Positions 1-64,000 of a DNA stretch of 64,000 bases are shown piece after piece. Each line of letters opens with the position of its first letter. Positions within the stretch are counted from its first letter, which is position 1. The notes under the pieces were generated by a model. The model saw nothing but the letters and a program-made list of their open reading frames with translations, was not told where the DNA came from and ran no database searches. Source of the stretch: a virus (taxonomy: Duplodnaviria; Heunggongvirae; Uroviricota; Caudoviricetes; Crassvirales); the IMG/VR virus record IMGVR_UViG_3300029521_000003. The stretch is one strand, 5' to 3'. The position numbers were made by a program, and so were the translations under genes.

Positions 1-60
1 CCAGTTTTATTACTGGTAGCCTTTTCTTTTTATGCACATTCTTGTGATAATTAAGATATG

Positions 61-80
61 TTTTACTAAAAAAAAAAACA
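61..80 (+). promoter_or_regulatory. conserved A-run upstream element (TTTTACTAAAAAAAAAAACA, then ATG)
   Basis: One of five near-identical elements immediately 5' of start codons. The others are at 12861-12878, 18696-18717, 24223-24240 and 30929-30950. Confidence 0.5.
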
Positions 81-470
81 ATGAAAAATGAAAAGACTGG
101 AGCTGAGAGCTTCAGAGAACACATGAGAGAAAAATTAGGTCTTAACGAACCATTACCTCAAGAAGTATTGAATGATATAAGGGAAGGTGTAATTGACCTT
201 GGTAAAAAGACAAGTGATACCAATGCAGAAGATGTGTTGGATAACTGCCTGATTGAATTGAGCAAACTAAAAGATGACCAAAGTAAGGCTATTGTAATTA
301 CTTACCTACTTGGTACTCTGCCTATGGACTTGCAGAAGTTCATTGCAGACCAACAGCAAAAGATTGTTGTTGCTCTTACAGCTAAGAATTTAGCAGGTGA
401 AGGTCCAGAAGCCATGTTGGGTATGCTTCTTATGGGAGCTATGCTGAAAGACAAAGATTCAGATGAATAA
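81..470 (+). CDS. hypothetical protein
   Basis: 129-aa ORF starting at ATG 81, directly preceded by the TTTTACTAAAAAAAAAAACA element. No recognisable motif. Confidence 0.5.
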   Translation: MKNEKTGAESFREHMREKLGLNEPLPQEVLNDIREGVIDLGKKTSDTNAEDVLDNCLIELSKLKDDQSKAIVITYLLGTLPMDLQKFIADQQQKIVVALTAKNLAGEGPEAMLGMLLMGAMLKDKDSDE

Positions 471-843
471 TGAAATCAAAGTGAGTCTCAGTGTCACATT
501 ACAAGGTAGTGTGATGCTGAGCCAAGAGCAGGCTAAAGCTCTTGAGAAAGAAAAAGCAGGCACAGGTTATAACACTTTCAATATGAAAATAGAAAGTCTT
601 GAAGATGGTAAGAAGGATGCTAAAACTATCACTGTAAAGACAAGAAAGTGTAAATCTGCTGGTCAGTCTCTTAATCTTAGTATGGATGCTTATGACTACA
701 TGACAGGAAAAGAAGCTCCTTACTTTATGAAAGCAAAAGATTGGGAGAGACTTACCAAGAAACAGAGACTTGAAGCACATCTTAAAAGGATTGTAGAAGG
801 TCTTGGTGGAGTGAGTTATACCTACACTGTTCATGATAATTAA
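463..843 (+). CDS. hypothetical protein
   Basis: 126-aa ORF with ATGA start/stop overlap with the upstream gene. No recognisable motif. Confidence 0.5.
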   Translation: MNNEIKVSLSVTLQGSVMLSQEQAKALEKEKAGTGYNTFNMKIESLEDGKKDAKTITVKTRKCKSAGQSLNLSMDAYDYMTGKEAPYFMKAKDWERLTKKQRLEAHLKRIVEGLGGVSYTYTVHDN

Positions 844-864
844 ATTATTTATAGTGGAGGTAGT

Positions 865-1023
865 ATGTTATTTGTATTAATCTTAATAGGAGTATTAGTT
901 ATAAGTACTTTTGTTAGATACCATCCCTATCTTGATTTAGTCCTAAGCTATGATAGGTATATACTATTGTTGTGGTATGATAAGGATGGTGGGAGAACTT
1001 ACATAAAACTATTGGAAATATGA
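865..1023 (+). CDS. possible small hydrophobic membrane protein (52 aa)
   Basis: Not in the ORF track (under 60 aa). ATG at 865 is preceded by GGAGG at 856-860. Translation MLFVLILIGVLVISTFVRYH... is strongly hydrophobic. Its TGA overlaps the ATG of the next gene. Confidence 0.25.
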   Translation: MLFVLILIGVLVISTFVRYHPYLDLVLSYDRYILLLWYDKDGGRTYIKLLEI

Positions 1024-1847
1024 GCTATGAATTTAAGATGAAAGGTCATGGTAATGGAAGAAAGTCCAGACTATACAAGAAGACTAAGAGAGCTTCTATG
1101 AATAGAATGGATGCAAGCCATTTGCCTATGAGAGTACAATCTGATAAGAATGGTTATTGGGGTCAAACCAGCAGAGGAAGGGGATGTTTCCCCTGTAAGG
1201 AAGTGAAGAGCTTTCTAATGAAGAGAGTTGGAAGACCAGTGAATGATGTCTTCTCAGAGTTTGTAGTAGAGATGAAGAAATATAAACAGAATAAACCTAT
1301 TAAAGAAACTTTTGATTCTTTTCTTGATTATGAAGAAGAAAAGATGAAAGGTTATCAATGGGCATCAGGCTTTTATGTTTCTAATGGTATCTTGAACTAT
1401 AAAAAGTACTCCAGAAAAAGACAAGCCTATAGTCCTAAGCACATTAATTGGAATAATAGCCATATTAAAATGGATGTATTAGAGCAATTCAAGCCTATTA
1501 CTACATATCTCTTCAAGAGAGCTTCTACTACTGGACCTTTATTTATTGGAAAACTTTGGGTATCTGTTAAAGGAAACTATATGTTATTGCCTGTTTGGGC
1601 AGTGTATAGAGGTAAATTTAGCAGTAGTAGAGATACTGATATAAGTAGGTATAGTCTATATACTAAAGCCCAGTTAGAGCATTTACTGCAATTTACAAGA
1701 GTTACAGTGATTGGGAAAGGGGATTATTATGAAGTTCTTGATTATGAAAGTCCAAGAGGTAGATGGTACAGTTCTTATACTTACTATGACTATATAGTCA
1801 AAATAACAGATATAGAAGAATATACAAAACAAAAATTCAAAGAATGA
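1020..1847 (+). CDS. hypothetical protein (basic N-terminus)
   Basis: 275-aa ORF with a K/R-rich N-terminal 30 aa. No recognisable motif. Confidence 0.5.
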   Translation: MSYEFKMKGHGNGRKSRLYKKTKRASMNRMDASHLPMRVQSDKNGYWGQTSRGRGCFPCKEVKSFLMKRVGRPVNDVFSEFVVEMKKYKQNKPIKETFDSFLDYEEEKMKGYQWASGFYVSNGILNYKKYSRKRQAYSPKHINWNNSHIKMDVLEQFKPITTYLFKRASTTGPLFIGKLWVSVKGNYMLLPVWAVYRGKFSSSRDTDISRYSLYTKAQLEHLLQFTRVTVIGKGDYYEVLDYESPRGRWYSSYTYYDYIVKITDIEEYTKQKFKE

Positions 1848-2035
1848 ATATACTGAAAATAGCTGTATGGTTTGTCATGCTAATGGGATTTATTAATGTG
1901 TCTTTTCATATGATGTCCCAAGCAAATACAATGGAGAATGTTGTAGGATTCTTCTTAATCATTATTACTATCTTGGTTTCCTACAAGACCAAGTGTTTTA
2001 CAACAATAAAATTTAAAAGAAAACATGAAAAGTAA
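1844..2035 (+). CDS. small membrane protein
   Basis: 63 aa with two hydrophobic helices. ATGA overlap with the upstream gene. Confidence 0.35.
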   Translation: MNILKIAVWFVMLMGFINVSFHMMSQANTMENVVGFFLIIITILVSYKTKCFTTIKFKRKHEK

Positions 2036-2810
2036 ATTTTTAGGTGGGCTATTAATAGCCTTTATGGTGATGATAAGTCTGTCATCTTGTGAGAGAATTG
2101 ATGCTGGTTGTGAAGGTATCAAAGTAAGCCTTTATGGTGATGATAAGGGTGTTGGTGATGTGGCTTTGGTTACAGGTAGAGTATGGTACAATCCTATCAC
2201 TACTGAAATCTATGAATATCCTATGTATGTTCAGACTGTAGATTACCCTGCATTTGAAATCAATGCAAAGGATGGTAGCAAGTTTACTGTGGACCCTACA
2301 ATCAATGTTAATCCTATGGCAGGAAAGGCTCCTGAAATCTTTAGTAAATATAGGAAACCTCTTGAAGATGTAATTCAGAATGTACTTGTCACTCATATAA
2401 AAAATGCTTATAGGTTAAAGCTAAATGCTTATACAACAGATGATTTGGTAAGTAAAAGGGAAGAGTTTGAAAAGGCTACAGAAGATTATTTAAGGGAAGT
2501 ATTAGCTAAAGAAAACTTTGTTCTTGGGGAAATGACCTCAGGTCTTAAATATCCTGAATCCTTGGAAATGTCTATTACTGCCAAGAATAAGGCTGTTCAA
2601 GAAGCCATGCAAGTTGAAAATGAAATCAGGGTGGCAGAAGCAGAAGCTAAGAAACTTATTGTAGCAGCAGAAGCAGAGAAGAAAGCTAATGAATTGAAAC
2701 AACAGGCTCTTACTCCTGCTATTCTTGAGAAGATGTGGATTGAGAAATGGGATGGCAAATTACCTGTATATGGTCAAGTTCCTACTATCTTCAAAGATAT
2801 TAGTAAGTAG
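2025..2810 (+). CDS. SPFH/band-7 (prohibitin-like) domain lipoprotein
   Basis: N-terminal lipoprotein signal with lipobox ISLSSC-E. C-terminal region ...ITAKNKAVQEAMQVENEIRVAEAEAKKLIVAAEAEKKANELKQQ... matches the AEAEA-rich coiled-coil tail typical of SPFH (HflK/C, stomatin) proteins. Confidence 0.45.
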   Translation: MKSKFLGGLLIAFMVMISLSSCERIDAGCEGIKVSLYGDDKGVGDVALVTGRVWYNPITTEIYEYPMYVQTVDYPAFEINAKDGSKFTVDPTINVNPMAGKAPEIFSKYRKPLEDVIQNVLVTHIKNAYRLKLNAYTTDDLVSKREEFEKATEDYLREVLAKENFVLGEMTSGLKYPESLEMSITAKNKAVQEAMQVENEIRVAEAEAKKLIVAAEAEKKANELKQQALTPAILEKMWIEKWDGKLPVYGQVPTIFKDISK

Positions 2811-2812
2811 TT

Positions 2813-3139
2813 ATGGTTTGGTTGATAATAGGATTGATATTCACTACCATTATAGTATGGGTTATGAAAAGTACCCATTGTAAGTCATATGATGGTAGGA
2901 AATTGCAATGGGAAAGGGATATTACAGTTCCTTTGTGGCAAGGAGTTTTAATCTACATTGTCATGATAATTCCCATTATTGGTATTATAGCTTTTATAGC
3001 TTTCCTAATTTGGTATGTTGTACATTCTATGTGGGGTTCGGATTGCTGTGTTGACAGATGGATATTCTCTTTTAAAGAAGGTACAGGGCTATATAAGATA
3101 TGGTCTAAGATTGGAGTATTTTTAAATAAGAAATTATGA
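2813..3139 (+). CDS. membrane protein (2 TM helices)
   Basis: 108 aa with two long hydrophobic segments. Immediately downstream of the SPFH lipoprotein. Confidence 0.4.
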   Translation: MVWLIIGLIFTTIIVWVMKSTHCKSYDGRKLQWERDITVPLWQGVLIYIVMIIPIIGIIAFIAFLIWYVVHSMWGSDCCVDRWIFSFKEGTGLYKIWSKIGVFLNKKL

Positions 3140-3540
3140 GTGAACTTGAAAATAAAAATGGAGTGTTCAAATCAGACTTGATGAGAACATTCAGACAGCT
3201 TAAAGAAAGTAGAGCTGAGAGTGTATCAGAAGATGTAGAGATTATCTACAAGAGAAGGATTGAAGATTTGTGTCATAGAATCAGAAACTATGACAGAGAC
3301 AGGGAGAATATTCTTCTTGACTTGTCTCCTTCAAGTCTTACCAGTGGTGCTGTGGTTCCATCAGACTTTGATGCAACCAAATTCATGGAGAAAGATGTGG
3401 AGATTGGTCTCAACAAAAGGGATGCAATCATTCAGTTGGAGATTGTACTGGATAGATATGAATATCTGTTTGGTCCTTTGGCTGACACAACTGCTGTATT
3501 GAAAGTGTTACCTGAGTGGAAATCTAAACTTGCACAGTAA
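3136..3540 (+). CDS. hypothetical protein
   Basis: 134-aa ORF translationally coupled on both sides (ATGA overlaps). Confidence 0.5.
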   Translation: MSELENKNGVFKSDLMRTFRQLKESRAESVSEDVEIIYKRRIEDLCHRIRNYDRDRENILLDLSPSSLTSGAVVPSDFDATKFMEKDVEIGLNKRDAIIQLEIVLDRYEYLFGPLADTTAVLKVLPEWKSKLAQ

Positions 3541-4421
3541 TGGGTGGTGGTAGTTATTCCTATATGAATAGTCACTCCAGAGGAGTGAGCTATCAATCTC
3601 AGACCAGAGAAGAGGTATTCAAACAAAGAGAGATGCACAGAGAGATGGACATCAAAGGTAAAATAAGGGAGGCAAGGGATAGTGAGGAACACCCTACTTC
3701 TCTTCCTATTATTATATCTCTTGATGTTACAGGTAGTATGGGAGTTATCCCTGAATATCTTATCAAGTTTGGATTCCCTGAAATCATGAAGAAAATCATG
3801 GATGAAGGGATTGAGCATCCTCAAGTATGCTTCTTGGGTATAGGAGACCATTACACAGATATTGCACCTATCCAAGTAGGTCAGTTTGAATCTTCTGATG
3901 AACTGCTTGATAAGTGGTTGAAGATTATCTGGCTTGAAGGTCATGGTGGTGGAAATGGAGGTGAGAGTTATTCTCTTGCTTGGTATTTTGCTGCAAGGCA
4001 TACTTCTATTGATTCTCTGTTGAAGAGAGGTCAGAAGGGTATCCTTATCACCATTGGTGATGAACCCTGTCATGGTTCTTTAGGTTGTGACTCCATTAAG
4101 AAATTGTTTGGAGACACTCTTGAAGGGAATAAGGATATAGAGGCTTCTCAGATACTCAAGGAAGCACAGGAAAGTTGGCATGTCTATCATATTAATCTAC
4201 AAGATTATATGGGTAGAAAGCCAAGTGTACAAGAGGGTTGGAAGAAGTATCTTGGTGAGAGAGTGATTAATACTGAGGATGGTGAGGGTAGAGATATTCC
4301 AGACATCATTTCAGGCATCATTCTTGGAGCTGTAAACATTGATAAGATGAAAGTTAGAGTTAGTATAGAAACATCTTCCAGCTCAGAAATAAAAGAAACT
4401 ACAGTAAATCATTTAAGATAA
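3540..4421 (+). CDS. von Willebrand factor A (vWA)-like domain protein
   Basis: MIDAS-like motif IISLDVTGSMG (DxTGS). Later ILITIGDEP is consistent with the second metal-coordinating loop. Confidence 0.45.
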   Translation: MGGGSYSYMNSHSRGVSYQSQTREEVFKQREMHREMDIKGKIREARDSEEHPTSLPIIISLDVTGSMGVIPEYLIKFGFPEIMKKIMDEGIEHPQVCFLGIGDHYTDIAPIQVGQFESSDELLDKWLKIIWLEGHGGGNGGESYSLAWYFAARHTSIDSLLKRGQKGILITIGDEPCHGSLGCDSIKKLFGDTLEGNKDIEASQILKEAQESWHVYHINLQDYMGRKPSVQEGWKKYLGERVINTEDGEGRDIPDIISGIILGAVNIDKMKVRVSIETSSSSEIKETTVNHLR

Positions 4422-5570
4422 ATGGAAGTTAAGATTGTACTTGGTTATACCTTTGGTGATGAAGGCAAGGGTGTGACAGTTCAATGGCTTTGTAAGAAAG
4501 CTATTGAAGAGGGAAAAAGACCTATAGTTGTTAGATTCTCAGGTGGACCACAAGCTGCTCACACAATAAACCATAATGGACTTGAACATATATGTTCCTC
4601 CTTTGGTAGTGGAGTATTGCTTGGTGTTCCTACAATGCTTTATGACAATACATACATTGACCCAATTAGTCTGGTTAAAGAGTATGACAGTCTTGTAAGT
4701 AAAGGTATTGAACCTAAGATAATGATGAGTGCATTCAATAGAATTATCACTCCTCATGATATACTGGCTGGGAGAGAGAATACTAAAGTTCTTACTGATG
4801 GTACTTGTGGAAAAGGGTTATATCCTACATTCAAAAGGTATCAATCAAGAAGCAGGGTTCAGCACACATCTATGTTTTTGGGTTATGAAAATGGTCCTGA
4901 AACAATACTTGATGAAGCATTAGAGTTTCATAAACCTGAGGCATCTTACTATGAAGGAAACTTCTTAGAAGCCTGTGATAGATTGAAGTCTATTATCAAG
5001 GTAAAAGATAGCAGATGGACTAAAGACTATGATGTGCTTATCTTCGAGGGTTCACAAGGACTACTCTTGGATATGGATTGTGGCTTTTATCCTAATGTTA
5101 CTCCTTCAAGAGTAGGTTTGAATGGCATTGAATCTCAGTTTCTTAAGAATGCTGAGGTATATCTTGTCACAAGAACTTACACTACAAGGCATGGCAATGG
5201 GTATAAACCAAAGTACAGACTTAACATTGATTTGTCTGGGAAACATGAAACAAATGTCAATAATGAATATCAAGGTGAGTTCAAGGTTGGTGCATTGGAA
5301 ACAATACTGATGAATAGAGCCACTGAGAGACACAGAATTGATAATTATGTTTCCCAATTTGATTGTAGGCTGAATCTTGTAGTTACACACATGGATGTTG
5401 TTGTAAATGGTGGAATCTTTGAGTATGAACATAAGTTTGGTGAGAATGTTATAATAGGAGCAATTAAACCACAGAAAGTTCTTGAAGCAATAACATCACA
5501 TTTGGATATTTCATTTGACAATGTGTACTACAATGACAGTATTGAGTCAAATATAAAACAAATGTTATGA
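4422..5570 (+). CDS. adenylosuccinate synthetase family protein (PurA/PurZ-like)
   Basis: N-terminal P-loop [11 protein letters not shown] (PurA GDEGKGK). GGPQAAHT matches PurA [30 protein letters not shown] matches PurA [30 protein letters not shown] matches PurA YSTRVGAG. 382 aa, shorter than cellular PurA. Confidence 0.6.
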   Translation: [382 protein letters not shown]

Positions 5571-6040
5571 AGCAAAAGGTGTATAATATCCTTATGCTCT
5601 TTTTAATTGGTGGTCTGTATGGTTTATACTATATAGACTACCAAGAAGAGCACAGGGAACCTGAAAAGGTAGATGTATTGAGATTAGAGCAACCAGAGTT
5701 CTTACTTTCAGAGAAGCCTGATGATGATTTGATGGCAGTTCTTGAGTATTATAATGTGAAACACAAGAATATTGTGTATGCACAGGCTATACTTGAGACA
5801 GGTCATTTCAGGTCTAAGGTATGCAGGGAATATAATAACCTATTTGGACTGTATAATAGCAGGTCAAAAGACTACTATAAGTTCAATCATTGGAGTGAGA
5901 GTGTAGTTGCTTATCTTAATTACATACAGTATAGATACAAACCCCCGAATGATTATTATAAATTCTTGGAGGAAATAGGCTATGCGGAAGACCCGCAATA
6001 TATAACAAAACTAAAGAATATTGTCAAGAGATATGGATAG
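5567..6040 (+). CDS. peptidoglycan hydrolase, glucosaminidase (FlgJ C-terminal-like) domain, N-terminal membrane anchor
   Basis: N-terminal TM helix. Motif VYAQAILETGHF resembles the glucosaminidase signature (AQAALESGWG). Confidence 0.4.
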   Translation: MKQKVYNILMLFLIGGLYGLYYIDYQEEHREPEKVDVLRLEQPEFLLSEKPDDDLMAVLEYYNVKHKNIVYAQAILETGHFRSKVCREYNNLFGLYNSRSKDYYKFNHWSESVVAYLNYIQYRYKPPNDYYKFLEEIGYAEDPQYITKLKNIVKRYG

Positions 6041-7208
6041 AAAACAGGCTCAGGAAGAGATAATGAATATAAAGAGTAATGCTATACTCTGTGAGTTACC
6101 TACTTCCTTTGGTAAGTCAAAGATAGGAATTGATTTAGCTTTAAGGGATACACCTAAAAGTATCCTTATAGTAGTACCCAGATTAGTGCTTATAAACAAC
6201 TGGAAAGAGGAGTTTATTAAGTGGGGATTTGAGAACTTGCTTGAGATATTGCAATTCAGTACTTATGTTGGATTGAATAAGCATGTAGAATCAGAATGGG
6301 ATTGTGTCATATTTGATGAAGTACAACACATGTCAGAAAGATGCAGGGAATTTGTATCTACTATGAATATATCTCACTCCATCATGCTTTCAGCAACAGT
6401 TACCAGAGATATGAAGTGGGAACTTAGTCAGTTGTTTCCTGATTTTCAGTGTTATACAGTGAAGATGAAGGAGGCTATAGACAATGAAATCCTTCCTGAC
6501 CCAAGAGTATTTCTTATACCTCTTGACCTTGATAATACACATGCTGTACATACTCTTGTAGAACATCCCAAAGCCAAGATTGTGAAAGAATGTCTGTATA
6601 AAGACAGATGGTCATATCTTAGGGATAAATCAGTTCAGGTTCATATTAAATGCACTGCATATCAGTATGTCCAAGAGTTGGGGAATAAAATAGAGTTCTG
6701 GAAAAGACAGTATATGAGAACAAGAAATGAAGGAGTAAAGACAAAGTGGTTATTCCTTGCAGGTCAAAGGCTCAAATTCCTTTCACAATTAAAGAACCCT
6801 ATTATCTTATCTCTTCTGGAGAAGCTGAGTTCTGAGAGAGTGCTTACATTCTGTAGCTCTATTGAGCAGACAGAAGTATTAGGGGAAAACTGTATTAACA
6901 GTAAAAACAAGGAATCCTCTGTAATACTTGATATGTTCAATCACAAGAAGATTGACCACATTACAGCCTGTAATATGCTTAATGAAGGTATGAATCTTGT
7001 AGATTGTAGGGTTGGTTTATATGCCAATCTTAACAGCAGTGATATTATCATAAAACAAAGGCTGGGTAGAATACTTAGGCATAAAGACCCAATCATTATT
7101 ATACCATACTTTAGTGGTACAAGGGAAGAAGAGTTGGTTGAGAAGATGCTTGAGGACTATAATCCCGAGTTAGTTGTGAAAACAAATTTAAGTGAAATAA
7201 AAGTATGA
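6033..7208 (+). CDS. SF2 DEAD/DEAH-box DNA helicase
   Basis: Walker A-like SFGKSKI, DExH box VIFDEVQH, motif III MLSATV, and a C-terminal helicase lobe. The track ORF begins at TTG 6021; the first in-frame ATG is 6033 (MDRKQ...). Confidence 0.55.
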   Translation: MDRKQAQEEIMNIKSNAILCELPTSFGKSKIGIDLALRDTPKSILIVVPRLVLINNWKEEFIKWGFENLLEILQFSTYVGLNKHVESEWDCVIFDEVQHMSERCREFVSTMNISHSIMLSATVTRDMKWELSQLFPDFQCYTVKMKEAIDNEILPDPRVFLIPLDLDNTHAVHTLVEHPKAKIVKECLYKDRWSYLRDKSVQVHIKCTAYQYVQELGNKIEFWKRQYMRTRNEGVKTKWLFLAGQRLKFLSQLKNPIILSLLEKLSSERVLTFCSSIEQTEVLGENCINSKNKESSVILDMFNHKKIDHITACNMLNEGMNLVDCRVGLYANLNSSDIIIKQRLGRILRHKDPIIIIPYFSGTREEELVEKMLEDYNPELVVKTNLSEIKV

Positions 7209-7606
7209 GAAACAGAGTTAAAATTACTAAAGCAAACTATGTTGTCAATCCTGAAAAGAAGGTAGTAGTTTGTGTTCTGGAGTGTGATATGCAGTTGTAT
7301 AAGCATCCTGCATGGGATGATATTTATCCTTGTATGTGGGCTAATCTTCCACTTGTAGATAACAGGGGCACATTCAAAGTGAGGGCTATTGCAAGATGCA
7401 ATGAAGAAGATGCCTTTAATGAAGAAGCAGGTAAGAGGATTGCAGAATCCAGAGCAAAAGGTAAAGCATTTGCTACTGCTGCAAAGGTTTATAAAGAAAT
7501 TGAGAAATATTTCTTGAACTGTGCTGCACTTGTGAATGAATCTGTGGAGGCTTGTGAACAGACTGTGAAGGTTGAGGAAGCTCATGTTGAATTGCTGATT
7601 GGATAG
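7205..7606 (+). CDS. hypothetical protein
   Basis: 133-aa ORF with ATGA overlap with the helicase gene. Confidence 0.45.
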   Translation: MRNRVKITKANYVVNPEKKVVVCVLECDMQLYKHPAWDDIYPCMWANLPLVDNRGTFKVRAIARCNEEDAFNEEAGKRIAESRAKGKAFATAAKVYKEIEKYFLNCAALVNESVEACEQTVKVEEAHVELLIG

Positions 7607-7610
7607 TAGT

Positions 7611-8213
7611 ATGACAATCTCATTGAATGACAAGGTTATTAAGAAGAGTGGTCTTTCTCTTGGAGAGGTCCTACTTATGATAGCTATTCAAAACAATGTA
7701 GATTTTCATGTTGCTGAAAGTGAATTGAAGAAAAAAGGATTTATCAGTACATCTTATAACCAGTTATTTCAACCAGAGGGGTTATTTGTAACCTCTAAGG
7801 GGAATAATATGGTTAATAACATTATCCTTGATTCTGATAAATCTGTGGGGACTGATGATTTCAATCAAAGAATTGAAGCATTAGTACCTCAACTTCAATC
7901 CATTTATCCAGAAGGAAAGAATTTCAATAACCAGTATTGGAGAGGAAATAAAACTGACATTAAAAGAAAGTTACAGACTTTCTTTAAGAAATATGGGAAT
8001 GATTATACTGATGAACAAATCATCAATGCAACTCAAGCCTATGTTTCTGGCTTCAATGGAGAGTATAAGTTCATGAGATTACTTCAATATTTCATTTGGA
8101 AAGAAGAGGTAAAGGATGGTACTAAAGTGCCTATCTCAGAACTGGCTAATTACATTGAGAATGCTGGTCAGGAGAATGACCTCACTAATGATTGGACAAG
8201 TACATTGGTTTAA
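7611..8213 (+). CDS. hypothetical protein
   Basis: The track ORF starts at TTG 7599; the first ATG in frame is 7611 (MTISLND...). Confidence 0.45.
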   Translation: MTISLNDKVIKKSGLSLGEVLLMIAIQNNVDFHVAESELKKKGFISTSYNQLFQPEGLFVTSKGNNMVNNIILDSDKSVGTDDFNQRIEALVPQLQSIYPEGKNFNNQYWRGNKTDIKRKLQTFFKKYGNDYTDEQIINATQAYVSGFNGEYKFMRLLQYFIWKEEVKDGTKVPISELANYIENAGQENDLTNDWTSTLV

Positions 8214-8216
8214 GCT

Positions 8217-9437
8217 ATGGAAGAGAAGGATTCATTTGATAGGGCACTGGAGAAGTTAATACTCCGAAGACAGAGGATATTGGATGGCAAGATAAATTGT
8301 ATTCCATTGTCTTTCCCAAGATTAAGAGTGTGGCTCCCCGGAATAGAGAAAAGAAGGTATAATATTATTACTGCAAATCAAAAGGTTGGTAAATCAAAAC
8401 TTGCTGACTATATGCTTGTTTATGAACCCTTCTTCTATGCAATTGAGCACCCTGACCAACTAAGGTTGAAGATACTCTATTTTACCCTTGAAATGGGTAA
8501 AGAAGAGAAGTTCTATGAATTCTTATGTCACCTATTATTTAGGCTTGACAGAGTAAGAATAAGTCCAACTGATTTGAAGAGTACTTCTGCTGATAGACCA
8601 GTTCCTCAGGAGATTTTAGATTTGCTTGCATCTAAGAGATACCAAGTGTATATCCAGAAGTTTAAGGAAACTATAATCTATATTGATTCAGAGAGAAATC
8701 CTACTGGTATTAATAAGTATTGTAGGAATTTTGCTCTGAGTAGAGGGAAGTTCCACTTCAAGAAGGTTATCATGAAGAATGAAGCTGGACTTGAAGAGGA
8801 GAGAGATGTAATAGACTATTATGAACCAGATGATAAGGATGAATATGTAGAAATTATCTTAGACAACTATTCAAATCTTATGCAGGAGAGTGGCATGAAT
8901 AAAATGCAGACTATTGAGAAGATGAGTAAATATTTCATCACTCAAAGAGACCAGTTTGATTTTAATATCACTGCAATCCAGCATCAAGCTCAGGCTCAGG
9001 AAGGAATTGAAAATCAGAAGTTGAATAAGATGATGCCTTCATCTGATGGTCTTGCAGATTGTAAGACTACCACAAGGGATGCAAATCTTGTGCTTGGTTT
9101 ATATAGTCCATTTAAGTATGGTCTAAGGGAATATGAAGGTTATGATGTGACCAAATTCAAAAACAACATCAGGTTTATGCAAGTTATTGAGGATAGAGAT
9201 AATGGAGCAGGGGGTCAAATATGTCCACTGTTCTTTGATGGAGCTGTAAGTACATTTACTGAACTTCCCTTGCCTAATAATAAGCCTGAACTTGAAAGAT
9301 GTCTTGAATATATTGAGACAGTTGTAAGAAGGAGGACCAACTATACTTTCATGAATGTCTCTATAAGAAAAGCCAGAGTAAGAAAGTGGAAGATGAATTT
9401 GCATAGGTTAGTTAAATTGATTACCTTTGCAGACTAA
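8217..9437 (+). CDS. DnaB-like replicative helicase (RecA-fold C-terminal domain)
   Basis: Walker A VGKSKL. ILYFTLEMGKEE matches the DnaB H1a motif FSLEMS. IILDNYSNLMQ matches Walker B DYLQLM. RDANLVLGLYSP matches the DnaB arginine-finger region. Confidence 0.5.
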   Translation: MEEKDSFDRALEKLILRRQRILDGKINCIPLSFPRLRVWLPGIEKRRYNIITANQKVGKSKLADYMLVYEPFFYAIEHPDQLRLKILYFTLEMGKEEKFYEFLCHLLFRLDRVRISPTDLKSTSADRPVPQEILDLLASKRYQVYIQKFKETIIYIDSERNPTGINKYCRNFALSRGKFHFKKVIMKNEAGLEEERDVIDYYEPDDKDEYVEIILDNYSNLMQESGMNKMQTIEKMSKYFITQRDQFDFNITAIQHQAQAQEGIENQKLNKMMPSSDGLADCKTTTRDANLVLGLYSPFKYGLREYEGYDVTKFKNNIRFMQVIEDRDNGAGGQICPLFFDGAVSTFTELPLPNNKPELERCLEYIETVVRRRTNYTFMNVSIRKARVRKWKMNLHRLVKLITFAD

Positions 9438-9454
9438 TTAAATAAGGAGGAAAA

Positions 9455-10231
9455 ATGATAGTATTACCTACAGAAAGGAAGAAAGCAGAGAACTACAATC
9501 CAAGCCTTTTGGTTCTATTTGGTAAGCCAAAGAGTGGTAAATCAACTCTTATGGCTGCACTTGACTCTAATCTTATTATAGATTTGGAGAATGGTTATAG
9601 AGCCTTGAGTGTTATGGATGTTCAAGTGAGGTCAGCAGAGCAACTCTTTCAGGTCAAAGGCATGATTGAGGCTAAGATGCAACAGGAAGGGAAATTCCCT
9701 TACAGATTCATCACTATTGACAATGCTACAAGGCTTGAGGAAATGTCTCTACCTTATGCAGCACATCTTTATAGAAGTACTGCAATGGGACAGGGTTGGG
9801 GAAAGATTAAAGACCCCAAGACTGGTAAATTTGAGATTGACCCTAAAGCAGATGTAAGGTTGTTGCCAAATGGTGCTGGATATTTGTATCTTAGACAGGC
9901 AATCAGAAAGATGATTGATATGTTTAAACCTCTATGTGAGACTCTTATCTTAGTGGCTCATGTGAAAGACAAACAAATCAAGAAAGATGGTGAGGAAATG
10001 TCTGAAATGTCAGTTGATTTGGCTGGTAAACTTGGAGACATTATCTGTGGAGAAGCAGATGCAATTGGTTATATTTATAGAGAAAAGAATAACACTCTTA
10101 TCTCTTTTGAAGGTGGTGATAACACCATCAGAGAAGCAAGACCATTGCATTTGAGAGGTAAGAAGTTTGTAGTTGCTACATCTGATGAAGACAATCATAT
10201 TAAGGTTGATATGAGTAAAATCTTTGTTTGA
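9455..10231 (+). CDS. RecA-fold ATPase (AAA_24 / Sak4-like candidate)
   Basis: Walker A GKPKSGKST near the N-terminus, Walker B FITID, size about 260 aa. Strong AAGGAGG Shine-Dalgarno at 9443-9449. Confidence 0.45.
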   Translation: MIVLPTERKKAENYNPSLLVLFGKPKSGKSTLMAALDSNLIIDLENGYRALSVMDVQVRSAEQLFQVKGMIEAKMQQEGKFPYRFITIDNATRLEEMSLPYAAHLYRSTAMGQGWGKIKDPKTGKFEIDPKADVRLLPNGAGYLYLRQAIRKMIDMFKPLCETLILVAHVKDKQIKKDGEEMSEMSVDLAGKLGDIICGEADAIGYIYREKNNTLISFEGGDNTIREARPLHLRGKKFVVATSDEDNHIKVDMSKIFV

Positions 10232-10503
10232 TGAATAGGAATGAAGTAGTCAGGATTAGTAGGCTTGTAGCCTTTGGTGGACTGACTGAAACAGAAGTAA
10301 GTATTCTATTGATGCAATACTGTTTGGAGCATAATAAGCCTTATTATGAATCTACAGTGTTTGTTACTCTTCTATTAAAGTCTGGGGATATAATGCCCTT
10401 CTTTATGGAAGCATTGGAATATTATGAAAAGAAATACACCATAAATAAACTGCAAAGTAAGCCCAATGAAATAGGGCAAAGACAAATAATTTTTATAAAT
10501 TGA
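10231..10503 (+). CDS. hypothetical protein
   Basis: The track ORF starts at TTG 10228; the in-frame ATG at 10231 gives a TGATG overlap with the upstream gene. Confidence 0.4.
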   Translation: MNRNEVVRISRLVAFGGLTETEVSILLMQYCLEHNKPYYESTVFVTLLLKSGDIMPFFMEALEYYEKKYTINKLQSKPNEIGQRQIIFIN

Positions 10504-10508
10504 ACATT

Positions 10509-10898
10509 ATGAAAGAGTTAAGTAGATTTGAGTTGGCTATTGTTAAAAGAACAGCCCAGAACACCAAGAGTTTGAGAACTAAAAGAGACAAACTGGTAGA
10601 GAAGATTGAAAAAGCACAGGAGGAATTGACTACAATCAATGAAGCCATTGAAGGCTTTGAAGCTCCTATCAAGACTATGACTGGTGGTTTCACTTCTGAG
10701 GAAGTGTTATCTGGTGCTATGGCAGTAGCAGAGGCAACAGAAGCAGCTCCAGAAGGAGAAGTTTCAGAAGAAGCTGTAGGTGAGGTAGAAGTACCTGCAT
10801 CTGAGGCAGTTGCATTGGCAGAGGAAGTTGCAACAGAGACTTCTGTAGCTGTAAATCCTTTTGGAGAAGGTGATGATGAAATGCCTTTCAAAGATTAA
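10509..10898 (+). CDS. acidic coiled-coil protein
   Basis: The track ORF starts at TTG 10500; first in-frame ATG is 10509. E/A-rich C-terminal half ending DDEMPFKD. Confidence 0.4.
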   Translation: MKELSRFELAIVKRTAQNTKSLRTKRDKLVEKIEKAQEELTTINEAIEGFEAPIKTMTGGFTSEEVLSGAMAVAEATEAAPEGEVSEEAVGEVEVPASEAVALAEEVATETSVAVNPFGEGDDEMPFKD

Positions 10899-10921
10899 TC
10901 ACACAAAATCAGTAATTTAAG

Positions 10922-11839
10922 ATGAAGAATTTAAACAAAAGTTTCATGGCTGTGAAGGTAGGTAAAGAATCAGTTGAAGGTTCTTTCAAGATGTACAAAG
11001 GTATGGCTGCATTCAATATTGTGGCTGTAAATCCTACTAAAGCAGAGTTGGAGGCTCTTACAGGCAGAGAGCTTGAGAATGAGCCTGAGTATGTTGGTAA
11101 AACTGATGAAGGTAAGGAACAGGTGAGAGTAGTATTTTATGGTAAGACTGCTCCTGATGCCAAGCTGAACAATGGTATTGAAATGCTTATTCCTATCAGC
11201 TTTATGCTGACTAAGGATTACAGGGTGGGTCAGACCAGTGGTAAATATCAGATTATTGATAAGTTTGGTAGAACTGCCTGGGCTACAAAGGAAGAAGTAC
11301 AGTCCAAGGCTATTCCTCAATACACTTCTGGACCAGCCAATATTAGTGCTGACTACAGACTTGCATGGCAAGGTGAGGAGTTCTTGACTGATTTCCTTAT
11401 TCAGTGGCTGAATATTCCGGGTCCTGCTGTATATAAAGACAAGGTTTGGGTGATGAAAGAGAACACTGATGACAGTGAGGTTTCTCTTGATATGGCAGCC
11501 CTATTCAAAGGTGATGTAAAAGAGCTTAAAGAGCTTGTTACTCTTGCTGCTGCTTATATAGTTAAAGGTGCAGTAGGTATCAGAACTGTGGATAATGAAA
11601 ATGGTACAAGACAGTATCAGGCTGTATTCACAAGGAAGTTTGCAAAGAATGCTGTAACAGATTATAGCAAGATTGATGCTGCAATCACAGAGTTCCAGAA
11701 TGCAGGTGGTGCTCCGGGCACTGAGTTCTCAACTCAACCCTTACATGAAAATGTAGTAGAAGCTACAACTTTCACACCTGCTGCTGACAATGACCCATTA
11801 GGAGCAGCTACAGCTCCTACATCAACTCCTTGGGGTTAA
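10922..11839 (+). CDS. hypothetical protein (possible ssDNA-binding protein by position only)
   Basis: 305 aa, located between helicase/ATPase and primase genes where crAss-like phages carry an SSB. No motif-level support. Confidence 0.4.
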   Translation: MKNLNKSFMAVKVGKESVEGSFKMYKGMAAFNIVAVNPTKAELEALTGRELENEPEYVGKTDEGKEQVRVVFYGKTAPDAKLNNGIEMLIPISFMLTKDYRVGQTSGKYQIIDKFGRTAWATKEEVQSKAIPQYTSGPANISADYRLAWQGEEFLTDFLIQWLNIPGPAVYKDKVWVMKENTDDSEVSLDMAALFKGDVKELKELVTLAAAYIVKGAVGIRTVDNENGTRQYQAVFTRKFAKNAVTDYSKIDAAITEFQNAGGAPGTEFSTQPLHENVVEATTFTPAADNDPLGAATAPTSTPWG

Positions 11840-11859
11840 TAACATAAAGATTTAGAACT

Positions 11860-12855
11860 ATGGCTATTAGTATTGGTAAACCTAATATCAGATTAGAAGA
11901 GATTTTATCAAAGGTATCAGAATTAGACATTTTGAACCATTATTTTGGGGTAAGTAATGTTCCCTGTATTATATCAAGTCCATTAAGACCTGATAACCAT
12001 CCATCCTTTGGTTTTTATAGCATAGATGGTCAGAAGATACATTGGACAGACTTGGCTACAAAAGATAAAGGAGGAACATTTGATTTATTAGGCAAGTATT
12101 GGGGGGAGAGTTACAATGATGTGCTTGCACATATTTGGGAGGACTTATCCAAGATTACCAAGACTAATGGCTATAGTGCCTTAGGTAAACCTAAGATTGT
12201 CACTACCAAGGAATACAGTTCCAACCTTGATTTACAATGTAAGACAAGGGAATGGAGAAAGTATGACCTTGAGTATTGGGCTTCATTTGGCATCACTTTA
12301 GAGTGGTTGAAATATGCTGACATTTATCCTATATCCTATAAAATAATCATAAAAGGAGAGTCCAGAATGGTCTTTCCAGCAGATAAATATGCTTATGCTT
12401 ATGTAGAATATAAGGAAGGGAAAGTCACTTTAAAGATATATCAACCATTCAATAAAAAGGGATACAAGTGGTCCAACAGGCATGATAGGTCAGTAATTAG
12501 CTTATGGACTAAAGTACCTGAATATGGGGATAGGATATGTATCTGTTCCTCAATGAAGGATGCTTTATGTCTATGGGCAAACACTGGAATACCAGCTATA
12601 GCCATTCAAGGAGAGGGTTATGGTATCAGTGATACTGCTGTTAATGAACTCAAAAGAAGATACAAGGAAGTATTTATCTTATTGGATAATGATAAAGCTG
12701 GTCTCATAGATGGAGAGAAACTATCAGCATCCACTGGGTTTACTAACATAGTATTGCCACAATTTGAAGGAGGAAAAGATGTCTCTGACCTCTATAAAAC
12801 AATAGGAGACAAAGAACAATTCAGAGAAATAATTTTAAGCCTATTTGATAGGTAA
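11860..12855 (+). CDS. DNA primase, TOPRIM domain (DnaG-like)
   Basis: C-terminal TOPRIM: conserved Glu region GIPAIAIQGEGYG and acidic DxD motif VFILLDNDKAG. Confidence 0.55.
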   Translation: MAISIGKPNIRLEEILSKVSELDILNHYFGVSNVPCIISSPLRPDNHPSFGFYSIDGQKIHWTDLATKDKGGTFDLLGKYWGESYNDVLAHIWEDLSKITKTNGYSALGKPKIVTTKEYSSNLDLQCKTREWRKYDLEYWASFGITLEWLKYADIYPISYKIIIKGESRMVFPADKYAYAYVEYKEGKVTLKIYQPFNKKGYKWSNRHDRSVISLWTKVPEYGDRICICSSMKDALCLWANTGIPAIAIQGEGYGISDTAVNELKRRYKEVFILLDNDKAGLIDGEKLSASTGFTNIVLPQFEGGKDVSDLYKTIGDKEQFREIILSLFDR

Positions 12856-12860
12856 TGTTT

Positions 12861-12878
12861 TATCACTAAAAAAAAATC
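12861..12878 (+). promoter_or_regulatory. conserved A-run upstream element (TATCACTAAAAAAAAATC, then ATG)
   Basis: Same motif family as 61-80. Sits between the primase stop and the next start. Confidence 0.5.
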
Positions 12879-13562
12879 ATGGAATTTAGAAAAGTAACCA
12901 TCATCAACAACAAAACTCAGTCTCAAAAAGTTATTCAGGCATCTTCTGCAACTACACTGGGTGAGTTGAAAAGAGAAATGAGAGAAGCAGGTATTGAATT
13001 TGAAGGAATGACATTCTTTGAGGGTCATTTGAGAGCAGAATTGAAAGATGATGCTTCTATCCTTCCTACCAATATTCCTTACAAAGGACAGGTAGTAAAT
13101 GATTTGACATTCCTGCTGACTGCACCTGAAAAGAAAATCAAGTCTGGTGCAATGTCAAGGGCAGAAGCCTATAATGCAATCAAAGCAAGAGGCTTGCAGG
13201 ATGAATGTGTAAAAAGGTTCGGAAAGAACTTCACTATGTGTAAAACTCAGGACTTGATTGACCTGTTGAAGGAAGATAGTGTTCTTAAAGAGGAAAAGAA
13301 AGAGGTTGTGAAAGAAAAGCCCGCAAAGAAAGAAGTAGCAAAAGAACCTGTAAAGGAAGAGAAAGTAGTGGAAGCTGCTGCTTCCTCTGAGGGTAATGTT
13401 GCTGGTGCTCTTGAAATCTTACTTGAAGACCTTTATGGTTCTGATGTAATTGAAGAGGGAACCTATGACAGGGCTATGGCTGTATTGAAAGGTACAACCT
13501 ATTCTGCACCTGAAAAGATGTCAAAGGCAGAAATCAACAAGATGTTTGACTTTGTTCATTAA
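12879..13562 (+). CDS. hypothetical protein (Lys/Glu-rich). N-terminal 90 aa possibly beta-grasp-like
   Basis: 227 aa. Preceded by the conserved A-run element and followed by a hairpin terminator. Confidence 0.45.
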   Translation: MEFRKVTIINNKTQSQKVIQASSATTLGELKREMREAGIEFEGMTFFEGHLRAELKDDASILPTNIPYKGQVVNDLTFLLTAPEKKIKSGAMSRAEAYNAIKARGLQDECVKRFGKNFTMCKTQDLIDLLKEDSVLKEEKKEVVKEKPAKKEVAKEPVKEEKVVEAAASSEGNVAGALEILLEDLYGSDVIEEGTYDRAMAVLKGTTYSAPEKMSKAEINKMFDFVH

Positions 13563-13574
13563 GTAGAAACCAGT

Positions 13575-13616
13575 GAGGGAGGAGGCTGAATAAGCCTTCC
13601 CCCTCATTTTTTTTTA
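13575..13616 (+). terminator. intrinsic terminator
   Basis: GAGGGAGGAGGCT-gaataa-AGCCTTCCCCCTC hairpin (one mismatch) followed by ATTTTTTTTT. Confidence 0.55.
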
Positions 13617-13623
13617 TCATGCA

Positions 13624-14955
13624 ATGACCGAAGAAATAAAGAAACAAGTCCATGAACTACATAATAGTATCATGGAAAGACCAAATCAAATCTTACAGTT
13701 CTTTCAAGACTTCTTTGGTGAAGGGAGAGTAGAAATGCAAGGTTTTCTGACTGAGGATGAACTATATACATATCTTAGTGTAAATCCTTTGGGAACATTC
13801 ATAGAATGGACAAATATAACAGATTCTTCTGCTTATCAGAATATGAATAGAGAAGACCGAGAGGTAATAAATCTCTTTTGGACAGCAGAAGGTGCTAATA
13901 ATGAAACTGTTACAAGTGATTCTGCATTAGCTAAATACTTCTTGCCAGTAATAAAGGAGAAGATTGCCAATACTATGTTCAATAATCTGTTTATTCTTAT
14001 CTATTTTCCTACAGTAAGGATTACAAATGAATATGACAAGTTTGTAGATATTAAGGATTTATGGCTTAAAGTTCCTTTCAATTGGAAGGGAAAAGGTAAA
14101 GGATATTTTGGAGTGAACAGGTCTAATTATCCTCTTAATCATTTCAAGAGTAATTATATGCACAGTCATGTATCTTCTATTCCAACAAACAACTTTGAGA
14201 ACTTTCAAACACCTTGTACTGGCAGAGGACCTATCAACTCTTCTCTTTCTACATTGGCTATAGGATATGATGAAGCCATTTGGCAATTATTATGTCTGGA
14301 GCTTGACAGGTATGTAAGAGTAGAATCCATTGATGGAGTTCCACACCACAGGCTTGAGAATATTTCTGCACCAGAGATGGGAAATGCTAAGGATAGATTT
14401 CCTATGCAATCCCTCAGAGGCATTATTCATTGGAATATCTTTGGAAAAGAACAATTCAGACCATTCATTAAACACCTTCTGGAGACTAAGAAGATTAGGT
14501 TCAACTATGTCAATGGAAGTTATGGGTTAGGAATGTCTTTCATTGATACAGTAGTTCTTATCAGCAATGAATTTATCAGTTGGTATAATACTGAGTATAA
14601 CAAACATACTATTGACATTAGTTATGCTGACCTTGTTAGCAATGGAATTATCAATGAATGTATTATAACCAATGGCAAAGTCTATGTACCAGAGCCAGTC
14701 AGAAGAGGTAGTAGGGATGACTATCAGAGATATGTAGGAAGGAAAATCTGTACATTCAAAGGTAGGGATATTACCTTGACTATTGATGGGGTATTGTCCT
14801 CAGAGGAGGAATCTCTCAATAGAACAAGGATATTGAATTTACAATGTATTGAAGCTATTGTATGTAGTATATTGAGAATATTAAATTATGGATATGGAAG
14901 AGAAGAAAGAAGTGAAACCAGTACTGGAGTTAGTCCACAGACAAGATATATTTAA
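13624..14955 (+). CDS. hypothetical protein upstream of the JAB/E1 pair
   Basis: 443 aa. 68-nt overlap with the JAB gene, which lies in the +1 frame relative to it. Confidence 0.45.
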   Translation: MTEEIKKQVHELHNSIMERPNQILQFFQDFFGEGRVEMQGFLTEDELYTYLSVNPLGTFIEWTNITDSSAYQNMNREDREVINLFWTAEGANNETVTSDSALAKYFLPVIKEKIANTMFNNLFILIYFPTVRITNEYDKFVDIKDLWLKVPFNWKGKGKGYFGVNRSNYPLNHFKSNYMHSHVSSIPTNNFENFQTPCTGRGPINSSLSTLAIGYDEAIWQLLCLELDRYVRVESIDGVPHHRLENISAPEMGNAKDRFPMQSLRGIIHWNIFGKEQFRPFIKHLLETKKIRFNYVNGSYGLGMSFIDTVVLISNEFISWYNTEYNKHTIDISYADLVSNGIINECIITNGKVYVPEPVRRGSRDDYQRYVGRKICTFKGRDITLTIDGVLSSEEESLNRTRILNLQCIEAIVCSILRILNYGYGREERSETSTGVSPQTRYI

Positions 14956-16141
14956 GATTGTCATTCCAGCAGAGGTTGAGAAAAAGATAAGATTTTTATG
15001 CAAGAACATCTGGGATGTAGAATGGTCAGGTGTATTGTTCTATAAAGTTGAGGGAGCTTTTGAAGATAAATCCCTAACTATCAGGTGTGTAGATTTGTTC
15101 CAAATGGATATTGGTACAAGTGCATATACTGAGTTCAATGTGTCTCCTGATATGGCTGCATACATGGTGGACCATCCTGAGTTATTGGAAGAGGGCATAT
15201 ATCAAGGATTAATCCACAGCCATAATAATATGGCTACTTTCTTTAGTGGTACTGATACTGCCACTTTAAGTGCAGAGGGTAATGATATGGCTCACTTTGT
15301 ATCATTGATTGTAAATAATGCAGGTAAATATACTGCTGGTGTTACAAGGAAGTACAAATGTGTCCAGACTGTATCTGAGAAATATACTTATCCCACTTGG
15401 AATGGTGAAGTAAGAGAGGGAGTAGAGACCTTTGACATTGAAGAAGAGAAACTTGAATGGTTCAATTTGGATATAGTGTTTGAGAATGCAACTGATGACT
15501 TTGAGACTGAAATGATGGAAAGAATCAAGGAAATCAAAGAGGCTAAGAAGAAAGTTGTAACTCCTATGTATGGTGGTAGAAACTACCCCCAATATGGTAA
15601 CTATGGAAAAGCCATTACCCCAACTAAGGAGGTGGGAAGTACATTTCCTATGGATGAAGATAAATACTATGGGAAGAAAAGAGGCTGGTATGACCCTCAG
15701 AAAGATAAACAGGACAAGCAATTACCTGCTAAACAAGGTGAGCTACCTTTTGACCAACCTGAGGAAGAAAATGTTGAGATTCCTTATGGTACTATAACAA
15801 TTGACCCTGATATAGTTCAGTCTATTGTAAGACAGCTTGTCACATCAAGCATTATCATTTCAAATGAAAGTGCAGTTGATGTCAAGAAGTGGGCTAACTC
15901 TATGGAGAGTCTTTACAGAAGGAGATTTGGAAGTGTGAAAGAGTTTGAGTATTTTGCATCAAACTATGTAGATTACCTTATTAATTATACCTATGATGGT
16001 GATGTTATGGCAGTCATTAATAATGATGATTCTGTCATGGCTGCATTATTGGCTCATGATGTAAGGGAAGAACTCAAGAAACTGCCAAAGAATCCTTGGT
16101 TAAGTGTTTATATCAAATTAATGGATGATTATATTTATTAA
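14888..16141 (+). CDS. JAB/MPN (JAMM) metalloprotease domain protein
   Basis: Perfect JAMM motif GLIHSHNNMATFFSGTD (HxHx7Sx2D) at nt 15215-15256, with the upstream conserved Glu in DVEWSGVLFYKVEG. C-terminal 250 aa is charged and low-complexity. Confidence 0.65.
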   Translation: MDMEEKKEVKPVLELVHRQDIFKIVIPAEVEKKIRFLCKNIWDVEWSGVLFYKVEGAFEDKSLTIRCVDLFQMDIGTSAYTEFNVSPDMAAYMVDHPELLEEGIYQGLIHSHNNMATFFSGTDTATLSAEGNDMAHFVSLIVNNAGKYTAGVTRKYKCVQTVSEKYTYPTWNGEVREGVETFDIEEEKLEWFNLDIVFENATDDFETEMMERIKEIKEAKKKVVTPMYGGRNYPQYGNYGKAITPTKEVGSTFPMDEDKYYGKKRGWYDPQKDKQDKQLPAKQGELPFDQPEEENVEIPYGTITIDPDIVQSIVRQLVTSSIIISNESAVDVKKWANSMESLYRRRFGSVKEFEYFASNYVDYLINYTYDGDVMAVINNDDSVMAALLAHDVREELKKLPKNPWLSVYIKLMDDYIY

Positions 16142-16143
16142 TT

Positions 16144-17235
16144 ATGGAAGATGAAGTATTAGAAAGTGCTATCAGTCAAATGACTGTAGATACAGAGACA
16201 AGTGCTCCAGAAGAGACTTTGGTATATAGCTCTGCAAGTGATATAGAATCAGCAGTAGCTCTATTAAATAGTGGTGAGTGGGAAATAATCCATGAAGCAC
16301 AACATGTAAGTGGTGCTTGGATTATAACTATTGGTGCTGTAGAACCAGAGGTTCCTATGTCTACTATCACACTTATAGCAACATTGGAAGTATCAAATAT
16401 TCTACATAATGCTCAGAATACTGAGGATGTTCCATTAGAAATTGATGAACAAGGAGAGGCATTACTTGAAGCTGCATTGGCTGCTGAGGAAGTAGTGATT
16501 CCACCTAATTCAGGTAGTTTGCTTGTAGATGAAGCTACAAGTAGATTCAGTGGAGCTATCTGGTATAGTGCCATTCAATCCAAGACTATTACATTAGCTG
16601 GTGTAGGTGGTATAGGAAGTTATGTTGGCTTTCTACTTGCAAGATTAAAACCCGCTGGGTTATATTTATATGACCCAGATATAGTTGAACAGGCTAATAT
16701 GTCTGGTCAATTATACAGTAGTAGTGATTTGGGACAATCAAAAGTCAGCTCTCTTCATAGAATGTTACAATTATATGCAAACTATTATAATAGTTTGGCA
16801 TATCAGGAAAGGTTTACTGCTGAAAGTGAAGCTACAGATATTATGATTTGTGGCTTTGATAACATGGAAGCAAGGAGATTGTTCTTTGATAAATGGCTTG
16901 AGCATGTAGGTAATAAACCTGAGGGAGAGAGGTCTAAATGTTTATTCATTGATGGTAGATTGGCAGCAGAAGAATTTCAAGTCTTTGCTATTCAAGGCAA
17001 TGATGAAAGGGCTATAGTTGAATATGGTAGGAAATGGTTGTTCAGTGATGCAGCAGCAGATGAAACCATCTGTAGCTACAAACAAACAACATTCATGGCA
17101 AATATGATTGCATCTATTATGGTCAATCTGTTTGTAAACTTCGTAGCTAATGAATGCAATCCTATCATAGATAGAGATGTGCCTTTTATGACTCAATATT
17201 CTGCTGATACAATGTACTTTAAAGTAGAAATGTAA
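16144..17235 (+). CDS. E1-like / ThiF-MoeB family adenylyltransferase
   Basis: Rossmann nucleotide loop ITLAGVGGIGSYVGFLLA at about nt 16594-16620. YLYDPDIVEQANMSGQ matches the E1 D.D.VE.SNL.RQ region. ICGFDNMEARRLF matches the MoeB/ThiF DCTDN..R motif. The N-terminal 150 aa is acidic and Cys-free. Confidence 0.65.
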   Translation: MEDEVLESAISQMTVDTETSAPEETLVYSSASDIESAVALLNSGEWEIIHEAQHVSGAWIITIGAVEPEVPMSTITLIATLEVSNILHNAQNTEDVPLEIDEQGEALLEAALAAEEVVIPPNSGSLLVDEATSRFSGAIWYSAIQSKTITLAGVGGIGSYVGFLLARLKPAGLYLYDPDIVEQANMSGQLYSSSDLGQSKVSSLHRMLQLYANYYNSLAYQERFTAESEATDIMICGFDNMEARRLFFDKWLEHVGNKPEGERSKCLFIDGRLAAEEFQVFAIQGNDERAIVEYGRKWLFSDAAADETICSYKQTTFMANMIASIMVNLFVNFVANECNPIIDRDVPFMTQYSADTMYFKVEM

Positions 17236-18038
17236 TGGCAATAAATGTACAATTGAACAGGCAACTTCATGATATATTCCTGAATGGTGGTAGTCTTCAA
17301 GAACCTGGCTACATTAAGCCACATCTTGCATTTGAAAATAATAATGTATTCAATCTGCATTTGAAAGTAGATATTAGTGGACCGGAGATTGATGTTCCAT
17401 TGATGTGCAAGACCCAAGTTGAGAATGCACTATCTAATAACCAGACCAGTGGCTTCAATATAAAGGAGGTAGCTGTTGCATTATTTAGCAATAACTATCC
17501 TGTAGAGAGGAGAACTGCAAATTCAATCTTCAAGTTATTCCAGATAAGTGATACAAGAGACAGGCTTGTTAAGGTTACAACCAATAATGGTGAGATATAT
17601 TATGGTGGTAATGGTTACATTCTTGATAAAGACTATAACTTATTAATACTGTACACACTTCATGGAGTTATGGGTGACAGGCTTTTACATTATAAGACTG
17701 GTAGAATCTATGTGAATCCAAAGGTCTTTGTAAGTAATGGTCTGATTGAGAAAGGTATTATTAAGACAGTTATTCCTGCATTTGTGCAGGAGGGTATTAT
17801 GGTAGGGAGCAGTAGGACAGGTATTACTATTCAAGAGATTAATAATCCTATAAGAAATGCAAATGGTCATATTGTTGAATTAACTAAACCAATACCCGAG
17901 ATAGTAGTAATTGATGTGACTGATAGGTTTATAATAAAACCTAAAAAGCCAACTCCTTCTACCTTCAACAATGAGGCTATGAATGACTACCTTCTGGAGC
18001 ATCTTGAAGAAGTTGTGGAAATGACTAAGATAGTATGA
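17235..18038 (+). CDS. hypothetical protein co-transcribed with the E1-like gene
   Basis: TAATGG overlap with the E1 stop codon. 267 aa, no recognisable motif. Confidence 0.45.
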   Translation: MAINVQLNRQLHDIFLNGGSLQEPGYIKPHLAFENNNVFNLHLKVDISGPEIDVPLMCKTQVENALSNNQTSGFNIKEVAVALFSNNYPVERRTANSIFKLFQISDTRDRLVKVTTNNGEIYYGGNGYILDKDYNLLILYTLHGVMGDRLLHYKTGRIYVNPKVFVSNGLIEKGIIKTVIPAFVQEGIMVGSSRTGITIQEINNPIRNANGHIVELTKPIPEIVVIDVTDRFIIKPKKPTPSTFNNEAMNDYLLEHLEEVVEMTKIV

Positions 18039-18700
18039 CATTTGAGGAATATTTTGGTGGATGGGTAAGGGTTATAGATACAAAGGAATTAAATAAGGTA
18101 GTAGGGCAAGTAAGTTTAATTAAAAGAGACTTACTTTGTCCTGCATATCCTGACATATTTAAGGCTTTTAATCTATGCCCTTACAATAATCTCAAAGTTG
18201 TGATGATAGGACAAGACCCATACCCTCAGAAGGGTGTGGCTACTGGTGTCCTGTTTGGTAATAAGGAGGGAACCAAGTTGTCTCCTTCACTTGAAATAGT
18301 TAAAGAGGCTTGCATTGATTTTGAAATTCCACATAATAGTATTATCTTTGACCCCACTTTAGAGAGCTGGGCTAAACAAGGAGTACTTATGATTAATTCT
18401 GCACTGACCTGTGAAGTCAATAAGGTAGGTAGTCACACAATGATGTGGAGACCTTTCATGACTAAGTTATTGAAGAATCTATCAGAGTGGAATAGAGGTA
18501 TTATTTATGTTCTGTTTGGTGAACAAGCTAAGACACTTAAGCCTTATATCAATAAGAATACTAATATAATACTGGAAGAGAAGCATCCTGCATACTATGC
18601 AAGGCAAGAAGAGAGGATGCCATCTACTGTATTTCAAGAAGTGAGCAAACTAACTAAAGAGAAATATGGAGAACCAATTGTGTGGTTCTCAGAGTATTAA
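18035..18700 (+). CDS. uracil-DNA glycosylase (family 1 UNG-like)
   Basis: Water-activating loop VVMIGQDPYP (GQDPY). GVLMINSALTCEV matches the UNG GVLLLNxxLTV motif. Size 221 aa. Confidence 0.65.
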   Translation: MTFEEYFGGWVRVIDTKELNKVVGQVSLIKRDLLCPAYPDIFKAFNLCPYNNLKVVMIGQDPYPQKGVATGVLFGNKEGTKLSPSLEIVKEACIDFEIPHNSIIFDPTLESWAKQGVLMINSALTCEVNKVGSHTMMWRPFMTKLLKNLSEWNRGIIYVLFGEQAKTLKPYINKNTNIILEEKHPAYYARQEERMPSTVFQEVSKLTKEKYGEPIVWFSEY

Positions 18701-18717
18701 TTACAAAAAAAAAAAGT
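18696..18717 (+). promoter_or_regulatory. conserved A-run upstream element (ATTAATTACAAAAAAAAAAAGT, then ATG)
   Basis: Variant with ACA instead of ACT. Overlaps the UDG stop codon. Confidence 0.45.
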
Positions 18718-19269
18718 ATGAAGAAACTTATTTTTGTTGAGACTGGTAAGGAAGTGGAAATGGGCAGAACAATTGCCTTTGGGATGAACAGTGCTTATGG
18801 TTTTATTCCATTTTATACTGCAACTATCTGTGAAGAGAGTATTCCATTTCTTATTGAAGAGGGTGTAATCAAGGAAGTTGAGGAGAAGGTTGAAGAGGAG
18901 GGAACCCATATTGACCCTTATTTCTATATAGAACATCTTGCAAAGAGGATTCATTGGAACAAAGACAATTTACAGAAGTATCTTGCAAACCTTTATACAA
19001 TTTATCCTGCTGCTGTTCTTTCAATTATGTTGAGAGAAATAGCCATTGTTATGGATGAAAAGTATAAGAACCATATTGAGAATAGCAAGGAGATTTATGT
19101 AATCAGCACTCTTAGTGGGGAAATAACAAAGGTCAAGGACTTGGACAGAATCAAGAACTTCAAGAATTTTGCTGCATTCAGGACATTGGATGATGCTCTT
19201 GCAGCTAAACATATCTTGAAAGACCCTATGAAACAAATGTTTAAAAGAGGTGGAAAACAGAAGAATTAG
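18718..19269 (+). CDS. hypothetical protein
   Basis: The track ORF starts at GTG 18682 inside the UDG gene. The A-run element at 18696-18717 sits immediately before ATG 18718 (MKKLIFVE...). Confidence 0.45.
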   Translation: MKKLIFVETGKEVEMGRTIAFGMNSAYGFIPFYTATICEESIPFLIEEGVIKEVEEKVEEEGTHIDPYFYIEHLAKRIHWNKDNLQKYLANLYTIYPAAVLSIMLREIAIVMDEKYKNHIENSKEIYVISTLSGEITKVKDLDRIKNFKNFAAFRTLDDALAAKHILKDPMKQMFKRGGKQKN

Positions 19270-19729
19270 AAATGCTACTCCAGAAGAGTATGGTAATATA
19301 AAGTTTAAATCCAAGATTGAGGCAATGGTCTATAGGACCTTGCTTCAACATGGGTTTGAGCCTGAATATGAAACTCATACTTACACAATCTGGGAAGGAT
19401 TTAGACCTACTGTACCTTTTTACACCCGTAATAAAGCTAAGGCTACAATACTAAACCTTAAGAAGCTAATTAATATTACTTATACCCCAGATTTCTACAT
19501 GGAGTATCAAGGATTAAAGATAATAATTGAAGTCAAAGGTCAGGTCAATGATGTGTTCCCTTACAAATTCAAGATGTTTAGGAAACATATAGAAGATTTG
19601 CCAGATAGAGAAAATTATCTTATCTTTGAGGTCTTTACTAAGAAACAACTCTTAGAATTTATTCAAATTATTAAAGATGTTAGCAGTAGAAAGAATGAGG
19701 AAATTGCTCTACAGTTTACCAAAGAGTGA
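19250..19729 (+). CDS. T7 endonuclease I-like Holliday-junction resolvase (PD-(D/E)xK)
   Basis: ITYTPDFYMEYQGLKIIIEVKG matches T7 gp3 YTPDFLLPNGIFVETKG (catalytic D...E.K). N-terminal KSKIEAMVYRTLLQHGFEPEYE aligns with gp3 SGLEDKVSKQLESKGIKFEYE. The GTG start at 19250 is needed to include the catalytic Glu. Confidence 0.55.
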   Translation: MENRRIRNATPEEYGNIKFKSKIEAMVYRTLLQHGFEPEYETHTYTIWEGFRPTVPFYTRNKAKATILNLKKLINITYTPDFYMEYQGLKIIIEVKGQVNDVFPYKFKMFRKHIEDLPDRENYLIFEVFTKKQLLEFIQIIKDVSSRKNEEIALQFTKE

Positions 19730-20000
19730 TATAGCTTTAGGTGAACAGTTTATTCAGAGTAGAGATTTTGAGTCACTCAAGGACTTAGTGGATTCAGCAA
19801 TCTACAAGGTTAGGAAGCACAAAGCCAGAAAAGATGAAGAAGGTGGAGTGCCACCTAAACAAGAGTATCTTGATGTGGACTTGACAGAGTTAAGTAATTT
19901 AAAAGCTGAGGTAGATGTGTATTTAACTCAGCTTGAAGTTCCCAGTAATGAATGGGAAGAAGACTTAGAGGATAATTATGATTATGGAGAAGAGTATTAA
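19677..20000 (+). CDS. acidic hypothetical protein
   Basis: 107 aa with an E/D-rich C-terminus. Overlaps the resolvase gene end by about 50 nt. Confidence 0.35.
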   Translation: MLAVERMRKLLYSLPKSDIALGEQFIQSRDFESLKDLVDSAIYKVRKHKARKDEEGGVPPKQEYLDVDLTELSNLKAEVDVYLTQLEVPSNEWEEDLEDNYDYGEEY

Positions 20001-21027
20001 AGAACTATCTTGGAATGTAACAGAGGAAGAATACAGGAAAGACCCTGCAATCAGCTACAGTACATTATCAAGATTTGAAAGGGAAGGTTGGAGAAAGATA
20101 GGTTCGTTATTTGATAAGATAGAGACACCTGCATTACAGTTTGGAAGTGCAGTGGATTGTATGCTTACTGATGGTGAACAGGCTTTCAATGACAGGTTTA
20201 TTGTTTGTGAGTTTCCTAACTTATCAGATAATTTAATTACTATTACAAAGGTACTGTTCTCAAAGTATGGAGATACTCACAGAAGAGTAGACACCATTAA
20301 TGATGATATTATCAGTGATGTGGCTGTTGCCAATAGCTACTATGCAGGGGATTCTTATAGGGCACTCAGAATTAAGAAAGTAAAAGAAAGCTGTAATGAA
20401 TATTATAGTTTACTTGCACTTGCAGGAGAGAAGACTATCTTGTCTCAAAGGGATTATAATGATGTAATGTCTTGTGTAAAGGAGCTTACAAGTAACTCAG
20501 TTACAAAGGATTTCTTCTTTACTGACCCTTGGGATAATAGTATTGAGAAGGTATTTCAGCTCAAATTTAAAGCTGACTGGAATGGAATACCAGTCAGATG
20601 TATGTTTGATGAATTGATTATTGACCATGTAAATAAAGTGATATATCCTATAGACTTGAAGACTACAGGGCATCCAGAGGAGGAATTTGATGGGTCATTT
20701 GCTACATGGAGATATGATATTCAAGCCAAGCTATATACATATATCCTTCAAGAGTGCATTAAGAGAGACCCTTATTTCAGTCAGTTCAAGATTCAGCATT
20801 ATCAATTTGTTGTAATCAATAGAAGGACAATAGCCCCTGTCATTTGGGAATTTCATGGGAACTTTGGTATGGTGGATTTAAAGGATGAAGAAGGTAAGAT
20901 TTATAGGGATTGGAGAAAGATTCTCTCAGACCTTAATTATTATCTTGGTAATCCTAATCTGAAATATAGTAAGGAAGTAATGGAAAATGATTGTATTATG
21001 CAAATAAAGAATTTAGTACCAGCATGA
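19978..21027 (+). CDS. PD-(D/E)xK recombination exonuclease (YqaJ/lambda-Exo-like)
   Basis: Motif FDELIIDHVNKVIYPIDLKTTG (D...[DE]xK core). 349 aa. Confidence 0.5.
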   Translation: MIMEKSIKELSWNVTEEEYRKDPAISYSTLSRFEREGWRKIGSLFDKIETPALQFGSAVDCMLTDGEQAFNDRFIVCEFPNLSDNLITITKVLFSKYGDTHRRVDTINDDIISDVAVANSYYAGDSYRALRIKKVKESCNEYYSLLALAGEKTILSQRDYNDVMSCVKELTSNSVTKDFFFTDPWDNSIEKVFQLKFKADWNGIPVRCMFDELIIDHVNKVIYPIDLKTTGHPEEEFDGSFATWRYDIQAKLYTYILQECIKRDPYFSQFKIQHYQFVVINRRTIAPVIWEFHGNFGMVDLKDEEGKIYRDWRKILSDLNYYLGNPNLKYSKEVMENDCIMQIKNLVPA

Positions 21028-23540
21028 CAGAGTTAGAATATTTTAAAGGTGATGAACTGGCAGCTTCTACTTGGAGAAATAAGTATGCAGCAGAGAAAGA
21101 ACAGACTCCTGATGATACTCACAGAAGACTTGCAAGAGAATTTGCAAGAGTAGAAAGTGACTATCATTGGAAAGCATCAAATAGGATGAAACTATCCAAT
21201 TATGGTTATCAAAGACCTAATCTTGATGAAGAAGCTATCTATCAGTTATTCAAGGACTTCAAGTATATTATACCCGGAGGTTCAGTGATGTCTGGTGCAG
21301 GTACTGGTCAATTGGTTTCATTGTCTAATTGCTTTGTAATAGGCAGTCCTAAAGACAGTTATGCAGAGATAATGAAGACAAGGAGCCAGCAAGCTCAACT
21401 TATGAAGAGAAGGGGTGGAGTAGGGTATGACCTATCTGAACTCAGACCAAGAGGAGCCAAAGTTAATAATGCAGCTAAATCTTCAACAGGTGCAGCATCT
21501 TTCATGGATGTATGTTCAGATATAACCAATGAAGTGGCTCAGAATGGAAGAAGAGGTGCTCTTATGTTAAGCATGAGCATTAATCATCCTGATATTGAGG
21601 AGTTTATAACCAAGAAGCAAGACTTAACTAAGGTAACTGGAGCTAATATATCAGTGAAGGTTACTGATGAGTTTATGCAAGCAGTGATAAAGGATGAGGA
21701 ATATTTTCTTAGGTATCCTGTTAATCTATCTGATAGTTTAATGAGGTTGTATTCCTTAGAGAATTATGAACTGAATAAACTTAATGAGATTAATAGAGGT
21801 TTTGTAAAGAAAGTAAGAGCAAGGGAGTTATGGAATACTCTTATGCACTGTGCCTGGAATACTGCTGAACCGGGGATTATGTTTGAAGGAGTAATGCACA
21901 ACTATTCTCCTGATGGTGTATATCCTGATTTCAAAATGATTGGAACTAATCCTTGTGGAGAGATACCAATGGGTCCATTTGATAGCTGTAGATTGATTCA
22001 TATTAATCTTAGTAGCTATATTATAAACCCATTTACAGATAAGGCTCACATTGATGAGGAACTGCTCTATATGCACTCTTATGAAGCTATGAGATTAGCT
22101 GATGATTTGGTTGATTTGGAGATTGAGGCTGTTGATAGAATTATCAATACAGTTAAGAATGATACTGATGATACTGAGTTCAAGCTATGGAGTAGAATCA
22201 AAGAGACTGCAATTCAGGGAAGAAGAGCTGGTCTTGGATTCACTGGACTTGCTGATGCAATAGCTATGTTAGGCTTAAAGTATGACTCTGATGAAGGTAT
22301 TCAGAAAGTTGAACAACTGATGAAGATTATGTTCAAAGGTCAGCTTGATAGTAACATTGATATGGCTGTTGAGAGAGGTAAATTCCCTGTTTGTAATACA
22401 CCAGTTGAGTTTGAAAATGTAGGATATGAAGGAGGTAATCTGTGGTATAAAAAATTAGCTAAGGATTTTCCATCTGAATGTACAAGAATGCTCAAATATG
22501 GAAGAAGGAATATCAGTTGGTCAACTGTAGCTCCTACTGGAACTGTAAGTATCATGGCTGGTACAAGTAGTGGTATAGAACCTGTATTCATGCCTTTCTA
22601 TCAAAGAAAAAGGAAATGTATGGATTCTAAGGATAGAGTGGATTATGTAGATAAGGTAGGTGAGAAATATACCTTGTTTACTGTAGTTCATCCTAACTTG
22701 AAGAGATGGGCTGTAACTACATTGAATTACAGTGAAGAGGAAGTCAATGATTGGTCTGTTGGAGTATGGCATGAAGTATGGAAAGAAAGTCCTTACTATG
22801 GTTCTACTGCACCAGAGATTGATTGGAGGCAGAGAGTCAAGCTGCAAGGAGTAGTTCAGAAATATATCACTCATAGTATCAGTAGTACAGTTAATCTGGC
22901 TAAGGAAACTACAGAAGAGGAGATTGCTGACATCTATATTGAATCTTGGAAACAAGGATTGAAAGGTATTACCATTTATAGGGATGGTTGTAGAGAAGGT
23001 GTATTAACTAAGGTTGAGAAACCTACAACCATTACTGACAGGCAAGCTCCTAAGAGACCAAAAGAACTTGAAGCTGATGCTTATTTGATTAAAGCAAAAG
23101 GTGAACAGTTTATTATCTTAGTTGGTATGTTAGAGTCTAAACCTTATGAAGTCTTTGCATTCAGACCAAGGAATCCTATCAGCTTTAAACCTCATAAGGG
23201 TGTTATAACTAAAGTAAGTAAGATGCACTATAGCTTTACATCAGATGTCTTTCATATAGACAATCTTGAGTTAGCTAATGAAAATGTTGAAGAGAATGCA
23301 GCTACTTTATATTCATCTATGTTGTTAAGGCATGGAGTGGATATTAAGTATATTGTCAAGACTGCAAAGAAGGTTAATGACAATATTACTTCATTCAGTT
23401 CAGCCATGTGTAGAGTGCTTAGTAAATATATCCCCAATGAAGAAATCAAGGGAGAAGTATGTCCTGATTGTGGTGGAACTCTTGTAAGAGAAGGTGGTTG
23501 TATTCACTGTAAGGACTGTGGCTATAGTAAATGTTTGTAG
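21024..23540 (+). CDS. nrdJ: ribonucleotide reductase, class II (NrdJ-like, adenosylcobalamin-dependent), with C-terminal Cys-rich zinc finger
   Basis: Active-site finger loop IGTNPCGEIPMG (NxCxE). Second catalytic Cys in DSCRLIHINLS (class II CNLGSINL-like). C-terminus CPDCGG...CIHCKDCGYSKC, a Cys-rich finger that ends without a glycyl-radical domain. The track ORF starts at TTG 20991; first in-frame ATG is 21024 (ATGA overlap). Confidence 0.65.
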   Translation: MTELEYFKGDELAASTWRNKYAAEKEQTPDDTHRRLAREFARVESDYHWKASNRMKLSNYGYQRPNLDEEAIYQLFKDFKYIIPGGSVMSGAGTGQLVSLSNCFVIGSPKDSYAEIMKTRSQQAQLMKRRGGVGYDLSELRPRGAKVNNAAKSSTGAASFMDVCSDITNEVAQNGRRGALMLSMSINHPDIEEFITKKQDLTKVTGANISVKVTDEFMQAVIKDEEYFLRYPVNLSDSLMRLYSLENYELNKLNEINRGFVKKVRARELWNTLMHCAWNTAEPGIMFEGVMHNYSPDGVYPDFKMIGTNPCGEIPMGPFDSCRLIHINLSSYIINPFTDKAHIDEELLYMHSYEAMRLADDLVDLEIEAVDRIINTVKNDTDDTEFKLWSRIKETAIQGRRAGLGFTGLADAIAMLGLKYDSDEGIQKVEQLMKIMFKGQLDSNIDMAVERGKFPVCNTPVEFENVGYEGGNLWYKKLAKDFPSECTRMLKYGRRNISWSTVAPTGTVSIMAGTSSGIEPVFMPFYQRKRKCMDSKDRVDYVDKVGEKYTLFTVVHPNLKRWAVTTLNYSEEEVNDWSVGVWHEVWKESPYYGSTAPEIDWRQRVKLQGVVQKYITHSISSTVNLAKETTEEEIADIYIESWKQGLKGITIYRDGCREGVLTKVEKPTTITDRQAPKRPKELEADAYLIKAKGEQFIILVGMLESKPYEVFAFRPRNPISFKPHKGVITKVSKMHYSFTSDVFHIDNLELANENVEENAATLYSSMLLRHGVDIKYIVKTAKKVNDNITSFSSAMCRVLSKYIPNEEIKGEVCPDCGGTLVREGGCIHCKDCGYSKCL

Positions 23541-23541
23541 T

Positions 23542-23760
23542 ATGAAGATTGAAACTAAATATAGTATGGGAGATGCTGCCTTTGTTATGCACAATAACAG
23601 GGCAGTTCCCATAAAAATCATGGGAGTATATTATTCTCTTGATGTATATAAAGGTGAGCATATTACTTATGCAAGTGATATAGTAGTTGCTGGTGGTCCA
23701 ATCAGGTTTGAGGAAAAGTATGTGTTTAAAACCAAAGAAGATTTGTTGAAATCATTATGA
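23542..23760 (+). CDS. hypothetical protein
   Basis: The track ORF starts at GTG 23494 inside the RNR gene. First in-frame ATG after the RNR stop is 23542 (MKIETKYS...). Confidence 0.35.
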   Translation: MKIETKYSMGDAAFVMHNNRAVPIKIMGVYYSLDVYKGEHITYASDIVVAGGPIRFEEKYVFKTKEDLLKSL

Positions 23761-24224
23761 AAATAAAAGTAAAAGAGATAACAAGTGGATGTTTTCCTGT
23801 AAGGACAGGAGAGGATAAATCAGATTGTTTTGACTTATGTCTGGCAGAAGATGTAACCTTGAAGAAAGGTGAAGTCTATGTTGCAAAATTAGGTATTGCA
23901 ACTGAACTTCCTAAGGGAATTGTAGCTAAAGTTTATAGCAGAAGTAGTGCTCCAAGTAAGTTAGGAGTAACTATTGCTAATGGTCTTGGATTCATTGACA
24001 CCATTTATAATGGTGATACAGATGAATGGAGAGCACCACTATATGCTTTCAAGGCTGTAACTATTCCTAAAGGCACAAGAGTATGTCAATTTGAGGTTAA
24101 ATTATCTCAGTTTGCTACTGTATGGCAGAAATTAAAATGGCTATTATCATCTAAACCACTTCTGGAGCCTGTGGATTTCCTTGGAAATGAAGGTAGGGGT
24201 GGTATTGGTAGCACAGGAAAGTAA
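23757..24224 (+). CDS. dut: dUTP pyrophosphatase (trimeric dUTPase)
   Basis: dUTPase motifs: KVYSRSSAPSK (PRSG-like motif 2), GLGFIDTIYNGD (GxIDxDYRG motif 3), TRVCQFEV (motif 4). 155 aa. Confidence 0.65.
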   Translation: MKIKVKEITSGCFPVRTGEDKSDCFDLCLAEDVTLKKGEVYVAKLGIATELPKGIVAKVYSRSSAPSKLGVTIANGLGFIDTIYNGDTDEWRAPLYAFKAVTIPKGTRVCQFEVKLSQFATVWQKLKWLLSSKPLLEPVDFLGNEGRGGIGSTGK

Positions 24225-24240
24225 TCACTAAAAAAAAAAC
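24223..24240 (+). promoter_or_regulatory. conserved A-run upstream element (AATCACTAAAAAAAAAAC, then ATG)
   Basis: Between the dUTPase gene and the retropepsin-like gene. Confidence 0.5.
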
Positions 24241-24247
24241 ATGAAAC

Positions 24248-24763
24248 ATGGAGTTTGTATGGAAAATTGTAGCAATGATAGTGGTACTGGCTTGTGTAGC
24301 CATTATTGCAGGAGTTGTTAATGTAATAATGAATAGAAGGAAGATAGACCCTAAAGTAGGAAGGATTTCCTTTAAGGAGTCTATGGATTTGGTTGAACTG
24401 CCAATTGTCACATTTATGAATAATGGCAGGAAACTGAATTTCCTTCTTGATACTGGTGCATCTTATTCTTCAATCAATGAGGCTGCTCTAAAAGGGTTAT
24501 CTTATGAAGAGACTGGAGAGAGTGGCTTTGGTATGGGAATTGAGGGTAATATTAAAGAGGACAGAGGTTATGTCAGAATGAATGTTGATTATAGAAGTGC
24601 AAGCTATGAGGATGATTTCCAAGTAGTTGACTTAAGTCAGGCATTTGGTATGATTAAGCAGGAGTATGGTATTAACCTACATGGAATCTTAGGTAGCACT
24701 TTCTTCCAGAAGTATAGGTATGTGCTGAATTTTGATGAATTAGTAGCATATTCAATGGTATGA
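24248..24763 (+). CDS. membrane-anchored retropepsin-like aspartic protease (clan AA)
   Basis: N-terminal TM helix. VTFMNNGRKLNFLLDTGASYSSI with catalytic DTGA at nt 24449-24460. Downstream ILGSTFFQKY matches the retropepsin ILG.DFL flap/dimerisation motif. Confidence 0.55.
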   Translation: MEFVWKIVAMIVVLACVAIIAGVVNVIMNRRKIDPKVGRISFKESMDLVELPIVTFMNNGRKLNFLLDTGASYSSINEAALKGLSYEETGESGFGMGIEGNIKEDRGYVRMNVDYRSASYEDDFQVVDLSQAFGMIKQEYGINLHGILGSTFFQKYRYVLNFDELVAYSMV

Positions 24764-25077
24764 AAGACTTAATAGAGTTAAAATCAAGGTATGAAGAACA
24801 TAATTATCTCAGGAAGTTAGCTAAACCTGATGGCAGTGAATCAAGTACTTATATGTTAAAGACTTCTACATATACTATGAGGAGTGGAATGACAGATAAG
24901 AAGAAAAAGTTCATAGACCCAGCAGGAGGTCCAATGATAGTTGAGGGAGAATATCTTGAGGAAGCTGGGGCAGTAGTTAAATCTATAGACCATGTAATGG
25001 GTCAAGGTTATGCTATTACCTTTGAAGTCACACCAGAGGAAGAGAAAGAGTTGATTGATGCAATAGTGAATATATGA
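24760..25077 (+). CDS. hypothetical protein
   Basis: 105 aa with ATGA overlaps on both sides. Confidence 0.45.
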   Translation: MKDLIELKSRYEEHNYLRKLAKPDGSESSTYMLKTSTYTMRSGMTDKKKKFIDPAGGPMIVEGEYLEEAGAVVKSIDHVMGQGYAITFEVTPEEEKELIDAIVNI

Positions 25078-27395
25078 TTTATGTAGTGACTCAACAGATA
25101 CTACCTGAATCTGACAATTATGAGATAATATCTCCACAAGCTGCATTACACATGCTTAAACCTCTTAGAAAGGTTGGCTTAGATACTGAAACCAAAGGGT
25201 TTGACCCATATACAAAAGAACTCATAATGCTCCAGTTGGGGTGTTATGAGTTCCAAGTAGTCATTGATGTGACTACTGTAAGTCTGAGTTTCTTTAAGGA
25301 CTATCTTGAATCTGATAGACTATTTATTGGTTGGAATATCAAGTTTGACTTGAAGTTCTTATTCCATCAAAGAGTGGTTGTAAAACAGGTTTATGATGGT
25401 TTCTTGGCAGAGAAACTTATGTATATGGGCTTTCCTGTTGGTATTCATTCTATGGCTTTGAAAGCAGCAGGGCAGAATTATCTTGGTGTTGAATTGGATA
25501 AGACTGTTCGGGGTAAAGTGATGTGGGCTGGTCTTTCAGAGGATGTTATTGAGTATGGTGCAAATGATGTGAAATATCTGGAAAGGATAATGGATGCACA
25601 AGAAAAAGAACTCCAGAAGAGAGGATTAGTTACAGCTCTTGTGTATGAGAATAAGTCTGTTCCTTGGGTTGCATATACTGAATATTGTGGTGTGTTATTA
25701 GACAGAAGCAAATGGGAAAGAAAGATGCTTCTTGATAATTTCACTGTCAAAGTATTTGAGGATGCACTCAGTAATTGGGTTATTAATTCAGCTAAGGGGG
25801 AGAATTATGCTTATCATTACTTGCAGATAGAAGGATGGGATGACCCTGATGACCTTGAAAAAGCAAGGAAAAAGATGAAGGGTGAAAGATGCCCAGAAGC
25901 AGATATTAAAGGACAAGAGAGAGGTTATTGTGAAGCATGGAAAGTTCCTATTGATGCAAGGCTGAGTACCAAGTATATAAAGGAAGACCTTCAAGGAGAC
26001 CTGTTTCTTGGCTTTCAAGACAAGACCCAATGTTTTATTAATTGGGATAGTCCTAAACAAGTAATTCCATTATTCAAATCATTAGGTTTTGATTTGTTGG
26101 CTAAAGATAAGGATACTGGTGAATGGAAGGATAGTATTGAGGCAAAAGTAATTGAACCTCAGCAAGATAAATCTACCATTGCATATCTGTATCTACAATA
26201 TAAGGCAGCCAAGAAGGTTACTTCTACTTATGGTCAGAATGTAATTAACCAGATAAATGAAAAGAGTGGTAGGTTACATACTAACTTTAATCAGTTAGGC
26301 ACAGATACAGGAAGATTAAGCTCAGGAGGTAAGGATAAATCAAACAATATTGAATATCTTAACTTTCAGAACTTCCCATCTGATAGTGAGACAAGAGCTT
26401 GTTTTGTTGCAGGAAAAGGAATGAAATGGATTTCTTGTGACTATAGTGGACAAGAGTCAAGAATCATTGCAGATGTAACCAATGACCCAGCTATGATTGA
26501 TTTGTTCAATAATGGTTGTGGTGATATTCACTCTCTGGTAGCCAAGATGTCTTATCCTGAGGTAATAGGTAATTGTCCTATAGAAGAGATAAAGTATAAG
26601 TTTAAACATTGGAGAAGTGAAGCTAAGGGTGTTGAATTTGCCATTAATTATGGTGGTGATGCCAACACTATTCATGGTAATAAAGGTATTCCTCTTGTAG
26701 AAGCCAATAAGATTTATAATAACTACATGAAAGGTTTTAAAGGTATGAAAGTGTATCAGGACAGGCAGAGAAAGTTTGTCATGGAACATGGATATATCAT
26801 TACTGACTTTTCAAGTGGAAGAAAGGCTTATATCTATGATTATGATATATTAATGGGTATAAAAGCAAGGTTCAATCAAGAGTATTGGGCTACTTATAAA
26901 CCTTATAAAGGCAAAGAGAACAAGTTGCTTCCTAAACAGGTAAAGAATGAATTATATCAGAGATTTGCCAGAGGAGACAGCTTCAATTCTATGGTAGGAG
27001 TATATCATTATACAACCAAAAAAGCAGGAAAAGATACTGTTAGAGAGGCTTATGTAAATATAGCTGATGTGTATGTGCATCCTGTAAGACACTTCTTCAA
27101 GAGGAAGTCTGCATCTGAAAAGCAAGCAATCAATTACCCTTGTCAAGGGTGTGGTGCTACCATGTTCAAGACTGCATCCATCTTCTTATGGGAATATCTT
27201 GTGGAGCATGATTTGTTATTCAAGATAAAACTGTGTATTCCAGCACATGATGAATGGAATATAGAGGTTCCAGAAGATATGGCTGATGAAATGACAGAGG
27301 TATTGAAGGATTGTATGAAGAGGGCAGGAGCTTTCTTCTGTAGAAAAGTAGAACTCCCTGCTGAGGGAGAACCAGCAGATTTTTGGATTCATTGA
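25074..27395 (+). CDS. DNA polymerase, family A (PolA-type) with 3'-5' exonuclease domain
   Basis: Exo I GLDTETKG (DxE). Exo III YGANDVKYL (YxxxD). Pol motif B RSEAKGVEFAINYGG (K....YG). Pol motif C IPAHDEW (HDE). 773 aa. Confidence 0.75.
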   Translation: MIYVVTQQILPESDNYEIISPQAALHMLKPLRKVGLDTETKGFDPYTKELIMLQLGCYEFQVVIDVTTVSLSFFKDYLESDRLFIGWNIKFDLKFLFHQRVVVKQVYDGFLAEKLMYMGFPVGIHSMALKAAGQNYLGVELDKTVRGKVMWAGLSEDVIEYGANDVKYLERIMDAQEKELQKRGLVTALVYENKSVPWVAYTEYCGVLLDRSKWERKMLLDNFTVKVFEDALSNWVINSAKGENYAYHYLQIEGWDDPDDLEKARKKMKGERCPEADIKGQERGYCEAWKVPIDARLSTKYIKEDLQGDLFLGFQDKTQCFINWDSPKQVIPLFKSLGFDLLAKDKDTGEWKDSIEAKVIEPQQDKSTIAYLYLQYKAAKKVTSTYGQNVINQINEKSGRLHTNFNQLGTDTGRLSSGGKDKSNNIEYLNFQNFPSDSETRACFVAGKGMKWISCDYSGQESRIIADVTNDPAMIDLFNNGCGDIHSLVAKMSYPEVIGNCPIEEIKYKFKHWRSEAKGVEFAINYGGDANTIHGNKGIPLVEANKIYNNYMKGFKGMKVYQDRQRKFVMEHGYIITDFSSGRKAYIYDYDILMGIKARFNQEYWATYKPYKGKENKLLPKQVKNELYQRFARGDSFNSMVGVYHYTTKKAGKDTVREAYVNIADVYVHPVRHFFKRKSASEKQAINYPCQGCGATMFKTASIFLWEYLVEHDLLFKIKLCIPAHDEWNIEVPEDMADEMTEVLKDCMKRAGAFFCRKVELPAEGEPADFWIH

Positions 27396-27396
27396 T

Positions 27397-27720
27397 ATGG
27401 AAGATTGGCAAGTTTTTGTTTTTACAGTGGTGGTGGTGATAGCACTAATTTGTGGTGCTACCTACCTTGCCCACTTGATAAACTGCAAAGAAAAAGAGAG
27501 AATCTATGTCTATCCTAAGACTAAAAATCAATACTATGCTAAAGGTGTAGTAAAGATGAAGGACACTGATAGTGGTGAATGGATAGATGCAGTTCTTTAT
27601 ATAAGCCTCAAGAATGGTAATTATTATGTCAGGGATAAGAGGCAATTCCTTGGCAAGTTTGTAACTTTAAAAGAATGGAAAAAGAATGGAGGAAATGATG
27701 AAGGCAGCAGAAGAACCTAA
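27397..27720 (+). CDS. small membrane protein
   Basis: N-terminal TM helix. 107 aa. Confidence 0.4.
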   Translation: MEDWQVFVFTVVVVIALICGATYLAHLINCKEKERIYVYPKTKNQYYAKGVVKMKDTDSGEWIDAVLYISLKNGNYYVRDKRQFLGKFVTLKEWKKNGGNDEGSRRT

Positions 27721-28012
27721 GTTACCAGAATCAGCTAATCACTTTAAAGAGATAGTAAAAGGAATGATTTCTACTTATGTTAGAAAGAATCATGACTATG
27801 GTAATTCCTTTGAAGTATCTATGAATGAAGAGGGTCTTGCTGCTGCAAGAATAAGACTGGGTGATAAATGGCTAAGATTCAAACAGTTATCTAAAGGTGA
27901 GAAGGCTCTTGTAAAGGATGAATCTATTAGAGATACATTGCTTGATATGGCTAATTATGCTATTATGACAGTAATGTGGATGGATAATCAGAATAAAACT
28001 TGTAAAGCATGA
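27686..28012 (+). CDS. hypothetical protein (weak resemblance to all-alpha NTP pyrophosphohydrolases)
   Basis: 108 aa, predicted helical, with charged clusters (KNHDYGNSFE, LGDKWLR, DESIRDTLLDMANYAI). The canonical MazG ExxE motif is not clearly present. Confidence 0.3.
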   Translation: MEEMMKAAEEPKLPESANHFKEIVKGMISTYVRKNHDYGNSFEVSMNEEGLAAARIRLGDKWLRFKQLSKGEKALVKDESIRDTLLDMANYAIMTVMWMDNQNKTCKA

Positions 28013-28431
28013 TTATAGCAGTAGATTTTGATGGAACCTGTGTCACACATGAGTTTCCATATGTAGGAAAAGAAATAGGAGCAGCAGAAGTCTTGAAAGA
28101 ATTGACTGATAAAGGTCATAAGATTATACTGTTCACTATGAGAAGCCATCCTGAGGAGATAAACCAGAATAGAACTATTGGTGGGGATATTATTAGTAAT
28201 GACACTCTACAAGATGCAATAGACTGGTTTAAGAAACATGATATTCCTTTGTTTGGTGTAAATGAAAACCCAACTCAAAAGGATTGGTCCTCTTCACCTA
28301 AACCTTATGCTCACATCTATATTGATGATGCAGCTTTAGGAGTTCCCTTGAAGAAGGATTCTCTTTCAGAGAAACCTTATGTGGATTGGGATATAGTTAG
28401 ATATTATCTTCATGCAAAGAGTATATTATGA
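28009..28431 (+). CDS. HAD-superfamily phosphatase (putative nucleotidase)
   Basis: HAD motif I MIIAVDFDGTCV (DxDGT) at the N-terminus. Motif IV HIYIDDAA near the C-terminus. 140 aa. Confidence 0.5.
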   Translation: MIIAVDFDGTCVTHEFPYVGKEIGAAEVLKELTDKGHKIILFTMRSHPEEINQNRTIGGDIISNDTLQDAIDWFKKHDIPLFGVNENPTQKDWSSSPKPYAHIYIDDAALGVPLKKDSLSEKPYVDWDIVRYYLHAKSIL

Positions 28432-28697
28432 CAGAAAAACAGGAGAGATGGCAGAAAAGAAATAGGATACTTTGGAGATTAAAAGGGATAAGTATTCCTA
28501 CATATGGAACCAGTATATTAACTGCTACTGAAATTGAGAAGTTGTCACAAGCTTTTTCTTTAATTAGAGAGGTAGTAAAGGATTCAACTCAGTCCAGTAG
28601 AGAGTTAGGTTTCAATGCTATAGAGAGATGTAAGATTTGTGGCAAGCCTATGTATAAAAATGGCTTGTGTAAAAAGTGTTATTCTATAAATTATTAA
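28428..28697 (+). CDS. zinc-ribbon protein
   Basis: C-terminal CKICGKPMYKNGLCKKCY (CxxC-x9-CxxC). Confidence 0.4.
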   Translation: MTEKQERWQKRNRILWRLKGISIPTYGTSILTATEIEKLSQAFSLIREVVKDSTQSSRELGFNAIERCKICGKPMYKNGLCKKCYSINY

Positions 28698-28698
28698 T

Positions 28699-29013
28699 AT
28701 GGCAGGACAACAAGGAATTTATTGTGCCCCAGATAATATAGTCCCTAATAGGGATAGGGTAGATGTAGGTTGTGCTCCTGATGGAGCAATGCAACTCTGG
28801 GTTATGGAATATGAAGTTACTGGTATAGGTAAGGGATGTGCAATGTGTAAGGCTATTAATCCTCAACAAGCAGAGATGCTCTTGAAGAGTAATGGTATAT
28901 ACAATGGTAGTTCATATCTGTATAAAGTAACAAGAATTGAGCAGGTTATTGTACCTCCTTGTAATGGTCTTATGGCTGAACAAGTGGTAACTTATAAAGA
29001 TGTAGTGTCATGA
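28699..29013 (+). CDS. hypothetical protein
   Basis: 104-aa ORF, tightly packed between neighbours. Confidence 0.4.
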   Translation: MAGQQGIYCAPDNIVPNRDRVDVGCAPDGAMQLWVMEYEVTGIGKGCAMCKAINPQQAEMLLKSNGIYNGSSYLYKVTRIEQVIVPPCNGLMAEQVVTYKDVVS

Positions 29014-29552
29014 ATAAGAAACTTAGGTTATTAGTAACAACTAAATGTCCTAACAAATGTCCCATGTGTTGTAATAACTCATGGGATTTTTCATCTTTAC
29101 CAGTAGTGGATAGATGGGACTATGAAGAGATAATGATAACTGGAGGAGAACCTTTAATTCACACTAATAAAGTAGCTGAATTAATAAGGTCTATTCGAGT
29201 TATTAGTGAAGTTTATACAGATATTCCAAAGGTATATGTGTACACTTCAATAGCTGCTTGGAACAGATTAAGGACTATATTAGCTTATGCAGATGGTGTA
29301 GTCTTGACTCCTCACAGTCAGATTGATATTGATAGGTTTGTGGAACTGAACAGTATGATGCAAGAGGTTAAGGAAACTAAATCTGATTTCATTAAAGGGA
29401 AATCTCTTAGACTTAATCTCTTTGCTGATATGAAACTTCTCCTTCCTGAGCACATTGATTTGTCACTGTGGAATATCAAGGAAATGGAGTGGGTAAAGGA
29501 TTGTCCAGTACCACAGGGTGAAGATTTCAGAAGGATTAAGGAACTTTGGTGA
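29010..29552 (+). CDS. radical SAM enzyme, organic-radical-activating family (NrdG/QueE-like)
   Basis: CxxxCxxC cluster TTKCPNKCPMCCNNSW at nt 29046-29069, similar to T4 NrdG VTGCLHKCEGCYNRSTW. SAM-binding glycine motif IMITGGEPL (T4 NrdG LTLTGGDPL). 180 aa. Confidence 0.55.
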   Translation: MNKKLRLLVTTKCPNKCPMCCNNSWDFSSLPVVDRWDYEEIMITGGEPLIHTNKVAELIRSIRVISEVYTDIPKVYVYTSIAAWNRLRTILAYADGVVLTPHSQIDIDRFVELNSMMQEVKETKSDFIKGKSLRLNLFADMKLLLPEHIDLSLWNIKEMEWVKDCPVPQGEDFRRIKELW

Positions 29553-29992
29553 TGAAGCAATTTACACATAGAGAGTTTGTTAGGGTGGTAGTAGCCAATG
29601 GTTTCTATTATGACAGACATAATGGAGACCATGCTATCTACCTTAATGAAAAAGGCAGACATATTAGCATCCCATTAAAACTTGAAAGTGTTATTGCTCG
29701 AAGACTTATAAAAGAAAATAATTTAGAGACAGATATTAAGAAACTTAAAAAGGAAAAGAGAATGAACAATGCACCATTAGGGGCTGATGAAGACCCCAGA
29801 GCACCTTGGAACCAACCTCTTGATGTAAAGCATAAGAGGTTTGTGAGTGTAACCATATCATATTATGATGAGGTTGAATTACCTCCAGATGCAGAGGAGG
29901 AACAGATTAATGAAGCCTTTCATAAAAAGGTAGAAGATGCTGAGTTTCCTAAAGAGTTTGATATTGATGAAGTTGTAGTAATAGATGATTAA
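29552..29992 (+). CDS. HicA-like mRNA interferase domain fused to a C-terminal acidic extension
   Basis: MKQFTHREFVRVVVANGFYYDRHNGDHAIYLNEKGRHISIPLKLESVIARRLIKENNLE aligns along the length of E. coli HicA (MKQSEFRRWLESQGV...GSNHLKL...GRRSVMPRHP...LRKAILKQLGL), including the catalytic His. The track ORF starts at TTG 29546; ATG 29552 gives a TGATG overlap with the upstream gene. Confidence 0.55.
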   Translation: MKQFTHREFVRVVVANGFYYDRHNGDHAIYLNEKGRHISIPLKLESVIARRLIKENNLETDIKKLKKEKRMNNAPLGADEDPRAPWNQPLDVKHKRFVSVTISYYDEVELPPDAEEEQINEAFHKKVEDAEFPKEFDIDEVVVIDD

Positions 29993-29995
29993 AAT

Positions 29996-30931
29996 ATGAG
30001 ATTAATTAAACCAAGTTTTGAGATTTGGGACCAAGAAGGAGGTCTTGAAGGAATTTACAAACAGATTGAGAGAGCAGGTAGAGTGTGTTATAAATCAGAA
30101 GATAAGATAACAGAGGATTCTGCTGGAGAGTTTGTAAATAGGATGATTAAGTCAGGTCATGGTGCTATGTTAGAGCATGGCACTGTATATCTATTAGTTG
30201 GAGCAGAGGATGCAGATAAAGATATGAGATTGTGGGAATTAGCTAACAATAAATACAGTGAAATAGCTTTTGTTGCCTCCACTGGTTTGAACTATATCAC
30301 TACTAACTATAGAGTATTAGTTGAGAATGATTGGTTGGATTTGTTAAAATATCAATGTGAGCCTACAGAGTTCCATGAGAAGAGAATCACAGTTAAGTTT
30401 ATTTGTGATAGAGGAGTGTCCCATGAATTTGTAAGACATAGAGTGTTTAGTTTCGCTCAAGAAAGTACAAGGTATTGTAACTACTCAAAGAGTAAGTTTG
30501 GTAATGAGTGTACTTTTATCATCCCTAATTGGTTAGATGACTTTCCAGAATGTATAATTAGAGATTCTATTGGTGGATGTATGTGTGATAGTGATTACTA
30601 TAGAGAAAATATAGACGGAAGTTTTAGAGGAAATGTTACCTTTATGACACACACTAAGTATTTAATAGATTCTTTGTTTAGAGCTGAAAAAAGTTATAAT
30701 AACCTAATTAACTCTGGATGGAAACCACAAGAAGCAAGAGCAGTATTACCTAATTCACTTAAGACTGAATTAGTAATGACTGGTTTTACAAAGGACTGGG
30801 AACACTTCTTTAAGTTAAGAGATGCAGGTAGTGCCCATCCTCAAGCAAGAGAACTGGCACATCCATTACACATGGAGTTTTTGAGAAGAAATTATTTGGT
30901 GGATTTATATGATGAAGCCAATCCTGATTAA
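29996..30931 (+). CDS. thyX: flavin-dependent thymidylate synthase ThyX
   Basis: ThyX signature VSHEFVRHRVFSFAQESTRY (RHRxxSxxxxSxR). 311 aa. Confidence 0.75.
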   Translation: MRLIKPSFEIWDQEGGLEGIYKQIERAGRVCYKSEDKITEDSAGEFVNRMIKSGHGAMLEHGTVYLLVGAEDADKDMRLWELANNKYSEIAFVASTGLNYITTNYRVLVENDWLDLLKYQCEPTEFHEKRITVKFICDRGVSHEFVRHRVFSFAQESTRYCNYSKSKFGNECTFIIPNWLDDFPECIIRDSIGGCMCDSDYYRENIDGSFRGNVTFMTHTKYLIDSLFRAEKSYNNLINSGWKPQEARAVLPNSLKTELVMTGFTKDWEHFFKLRDAGSAHPQARELAHPLHMEFLRRNYLVDLYDEANPD

Positions 30932-30950
30932 TAACTAAAAAAAAAAAACA
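30929..30950 (+). promoter_or_regulatory. conserved A-run upstream element (TAATAACTAAAAAAAAAAAACA, then ATG)
   Basis: Between the thyX gene and the coiled-coil protein gene. Confidence 0.5.
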
Positions 30951-31187
30951 ATGGCATTTGGAAGTAAAAAGGAAATCACGAAGCCTTCATTTAAGGAAAG
31001 GCTGACTGGAGTAAAATCAATGTTTAAGAAAGCACATGAAGATGCTTCAAAACTAAGTGCAGAAATGCAGGCAGACATTGATAGTAAGAAACAAAAGGTA
31101 AAACTCCTTGAGGATGAAATAAGTTTCATCTCTGAAACTCAGAAAGAAGCTCAGGAGTTTATGTCAAATCTTGAAAAGTTCATTTAA
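30951..31187 (+). CDS. small coiled-coil protein
   Basis: 78 aa, K/E-rich heptad pattern. Preceded by the A-run element. Confidence 0.4.
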   Translation: MAFGSKKEITKPSFKERLTGVKSMFKKAHEDASKLSAEMQADIDSKKQKVKLLEDEISFISETQKEAQEFMSNLEKFI

Positions 31188-31960
31188 TGAGAACAAATTT
31201 AATTAAGACAAAAGAGCTACCTAAAGTAGTAGAGCCATCTACTACTGATGGTATGCTTGACATGGTAATTGCATTTGATACAACTGGCTCTATGTCAGCT
31301 TATATTAATGCAGTAAAGACTCATGTGAAAGAGTTGGTTCCCAAACTATTCAGCTCTAATCCTGATTTAAGGATTGGTATAGTAGCATTTGGTGACTATT
31401 GTGATATGAAGAGCAAGGATGACTTTGGTAGGGCTTATCAAGTATTAGACCTTACTGATGATGAAAACAAAATCATTCAGTTTATCAATAAAGCTCAGGA
31501 TACCTTTGGTGGAGATGGTGATGAATTCTATGAATTGGTCATCAAGAAAATCACTGAGGAAACTGCATGGAGAGAAGGTTCTACTAAGGCAGTATTATTA
31601 ATTGCTGATGCAGCACCTCACAAGGTAGGTTACAGCTACGAGGGTATTGTAAGTAATGCCCAGATTGATTGGAGAAAGGAAGCTGAGAAGGCAAGTAAAT
31701 TAGGTATCAAATTTGATACTATGACTATTGACCATAGGTATATTGAATGGTATAAAGAGCTTTCTGCCATGACAAATGGTGTAAGTGTTCCCTTCAAGAA
31801 TAGTAGCAAAACTTCTCAAGTAATTGAAGCTGCTGCATTAAGTAGAGGTGGAACAAGAACTAAAGATTTATATGAAGCTACTATGGATTCATTTGCAGCT
31901 ATGGGAGACATAGAAATGAGTATGGTATATACAGCTTATTCAAAAGAAGTAATAGATTAA
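31187..31960 (+). CDS. vWA-like domain protein (second copy)
   Basis: MVIAFDTTGSMSAY (DxTGS MIDAS-like), matching the same motif position as the 3540-4421 protein. Later LLIADAAPH. Confidence 0.4.
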   Translation: MRTNLIKTKELPKVVEPSTTDGMLDMVIAFDTTGSMSAYINAVKTHVKELVPKLFSSNPDLRIGIVAFGDYCDMKSKDDFGRAYQVLDLTDDENKIIQFINKAQDTFGGDGDEFYELVIKKITEETAWREGSTKAVLLIADAAPHKVGYSYEGIVSNAQIDWRKEAEKASKLGIKFDTMTIDHRYIEWYKELSAMTNGVSVPFKNSSKTSQVIEAAALSRGGTRTKDLYEATMDSFAAMGDIEMSMVYTAYSKEVID

Positions 31961-31972
31961 AATCAAGAACAA

Positions 31973-32599
31973 ATGAAAATCAATATTAAAGAGATAGCAG
32001 TAGGTGATGTATTCTCAGAAGAATCACATTACATTGTTGAAGAGATTGGTAAAGATACAATCAAATTCAAACATACAGAGAGTGGAAAGTCAGTGACATT
32101 AGGTTATGGTTATGTTCAAGACCTGCTTAATACTTCTGACCAGTATGACAAAGAAGTAAAAGTGACTAAGGAATATAAGAAAGATGGTACTCCGGGTATA
32201 AGGACAATCTTTGAGGGTATCAAATCTTCTGAGGTATTCACTGTTGTGTTTCAAAAGCAGGATAAGAATAAGACCAAGAGGCAATATGAAGCTGAAAGGG
32301 AAGCTCAAAGAGAAGAAGCTGTAGCTATTATTGACAAGGCTAAGAAGCAGAAGAAGTCAATGGCTGAGGCTTATAAACTTGCATTGGAACATATTCAGAA
32401 TAACCCTATTAAGGACTTCATTGAAGGAGAAGATAGGGTACTGAGAGGCTACAAGATGCAGTTTGTTTCCAGAGATGGTAAGTATAAATGTATGGATATG
32501 GATGTTGTAAGAGGTCCAAAGGAAACTGGTGAAAGACTGGTTAATATCAATACAATTAAGCAACTTATCTTCAATGGAGTTAAGTATGTAGTTGAGTAA
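31973..32599 (+). CDS. hypothetical protein
   Basis: 208 aa. Followed by a hairpin terminator. Confidence 0.45.
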   Translation: MKINIKEIAVGDVFSEESHYIVEEIGKDTIKFKHTESGKSVTLGYGYVQDLLNTSDQYDKEVKVTKEYKKDGTPGIRTIFEGIKSSEVFTVVFQKQDKNKTKRQYEAEREAQREEAVAIIDKAKKQKKSMAEAYKLALEHIQNNPIKDFIEGEDRVLRGYKMQFVSRDGKYKCMDMDVVRGPKETGERLVNINTIKQLIFNGVKYVVE

Positions 32600-32603
32600 C
32601 AGT

Positions 32604-32636
32604 TAGGGGAGCTAAGTCTCCCCTTTCTTATTTTTA
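32604..32636 (+). terminator. intrinsic terminator
   Basis: AGGGGAG-ctaagt-CTCCCCT hairpin followed by TTCTTATTTTT. Sits 5 nt after the stop of the 31973-32599 gene. Confidence 0.5.
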
Positions 32637-32674
32637 AAGAGTTTGGTTTACCTCTCAAAAAGAAAACCCTTAAT

Positions 32675-32715
32675 AACTTGCATATTAAGAAAACAACCTT
32701 TATATTTGCACATAA
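32675..32715 (+). promoter_or_regulatory. Bacteroidetes sigma-A-type promoter candidate upstream of the vRNAP gene
   Basis: -7 box TATATTTG (TAnnTTTG) at 32701-32708, with CTTG about 22 bp upstream. ATG at 32740. Follows the terminator at 32604-32636. Confidence 0.35.
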
Positions 32716-32739
32716 ATTTAATTATAAATCTATAACAAG

Positions 32740-35700
32740 ATGAGTAAAAGATGTATCACAACTAATTCTACTATTGAAGAATTGGCTGCTAAATTACAGG
32801 GTGAAACTATAGAATCAGTCAAGGGGCTTGTTGAGCTATGGCAAGACAAGAATAATAAGGACTGGGACACTTATCCTACTGCTTCTGAATTAAATAACTT
32901 TAGAGCAGAACTGAGAAAAGGTAAGGATGAAATGGTAGAAGCCTTAGATAAGGCACTCTCACCTTCATTTGAAGCACCAAGGATTTCAAGTGTAGAAGAA
33001 CAAGCTAAAGTAGATTTGGACTTTGACCCAAGAACAAGAAGAGACAGGGTTAGTCTGATTGCAAGATTCTTTAGCAATGAAATAGATACAGCACTGCAAG
33101 AACACAATGATACTCTTAATAAGAGAATTGCTGATGCTGAGAAAGAAGGTGATGTACTTGCTGTCAATGAACTGAAAGAAGAGCTTAACTCTCTTGATAG
33201 GTTCAAGATAATCAAGTTATATACACCTGCTGGCTTATTTAGTAGAGTAAGGGATTACTTCAATAACTATATACTTGACTCTGAGGAGAATAGGATACAA
33301 TCAGAACTTAATACAATCAATGGTATGAAGGGTTCTGAGAGATATAGTGACGAACAGAAGTATGAAGCTGCAAAGAAGAAAGCATTATACAAAACCAATG
33401 CCTATCAGAAGGTAGTAGATAACTTCAAACCCTTGGCTGAGGAAGCAAGTACTATACTAATAGCCACTGAGGGGATTAGGATTGACCCTAATTATATTGC
33501 CCCTAAAGATGCCAACCTTAACAATGATACTCCAGAGGGAGAAAGTGCAGTAGATGAACAGGCTGATGATTTTGTGAAGGATGAGGCTTTCAAGGATGGA
33601 TGGATGACTAATTATAGAGAAGTAAGCTCTCATGAGTCTCTAAGTCAAGAAGTTAGAAAGGTAATCAGAGAGATACCCCAACTTGACTACAGAGGTAAGT
33701 ATGATAAGGATGATTTAGGAAATCTGAGATTTCTTGATGCAGACTATGTTCATGCTACCCTGATAGATAAACTCAGAGATATGATTACATCCGATGATAT
33801 GTTACCACTTCTGGAGACTCTGGGTAATACCAAGCCTTGGACTAAGCAAATAGTTAAGAAACTACAGGCTGAGCCTAAACTATTCAGTCAGTTCTATCAG
33901 GATTTCAGAAAAGACTTCATGCCTTACTGGATTCAGAAGAAGAAACTACAAGCTGATGGTACTTTCAAGATGGAAACTATTGCCATTAATAAGCCTGAGG
34001 GTGTCTATTATCTGCTTGATGAATGGAGAGATAACTATGAAAATGGTAATCTGCTTGATGATGATAGTATCTATGATAAGAATGGAGACTTGAATCTTGA
34101 GAATGCAGAGAATGGTCTTAAATGGACTGAGGCTCTAAATAACAGATTTACCAATCTTAGTACAGAACAGAGGTTGGAACTTCTACAAGATGAAAAGGTA
34201 TGGAAGACATTGAATAAGCTCCTTAATATGATTGGTATCAATCCTAATCAAGGGGTATTATTAGATGCTCTTACTAACATAAAGCAATATGAAGGTGGTA
34301 CTGCAACAGACCCAATTATGTTGCTTCTTCCTCAATTAAACATTATATTCAGTGGTGTAAAGAAAGGTGAGGTTAAGTCTGAGACTCTTGAAGATGGAAC
34401 TGAAAAGAGAGGGGATTTGATTAATACCTTTGGTTCTGCTTACAACAGTATAGCTATGATGCTTGCAGAAGTAACAGAGGATGCTATTGAAAGTAGTGTG
34501 AGGGAAAATGATAAGTCATACTATAGCCATGTTACTCCTAACTATCTTGGCAAGTTGATTAAACAGCTTAAGAATGTTATGGGTAATGAAGCAAGGTTCA
34601 AAGAGTTTATTGAAAATGAATTTGGACAATATGAATGGTTCTATAAGGATGGCAGATGGAGAAATGATTGGATTGAGCAACTGGTGAATAACCCTGAAAT
34701 GAGAAGAGGATTGAGCCATAAGGTTCTTCTTAACTCAGATAAGGTTGCATATCAGAACTGGGATGATTTGGATTACACCTTAGTATTACTGACAGAATAC
34801 TTTGGAGACCCTGACAACAGTAAATCTGATATTCAGTGGGCTAATTATCATGTGCCCATTCTCTCAGATAGTCCTTCTGCTGAGTTCATTAGATTCAGAA
34901 AGTATGACAATCATAGCATCATTGGAGAAGATGGTGAGTATATGAAGTATGATGATATTATCCTTGATAGATTTGTTGATTTGATTAATCAAGAGGTAGA
35001 TAGAATAGCTCTTGTAAATCAAAGGGATGAAGAATATCAGAAGGGTAATCCCAACATTGCTCCTATTGCAAACTATGATATAGTAAGGGATAAAGAAGGC
35101 AATATCAAGAGTATTGGTGGTGCTGAATTTAAGTTCCTTACAGCTCTGAATGATGTAAGATATGACAATGGTGAGACTTTCCTTGACAGGTTCCAGAGAA
35201 TTCAAATTGAAGGAACTGGTGCTGAATTAAGAGAGTTCATCAGAGAGTCAGTAAGAGAGGCTCTTGACAATGAATTTGAAGAGACTTATAGAGAATGGGC
35301 TAAGGCTGGATTACTTGAAGAACTTCCCAATGGTAAGTACAAATATCTTGGAGTAATTGGTGTAAATACTGGTCAAAGTTCCTACAATAGGAATACAGCA
35401 ACTTCTTTGAACAATGCTAAGAAGGCTCTTGAAGGAATGTGGACTACAGAAATGGATATTCTTTTAAGGGATTACAACAATAATAATCCAGTAGATGATA
35501 GAAGAGCAACTACTCTCTTTGAAAGTATTAAGGACTTGTTGAGGGAAAAGATGGTGAGAGGTGAAATTACTGCTAAGGAAATGGATAGTATCAACAGAAA
35601 CTTGGTTATTAGAAATAATGCCAAAGCTAAGTTGAGAGAGTATTTCTGGAATAGTAAATTTGCTACATCACAAATCATTGAACTTACTACAACTGACCTT

Positions 35701-38700
35701 GCTTTCTATAAGAACATAGAGGACTTTCAGAAGAGATATAAGGAAGTTCATGCTCCTGCTCTCAGACTTAATACCAACTCTAAGTATGGTAGAAAGGAAG
35801 AGAGAACTATTTACTTGAAGGATGATGAGATTGTATCTGCTGCTCTTGAAGATATTAAAACTGTACTTGATGAAAGAGTCAAGAAAGGTGAAATGTTAAA
35901 GAGAGATAGAGACTTGATTGTCAATAAGTTCAAAGAAGTAAATGTAGCAGATGCTCAGGCATATAGGTCATTAAGTTCTTACAGAGCTGTTCTTGATATG
36001 TCTGGTCAGTGGACAGATGATATGCAGAGAGCCTTTGATAACTTCCAAAATGGCAAGTGGGATATGGCTGATTTCAATATTATCTGGCAGACTAAGAAAC
36101 CTTATGTGTACACTCAGGTGAATAATATGAGTGGAATACAAGGTCATACAGGCATTAAGACACCAGTTCAGCATAAGAACTCTGAGTTCCTTCTTATGGC
36201 TATGCACCATTTAGTTGCAGGTCCACTTGGTAAATCAGGTAAACTTGTAGCTATCAATGAGTTCATGGAAGAGAATGGTATTGATGTAGTTCAATTTGAA
36301 TCAACTACTAAGGTTGGAAAACAAGGTGTGATTAATTTGAATAATGTCAATACTAAGGAAGATGTCAAAGCTGTTCTTAAGAATGCCACTACTCAGGATG
36401 GAGTTGAGAACCCTAATGTGGTTCACAAAGTAAGTTATGAAGACTATGGTATTCAGACTGCAACTCCAGAACATGCTATTGATGCAATTCAATTAGTTGG
36501 TACTCAGATTAGAAAGTTGATTACAGCAGATATTAGTCCAGATACTATAATTGATGTGGATGGTGTGAAAATGACTAAACAGGAATGGTTAGACTTATAT
36601 AATGCCATTAACACTGAGAATATTATTCAGGCTTTTGCTGATGTAAATGAAATCTTCAAGGATGCCAAACAGGTTGAGAAGATTCTTCTTGAAGAATTGA
36701 GAGGTAATCAAAGATATGGAATTGATATGATTAGAGCTTGTACCCTTAATGAAAAGGGACAATTCAACATTCCATTATTTGACCCTGTTCAATCTCAAAG
36801 AGTCCAGACTTTACTCAATAGTATTATCAAGAGTAGGATTACAAAGCAGAAGATTAGAGGAGGAGCACTTATTCAAGTCTCTGACTATGGTCTTACTGAT
36901 GAATTAAAGATTGTTTTTGAAGGTGAAGGAGAAAACAAGAGAATTAAATATCTCGAGGTTTATATGCCAGCTTATAGTAGGAAGTTCTATGAACCTCTTA
37001 TGAAGGCAGGTACTCATGAACTGGATGTAAATAAGTTGCCAGACAGCTTGAGAAAGTTGATTGGTTATAGAGTTCCAACTGAGGACAAATACTCAATGGC
37101 TCCTCTTTATATTAAAGGCTTCTTGCCTCAACAAAATGGTTCTGCAATCATGTTACCAGCAGAAATCACTACTCTTAGTGGTTCTGACTTTGATGTGGAT
37201 AAATTGTATATCATGTTGCCTGAGTTCAAGATAACTCCTAAATATAACAGAAGACAGTTTGTCGATGATTTGGTTGCTCAATTGACACAAGGAAAAGCTG
37301 TATCTCCAGAGGTGTTGAAAGAATATAGGCAGAGTGTAAACAGGGCTATAGATGAAGGTAGGAAAGCTCCTAAGGACAGTCAGGAATACAATCTCTGGAA
37401 GACATATAAAGCTAACAGAGAGAAGTATAGAGTAGCTCAGGAAGATAAGATTGAGAAGATTGAATATGATTTCAGCAAGTCTCCACAAGAGAATAGTCTT
37501 GAAGCCAGAAACAATCTATTGATTGATATGATGTGGGGTGTTCTCACTAATGCTGATACTGCTTCAAAGATACTTAACCCAGGTGGTTTTGATTATCAGA
37601 AGAAGTCTGCAAGAATGATTAATATCCTTCAATCAAGTAGAGAATCTGAACTGAGAAAGGAACTGAATATCCCTGAGAATCAAAGTACTCTTAGCAAGTT
37701 AAGTAGTATGGATTTGGAAGAACTTGATAAGTTGGCAAAGAAGTTCAAGAAGAAACTTGACCCTCTTAACCCAAGAACTCAGGTTCAACTTCATCAGCAG
37801 AATATGACTGGTGCAGCATTGATTGGTATTTATGCCAACCATAATGCAAACCATGCTTTGATGCAACATACTGAATTAGGTCTTGATACTGAGAATGGTT
37901 CTTTCTTACTTAATGGTAAGAGACTTACTTCTCTTCATGGTCTGATGAATGACAATAAGGAGTATATCTCAAGGAATAATGCAGGTTTCCTTGCTGCATC
38001 TGTGGATAATGTGAAAGACCCTGTGCTTGCTTCATTGAATCAGAATACCTTTACTGCTGATGCCTCAATGCTTTTAAGTAGACTTGGTTATAATCCTATT
38101 GAGATTGGTTTGATTATGTCACAACCAATTGTAATAGATATTACCAATACCTATTTCAGAGAAAGTAGAGAGGGTAAAGGAAAGGACACAATCATTGATG
38201 AAGTTATTGAAAACTACAAGAAGAGGGCTGCAATGATGGAAGAAGTCACTTATGATAACTACAAGTCCAATAAATTCATGGCAGATGATTTGGCTGATGC
38301 CATTATTCTCCAGAAGGAAGTAGAAGAATTAAGTGACAGAAATCAGACTGCTGACTACAGAAAGGTTGAGTTCTATAAGAAGCAAGTGGCTGCTGGATTC
38401 TTATTTAAGAGAATAATGAACACAGCAGATGCCTTAGGACAGTTGGTTCAAGCTACAAGAGCAGATACTCAAGGTGGTGCAGCAGGTCCTACTATTGCAG
38501 ATACACAGATTAAGATACAGAAGGTTGATGACTTCCTGACTAATGTAGTGTTAAATGAAAATTCTCCTTTAACTGGTGCAGATGTTATCATGCCATTTAG
38601 TTTGGATGGTATGTCTATTGACCAGATAAGGGAGAGACTACTTGAGTCTCCACTTCCTTATTTACAGGCATTCTTTAGTCTTGGTATTAACCAGACACAG

Positions 38701-39981
38701 GAAATGTTCAGTAGATACTTCCCTCAATTCACTGACTCCTTTAAGGAAGTAATTGATGGTAGAGAGGGATTGAGAGGCTTAAGACAGTACACTAAGACAG
38801 GTAAGTTAAATGCAAAGACACTCAATAATATCTACAATGATTTGTTAGCTTATATTATGTCAAAGACATCATTCTTTGGGCAAGAAGCTAACCTCAGAGC
38901 AGATGATAAGGTTACAACCTCTGCTGATAAGAGAAGGGATTTTATTAATAACTTCCCTGATTATTTCAACAGAACATTGAGTGAGAATCCTGAAATAGCT
39001 GAACTTGAATTTGTTAAGAGACTAAGAGTAATAAGGGCTAACCAAAACAATCCTGTAGATACAGTAGTATTTAAGAATGTTGGTCAGTTAAGTCCTACTC
39101 TTAGAGAAAGATATATGAGAGACTGGCAATCATTATTGTATATGGGTCCAGAAGCTCAGGCTTTAGCTCTTAATTTATTCAGATACAGTTACTACAGGAA
39201 TGGGTTTGCATTTGGACCTTCTACTTTCATTCATTTGGCACCAACTGCTATCAGACAATCTATTCCAGAGTATATTGATACACTGAGAGGATTGTTGGAA
39301 AGTGAAGATGATTACAGTCAATTCATTGACCAGTATATCTACAATCACTTGGATAACAGACAGTTGGTTCCTGAGGTTCCTACAGAGGCTTCCACTTCTT
39401 TCACTAATGAAGAAGGTGATGCTTTACCAATGGTTAAAATAACTATTGATACTGAATCAAACAGTGGTGATAAGAAGATAATAAGGAAGAGAGAGGGAAT
39501 AGGAGAGGAAACAACCTATGAATTCTTTGATTACATAGCAAGAAGATACAAGGGAGGTACAATATATTACAGGCTTACACAGGCTGATAATGTACAACCT
39601 AATGTAGCTGTGTATGAAAGAATAGACCCACTTGGATTCAAGAACAGTTTCATTGAGTATGAATATGGTAAAGATGTTACTGAAATGAAGTCAGTAATTG
39701 ATAAGAATGATAGAGACTATACTCCTTATTCAAGGGAGGATATTACAGCCTTTAATGAAGATTCTAATATTGATTATGACAACATGCCAGAATATCTTGA
39801 CTATGATTTCTCAAGTCTGACTCAGGATATTGCAAGTGAGGCTTTCAGTCAGGTGTATGGTGCTCCACTTGAAGTGAATGAAGGTAAAGCAGATGATATT
39901 AATTCTATCAGTCCTAATACTGAGTATGAGGATGCAAACAATGATAAAATCTGTGGTGCAAATACATTATATGAATTATAG
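32740..39981 (+). CDS. virion-packaged RNA polymerase (crAss-like gp66-type giant RNAP)
   Basis: 2413 aa. Metal-binding aspartate triad motif TLSGSDFDVDKLY (DxDxD) at nt 37186-37200, in the middle of the protein. Size and position match crAss-like virion RNAPs. Confidence 0.65.
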   Translation: MSKRCITTNSTIEELAAKLQGETIESVKGLVELWQDKNNKDWDTYPTASELNNFRAELRKGKDEMVEALDKALSPSFEAPRISSVEEQAKVDLDFDPRTRRDRVSLIARFFSNEIDTALQEHNDTLNKRIADAEKEGDVLAVNELKEELNSLDRFKIIKLYTPAGLFSRVRDYFNNYILDSEENRIQSELNTINGMKGSERYSDEQKYEAAKKKALYKTNAYQKVVDNFKPLAEEASTILIATEGIRIDPNYIAPKDANLNNDTPEGESAVDEQADDFVKDEAFKDGWMTNYREVSSHESLSQEVRKVIREIPQLDYRGKYDKDDLGNLRFLDADYVHATLIDKLRDMITSDDMLPLLETLGNTKPWTKQIVKKLQAEPKLFSQFYQDFRKDFMPYWIQKKKLQADGTFKMETIAINKPEGVYYLLDEWRDNYENGNLLDDDSIYDKNGDLNLENAENGLKWTEALNNRFTNLSTEQRLELLQDEKVWKTLNKLLNMIGINPNQGVLLDALTNIKQYEGGTATDPIMLLLPQLNIIFSGVKKGEVKSETLEDGTEKRGDLINTFGSAYNSIAMMLAEVTEDAIESSVRENDKSYYSHVTPNYLGKLIKQLKNVMGNEARFKEFIENEFGQYEWFYKDGRWRNDWIEQLVNNPEMRRGLSHKVLLNSDKVAYQNWDDLDYTLVLLTEYFGDPDNSKSDIQWANYHVPILSDSPSAEFIRFRKYDNHSIIGEDGEYMKYDDIILDRFVDLINQEVDRIALVNQRDEEYQKGNPNIAPIANYDIVRDKEGNIKSIGGAEFKFLTALNDVRYDNGETFLDRFQRIQIEGTGAELREFIRESVREALDNEFEETYREWAKAGLLEELPNGKYKYLGVIGVNTGQSSYNRNTATSLNNAKKALEGMWTTEMDILLRDYNNNNPVDDRRATTLFESIKDLLREKMVRGEITAKEMDSINRNLVIRNNAKAKLREYFWNSKFATSQIIELTTTDLAFYKNIEDFQKRYKEVHAPALRLNTNSKYGRKEERTIYLKDDEIVSAALEDIKTVLDERVKKGEMLKRDRDLIVNKFKEVNVADAQAYRSLSSYRAVLDMSGQWTDDMQRAFDNFQNGKWDMADFNIIWQTKKPYVYTQVNNMSGIQGHTGIKTPVQHKNSEFLLMAMHHLVAGPLGKSGKLVAINEFMEENGIDVVQFESTTKVGKQGVINLNNVNTKEDVKAVLKNATTQDGVENPNVVHKVSYEDYGIQTATPEHAIDAIQLVGTQIRKLITADISPDTIIDVDGVKMTKQEWLDLYNAINTENIIQAFADVNEIFKDAKQVEKILLEELRGNQRYGIDMIRACTLNEKGQFNIPLFDPVQSQRVQTLLNSIIKSRITKQKIRGGALIQVSDYGLTDELKIVFEGEGENKRIKYLEVYMPAYSRKFYEPLMKAGTHELDVNKLPDSLRKLIGYRVPTEDKYSMAPLYIKGFLPQQNGSAIMLPAEITTLSGSDFDVDKLYIMLPEFKITPKYNRRQFVDDLVAQLTQGKAVSPEVLKEYRQSVNRAIDEGRKAPKDSQEYNLWKTYKANREKYRVAQEDKIEKIEYDFSKSPQENSLEARNNLLIDMMWGVLTNADTASKILNPGGFDYQKKSARMINILQSSRESELRKELNIPENQSTLSKLSSMDLEELDKLAKKFKKKLDPLNPRTQVQLHQQNMTGAALIGIYANHNANHALMQHTELGLDTENGSFLLNGKRLTSLHGLMNDNKEYISRNNAGFLAASVDNVKDPVLASLNQNTFTADASMLLSRLGYNPIEIGLIMSQPIVIDITNTYFRESREGKGKDTIIDEVIENYKKRAAMMEEVTYDNYKSNKFMADDLADAIILQKEVEELSDRNQTADYRKVEFYKKQVAAGFLFKRIMNTADALGQLVQATRADTQGGAAGPTIADTQIKIQKVDDFLTNVVLNENSPLTGADVIMPFSLDGMSIDQIRERLLESPLPYLQAFFSLGINQTQEMFSRYFPQFTDSFKEVIDGREGLRGLRQYTKTGKLNAKTLNNIYNDLLAYIMSKTSFFGQEANLRADDKVTTSADKRRDFINNFPDYFNRTLSENPEIAELEFVKRLRVIRANQNNPVDTVVFKNVGQLSPTLRERYMRDWQSLLYMGPEAQALALNLFRYSYYRNGFAFGPSTFIHLAPTAIRQSIPEYIDTLRGLLESEDDYSQFIDQYIYNHLDNRQLVPEVPTEASTSFTNEEGDALPMVKITIDTESNSGDKKIIRKREGIGEETTYEFFDYIARRYKGGTIYYRLTQADNVQPNVAVYERIDPLGFKNSFIEYEYGKDVTEMKSVIDKNDRDYTPYSREDITAFNEDSNIDYDNMPEYLDYDFSSLTQDIASEAFSQVYGAPLEVNEGKADDINSISPNTEYEDANNDKICGANTLYEL

Positions 39982-39983
39982 AT

Positions 39984-42900
39984 ATGGCTAAGAAATGTGC
40001 AATAATTCCTCAAGTGAGGAACAGTAAAAATGAGGTAGTAAGCAGCAGGTTATTTAAAGACCTGCTGGCTTATGCCCCTAATAGACAGGAGGCAACAAGA
40101 ATATACCTCATTACAAAAAGTAGTGACTTTATTACTAATTGGAATCCAAAACTACAAATGGATGAAAATGGTGAACCTACTCTTAGTAGTCTCTTGAAGA
40201 AAACTAATCTAAAGAATGTTATTGGTGAACAGAAGATTCTAAGAAATCTTAATGAAGAGATTGGTCATTATCATAAGACAGGCAGAACTAAACTTTATCT
40301 GAACAATGATGTGAACTATAGAATGTTAGTCCAAAAGGCTATTCAATTCAATACTCAATCAGAGTTTAGAGAAGACTATGTAGCCAGTGTTGAGAAGGTA
40401 TGGGATAATGAAAGTAATAGGGTTTACATCAGTCCTTTTGTCAGAGTAAGAAACAAGATGAATAGCATCGAAGCTAATAATATGCAGTATAATGAAAACT
40501 TAAACAATAGATTAAGGGAGATATTAGCTGCCAATGGTATTGGAATAGGTGCTCTTACAGACTTGGAACAGAGAAGAGGAGTAGCTGGTGTAACTGACTT
40601 TAGTCAAGCCAAAGATGCTGCAACAGGTATAATTGAATTAATTAGACTTGCTGATGGTATTAAAGGTGAAAGAGCATTACCTGAGGAATTTGCTCACTTT
40701 GCTATTGAGGCAATGGGTGATAATCCTCTTATTAATAGATTGGTTAATCACTTGGCTAATAATAGCTTGGTAGGTGAAATATTGGGTGATGATTATGCTA
40801 CTTATGATACCTTATATAAGGGTGATGAATCAAAGTTAGCCAGAGAAGCTGCTGGTAAGTTACTTGCCAAGCACTTATTACAGTCTGAACCTGTTCCTTC
40901 TTCATCTTATAAATCCCTTCTGGAGAGGTTTATCAATGCTGTAAAAAATTTCTTTAGAGGATTAGGGGCTTCACAGTTACAAAAAGCAATACTTGAAGCA
41001 GAAAGCAGCTTTAGTAAGCTGGCTGGTGATATTCTCACTGGACAGATGGATGAAGCTATCAATGTTGAGAATATAGCCACTTCTGAGGCTTTCTATTCTA
41101 CTGCTGAGAGAGTAGATAGAGATAAGGTTCTGTTACAGAAGATTATAGACAATGAGTTAAAGAGACTTAAGATTTATGAAAAGAGAAATCCTAACAGTCA
41201 ATTTAGTGCCAATCAAAGGCTGTTAATAGACAGGTTAGAGCTTGAATTAGCTGATAATAGTGAGATTGAAGGTATCTATATGTTCCTTGATAATGCCCTT
41301 GAAGAACTAAGGAAAGTAAGTAGTAGGCTTGAGGTATTAAGAAATACTCCTGCAACCAATCTTAATGAAAGGGCTGGAGTACTCAGAGACATCAGAAACT
41401 ATATGTATAGCTATAAAAGGATAGCTGATTCTGTAAGAGAGGCTCTCAGAGAGGAAGAGAAATCTACAGACAATAGATATGGTCAAAGGGTAAGAGTTGC
41501 ATTGGATAATGTTACTACAATGCTTAATGACCTTGCAGTGGACTATAATACAATCTCTATGCCTTTGTTTGTTGATTTTATCAAGCCCTTTGTAGGAGGC
41601 AATCTTGTGGTTCCTTTTGGAAAGTATAAGGGAAAGACTCTTAATGCTGAGGAGTTGATTAAAGTAGCTGATGAAGATATATCATTCTTTGACAGATGGC
41701 TGGATAGTATGGCTGATTCTTCTGATTATATGTTGAAAATTATGGACCAAGCTGTTAAAAAGAGCAAGGAACAAGCCAGATTGAAAACTATTGATATTCA
41801 GAAAGAACTACAAGCTGCCACTATTAAACTTGAACAGGCTGGTGTGAAAGACACTGAATGGATGTTTGAGAGAGATAGTAAAGGTAATCTGAGTGGTAAC
41901 TACATAAGTGAGATTAATCATGCTCTATTCAAAGAAAGAATGAGGACTATGTTCCAAAGTCTCAATGAAAAGTATGGCAGAAATCCTGTGGGAGAAAATG
42001 CTGATAAGTACAATGAAGAGAGACAGAACTGGTTTAATGCCAATATGGAGACTGTAGATGGTGTCAGACAACCTAAGAAATCCATTTATGAAAGTATGGA
42101 GTTCAGAAGGCTTAATAAAGCCCAGAGAGAATATTATACTACTGTAATGGATATTAAGGCTAAACTTGATGCTCTACTTCCTGATAAGTATACAAAGCTG
42201 AATAGTGCTGTAAAGATTAGGAAAGATTTGGTTGAGAGGGTTAAAAGCTCTGAGAGTGTAAAATCAGGTGCTCAACAAGTTTGGGAAAGTATCAAAGATA
42301 ATTTCATTAGGAGAACTGATGATACAGACTTTGGAGACAAGGCAACTGTAAAAGACTTTGAAGATAGAGAGGTACAAATGTTACCTATCTACTTTACTAA
42401 GCTCAAGAAGGGAGAAAGTGCTAATGACTTATCTACTGATATAGTAGGTACTCTTACAGCTTATGCAGCTATGGCAAATGACTTTGATGAAATGAATAAA
42501 GTCATTGATGTTCTTGAGGTAGGTAGAGATATGTTGAGAGAAAGACAGGTTACTCAAACTTCTGGTGGTAAACCAATGGTTGAGAAATTTAAGGCAGTAG
42601 GTAGAAAGGTTGAGAGTAAATTAACCAAGACAGGAGATAAGTCAAGGTTTATGGAAAGACTAAATGACTTCTTTGAAATGCAGGTATATGGTAGATATAT
42701 GGCAGATGAAGGTACATTTGGTAAGACTAATATTGATAAGGGTAAGGTTGCTAACTTTATTAATAGAATGACCTCAATGAATAATCTTGCTTTAAATGTG
42801 TTATCTGGTGTTTCCAATGTGGCTACTGGTAAGGTGATGATGAGAATTGAATCTATGTCTGGAGAGTTCTTCAATGAAAAGAATGCACTAAAGGCTGATA

Positions 42901-44033
42901 GAAACTATGGCAAGGAACTTCCATCATTCTTAGCTCAGTTAGGTGATAGAGTAAAGACCAATAAGTTAGCTTTATGGGATGAACTATTCAATGTAATGCA
43001 GGAATATGAACAGGATACAAGAGAAGTCAACTTTGATAGGAAGACTTGGTTCAGTAGAATGTTTGGTACATCTGCCCTATTCTTCATGAATAATGCAGGT
43101 GAACACTGGATGCAGAATAGAACATCATTAGCTCTGGCTGATGCTTATAAAATGAAGGCTCCTAATGGTAAGTTAGTAAGTCTGTGGGATGCTTTTGAAG
43201 TTGTACCATTAGATAGTAGTAACAAGAAGTTAGGTGCTAAATTACAGTTAAAACAGGGTTATACTAAGGCTGATGGCTCAGCTTTTACTCAAGAAGATAT
43301 AATCAAGTTCAGTAGAAAGAGTGCAGCTATTAATCAAAGAATGCACGGTATTTATAATAAAGCTGATAGAAGTGCAGTACAAAGGTTGGCTATTGGTAGA
43401 TTGGGTATGATGTTCAGGAAATGGATAAAACCCTCTCTCAATAGGAGGTTTAAATCAGCTACATATAACTATGACCTTGAGGCATGGACAGAAGGTTATT
43501 ACCTTACTACTGGCAGGTTTATGAATGCCCTATTCCAAGACCTTAGGAAAGCTCAGTTTGATATTGCAAGTAAGTGGAATGAAATGACTCCCACAGAACA
43601 GGCAAATGTCAAGAGAGCATTAACTGAGGTAGCACACTTCCTTGCAGTAGCAGCAGCTATTGGATTGATAGAATGGAGTGATGATAAGGATAGACCTTGG
43701 TTAGTCAAGATGGTTGAGTATCAGTTGAGAAGGTTATACACTGAATTAGGTGCTCTCACTCCTACTCCAGAAATGGTTGGTGAAGGTTTGAGGATATTAA
43801 AGTCTCCTGCTGCTGGTGTAAATACAGTAGAAAAGACTCTTAATCTAATCAATCTGATGAATCCAATGAACTATGAAACATTCAATGGAGAAGATGCAAT
43901 ACTTAAGTCTGGACCTTATAAAGATAAGTCTAAAGCTCAACAGAGCTTACTTAAATCTCCTCTTGCTCCTATGTATAATACAGTTCTAAGAGGTATCTTT
44001 ATTGAAGACCAAATACCATTCTTTAAGCAATAG
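39984..44033 (+). CDS. large virion cargo/ejected protein (crAss-like RNAP-associated)
   Basis: 1349 aa, starts 3 nt after the RNAP stop, predicted helical. Position after the vRNAP gene. Confidence 0.5.
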   Translation: MAKKCAIIPQVRNSKNEVVSSRLFKDLLAYAPNRQEATRIYLITKSSDFITNWNPKLQMDENGEPTLSSLLKKTNLKNVIGEQKILRNLNEEIGHYHKTGRTKLYLNNDVNYRMLVQKAIQFNTQSEFREDYVASVEKVWDNESNRVYISPFVRVRNKMNSIEANNMQYNENLNNRLREILAANGIGIGALTDLEQRRGVAGVTDFSQAKDAATGIIELIRLADGIKGERALPEEFAHFAIEAMGDNPLINRLVNHLANNSLVGEILGDDYATYDTLYKGDESKLAREAAGKLLAKHLLQSEPVPSSSYKSLLERFINAVKNFFRGLGASQLQKAILEAESSFSKLAGDILTGQMDEAINVENIATSEAFYSTAERVDRDKVLLQKIIDNELKRLKIYEKRNPNSQFSANQRLLIDRLELELADNSEIEGIYMFLDNALEELRKVSSRLEVLRNTPATNLNERAGVLRDIRNYMYSYKRIADSVREALREEEKSTDNRYGQRVRVALDNVTTMLNDLAVDYNTISMPLFVDFIKPFVGGNLVVPFGKYKGKTLNAEELIKVADEDISFFDRWLDSMADSSDYMLKIMDQAVKKSKEQARLKTIDIQKELQAATIKLEQAGVKDTEWMFERDSKGNLSGNYISEINHALFKERMRTMFQSLNEKYGRNPVGENADKYNEERQNWFNANMETVDGVRQPKKSIYESMEFRRLNKAQREYYTTVMDIKAKLDALLPDKYTKLNSAVKIRKDLVERVKSSESVKSGAQQVWESIKDNFIRRTDDTDFGDKATVKDFEDREVQMLPIYFTKLKKGESANDLSTDIVGTLTAYAAMANDFDEMNKVIDVLEVGRDMLRERQVTQTSGGKPMVEKFKAVGRKVESKLTKTGDKSRFMERLNDFFEMQVYGRYMADEGTFGKTNIDKGKVANFINRMTSMNNLALNVLSGVSNVATGKVMMRIESMSGEFFNEKNALKADRNYGKELPSFLAQLGDRVKTNKLALWDELFNVMQEYEQDTREVNFDRKTWFSRMFGTSALFFMNNAGEHWMQNRTSLALADAYKMKAPNGKLVSLWDAFEVVPLDSSNKKLGAKLQLKQGYTKADGSAFTQEDIIKFSRKSAAINQRMHGIYNKADRSAVQRLAIGRLGMMFRKWIKPSLNRRFKSATYNYDLEAWTEGYYLTTGRFMNALFQDLRKAQFDIASKWNEMTPTEQANVKRALTEVAHFLAVAAAIGLIEWSDDKDRPWLVKMVEYQLRRLYTELGALTPTPEMVGEGLRILKSPAAGVNTVEKTLNLINLMNPMNYETFNGEDAILKSGPYKDKSKAQQSLLKSPLAPMYNTVLRGIFIEDQIPFFKQ

Positions 44034-44035
44034 GC

Positions 44036-44090
44036 TTAAAAGAAGAAAGGGGAGGTAGAATAATCTACTTCCCCTTTTTATTTACACCTT
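44036..44090. terminator. bidirectional intrinsic terminator at the convergent junction
   Basis: AAGGGGAGGTAG-aataat-CTACTTCCCCTT 12-bp stem (one mismatch), flanked by an A-run on the left and a T-run on the right. Lies between the end of the + strand block (44033) and the end of the - strand 2323-aa gene (44120). Confidence 0.6.
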
Positions 44091-44119
44091 AATAAAAAAT
44101 TTAAACCTCATGTTTGAAG

Positions 44120-47100
44120 CTATGAACATCTGATAGCTTGTTCTCTTTCCTCTTGTGAGATAGAGTTCCACATTTCTTCTGTCCATCCTTTCTTTTCAAG
44201 TGCTTCCCTTGTCTCAGTCTCAATACTACTGAAATCCATTGAGGATTGTACTCCCTCCTGATTTCTCATCTCTTGAAGAGATGGTACTTTATAGGTTATG
44301 TTGGAGTAATGTCCTTCATTAATATTCCTGTAATATTCAGTAAGAGAGGGTCTTAGACTGTTCCAATTAGTTACCTTAGCAAACAATTCCTTGAAGAAAT
44401 TTATTATCTTAGTACCTAATGATTGAGTGTCTTGAGACATCACATATTCCCTGAAACCTTCTGCCATAGCTTCTTCAAGTTGTGAGTTACTTAAGTTTCC
44501 ATAAGTTTTCTTAGCCTCTTGAAGTAATTCATCTCTAAGTGTAGGTTCTGTGAGTAAGTGGAATACTGCATGAAATGCTTCATGATATGTAGTCCCTTCG
44601 GCAGCTATATCACTTAAAGTAATAATACCATCACTAAATTGACCCCATGCTAATGCACCAGTCTTTGCTACTTTGATAAGACCATTAGTAACTACTACTC
44701 TCTCACTCTCACTTAGTTGAGGTAGAACCTTGTTTAACCAAGCTAACTCCTTATCTTTATCCCATATAGGTCTTGATAAATCATCAACTTGTCTTAACTC
44801 AAACACATCTTCAAATTCTTCATCAACCTGATTAATAGCCTGCTCTTTAGCTACTGTAGCTTGAGCACCACTTGTAGTGGCTTGGTTAATAGTGGCAGGA
44901 ATAATAGGCTTCTCAATCTTGACTGGTTCAGTGGAAGGATTATAGATAATGGTCTTTTCTTGAGACATATCTATAACTCTCTTAGGATTACCCTCAAGAG
45001 CTTTCTTTATACTGGCTTTAGCCTCACTCTCACTATATGAAGTATTAGCTCCTTTCACCATTGGGAATGTAACCCCATTAGGAAATACTGCCAAGAAATC
45101 ATTAGATGCAACATGTGCAGGTTGGTCTCCAAAGCCTTTAGTGATATTAGGAACCTTGGTCATATATACCTCAACTCCATTTACCTTTCCAATAGAACTT
45201 AAATAACCTGTATGCAATTTACCATCTCTTAAGAAGTAACCTACCTTACCATCAGCTAATGTAAATTCAGGTAATACATCATTTATAGGACTCTGTGTTT
45301 CAAGTGTACTATTGAAGATAGGTAAAGAGCTATTAGTATTATTCACTTCTGGAGTAGCTACTGCACCAACTAAAGGAACATTTACAGATGAATCATAGTT
45401 TAATAGAATCCCTTTCTCCTTAGTTACTCTACTGACATTATCCTTGTTGTATTCAAGTACAAAAGGTAATATAGCTAAAGTAGTGATAGGAGTATGATAT
45501 TGAGACTCAAACAAGTTCTTGTAAGCACTCAGTTGTTTAGTATAATATTGCTCCTGACTCATTGTTTGGGTATTAGATTTATTCTTGAAATAATTAACCT
45601 TTCTACCATTCCTATCAATAAAGTCATAGAAGCTATATCTACTTGTCTTGACATCATATATCTTGAAGTTTCCATTAGCATCTACAGAGAGAATATCAAC
45701 CTCACCAGCCACTCTGTTTCCATTCTCAAACTTATTGAAGAGCACTATATTATTAGTAAGGAATGTTTCACCCCTTGCTTCAATATTGCTCTTAATTTCA
45801 GTAAGAGAAGTAACCAAGTCATTAAATGCCTGTTCAGACATATTACTTGGTTTAACTGGCATTTCATTTGATGTGAAGAAGTTTCTGATTATACTATCTA
45901 CAGAAGTGCCTGCTTCTAATGCTCTCTGTGAATTAGTTCCTGACATCTTGTCTCTTACTATATTCACAATAGTATCTCTGCTTCTTGCATCAATCTTACC
46001 CTCAAATGCTGAAAGGTCAACACCATAATGGTTACTTAAGTTCCTAAGATAGTTATTGAATTGTGTTATATTATCTGCATTCTTTGAGAGATTGACTCTT
46101 AAATCCTGTAGAGCTTTAGTCTGTTTAGGAGACTCAACCCAATTACTTCCTAATACTGAATGTACCCTCTTATATTCATGGTACTCACCATCATCTTCAA
46201 GAATATAATAGAATTCTCCATCAGTTCTTGTCTTATCAACCTTAGACTGGTTCTCTGCAATCTGGTCTATAACTTTCTTAGAGTCAGCTACAGTCTTTTT
46301 TCTATCAGCTAATTTCTGTTTGAATTTATCTGATGCAGCACCAATTACATACTGACCTGTATTTCTGTTCAGAACCTTACCATTAGGGAGAAGGGTGATA
46401 CCCCCCATCATCATGGAGCCATTCTGAGCATCCCCATAGTTTTCCTGTATATAAGCCATATCAAGGATAGACTCTGGGAAAGAGTTAAGAGTCCTGCCAT
46501 TATTATCCCTTACAGTATTTGAAGTCAAATCTACATGGTATGTAGTATTATCAAATGAAACTGTAGTTCCAGCAATAGCTCCCTCAGTACCTCCTACAGG
46601 AGTTTGTACTTTTCTACCTTCCTCAGGCTTAACTGATGCAGGGTTTAGAGCTTGTTGGAGATTACCTTGTATATCAAAATAATCAGTTGTAAACCAACTA
46701 CTCTTTACACTGGCATCTACTATATTGGATGTCATTACTCCAGAAGAGAGTAACATGTTATTGTATCCTCCCTTATTAAGCATACCAAGATTGACCTGTA
46801 ATGGAAGATTGAATGCCATTAAAATGTTTTGTATTTCACTGGCTACTTCTGCTGAGTCTCTTGTATCAGGTTGAGTTTTAACACCCTCTCCACCTAATTC
46901 ATAGAGAACATTAGGGTCCCATCTTTCAGTTAAGAATACAGTTCTTGCATCTTCTCTTCTGACTCTCTTACCATCTACTTCATCATAGATTTCATTCTTA
47001 TTGGCATCTCTCTGAACCTTAGTAAACCTGATACCATTACCATTCTTACCTTGAACAAAGTCAATATGAACATCACCAATGTATAGGCTTCTTGCCAAGT

Positions 47101-50100
47101 CTTTTACTGCATTACTAACATCTTCCTCTGTAAAAGCATTAGCTAAAGCATCAATAGACTTCCTTATATTCTTATACAAAGGAGTGGAGTTGATAGTAAC
47201 ATCTTCTGGATTATATTCACTTTCATTGAAGTGCTTAACCCTTACAGCAGCAGGACTATATTTACCAGCAGCATTAGGAATCAGTATGTACATTCTACCT
47301 TCCTTTTGGCTCATATCCATCGGCTTGATGATTAAATCATCACTGATTCTACCATTAGTAGATAGGATACCATTCTTTACAATACCAAAGATGGATTCCT
47401 TAGATACATTAGGAATATCTCCCATGTTTCTTTCTTCTGTACTATAAGGTATTCTACCAACCATCACCTGAGATACTCTTGTAGTAGGAGTAGCTATGAA
47501 CTTCTTATCCTTTCCAGTCTGATTGAACTCAGTTTTCACTCTTTCAATAAGACCTGACAATCCTTCATACCTATCAACTACATACTGACTTTCATCCAAG
47601 GAACCAACTATCTGGTTATTCCTCTTATCTACAATAAAAATTGTATGGTCATTAAATTCAGGGTCAATCATGAAACCAAGTTCATCACCTGCCTTTAGAT
47701 TACCTTCATTTACATAACTGAAAGCTCTATTATCTCTTAGATAGTTGTAAAGTTCATCAAAGTTTAAGTTCTCTTTCTCTGCAACTACTACATTGAAAGG
47801 TCTGAAATCTCCATCCTTACTTGCATTGATATGCAGTTCAGGTATAGTAGGTCTGTAATATTGTCTCTTACTTTTCTGACTACTGTCTAAAGATTGAGGA
47901 GTAGGAGCATTTTCATTGGCTTTCTTATTTTCCTCTGCTACCATTTGAGGAGTAATATTACCTACAGGAGGTTCATAAGTATTAACTGGTCCACTATTAA
48001 CCGGAGGTACAGTAGGAGTACCACTATCTCCAGTTACATCTTTCTCAGTTGTTCCTTTAGTTCCTTCTGTTCTATCAACTGGTTTCAAGTATTCAGCAGG
48101 GAATCTTGCTTTAAACCTTTGGTCATTATTTACTGCACTCATTGCAGACAGAAGACCATATTGAGCCTCAGCAAAATTCATCATATTCACATCATCTGGA
48201 AGATTTTCATCATACAGAGTTTCTGGATTATTAATGAATACTGAGTTAGGATTAGCCATTTCTTCAAGGTTATTAGCATTTTCATGCTGTGCCCTAAGAA
48301 GTTCTTGTGCATTAGCTTTAGCCTCAGGAGAAATAGATTGATTACTGTCTATTGCCCTTGCTACTTCACTATTATACATTTGAACTTCCTTATAGTCCTT
48401 AGCCATCTTGTTTCCTTCATTCTCAAGTTCATCAAGAATCTTTTGTCTCTTGGCTGTATCAGGCTCATTATTCAATGCTTCCCTGAATTTATTAAGGTCT
48501 GTAGCAGCTAATGCTGCATCCTTAGTCTTGGCTATTTCCTGCTTTTCATTCTCACTTATGATATTCTCTCTTTGTCTCTCTTGTTTTTGTGCAAGAGCTT
48601 GAGGATTTCTAAGATAAGTGTCATATTTGTCAATGAAATCACTTCTTCTTTCAAGTATTCTCCTTAAATCATGAAGATTCTCTGATATTCCCTGTGCCTT
48701 AAGAATAGGAAATCTTTCAGATATACTTTCTGATGCCTTTTCCAGAGCTTTAATAAAAGGACCATTGTCCTCTGAATTAAGCACTGAGGATAATTGTTCA
48801 GGACTTAAGTTAAGAAGCATCCTTATGGCACTTGAATCCTTTGTTACAGCTTCTTTTATTATATCTGGAGATTCAGGATTGTATATATCCCTTTCTACAT
48901 CAGCAGCTATAGTTCTTAAAGATTCTTGTACCTTTCCAAATACATCCTTAAATCTATTTTCAAGGTTATCAATATTTGAGAAGTAGTAAGTCATTTCTTC
49001 AAGACCATCTTCATCAAAGTAATCTCCAATCTTAACCTGTAAGTCCTGACTAATCTTTCTATAGTTATCTACAGCTTCCTTAGTCTCTTGAGTCTGCTTT
49101 TGAATCTGCTCAATTACTTCTGCATCAGTCATATTATCATATACTGATGTACCAGTTTCTTGATTAGTAGTAAGCTGTCTTATTTGTTCAACATCTTCTT
49201 CCCTTACATTACCAGCTTCCTCAATTATATCATACAAGTCATTGATTCTTCCTGCTTTATCAAACATGATAATATCACTAATAAGCTGGTTGTGTTCAGC
49301 ATTCTTAAATTCAAAGTTATCATTATTGTCAGCAGCTTCATCCATTTGTCTCTGGTAAGCATTATGTCTGATAGCTGATTGATAATAGTTAAGGAACTCT
49401 GGTGATTGTACTCTATTATTCAGTTGAGTTACAATAGCATCATCTTTTTCATTCCTTTCTCTTATCTCTTGAATATCTTCCTTAATACCTCCTTGTAGAT
49501 ATACTGGAGATTGGAAACCTCCTTCACTATTCTTTACACTTCTAAAGCCTGGAATACCAACTAAACCAGTCAAACCTCCAATGAAACCTTCTTCCCATCC
49601 TTCAACAGTACCATAAGTCTGCCCAATAGCTTTTGCAGTAGCCTGCAACCAGTCAATAGTTTCACTCTCTGCTTCTGGGTCTATCTTGGCTCCATAGAAG
49701 TCATTAAGTTCAGAAGCATATTTATAGCCTGCAACTTTACCAGCTACAGCCTGTCCCATTTCTTCATAAGGACCTTCTGCAACACCCTTACTTGCAATCT
49801 TCAAAGCATTTCTAAGTACAGAAGGCTTGGCTGCACTGTAACTTACAGTACCATCCTCTGCAACTGTTTTTAGTATCTGACTACCTTTTTTAGCTGTATT
49901 ATACCCACCTGCATAGAATTTACCAAACTGCCAAGCATCTGATACAGTAAGTAGTGGAATATTCAGAGCAAAGTCTATATTACCCATCTTAGCCCTATCT
50001 TCTGATAGTTTCTGTAGCCCACCATTGTAATCAAACTTAGCATCTACCCTTGCCTGTAACATAGCTTGTCCTTCTGGAGTGAGAACTTGCTCAAAAGAGT

Positions 50101-51091
50101 TTCCATCAGGAGAAATCTGATACTGTGCAAACTGAGGAAACTCTTTAAGCATAGCCTCCTGCTCTTGTGCTGCCACTTTAGCTTGTGCATCATCAAGTTG
50201 TTGCTTGTGAAGCTCAAACCAATCCTTGCTATTATTTATAGCTTCAATTCTTGCTTCACCTAATGCACCTGAGAAAGCACCAGTAAGTTTAAGAGTAGGC
50301 TCAGCCATCCTAAGTTTCTTAGCATCCCTTGCCAATTCATCAGTAAGCCTTACACCATCAAGGAATAAATCCCCCTCTCTATAAGCCTGTAAAGCTGCAT
50401 TAGGGTTAAGAGCTTCACCACTTGCTGTAACTGCACCTTTGAATGCCTGTCTTGCTTTATTAAGACCAAGTAATCTTGAGGTTGCACCAGCACTAATCTT
50501 ACCAGAATAAGCAGCACCAACAGCAAAACCTAAGTTCTTAAGGAACTTATCTCCAATAAAGTTAGCTGAGAATATATTCTCATACCAAGGGTCATTCTTC
50601 TCTGCATCAGTATAATAATTAGGCAGAACTGATTCTGACCATTCATTAACTTGCTGCATTGCATTTGAGAAAGGATTATCCCAGAAGCCTGAGAATGTTC
50701 CTGTGGCTGCTGCATTACCTAAACCTACTATAGTACCAATGATACCATCAGCAAAGGTAGTACCTGCAAGAACAGCTCCCTTAGCCAAGCCAGCTCCTAT
50801 TTGAGCATACCAAGGCTGTATTTCTCCTCTTGTATTAGCCAAGTTATCAAGTTGGGTCATAGATGTGATGTTTTCATCAAACATACTATCATTGACTCCA
50901 ACAAAACCTACCTCTTGAGGTGTAGCCTTTTTCTGTGCTCTTGCAGCTACTTGCTTATAATCCTCCACACTATTAATCCTTGGAGTGTTTCTTATAAGCC
51001 CTTCTTGCTTTAGTGCATCCAAACTTTTAATACCCCTTAACCCACCTACTCCTTGTGTAGATGGGTCTTGGATTTGTTGATTATTTGCCAT
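44120..51091 (-). CDS. giant virion/tail protein (2323 aa) with C-terminal HExxH zincin-like motif
   Basis: Longest ORF on the - strand. GTTYHEAFHAVFHLL (HExxH) encoded at about nt 44570-44584. N-terminal region Gly/Ala-rich. Confidence 0.55.
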   Translation of the reverse strand: MANNQQIQDPSTQGVGGLRGIKSLDALKQEGLIRNTPRINSVEDYKQVAARAQKKATPQEVGFVGVNDSMFDENITSMTQLDNLANTRGEIQPWYAQIGAGLAKGAVLAGTTFADGIIGTIVGLGNAAATGTFSGFWDNPFSNAMQQVNEWSESVLPNYYTDAEKNDPWYENIFSANFIGDKFLKNLGFAVGAAYSGKISAGATSRLLGLNKARQAFKGAVTASGEALNPNAALQAYREGDLFLDGVRLTDELARDAKKLRMAEPTLKLTGAFSGALGEARIEAINNSKDWFELHKQQLDDAQAKVAAQEQEAMLKEFPQFAQYQISPDGNSFEQVLTPEGQAMLQARVDAKFDYNGGLQKLSEDRAKMGNIDFALNIPLLTVSDAWQFGKFYAGGYNTAKKGSQILKTVAEDGTVSYSAAKPSVLRNALKIASKGVAEGPYEEMGQAVAGKVAGYKYASELNDFYGAKIDPEAESETIDWLQATAKAIGQTYGTVEGWEEGFIGGLTGLVGIPGFRSVKNSEGGFQSPVYLQGGIKEDIQEIRERNEKDDAIVTQLNNRVQSPEFLNYYQSAIRHNAYQRQMDEAADNNDNFEFKNAEHNQLISDIIMFDKAGRINDLYDIIEEAGNVREEDVEQIRQLTTNQETGTSVYDNMTDAEVIEQIQKQTQETKEAVDNYRKISQDLQVKIGDYFDEDGLEEMTYYFSNIDNLENRFKDVFGKVQESLRTIAADVERDIYNPESPDIIKEAVTKDSSAIRMLLNLSPEQLSSVLNSEDNGPFIKALEKASESISERFPILKAQGISENLHDLRRILERRSDFIDKYDTYLRNPQALAQKQERQRENIISENEKQEIAKTKDAALAATDLNKFREALNNEPDTAKRQKILDELENEGNKMAKDYKEVQMYNSEVARAIDSNQSISPEAKANAQELLRAQHENANNLEEMANPNSVFINNPETLYDENLPDDVNMMNFAEAQYGLLSAMSAVNNDQRFKARFPAEYLKPVDRTEGTKGTTEKDVTGDSGTPTVPPVNSGPVNTYEPPVGNITPQMVAEENKKANENAPTPQSLDSSQKSKRQYYRPTIPELHINASKDGDFRPFNVVVAEKENLNFDELYNYLRDNRAFSYVNEGNLKAGDELGFMIDPEFNDHTIFIVDKRNNQIVGSLDESQYVVDRYEGLSGLIERVKTEFNQTGKDKKFIATPTTRVSQVMVGRIPYSTEERNMGDIPNVSKESIFGIVKNGILSTNGRISDDLIIKPMDMSQKEGRMYILIPNAAGKYSPAAVRVKHFNESEYNPEDVTINSTPLYKNIRKSIDALANAFTEEDVSNAVKDLARSLYIGDVHIDFVQGKNGNGIRFTKVQRDANKNEIYDEVDGKRVRREDARTVFLTERWDPNVLYELGGEGVKTQPDTRDSAEVASEIQNILMAFNLPLQVNLGMLNKGGYNNMLLSSGVMTSNIVDASVKSSWFTTDYFDIQGNLQQALNPASVKPEEGRKVQTPVGGTEGAIAGTTVSFDNTTYHVDLTSNTVRDNNGRTLNSFPESILDMAYIQENYGDAQNGSMMMGGITLLPNGKVLNRNTGQYVIGAASDKFKQKLADRKKTVADSKKVIDQIAENQSKVDKTRTDGEFYYILEDDGEYHEYKRVHSVLGSNWVESPKQTKALQDLRVNLSKNADNITQFNNYLRNLSNHYGVDLSAFEGKIDARSRDTIVNIVRDKMSGTNSQRALEAGTSVDSIIRNFFTSNEMPVKPSNMSEQAFNDLVTSLTEIKSNIEARGETFLTNNIVLFNKFENGNRVAGEVDILSVDANGNFKIYDVKTSRYSFYDFIDRNGRKVNYFKNKSNTQTMSQEQYYTKQLSAYKNLFESQYHTPITTLAILPFVLEYNKDNVSRVTKEKGILLNYDSSVNVPLVGAVATPEVNNTNSSLPIFNSTLETQSPINDVLPEFTLADGKVGYFLRDGKLHTGYLSSIGKVNGVEVYMTKVPNITKGFGDQPAHVASNDFLAVFPNGVTFPMVKGANTSYSESEAKASIKKALEGNPKRVIDMSQEKTIIYNPSTEPVKIEKPIIPATINQATTSGAQATVAKEQAINQVDEEFEDVFELRQVDDLSRPIWDKDKELAWLNKVLPQLSESERVVVTNGLIKVAKTGALAWGQFSDGIITLSDIAAEGTTYHEAFHAVFHLLTEPTLRDELLQEAKKTYGNLSNSQLEEAMAEGFREYVMSQDTQSLGTKIINFFKELFAKVTNWNSLRPSLTEYYRNINEGHYSNITYKVPSLQEMRNQEGVQSSMDFSSIETETREALEKKGWTEEMWNSISQEEREQAIRCS

Positions 51092-51097
51092 ATTCTT

Positions 51098-52723
51098 CTA
51101 CTCTAATTTAGAATCTGTATTACTTTGTCTCTTAGCAAGAGTATTGAACTTGCCATAGATATAATTCATCATACTCTCAATTTCCTTTTGAGCTTCTACA
51201 TCATAACCATACTCAAGGTATGTATTGATATTGTGCATTGCATCAGCAACATATCTCTCTTCATTATCAATTAATTCAGGGTCAATAACTGCTGATTTAG
51301 TCTTACCATCTTTAGTAGCATTGATTATAAGTCCTACCTCTGGGTCATAGCTTATATCATTGTCACCAGTAAAGTAATCTGAGATATTCTTTAATTTAAT
51401 AGGGTCTCCCTTCCTATTTTTATCAAGTTCATAAAGACCAGTTGACTCTGTAGCTGCACCTAAGGTTCTTGCATTCTCCTTTATAACTTGAGAGATTAAA
51501 TCACTCTGAGTTATATTAGGTTTATATACAAAACTTCTTACAGCACTACTCCTAATATCAGTTTGTAACTTCTGTTCAAGTTTGTCCATATTACCATCCT
51601 CCATACCATACTTCTTGATTATCTGTTGAAGTCTTTCAGCATGAGGCTTGTATTCTTCATCCTTATAACTTCTGTATTGAAGATTACCTCTTGTACCTAA
51701 TAATCTGTCAGGGTCATGAACACCAACTCTTCTTATAGCCACTTCCTTAACCATTGAAGGATTAGCTCTTAATTGTTGTATGAACTCAAGGTCCTTATTA
51801 AGCTCAGTAGTTTTCTTGTCCCCATCAACTTTAGTTTTAGGTACTGACCTCCATGTTGGTGAAGGAGTTCCTTCTGTCTTACCTTTCTTGAGTTTAGCTA
51901 TCCTTTCTTGCATTGCATAGTCATAAGCCTTGTTAGAAAGAGTTTGATATTGAGTTTCACCTACTGCATTCCATAAACCTTGTCTTGCATAATCATAAGC
52001 TCTATTGAGGATATTTTCATCATTCCAATTCTTGATACCAGAGCTTCCTACTGCATCTTCAACTATGCCTTGTAATATAGGAGAAGCCTCAGGATTATTT
52101 TGTACAGCCTGCATAATCTCCTCAGGTCTGAATCCCTTCTGCATTATAGTTTCGTAGTATTGATTACCTAAGATTGTTCTCCACTTTCTTGGGTTCTCTC
52201 TTACTTCCTTAGCTAAATTCTGTGCAGCAGTACCTACTTGTTTTGCTAAAAGTGCTCCAGAATAGGATTGTGGTGATAGAGCTGGGTTAGATATAAGTTC
52301 ATCTAAGGAAAGTGTTGAAGCAGGTCTATCAAATAATAGTGTACTATCTTGAGCCTGTAATTTCCTTTGTTCATCTATTAACTCTTGTCTCCTCTTATAT
52401 GCCTGTTCTATAGGAATAATCTCAGAGGAATATCTTCTCTTCATATCAATCAATCCTTGCCTACTTGCAGGAGTGAGTCCTTGTTTAGCTAATGACTCAG
52501 CTTGTGCAGCCAAGTCATTAGAATATTGTTTATACATTGCATAAGCCAGTGGGTCTGTCTGTTCATTAGCCATCTTATCAAAGACATCTGCTTTAGTTCC
52601 TAATTCACCCATACTCTCTTGAATAGTATTGTATTCTTGAGTGTATGCTGCCAATGGTTGAAGCATTTCCTGATAAGAGAATGGTCTGAACTTAGCACCA
52701 CTTACAAAACTGAAATTAGCCAT
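51098..52723 (-). CDS. virion structural protein
   Basis: 541 aa, tightly packed between the 769-aa and 2323-aa genes. Confidence 0.5.
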   Translation of the reverse strand: MANFSFVSGAKFRPFSYQEMLQPLAAYTQEYNTIQESMGELGTKADVFDKMANEQTDPLAYAMYKQYSNDLAAQAESLAKQGLTPASRQGLIDMKRRYSSEIIPIEQAYKRRQELIDEQRKLQAQDSTLLFDRPASTLSLDELISNPALSPQSYSGALLAKQVGTAAQNLAKEVRENPRKWRTILGNQYYETIMQKGFRPEEIMQAVQNNPEASPILQGIVEDAVGSSGIKNWNDENILNRAYDYARQGLWNAVGETQYQTLSNKAYDYAMQERIAKLKKGKTEGTPSPTWRSVPKTKVDGDKKTTELNKDLEFIQQLRANPSMVKEVAIRRVGVHDPDRLLGTRGNLQYRSYKDEEYKPHAERLQQIIKKYGMEDGNMDKLEQKLQTDIRSSAVRSFVYKPNITQSDLISQVIKENARTLGAATESTGLYELDKNRKGDPIKLKNISDYFTGDNDISYDPEVGLIINATKDGKTKSAVIDPELIDNEERYVADAMHNINTYLEYGYDVEAQKEIESMMNYIYGKFNTLAKRQSNTDSKLE

Positions 52724-55025
52724 AAGTCAATCCTTTCTTCTTTTTAGTTCTTACTTTACCACCTTTAGCTTTCTTAGTTCCTCCAGTGTATTCTCCTTTA
52801 GTATTCATCTTTAGAACACCTGATTTAGCTAATGTATCAAGCCAATTAGCTTGCTCATTTTCCCATCCCATATCACCTAATCCTTGTAAGAAGTTAGTTA
52901 TATTAGAACTCCTTCTTGCAGTATCTTGGTCTTTAATAGCCTGTCTCATTTGAGCAGCAGTTGTAGCCTGTCCTAATCTTGCTCTCTTAGCTGAATTCTT
53001 AGATTCTGCATTAAACATTGAAGCCTTAAGTCCAGTTTCAGTATTGAACATGTTAGTACCTCTATTAAATGCTTCAACTCTTTCTCTCAACTGTTGGTTA
53101 TATTCTTCTGCTTGTCTTGCTAAATTACCCATATTCTGACCATAGTTATAATCAGCAGCAAGTATTCCAGCCTGAGCATTAAGCCTGTTACCACCTGAGG
53201 TATTCATTAATCCTCTTCTTGTAGCAGCAGCCTGTTGATTCATCTTGTTGATATAGAAATCCCTGTCTAAAGGCTTATATGCAAGATAGTTTCCAATAGG
53301 AGCATAGCCTGCTGTTTCAGCACCTAAATCTACTCCACTGATTAAATCAGCACTATCATAATCTGGCTTACTGAATAAATCACTTAAACTTGCCAGACCT
53401 GAACCTATGATTGGTGCATATCTTGTCCAAGTTTGTCTCTTCCTACTACCCCCACCATTATCTGTATTACCTTCTGGAGCCTCTCCATTCATCATAGCTT
53501 CAAGCTCTTCAACAGTCATTGGATTTTCAAGAGCCAAGCCATAAGAATCAGTATCACCACCATAAGCAAACATACTTGGATATTCATTTCCTTCTCTGTA
53601 TGCTTCTTTTCTCTCCCTTGCTTCTTCTTGGGCAGCAGCTATTCTTTCCATAGCAGCTTGTAATCCAGCCTTACTTAGAGGGTCATTAGGTCTTTCTTCA
53701 CTTTCCCTTTGTGCAGATTTAGCAGCCTTAGCAAAAGTTTTACCTCTTAACTTGTATTCCTTTCTTATATCATCAGGTATCTCCATCCTATCAGAGAATA
53801 CATAATCATCAAATACAATCTCACCCTCTTCAACCAAGTTAGGTTTACCTTGAGGGTCAACTCCTATTTGAATTCCTTGGTAAGGATTTTCTTCATGAGA
53901 ACCTCCTTCATCTATAAATGTAACTCCATTAGTAAAATCTCCACCTTGTGTATTCAACCATCCTCCAAAGGCATTCCAATTTCTTGCATTCTGTGCAAAA
54001 GTAGCTCTCTTTCTTGTAGTAGGATTAGAACTGTTCTTTCCTCTTCTAATACATGCTTCTGTTACTTTACCCCCACAATACTCTGTAAACTTACCTCTGT
54101 TTTTCTTCTTGATATGAATACCACCACCATCCTTAGCTATATTAGCTGCTTGAACAGTCTGTTCTTGTTGCTGCATAATTGGAAGAACTTGATTAAAGCC
54201 ATTTCCCACAACTTCATCAAATAAGTTTCCACCAAATGCAAAGGCATTATAAGTATTCATCTCAGGAAGAGCTTGAAATGAATTAGGGAGAGAGGTCAAT
54301 CTTTGTTTAGCCATTGCACTCATCTCTTGATTATTTAAGTATTTATTAGCAAAGTCATAGCCTATTGCACCTCCACCAAAGTCAAGTGGACCACCATAAG
54401 CAGAGAAGTTTGCTAACATATTAAAGTCATTCTGTGTATCTATGTTATCAGCTCTTGTTTCAAAGGAAGTAAGTGCTCTTTCATTAGCTTCTTTAGCTTG
54501 TTGATTAAGTTTCTTGGCTTTCTTCTTGGCTTTCCTATTACCACCAAGCCATCCACCAATAGCACTACCAAGACCTACTACACCACCTACAATAGCTCCA
54601 ATAGGTCCACCTACAGAAGCTCCAGCAGCAGCTCCCTGACCAGCAGCTCCAATAGTATTAGTAATTCTCTGACCAGTACTTCCACCTCTGACATCTTTCC
54701 ATGAATAGTCATCTTTCACTTTATTCCATGAACCCCATTCACTCATTAAATCATCATTAGATGAAGCACCTACTATCATATTCTTTTGAGCATCATTCTG
54801 AGCTTCAATTCCACTGGTGTCTGCTATTTGTGCATTAGATATACCAGCCTGTGCTATACTACCAACAGCACCACCAATACTTCCTATAGAACTGCCAAGA
54901 TTCTCCCCTTTAAAGGCATTTGAGAATTGTTCTGAGGATTGCTGTCCCCAGCTTTGCTTTGCACCTCCATCCTCAAACATATTAGGAGGCATCTTGCCTC
55001 TTCTCTTAATTTTTTTCTTAGCCAT
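52716..55025 (-). CDS. glycine-rich virion internal/ejection protein with lysine-rich termini
   Basis: 769 aa. N-terminal MAKKKIKRRGK. Gly/Ala hydrophobic stretch GAAGQGAAAGASVGGPIGAIVGGVVGLGSAIGGWLGG. C-terminal GGTKKAKGGKVRTKKKKG. Confidence 0.5.
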   Translation of the reverse strand: MAKKKIKRRGKMPPNMFEDGGAKQSWGQQSSEQFSNAFKGENLGSSIGSIGGAVGSIAQAGISNAQIADTSGIEAQNDAQKNMIVGASSNDDLMSEWGSWNKVKDDYSWKDVRGGSTGQRITNTIGAAGQGAAAGASVGGPIGAIVGGVVGLGSAIGGWLGGNRKAKKKAKKLNQQAKEANERALTSFETRADNIDTQNDFNMLANFSAYGGPLDFGGGAIGYDFANKYLNNQEMSAMAKQRLTSLPNSFQALPEMNTYNAFAFGGNLFDEVVGNGFNQVLPIMQQQEQTVQAANIAKDGGGIHIKKKNRGKFTEYCGGKVTEACIRRGKNSSNPTTRKRATFAQNARNWNAFGGWLNTQGGDFTNGVTFIDEGGSHEENPYQGIQIGVDPQGKPNLVEEGEIVFDDYVFSDRMEIPDDIRKEYKLRGKTFAKAAKSAQRESEERPNDPLSKAGLQAAMERIAAAQEEARERKEAYREGNEYPSMFAYGGDTDSYGLALENPMTVEELEAMMNGEAPEGNTDNGGGSRKRQTWTRYAPIIGSGLASLSDLFSKPDYDSADLISGVDLGAETAGYAPIGNYLAYKPLDRDFYINKMNQQAAATRRGLMNTSGGNRLNAQAGILAADYNYGQNMGNLARQAEEYNQQLRERVEAFNRGTNMFNTETGLKASMFNAESKNSAKRARLGQATTAAQMRQAIKDQDTARRSSNITNFLQGLGDMGWENEQANWLDTLAKSGVLKMNTKGEYTGGTKKAKGGKVRTKKKKGLTYG

Positions 55026-55044
55026 AGTATAATTAATTTTGTTG

Positions 55045-55076
55045 CAAATGTATATAAAGTTATTGAATAAACAAAG
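55045..55076 (-). promoter_or_regulatory. Bacteroidetes sigma-A-type promoter candidate upstream of the 769-aa gene
   Basis: On the - strand: TTTG (55076-55073), 19-nt spacer, TACATTTG (55052-55045, TAnnTTTG), then 20 nt to ATG at 55025. Confidence 0.4.
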
Positions 55077-55083
55077 CCTTTAA

Positions 55084-55125
55084 TTAAAAAAGAAAGAGTC
55101 CACAAACTAAAATGTTTATGGACTC
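55084..55125 (-). terminator. intrinsic terminator after the 1458-aa gene
   Basis: GAGTCCA-16 nt loop-TGGACTC stem. On the - strand it is followed by TTTCTTTTTTAATTA. Confidence 0.4.
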
Positions 55126-55132
55126 CTATTAA

Positions 55133-58100
55133 TTATGCAAAATAGTGAATAATAGCATCATGGAACTCTGTTCTATATGTATTAGAAGTGTTCATTCCTA
55201 ACTTAATATAAGCCCAAGTGTTCCTTATCCTATCTCTGTTATTAACTATTGCTCTTGGTATATTAGCCCTCCATATCCTGAACTTCTTCTTTAATGGAGA
55301 AGGATGCCCAAGCATATTGGTAAGGGGAGTAGTACCATGCTGATATTCATTCCATACATCAAGAGTATCAAAAGTCTTGTTATTTATCAGTGTATCACCA
55401 TCCCAACTATCAGCTCTAAACTCTACTGTATTGAATATCTTATCATTTGGTTCCTCAGCATTAGCTACAAAGGTAATACTGAATGGCTTATATTCACCAA
55501 AGAACATATTATAGTCTCCAGCAAACTGTTCCCACATCTTACCATTCTTAAAGGCATAGAATTCACTACTTACATTGAACATAGCAGGAACTCCTTCATA
55601 ACTCATGAATGAAGTAAACTGGTTAATCAACTCTGAGTAACATAGGCAATGGTCTTTATAAGTAAAGTACACATCATTATTATTCTTGTCATAGAATGAC
55701 CTGTAGTTATTATAACCAACAGGTTCCCAGTTCACATGAACATTGTGAGTACTAATCCACTGTCTGAAACCTAACTTATCAGATAGACTGGTTATCTCTC
55801 CATTAAATAAATATAGAGAGTTAGTCTCATTATCTATAAAGTATAGTCCAGAAGGAGATTCTGCAATAGACCATTTATTAGCACAGCCTATAGTATTACT
55901 TATATATCTCTTACCACTTACCTTCAATCCATTAGTAATCTCAATTGGCATACCATCAGAAGTTGGTATCTGTACCCTACTATTAAATAGAATGTTACTT
56001 AGCCCCATTCTTTGGAAAGCAAATATTTCATTCCTGAAAGTATTCAGTGAAACTACTTCTCCCTTATCACCATCAAGGTCTAAGGTAGATGCCATAGTTA
56101 TATTAGTCCAAGTATCAATAATACTTCCTAATTGTTTCTCCTTAGTCCATGTTACAGTATTAGGGAAATAATTAAGATTGAACTTACTATGATTGATTGC
56201 CCTATAGTTAAAGAAGTTATTAGCTTGATTATATACAGGGTTCATCATATTAAAGTTAGTAGGAGTCATAGCTAAATTACTAATCTGACCCCTATTCTTA
56301 TCATACCTACCCTCTATATTAACCCTTGTCTCACACATGAAAGATACTATTTCATTTACACTGTTCTGGTCTTCAAGAGTTGAAGGATAAACCTTCATAC
56401 AGTCATATCTTTGGAAGAAAGTATCTCCTTCTGTATAACTAATGATAAGATAGTTTACAGGAGTTCCATCAGCATTTAATAAGCTGTATGGTTCACCTGC
56501 TGGCAACCATTGGTTATTTTCAAAGGCTTCTTCTGTCTGACCACCAAACCTATTCTGAACATTGTCATTATATAACTCAGCAAGGAATAGGTAACTATAG
56601 TTATTATCAAAGAAGTTACTTGTATAAGTACTAATAACATCCTGATATACATCATCCTTTATAGTAGAAGTAGTATCTGTAAGTCTCTTAGCTGCTGGAT
56701 TCCAAAAGAAGTGAGTATCATTTGCATTAGGAACCACAGGATTTACAGACCATGCAGTCTGATAATCAGTTTCTCTATTAGTAGGAAGTACTACTTGCTT
56801 ACCATCTTTGGTCCAATTAAATGCAAATACAGCATGTGGAGTTGATTTATACTTGATTCTTACAGCATCAGTTCCATTAGGAACCTTTGTAAGTTGAGCA
56901 CCATCACTTCTCTTAACAAACTGTATAGGGAATGAACCTCCTACAAACAACTGGTGAGCATAAGTCTCAGCAGTGTTTACACCAGTTACAACTATAGGAT
57001 AACCATCTTTTCTATTCAGAGTTTCAGTTCTTTCACCATCTTGGAACCTTGCAGTAACAGTATATTCATCATCTACTCTTGTAGCAGCTAATACCTTATC
57101 CACATTACCATAATAGTTCAAGTCTCCTAAACTTGAATTAGCAGGAGAAGGTATTCTAACTAATGATTGTTCATTAGAATTGAATATACTTACACCAGTA
57201 ATACCAGTATGATTATTATCATTCTCTACATAAGCTAACCAAGGAGAACTCAAGAAGTAAGAGAAAGAAGAGAATTTCATATTTGAAATCTTTTTCTTAT
57301 CAAGCATTGCAGTTCTTGTTCCCTCAGTAACAGGACCTTGGTTATTTAGAGAACCATTTCTATGCCAAGCATAAACCATAAAGGCTTCTGTATATCCGTG
57401 GTCATCATCTACTTTTTCCATATCAGTCATTTTATCAAACCAATATGCTCCAGAAACTAAGTTCTTTAATCCATGATAAGAATTGTTTTCAACCCCAACA
57501 AACTCCTTATAGAAGCCCATCTTGTTTGTATCATTAGCAGGTGTAGATACTTGAATATCTATATCTGAGGCATTACTTGTCATTGGTACTATACCAACTA
57601 TTCTTAACTTAAGACCTGATGAATCCAAGTTCTGAACTCCTTCATCAAACTCAATGTCTGGTGAATGAAGTGTGATAATAGATTGGTCCACAAAGAAATA
57701 CTCAGCATGATTAGCTGTCCAAGAATTTAAATCTGAACCTAATTGAGATACATAAGGAGTAGATGGTACATTAGCCAGACATTGTATTTCAGCTCCTCTT
57801 TCCCAGTTATTAGGAATGGGTCTATTATGTCTGAACTCAGCCCATGCACCCTTATTAACTATATCAATAAGAATAGTTCTTTCTTGAGAAGTTCCGGGGT
57901 CTACAGTGAGGTTAGTATTAGTATTCCTTATTACTGCTGCCTTAGAATTAGCATAGTCTGACCAACTGGAAGTAAGATTAGTCCAGTTATTTTGATTATG
58001 GTCAATATCAAATGCAAGATTAGGTCTTGAGAACCATGAAGCCTGTGCAAATGGAGAGTTACTGAATCTATCACCTACATTATATACAGTAGGGCACAAA

Positions 58101-59509
58101 ATACCTTGAGCTACTACCTCTCTATCTGTAAGTGAAGGATATACTACTACACCTCTTACTCTTGTAAATCCTTGACTAACTGCTGCTTGAATTACATCAG
58201 ATTGTAATGAATACTGAGCTTGCACAAGTGATAGACTATTATTTAGAGAAGGAGCAACTCCTGTGTTATACCCTCCCTCACTCTCTGGACCATTATAAGC
58301 ATCATTAACCCACACTGGTTCTGACCATTTACCACTCTTATGTTGAAACTGAATACCAAATCTATACCACTCTAAATACTTGAAACTCTTAATCTTAGAA
58401 CCAAGATACAAGCTATTCTTATATGGATAGAAACCAGATGTCTGTACAAAATTACCTACATACTTGGAAGTGAAACTTATATTTCCTCCCTTTACTTTAT
58501 TTATAATGTCAATACCTACTAACTTCCTCTGTATATTAGCATTACCTAAGAATAGAGTATTATCCTTCTGAGCCATAGTTCCAAATACTACATCCTCACC
58601 TCCTACATATAATAACTCAGTGGGGTCAACACTGGTTCCAGTAGTACCATTATCTACATAAGTCAGGGTAGTTGTACTGCCTGTACTTGGATTGATGGGA
58701 ATATCTACTACATTAAGTACATTAGGAGTAGCATCTATACTTGCTCTATGAATAGAATAAACCCTTACATAATCAAATCTTGTATCTGCATCTTCTATGG
58801 TAATAGTAAAGCTATTACTTACTTTCTCTTCTGGAGAGGCTCCTCTACTTGCAAAGGATATATATTCAAGAGGAGAAGTATAAAAGATATTACTCTCCTG
58901 TCCATACTTATTGTAATAAGTAAAAGCATATTGAATTACACCTGATGAAAATGAACCACTTGCAAGGTCATTTCTCACAACTGTAACAGTTTCCTTAAGA
59001 CTTAAGTCCTGTACAAAGTTAAATGAGTTATCATCCCATTTAGTCCTTACATCATCTGTAGCTACAATATTAATAACCCTTGATTGATTAAGTCCATCAA
59101 TCCAATATACCTTTTGAATATTGTCATTTTCATATACACCAATATTCTCAATTGGGTAGTCTGTATTGAAATTCAGATTACCTGAGAATAGAGTAATAGT
59201 CTCAAAGTGAGTACCCTTATTTTCAAGTCTGTAGATATTATCTTTTGCACCTTTTGTGAAGAGGGTAACATAACTATTAAGCACATTATGCCCAAGTAAA
59301 ATCCCATCTATAACTACAGTGGCTCCAGAAGGTGATTTTAATGGAATCTCCTTATTACCTCTCTCATTAGTAACTGTCAAGAGAGTGTTATTATCTCTTG
59401 CAGTTATTCTAATGTTCTGAGCATCAAAGGCATACTCTGGGTTGAACTTAGAGACTGAAAGGTCTCTTTGCATCCCTTTAAAAAAGTGTTGTTCTTTCTT
59501 TAGTGCCAT
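55133..59509 (-). CDS. large structural protein, putative tail/receptor-binding component
   Basis: 1458 aa, N/T/S/G/Y-rich composition typical of tail fibre/spike proteins. Confidence 0.5.
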   Translation of the reverse strand: MALKKEQHFFKGMQRDLSVSKFNPEYAFDAQNIRITARDNNTLLTVTNERGNKEIPLKSPSGATVVIDGILLGHNVLNSYVTLFTKGAKDNIYRLENKGTHFETITLFSGNLNFNTDYPIENIGVYENDNIQKVYWIDGLNQSRVINIVATDDVRTKWDDNSFNFVQDLSLKETVTVVRNDLASGSFSSGVIQYAFTYYNKYGQESNIFYTSPLEYISFASRGASPEEKVSNSFTITIEDADTRFDYVRVYSIHRASIDATPNVLNVVDIPINPSTGSTTTLTYVDNGTTGTSVDPTELLYVGGEDVVFGTMAQKDNTLFLGNANIQRKLVGIDIINKVKGGNISFTSKYVGNFVQTSGFYPYKNSLYLGSKIKSFKYLEWYRFGIQFQHKSGKWSEPVWVNDAYNGPESEGGYNTGVAPSLNNSLSLVQAQYSLQSDVIQAAVSQGFTRVRGVVVYPSLTDREVVAQGILCPTVYNVGDRFSNSPFAQASWFSRPNLAFDIDHNQNNWTNLTSSWSDYANSKAAVIRNTNTNLTVDPGTSQERTILIDIVNKGAWAEFRHNRPIPNNWERGAEIQCLANVPSTPYVSQLGSDLNSWTANHAEYFFVDQSIITLHSPDIEFDEGVQNLDSSGLKLRIVGIVPMTSNASDIDIQVSTPANDTNKMGFYKEFVGVENNSYHGLKNLVSGAYWFDKMTDMEKVDDDHGYTEAFMVYAWHRNGSLNNQGPVTEGTRTAMLDKKKISNMKFSSFSYFLSSPWLAYVENDNNHTGITGVSIFNSNEQSLVRIPSPANSSLGDLNYYGNVDKVLAATRVDDEYTVTARFQDGERTETLNRKDGYPIVVTGVNTAETYAHQLFVGGSFPIQFVKRSDGAQLTKVPNGTDAVRIKYKSTPHAVFAFNWTKDGKQVVLPTNRETDYQTAWSVNPVVPNANDTHFFWNPAAKRLTDTTSTIKDDVYQDVISTYTSNFFDNNYSYLFLAELYNDNVQNRFGGQTEEAFENNQWLPAGEPYSLLNADGTPVNYLIISYTEGDTFFQRYDCMKVYPSTLEDQNSVNEIVSFMCETRVNIEGRYDKNRGQISNLAMTPTNFNMMNPVYNQANNFFNYRAINHSKFNLNYFPNTVTWTKEKQLGSIIDTWTNITMASTLDLDGDKGEVVSLNTFRNEIFAFQRMGLSNILFNSRVQIPTSDGMPIEITNGLKVSGKRYISNTIGCANKWSIAESPSGLYFIDNETNSLYLFNGEITSLSDKLGFRQWISTHNVHVNWEPVGYNNYRSFYDKNNNDVYFTYKDHCLCYSELINQFTSFMSYEGVPAMFNVSSEFYAFKNGKMWEQFAGDYNMFFGEYKPFSITFVANAEEPNDKIFNTVEFRADSWDGDTLINNKTFDTLDVWNEYQHGTTPLTNMLGHPSPLKKKFRIWRANIPRAIVNNRDRIRNTWAYIKLGMNTSNTYRTEFHDAIIHYFA

Positions 59510-59511
59510 AT

Positions 59512-60186
59512 TTATTCATCTTTATATTTCCATTTATAACCAGCTCTGGATTTTCTTTCTCCCTTACAACATCTAATAATGTCTCTATCAGATTTTATAT
59601 TAAGACTTCTTGCAGCTTCTTTTATAGAAGGAAACTCTCTTATAAATTCCCCACTCAAACTGAGTTGGATGACTGGTTTAGCTAAAAGGGTTTTTACTAT
59701 AGTTACCCCTTTAATATATACATCTTTACTCATAGGTCTTCCTTTCATAGTATCAGAAATCTTCTTCTTATGTTCTTCTGAGAGCTTTCTATCTTTCCTT
59801 TGAGTTGACCATATAGTTCTTGTATATACAGTAGGAGTCCAACTACAACCTAAGTGACCATCACCTCCATCAGTAATATTATAAGAGACTCCTAAGTTCT
59901 TATAATGTCTTATTAAATCTTTCTCTAAATTCTTAGCTCTTTCTTCTGTAAGGTTTGTAAACAGAACTTGGTGTTTTATATTATCCCATCCATATTTATC
60001 TATAGCATTTTGAAATAGAATACAATTAGAGTACCCAGTACCATATCTCCATCTTCTGTTAATCTCTTTAGAGGTAATACCTACATAAATCTTACCAGAA
60101 GGAGAAACATGTCTATAAATAGTCCACTTAATGACTTCTGATGTATTCTTTATTTCCAAGATTTTTGAATCCATATCTAAATTCAT
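59512..60186 (-). CDS. GIY-YIG homing endonuclease (free-standing)
   Basis: WTIYRHVSPSGKIYVGITSKEINRRWRYG matches the I-TevI-like GIY-x10-YVG...RW motif. C-terminal NUMOD-like DNA-binding repeats KKISDTMKGRPMSKD and AGYKWKY. Overlaps the 3' end of the upstream gene by 59 nt. Confidence 0.6.
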   Translation of the reverse strand: MNLDMDSKILEIKNTSEVIKWTIYRHVSPSGKIYVGITSKEINRRWRYGTGYSNCILFQNAIDKYGWDNIKHQVLFTNLTEERAKNLEKDLIRHYKNLGVSYNITDGGDGHLGCSWTPTVYTRTIWSTQRKDRKLSEEHKKKISDTMKGRPMSKDVYIKGVTIVKTLLAKPVIQLSLSGEFIREFPSIKEAARSLNIKSDRDIIRCCKGERKSRAGYKWKYKDE

Positions 60187-60832
60187 TAGTTCTTGGAATT
60201 AACTGGTTCCAAGAATTTGTAATTGCCTCCATCTCACTAACTGATGGGATTAAGAACTCATTATTGCACTGTCCAGCAACAAAGGCATAGGACTGTTGAG
60301 TATTATTTAGTACAGCAGGACTTATCTTACCCATGTCAAAAAGAATAGTAAACCATTCTTTCTTAATGTATAGTTCCAATGCTTTAAGGAAGATAGAGTT
60401 GTCAGGAATTAAAGGAAGACCTTCATCATCCAACATAATAGCCTTATAGCTAATATCTATCTTCTCTTCTTTTATCGAAGTAAATATTACCCTTCCCTGT
60501 GTCTTGAAAGAAGGTTCTCCTCTTGAACAATCTCTATTATGGTCATGGGTAGGGTAAGCATTGAAATTATCAGTCATAGCTCTTAAAGCTATTCCATTCT
60601 TATGTAACCTGACCTGATTAATAGAGATTAAATCACATGGAAGTTCTCCTCTATACTCCTTAATATCTATAGTCTCAATCTTATCAACATAGACATTAGG
60701 AAGTCCCATTGCACTAATAAAGTCCAATGTATATTGAATAGCTGTCTCAAGATTGAGGTCAGTAAGTAGTGGGTGTCTTAGTAATCTGTCAAGTACTACT
60801 CTTATATTTACATAGCTAACATTATTAACCAT
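60128..60832 (-). CDS. virion structural protein
   Basis: 234 aa in the - strand structural block. ATG start. Confidence 0.45.
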   Translation of the reverse strand: MVNNVSYVNIRVVLDRLLRHPLLTDLNLETAIQYTLDFISAMGLPNVYVDKIETIDIKEYRGELPCDLISINQVRLHKNGIALRAMTDNFNAYPTHDHNRDCSRGEPSFKTQGRVIFTSIKEEKIDISYKAIMLDDEGLPLIPDNSIFLKALELYIKKEWFTILFDMGKISPAVLNNTQQSYAFVAGQCNNEFLIPSVSEMEAITNSWNQLIPRTNEFRYGFKNLGNKEYIRSH

Positions 60833-61382
60833 ATCTTAATTTCCTTTCTAAGTAAGGAGCATCTATTAAACCCTCCTTTATTCTTTGTTTAAGCCTTGTC
60901 TTTAAATCTTTATTAAAGAGAAATTCATAGTAAGATTTATTGTTATAAGTAGCTGACTCTCTATTGTAATATACTTTAAAGATTTCATTCTCCTCTACTC
61001 TAACTAATGTCTTATCTTTGAAAGCCTCTTCATCTTCATACCAAAGTTTGAGTGTCTTATCCCAGTCTATAGGAAGATTAGTATGAATCTTTCCATCCAT
61101 TCCCAACCTTACTCTCCTATCATATTTCCTTATCTCAATAGTACCCATTGATTTAGGAAGTTTGACATCATGACCCAGTAATAATTCATCAACCAAATGT
61201 AAGTTTATCTTTCTTATAATAGCAAAGTATTGTGACTCAGTAAGAACATACTCCTTACTATCAGGTTTATTCTTTCTATAATACTTATAGCCATCATACA
61301 CACCAAGAGAATTTCTTACTTTATATTCCCTTGGTTGGTTGACCTTCTTTATCCTCCTTTTAAATTCTCCCAGTGTCTCCAT
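60825..61382 (-). CDS. virion structural protein
   Basis: 185 aa. 8-nt overlap with the upstream gene. Confidence 0.45.
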   Translation of the reverse strand: METLGEFKRRIKKVNQPREYKVRNSLGVYDGYKYYRKNKPDSKEYVLTESQYFAIIRKINLHLVDELLLGHDVKLPKSMGTIEIRKYDRRVRLGMDGKIHTNLPIDWDKTLKLWYEDEEAFKDKTLVRVEENEIFKVYYNRESATYNNKSYYEFLFNKDLKTRLKQRIKEGLIDAPYLERKLRYG

Positions 61383-62059
61383 TATCTTACATCATCTAAA
61401 TCATCATGGGCATTATTATCTTCATCCTTTGGACTGTACTCAGGACCTCTTAATTCTTTTATCACAAGTTCAATTAGTGGAGGAACTAAAGCATCTTCTA
61501 TTGGAAACTCCTTATCCTCTAACTTGCATATTGTACCATTCTCTTCTGGACAAGCTAATTCTGATGCTTCCTTAGCATCTTCAAATATTGCATTGAATCT
61601 TACTTTCTCCAGATACAGGAACTGAGGATTCCATGACTTGAAATATAAGTATCCATCAGGAGCTTTTGAACAATAGATTATATTTCTTAGGAACTTATTA
61701 TAACCTACATATCTCATTCTATCCCTACTTATATAAGTAATCTCACCTTGATAAAAGTCCATAGGATATACCCTTGGATTACCTATCATCATAGTGGTAG
61801 GAACCTTATTCTTACTTCTTAAATAGGAGCTACCTTCACAAGGTTCTCCACTAATAGCTGGAACCTCAATAAGGTCTAAACATATACTCTGATAGTCACT
61901 ATCTGGTATCTGTTTCTTTATGTCTGAATATCTCTGTTTCAGTAAGAATGACCTATACTTTACAAGCAGAAATATGATATGGTCTTTTGTATAAAAGCTA
62001 TCATCTGAGCTTAGCTTAAGCTCATCAAGCACCATATAAATTACTTCATTATATGTCAT
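61382..62059 (-). CDS. virion structural protein
   Basis: 225 aa. Preceded on the - strand by a 12-bp perfect hairpin. Confidence 0.45.
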   Translation of the reverse strand: MTYNEVIYMVLDELKLSSDDSFYTKDHIIFLLVKYRSFLLKQRYSDIKKQIPDSDYQSICLDLIEVPAISGEPCEGSSYLRSKNKVPTTMMIGNPRVYPMDFYQGEITYISRDRMRYVGYNKFLRNIIYCSKAPDGYLYFKSWNPQFLYLEKVRFNAIFEDAKEASELACPEENGTICKLEDKEFPIEDALVPPLIELVIKELRGPEYSPKDEDNNAHDDLDDVR

Positions 62060-62085
62060 AGTTTTATTATTATATTATAAAATTA

Positions 62086-62131
62086 AACCCTTGTGCAAAA
62101 GTAAGTAATTAAACTCAACTGCACAAGGGTT
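62086..62131. repeat. perfect 12-bp inverted repeat (hairpin) in an intergenic region
   Basis: AACCCTTGTGCA (62086-62097), 22-nt loop, TGCACAAGGGTT (62120-62131). AT-rich flanks. Lies between two - strand structural genes. Confidence 0.5.
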
Positions 62132-62160
62132 TTACTATTTTTATATTCAGGGTATAAAGA

Positions 62161-62505
62161 TTATGCTTCTACTCTAAAGTTATCATCCTCAGTACTTCTT
62201 AATATACTATCCTCTGTTATTCTTGGTACAAATATTCTATTGTTAGAATGAACCAAAGTATCATAGCTCTCAAACATTGGAAAGTCTATCATACAAGTAC
62301 TTCCTGCCAGACAGTATAGTGCATTTACTATATGCCTATAATCATCTTGTGTCACATAATAAGACATTTCTCCTGCTAACATTTCTTCCATGAAGAAGAG
62401 AATTATTATCTTATCTACATCACTGTACTTCTTATATCCAAATTGAGATAGAGTAGTAAAGTATCTTGTGATGGCTTCCTCAGATATTTCAAGCATTTTA
62501 TCCAT
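62161..62505 (-). CDS. hypothetical structural-module protein
   Basis: The track ORF starts at GTG 62514; in-frame ATG at 62505 (MDKMLEIS...). Confidence 0.4.
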   Translation of the reverse strand: MDKMLEISEEAITRYFTTLSQFGYKKYSDVDKIIILFFMEEMLAGEMSYYVTQDDYRHIVNALYCLAGSTCMIDFPMFESYDTLVHSNNRIFVPRITEDSILRSTEDDNFRVEA

Positions 62506-63148
62506 AGCATCCACAATTAGAGGTTGGAGACTTGCAATTATTCTTTATGAAGAATCTATTCCAATACTTGATAGCCTGTGGATAGTTTCCAGTTCTTACA
62601 CAAAGTTCAATTGCCTTTAACTTAAGTATCATATCAATGAAACCCTTTGGTATATTACAATCACATTCTACTTCCTTTAGATACTTAAGGGTTTGTTTAT
62701 ATATAGGCTGCAAGTTAATTACAGTACCTAATATTTGGTCCTTATCAAATCCACATGGAGTATCAGTTGATGGTGTACCTTTAGCCCTTACATATACAAA
62801 GAACATAGTGCTGCAAGGAGAAACCTTCAAGTCTTGAATATTTAATTCAAGTCTTACATTCTTCATTTGTTGTGTGCCATAAGTGAAGCAATATGATTTA
62901 TCTTCCTCAACTCTTACTGGATTGCAATTACATTGCTCAGGAAGAGAATAGGTTAAATCATAGGCATCCTCTACATTATATACATAAAGAGGATTGTCAC
63001 TTGGTCCATTCATCACAAAAGTATCTTGGGTATCAATGACTATACTATCTAACAGAACATTCTCAAAGTAGTCCTGATTATCTACAGATACATCTATAAT
63101 AAGAAATCTGTTATCTTGTGTTATTCTTAATTCATTAAAATGTAGCAT
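62498..63148 (-). CDS. virion structural protein (Cys-containing)
   Basis: 216 aa. ATG start 19 nt downstream of a - strand intrinsic terminator. Confidence 0.45.
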   Translation of the reverse strand: MLHFNELRITQDNRFLIIDVSVDNQDYFENVLLDSIVIDTQDTFVMNGPSDNPLYVYNVEDAYDLTYSLPEQCNCNPVRVEEDKSYCFTYGTQQMKNVRLELNIQDLKVSPCSTMFFVYVRAKGTPSTDTPCGFDKDQILGTVINLQPIYKQTLKYLKEVECDCNIPKGFIDMILKLKAIELCVRTGNYPQAIKYWNRFFIKNNCKSPTSNCGCYG

Positions 63149-63168
63149 AGTTCATATTTTTAATTGAT

Positions 63169-63201
63169 AAAAAAAAAGGAGCATAGTTAATTCTATGCCC
63201 C
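63169..63201 (-). terminator. intrinsic terminator after the 63219-64000 gene
   Basis: On the - strand: GGGGCATAG-aattaac-CTATGCTCC hairpin followed by TTTTTTTTT (63177-63169). Confidence 0.55.
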
Positions 63202-63218
63202 TTCTAATGCTATATCAC

Positions 63219-64000
63219 TTAGGATAAAGTAGCAATTGTAAGCCCTGATGCAGCATTGATAGCACCAATTAGAGCATTCATTGCAGTGTGACTACCATCA
63301 TTTACAGCAATCAGTGTAATAGTCTTTTCAGACTTTTGAACTGATTCATTGCTTCCTGTGTAGAAGTAGTGAATATCCAGTACATCATAAACTGCACTTG
63401 GGTCTACCAAGTAAGTAGTCTTAATAATGTTAGGATAACCCATTCCTCTGTAAATGTCACCTCTTGCACCCATGCAGAAGTATTCAAGGTCTGCAATAAG
63501 ATGTCCATCAGGAACAGTCTTCTTAGGAGTAACTACAGTTGCAGCACCCCAAAGTCTATCTTCACCATCAACTGTAATAGTCAAGAACTGAGGAGTAAAA
63601 GGAATAAATGCCTGAGGCATCATACCAAGGACCCAAGGTTGTTCAGCTTCTTCAATGATTATCTTATCATAATCATTCTTATTAAGGTCAGATTCCTTAG
63701 TGGTAGCTGTTACTGGAACATCAGTTCCATCTGCTGCTGCACTATTAAGGTAAATATTCACAAGAGGAGTAGATTCTGTCTTATTCTCAAGATTCTTAGC
63801 TAAAGAAATAGCCATCTTCTTGTAGAAGTCTGATGCAGTCATTCCACTTCTTGCAATTACTTCACCATACTTAAAGTACTGGTCTTCTTCTGACAAACCA
63901 ATGTATTGTCTGAAAGCCAATCTCAAGATATAATTCTGACCTGCTACAGGAGTTGCAGATACATCTGCATCAAGAGTAACTGAGTACCTAATCAGCTTAT
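63219..64000 (-). CDS. structural protein, 5' end outside window
   Basis: The reading frame stays open to the window edge. The apparent start at 63926 is only a TTG chosen by the ORF finder. The gene is followed by a strong intrinsic terminator, suggesting high expression. Confidence 0.45.
   Translation of the reverse strand, partial: KLIRYSVTLDADVSATPVAGQNYILRLAFRQYIGLSEEDQYFKYGEVIARSGMTASDFYKKMAISLAKNLENKTESTPLVNIYLNSAAADGTDVPVTATTKESDLNKNDYDKIIIEEAEQPWVLGMMPQAFIPFTPQFLTITVDGEDRLWGAATVVTPKKTVPDGHLIADLEYFCMGARGDIYRGMGYPNIIKTTYLVDPSAVYDVLDIHYFYTGSNESVQKSEKTITLIAVNDGSHTAMNALIGAINAASGLTIATLS

Follow-up and report, generated by a model that had tools for sequence, protein, structure and literature searches.

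A crassvirus gene annotated as a HicA toxin carries a HicA-family domain fused to a conserved acidic partner domain

In hicAB loci, the toxin gene comes first. CapRel(SJ46) and EzeT are single-chain toxin-antitoxins, in which the non-toxin domain inhibits in cis, and Ocr, ArdA-like proteins and some anti-CRISPRs are nucleic-acid mimics, small and acidic, encoded by phages. Class 1 hicAB loci, which include that of Planktothrix phage PaV-LD, consist of hicA followed by a gene for a small HicB of 60–90 aa without a DNA-binding domain, and the antitoxins of classes 1 and 2 both lack an HTH or RHH domain (Gerdes 2024; PMC10865869). In the fused HicAB and HicBA proteins of Classes 11–13, cis-inhibition of the toxin comes from the companion domain (PMC10865869).

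The gene considered here lies at 29552..29992 on the + strand of the window, the whole stretch of 64,000 nucleotides that was analysed. According to the list of open reading frames and the sequence itself, it is a genuine ORF of 146 codons plus a TAA stop (29990–29992), in which a HicA domain is fused to a crassvirus partner domain. The A of its start codon (ATG at 29552) doubles as the last base of the upstream gene's TGA (29550–29552), and the product is 146 aa long. An earlier note, made from the sequence alone, had given exactly these coordinates, which held when the start ATG and stop TAA were checked, and had placed the gene in a phage between radical SAM and ThyX genes. The genome is indeed that of a lytic phage; the upstream neighbour is radical-SAM-like, with a Fer4_12 match below the Pfam cutoff and a crAss001 counterpart annotated as an HxsC-like maturase, and the downstream neighbour is ThyX (Thy1, E = 3e-33). 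The window belongs to Kehishuvirus and is ~90% identical to Bacteroides phage crAss001. Its gene is the ortholog of crAss001 gp55 (AXQ62698.1), annotated 'HicA toxin (mRNAse)', and shows 90–93% identity to gp55 of crAss001 and PhiCrAssBcn by tblastn. crAss001 gp55 has the same 146-aa fused form, is flanked upstream by the radical-SAM-like gp56 and downstream by ThyX gp54, and differs from the window gene in no substantive way; the 'mRNAse' genes of the crAss-like genomes cr106_1 and cr112_1 are grouped with gp55 as the closest known. In total, 335 homologs of the gene were found, most of them 145–150 aa long and carrying PF07927. The ATGA-type overlap was considered as a sign of toxin-antitoxin coupling and dropped as non-specific, since such overlaps join nearly all gene pairs of the operon.

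Residues 1–59 (29552..29728, + strand), which are basic with a pI of about 10, were assigned to the HicA family, with a dsRBD-like RNase fold, by Pfam, AF2, Foldseek and conservation. Pfam HicA_toxin (PF07927) matched residues 7–53, corresponding to model positions 2–49 of 58, with a score of 29.9 bits (gathering cutoff 27; E = 6.2e-7), and PHROG 353 'toxin' matched at E = 6.3e-7. AF2 predicted the order alpha-beta-beta-beta-alpha (H6–15, E19–24, E27–31, E37–41, H46–55) with pLDDT 78–89. The top Foldseek matches in the PDB were HicA structures, namely 1whz, 5yrz_B (S. pneumoniae) and 6g26_E/F (B. pseudomallei), with probability 0.99–1.0, target-normalised TM-score 0.64–0.77 and rmsd 1.8–2.5 Å, whereas the crassvirus HicA alignment used as a profile against PDB sequences gave no match. 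Both the HicA-family assignment with a conserved catalytic His, as claimed in the earlier note, and the fold that it proposed to check were thereby borne out, the His being putatively catalytic. This residue belongs to G25-D26-H27, a putative catalytic G-x-H motif near the start of strand 2. G25, H27, G35, H37 and R51 are invariant across 28 homologs of 48–99% identity, and G25 and H27 also across a set of 13 HicA domains. We take the G-x-H His to be the counterpart of the catalytic His known from characterised HicA toxins. In a BLASTP alignment with E. coli HicA, G25-D26-H27 faces G-S-N-H23; because this alignment is offset by one residue, the equivalence of H27 and H23 is only presumed. From its sequence, the domain would be expected to act as an RNase.

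An alternative is that the HicA-like domain is a non-catalytic, dsRBD-like RNA binder that brings the acidic domain to RNA or the ribosome, or serves RNA repair or processing alongside the products of the neighbouring phosphatase, kinase and RNA ligase genes. In bajarodcaudo virus, the homolog bears the annotation 'putative RNA binding protein, dsRBD-like fold'; cr116_1 has an RNA ligase gene directly before hicA and IAS virus has one close by, and genes for polynucleotide kinase and phosphatase occur in the same operon. However, pure RNA binding would not require the invariant His of the G-x-H motif, and this alternative is considered improbable.

The second half of the protein differs sharply in charge. 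Residues 1–70 have a pI of 10.0 and a net charge of +7, whereas residues 71–146 have a pI of 4.2 and a net charge of -14, with Asp and Glu making up 21 of the 76 residues; these values agree with the earlier proposal that the protein ends in an acidic module with a possible role in cis. The partner opens with the motif MNNAPLGADEDPRAPWNQ (29762..29815, + strand), which is predicted to be flexible (AF2 pLDDT 55–65) and is conserved across alignments, with the consensus P-x-G-A-x3-5-A-P-W/F/Y-N. In alignment A1 of the partners, P5, G7, A14, P15 and N17 are invariant and W occupies position 16 in seven of eight sequences, and in alignments A2, A4 and A5 the same five residues are invariant or nearly so. 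This motif is followed by an acidic core, residues 96–144 (29837..29983, + strand), identified from AF2 and from stand-alone homologs. It is predicted as beta-alpha-beta, with a strand at 97–103, a helix at 116–128 and a strand at 137–144, and its pLDDT is 85–95 in both the full-length and the domain-only AF2 models; the pI of residues 96–146 is 4.05. On these models, the acidic tail is a predicted folded domain, not a disordered appendage. The window's partner represents the short form of its family, the long forms adding an extra hairpin and an insert. The family is crassvirus-specific and mostly stand-alone, with homologs of the tail being 77–139 aa long, and comprises 789 clusters at 50% identity and more than 3000 at 90% identity. 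Mean column identity is 46–60% in partner alignments A1, A2 and A4, compared with 80% for HicA. A DnaJ-like match over tail residues 103–126 was far below threshold and was dismissed.

The HicA toxin normally comes with a HicB antitoxin, whose N-domain has a partial RNase H fold. The partner was compared with HicB and other known antitoxins. None of the 10 neighbouring proteins matched a HicB family, and an HMM of the HicB N-domain found nothing among the 476 ORFs of at least 40 aa in the whole 64 kb window. The search for HicB that the earlier note had proposed was thus carried out over the window, and its claim that no canonical HicB is present holds. Pfam gave no HicB support on the tail and three split partners, nor on 148 diverse members of the partner family; NCBIfam and PADLOC showed no antitoxin similarity for the partner, and its profile matched no antitoxin among PDB sequences. 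The hhalign comparison with a HicB N-domain alignment (E. coli HicB homologs plus two PDB HicB fragments) was likewise unsupportive, a negative weakened because the HicB profile is shallow and drawn mostly from E. coli fragments. With all five approaches unsupportive, the idea that the tail is a HicB was rejected; judged by sequence, the partner is neither a recognisable HicB homolog nor similar to any known antitoxin. Furthermore, the tail and its homologs have no HTH or RHH match in Pfam, and so appear to be without a DNA-binding autoregulatory domain.

Comparison with related genomes showed that the two halves are commonly encoded separately. The partner is a separate gene directly downstream of hicA in Pamirivirus cr116_1 (pair QOR59385 and QOR59386), Paundivirus IAS virus (pair YP_009981766 and YP_009981765), Kahnovirus cr85_1 and bajarodcaudo virus 1, as it is in most IMG/VR relatives. 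Separate partner ORFs begin at a Met homologous to Met71 of the window gene (in PhiCrAssBcn18, cr126_1, cr116_1 and IAS virus), which is an internal in-frame ATG at 29762..29764 (+ strand), identified as the partner start codon where the genes are split and from alignments A1 and A3. Consistently, tblastn matches to the gene came in two pieces, or covered residues 57–136 or 71–135 alone. The claim of an orphan toxin without a partner therefore failed, the tail itself being the partner. Because the core is predicted to be folded and is homologous to a separate downstream gene, 'orphan' and 'tail' are both mis-descriptions. The earlier note had also held that a HicB-like gene adjacent in relatives would make this an ordinary toxin-antitoxin pair; the adjacency is found, whereas the HicB-like nature of the partner is not, all HicB tests being negative.

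The version of that note, in which an orphan HicA with a mostly unstructured Asp/Glu-rich tail serves host mRNA shut-off or as a decoy, is accordingly considered very improbable, and we regard its architecture as already refuted. It does draw on a real HicA domain and a true absence of HicB, and on the course of infection by crAss001, in which gp55 is a middle gene and host transcripts fall genome-wide at 10–30 min (PMC8375218). Host shut-off is a putative function that is compatible with the other explanations too, and the idea is not new, as the authors of the crAss001 study had earlier suggested that the 'HicA mRNAse' degrades host mRNA (PMC8375218).

The fusion point is the Lys/Arg-rich junction ETDIKKLKKEKR, residues 60–70 (29729..29761, + strand), defined by comparing junctions across 90 loci and by a table of A-runs. 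It corresponds to the basic C-terminal end of stand-alone HicA and has a pLDDT of 58–69 in AF2. At this position, relatives have the HicA stop codon and, in many cases, a run of A7–A10. Runs of 4–10 A occur in all but 3 of the 134 distinct junctions, and among close relatives the frame follows the run length: A7 is fused, A8 shifts to +1, A9 to +2 and A10 is fused again. A sequencing frameshift was excluded as the origin of the fusion, which dozens of independent contigs share with the isolates crAss001 and PhiCrAssBcn, and whose junction in the fused form is not homopolymeric. Among the fusions of hicA and partner, which involve short-form as well as long-form partners and often span a variable A7–A10 run, five or more distinct junction sequences occur, and the fusion arose independently at least five times. 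Recurrence of this kind is a classic sign of functional or physical coupling between the two products.

The two genes were then considered through their co-occurrence. In a HicA-seeded scan of IMG/VR, 80 loci were sampled, and the partner lay downstream in all 80: 49 were fused, 25 adjacent, and 6 split only by an inserted ORF of an HNH homing endonuclease. A separate, partner-seeded sample of 90 loci contained 10 fused and 64 adjacent or overlapping pairs, 4 in which the two genes were near each other, and 12 in which no HicA gene was detected; 2 of these 12 (L055 and L057) retain a hicA pseudogene beside an intact partner. In the divergent lineage P0360, hicA overlaps the partner gene and the pair is kept, while three of five divergent partner members checked have no HicA nearby. 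The HicA-less partners occupy the same slot, upstream of thyX/thioredoxin, and their APWN motif and acidity are fully conserved. Because the partner survives without HicA and HicA is never seen without the partner, the pattern resembles the asymmetry of a toxin and its neutraliser.

The same data can be read differently, and it is quite possible, if less probable, that the fusion is incidental. The partner would then be an independent, near-core acidic protein with its own target, the two halves working separately; this target, perhaps an enzyme that binds nucleic acid or some host protein, would be mimicked or blocked through the APWN peptide, and hicA would be a dispensable accessory inserted upstream, with a slippage-prone, A-rich overlap repeatedly fusing and splitting the ORFs to little effect. 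This agrees with the loci that have no detectable HicA although motif and acidity remain intact, the size of the partner family, the A-rich junctions with near relatives in all three frames, the Cpn60 gene or HNH endonuclease that can separate hicA from the partner, and an AF2 model without interdomain packing. On the other side, Kehishuvirus-like sequences (48–99% identity) have the fusion fixed, with purifying selection acting on each half; the fusion has at least five independent origins, no HicA-seeded locus lacks the partner, and an RNase toxin domain left free would presumably require some control.

The explanation that we favour, although tentatively, is that the gene encodes a HicA-family endoribonuclease domain fused to a conserved companion that likely restrains or directs the RNase. 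In most related crassviruses, and presumably in the ancestor, hicA and the partner form a two-gene cassette in this order, overlapping or a few bases apart; it sits directly before thyX in an operon for replication and nucleotide metabolism that is expressed in the middle phase. The Kehishuvirus lineage would then have lost the HicA stop through a change of frame within the A-rich junction, and the in-frame fusion would have been fixed. We infer both a physical interaction and its direction: most likely, the partner would bind the basic RNA-binding face of HicA, restraining or directing the RNase, as an antitoxin analogue acting in cis in the manner of single-chain toxin-antitoxins. The phage could thus use an mRNA interferase in middle infection without uncontrolled damage. 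In addition to the tight linkage, the recurrent fusion, the asymmetry and the pair retained in P0360, the toxin-first order, the opposite charges (+7 versus -14) and the faster evolution of the partner were counted in favour. Several points weigh against it. The AF2 fusion model has a pTM of 0.44, with two well-predicted domains, a linker and motif of low confidence (pLDDT 58–69) and no confident interdomain arrangement, and the partner core is predicted no better with HicA present. The partner family is also far broader than the HicA association, the constant presence of a partner beside HicA may be trivial if the partner is near-core in the clade and hicA was acquired there once, and fusion over a slippery A-run could be neutral. 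Because motif and acidity are conserved in HicA-less lineages, the partner may have a target other than the phage's own HicA. A bolder extension, which we consider rather unlikely, is that the partner represents a new, non-HicB class of HicA-neutralising or -directing proteins, that HicA-less copies inhibit host HicA-type or other basic RNA-binding defence toxins, and that the A7–A10 junction switches between tethered and free forms; such switching would be brought about by the phage population, or by slipping polymerases and ribosomes.

A further use for such a pair would be addiction, with a labile partner and a stable RNase penalising cells that lose a non-integrating phage genome and thereby aiding the carrier state. 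The layout of two genes, toxin first, resembles that of toxin-antitoxins, and crAss001 persists without lysogeny, a carrier state or pseudolysogeny having been proposed (PMC8375218). However, both parts form a single polypeptide in the window and in all Kehishuvirus sequences, so that differential stability would depend on processing; the protein has no domain for DNA binding or autoregulation, the gene is embedded in a long middle operon instead of forming an autonomous cassette, and HicA has been lost repeatedly without visible consequence. An addiction module is therefore judged quite improbable.

Altogether, these results bear on how the genes of crAss-like phages are read. These phages are the most abundant human gut viruses, and to our knowledge the majority of their small genes lack an assigned function. 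The public annotation of gp55 covers the HicA half alone, and in cr126_1 and PhiCrAssBcn14–18 the labels 'mRNAse' or 'HicA toxin' sit on partner-only ORFs without HicA, a mislabelling in several GenBank crassvirus genomes that the present results correct. Once gp55 is read as two fused genes, the vague label 'HicA toxin' gives way to a module of two components that can be tested: a conserved predicted RNase and an acidic partner from a widespread, uncharacterised family. Should the partner control HicA, it would represent a new type of antitoxin, and its fused and split forms would provide a natural series for studying the origin of single-chain toxin-antitoxins; if it acts independently, the finding comes down to a phage gene already known and annotated, joined to its neighbour.

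Compared with the known systems, the partner resembles Ocr and the ArdA-like mimics in being small, very acidic (pI about 4.2), phage-encoded and often stand-alone. Similarity to these mimics in sequence and fold was looked for and none was detected; unlike them, the partner has as its conserved element the N-terminal P-x-G-A...A-P-W-N peptide, and no DNA-mimic charge pattern is evident. The window gene shares with Classes 11–13, CapRel(SJ46) and EzeT the joining of toxin and companion in one polypeptide, with split versions in relatives. In contrast, a true HicB is combined with an HTH or RHH domain in Class 11, the domain order is opposite in Classes 12 and 13, and these are bacterial defence genes, whereas the window gene belongs to the replication operon of a lytic phage; AF2 does not predict a docked state for it, and cis-inhibition is putative. 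With respect to HicAB systems in general, neither a cognate HicB nor an HTH/RHH domain for autoregulation was detected, while in relatives a small, co-oriented partner gene adjoins hicA and in the window the two are fused. The likeness to Class 1 hicAB lies in the toxin-first order, the partner of 76–139 aa without a DNA-binding domain, the overlapping or tightly linked genes and the location in a phage.

The window phage belongs to the genus Kehishuvirus, and the 4 kb around the gene share ~90% DNA identity with Bacteroides phage crAss001 and the PhiCrAssBcn isolates. The open reading frame lies exactly where the earlier note placed it, on the plus strand with its ATG at 29552 and its TAA at 29990-29992 (146 codons); the gene before it ends in a TGA that overlaps this ATG by one base. 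The product is the ortholog of crAss001 gp55 (90% amino-acid identity), which is publicly labeled 'HicA toxin (mRNAse)', and homologs in cr106_1 and cr112_1 are labeled 'mRNAse'. The gp55 gene was described by the crAss001 authors as a middle gene, with host mRNA degradation suggested as a possible role (PMC8375218), and a literature search found no published study of the gp55 protein itself. Neither the gene nor its HicA identity is new, the first being annotated in public genomes and the second published. The new element is a large family of uncharacterised crassvirus proteins that constantly accompanies HicA, is not HicB, and has repeatedly fused to and split from hicA.

The proposed HicA-like domain was borne out by several lines of evidence. 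Residues 7-53 match Pfam HicA_toxin (29.9 bits, cutoff 27), and the protein also matches PHROG 353 'toxin'. In an AF2 model built from 28 homologs (mean pLDDT 81), the HicA half has the alpha-beta-beta-beta-alpha order, and the closest solved structures are HicA proteins (1whz, 5yrz_B and 6g26_E/F), with match probabilities of 0.99-1.0 and target-normalised TM-scores of 0.64-0.77. Furthermore, G25, H27, G35, H37 and R51 are invariant in homologs spanning 48-99% identity, and pairwise alignment sets the G-D-H motif opposite G-S-N-H23 of E. coli HicA, offset by one residue. On the strength of these matches and residues, the N-terminal domain is a member of the HicA family and is probably catalytically competent, an activity that we infer; lower weight is given to the HicA-like domain being a non-catalytic RNA-binding module.

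The C-terminal tail differs sharply in charge from the HicA part (pI 10.0, net charge +7). Its acidity, recognized earlier, stands (residues 71-146, pI 4.2, net charge -14), but it is a predicted folded domain rather than a disordered one: full-length and domain-only models both give a core at pLDDT 85-95, built of a strand (97-103), a helix (116-128) and a second strand (137-144). Conservation in the family is highest in the flexible stretch before this core, at P-x-G-A-x3-5-A-P-W-N. An orphan toxin with a disordered tail, as the earlier note had it, is thus contradicted in architecture and carries little weight. In tblastn searches with the window protein, related genomes align in two pieces or across the tail alone, because in the annotated records hicA and the tail are separate genes, or the tail gene stands alone. 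Pamirivirus cr116_1, Paundivirus IAS virus, Kahnovirus cr85_1 and bajarodcaudo virus 1 each carry a HicA gene of 67-69 aa and, after it, a separate tail homolog of 93-118 aa; the two overlap in all but the last, where ~100 nt separate them. Kolpuevirus cr126_1 and PhiCrAssBcn14-18 have the tail gene and no HicA gene. The ORFs at 3001-3234 of the PhiCrAssBcn18 locus (WCF58719.1) and 2543-2773 of the cr126_1 locus (QOR59544.1) encode the partner domain only, and the 'HicA toxin' or 'mRNAse' labels on such GenBank entries are misleading, having been transferred from the fused crAss001 gp55.

In a search over a capped set of candidates, over 3000 clusters of the family (90% identity) passed the threshold; a separate, exhaustive profile search gave 789 clusters at 50% identity, 269 of them with E ≤ 1e-10. 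Stand-alone proteins 90-135 aa long make up most of the family, and the listed members on long contigs lie on contigs of ~95-107 kb, the size of a crassvirus. When window 29900-29992 is compared with the crAss001, PhiCrAssBcn18 and cr126_1 loci, the last ~25 residues of the partner fall into two types, ...AFHKKVEDAEFPKEFDIDEVVVIDD and ...ALEEKVRRQDFPKEVDFDEIVILEE, shuffled among otherwise near-identical HicA halves, a pattern that suggests recombination within the gene. In addition, HicA-less contigs have, upstream of the partner gene at a distance of ~400-600 nt, a small ORF of 83-95 aa with the core MTKLVGIKATVTMSRTLYIEVPEEATEEEILKK...DLKDWEVTEYDIKP (L049 2357-2644, L054 2385-2636, L080 2378-2629); it resembles an additional copy of the beta-alpha-beta core of the partner that lacks the motif.

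Linkage was scanned with HMMs for both halves against six-frame ORFs of fetched loci. Among 90 partner-seeded loci (82 from IMG/VR, 7 from GenBank and the window), with HicA sought within 3 kb, the halves were fused in 10 and adjacent or overlapping in 64, HicA lay 110-640 nt upstream in 4, and no HicA gene was detectable in 12. Among 80 HicA-seeded IMG/VR loci, 49 were fused, 25 adjacent or overlapping, and 6 had HicA 564-661 nt upstream; the partner was downstream of hicA in all 80, and a lone HicA was never seen. The claim that this HicA has no partner was wrong but informative, since the tail itself is the partner. Where ~550-660 nt separate hicA from the partner gene, the insertion is an intact, free-standing homing endonuclease ORF of HNH/NUMOD type (161-197 aa) that sits exactly between them (L106 1785-2270, L116 1774-2367, L163 1804-2337, L025 2517-3014), and L043 holds a truncated 100-aa copy (1433-1735). 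Two of the 12 loci without a detectable HicA gene, L055 and L057, retain hicA as a pseudogene interrupted by an in-frame stop codon (2858-2983), with an intact partner gene immediately after it and a LAGLIDADG-like ORF of 234 aa farther upstream. Of five divergent partner representatives, one has an overlapping hicA, one has hicA upstream beyond a Cpn60 gene, and three have none. The Cpn60 gene between hicA and partner (L174 865-2373, 502 aa, Cpn60/GroEL family), on a divergent crass-like contig, would be a phage-encoded chaperonin. In all visible cases the partner is just upstream of a thyX or thioredoxin gene.

At least five different fused junction sequences were found, among both short-form partners (the window type) and long-form partners with an extra hairpin and insert. 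Many lineages have a poly(A) run of 7-10 bases at the junction, immediately ahead of the partner ATG (L005 2690-2710; L014, L016, L019, L020 and L052 ~2975-2990). Close relatives differing solely in run length span all three frames (A7 fused, A8 +1, A9 +2, A10 fused), and 134 distinct junctions comprise 53 fused and 81 split, with A8-A10 runs in 48. These length differences may reflect variation within populations, slippage during transcription or translation, or assembly errors in homopolymers. An assembly artefact was rejected for the window, where the junction, AAAAAGGAAAAGAGAATGAAC, is non-homopolymeric and common to the entire Kehishuvirus-like group (146-aa proteins, down to ~50% identity). 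The partner's own ATG (Met71, nt 29762) is kept in frame, and the fusion is stable, selected or at least well tolerated.

The reading we tentatively favour is that the partner is a cognate HicA modulator, an antitoxin analogue acting in cis in the window. Such a role would fit the strict co-occurrence seen from the HicA side, the recurrent fusion, the toxin-first gene order, the complementary charges, the faster evolution of the partner than of HicA, and the asymmetric losses of the two genes. In the main rival, which we consider somewhat less likely, the partner would have a function of its own, and its fusion to HicA would be an accident of being neighbours at a slippery junction that the phage tolerates. 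The support for this rival is real: the partner is far more widespread than HicA, keeps its motif and acidity where HicA is absent, and shows no confident interdomain packing in AF2 (pTM 0.44); start/stop codon overlap is, moreover, universal in this operon. A phage persistence module is given lower weight.

The earlier statement that HicB is lacking held up: no HicB-like protein was found among the ten neighbours (an unassigned ORF, DUF1599, a HAD-like phosphatase, a zinc ribbon protein, a crAss portal-vertex auxiliary protein, a radical-SAM-like protein, ThyX, a small unassigned protein, a VWA protein and another unassigned protein), and a HicB N-domain HMM matched none of the 476 ORFs of the window. 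The portal vertex auxiliary homolog (28699-29013; Pfam crAss_PVA, E = 1e-64) is a virion protein gene inside a replication/nucleotide-metabolism operon, two genes upstream of the fusion. Compared with crAss001 (L001 2516-4146), window 28009-28697 apparently misses the orotate/hypoxanthine phosphoribosyltransferase (gp59) and polynucleotide kinase (gp61) genes; the phosphatase and zinc-ribbon genes abut here, with a DUF1599 gene upstream. In cr116_1 (L003 1776-2504) the gene immediately upstream of hicA encodes an RNA ligase; in IAS virus (L004 1235-1963) the radical-SAM-like gene separates the ligase gene from hicA. Together with the kinase/phosphatase genes of the same operon, these ligases hint at a theme of RNA cleavage and repair.

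The partner itself was rejected as a HicB, all tests being negative, with the structure tests covering the short form. Pfam gave no HicB support for four partner proteins and 148 diverse family members, nor did the partner profile against PDB sequences; NCBIfam and PADLOC gave no HicB match. Alignment of the partner to the HicB N-domain by hhalign, against a shallow HicB profile, returned a probability of 0.1-0.4%, and Foldseek of the short-form model against BFVD matched unnamed family members only. In the long form, the order may be strand-strand-strand-helix-strand, as in HicB. Among known systems, 14 hicA contexts have been listed, in which all the compared classes (1, 11-13) have recognisable HicB domains and crassviruses are unmentioned (Gerdes 2024, PMC10865869). 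Class 11 fuses HicA to HicB and carries a DNA-binding domain, and in classes 12 and 13 the fusion has the reverse order (PMC10865869). The nearest layout is class 1, in which hicA is followed, often with overlap, by a small HicB without a DNA-binding domain, with one phage example (PMC10865869); the difference is that the crassvirus partner is not HicB. The window gene works like a fused class 1 module, but with a non-HicB partner in the place of HicB.
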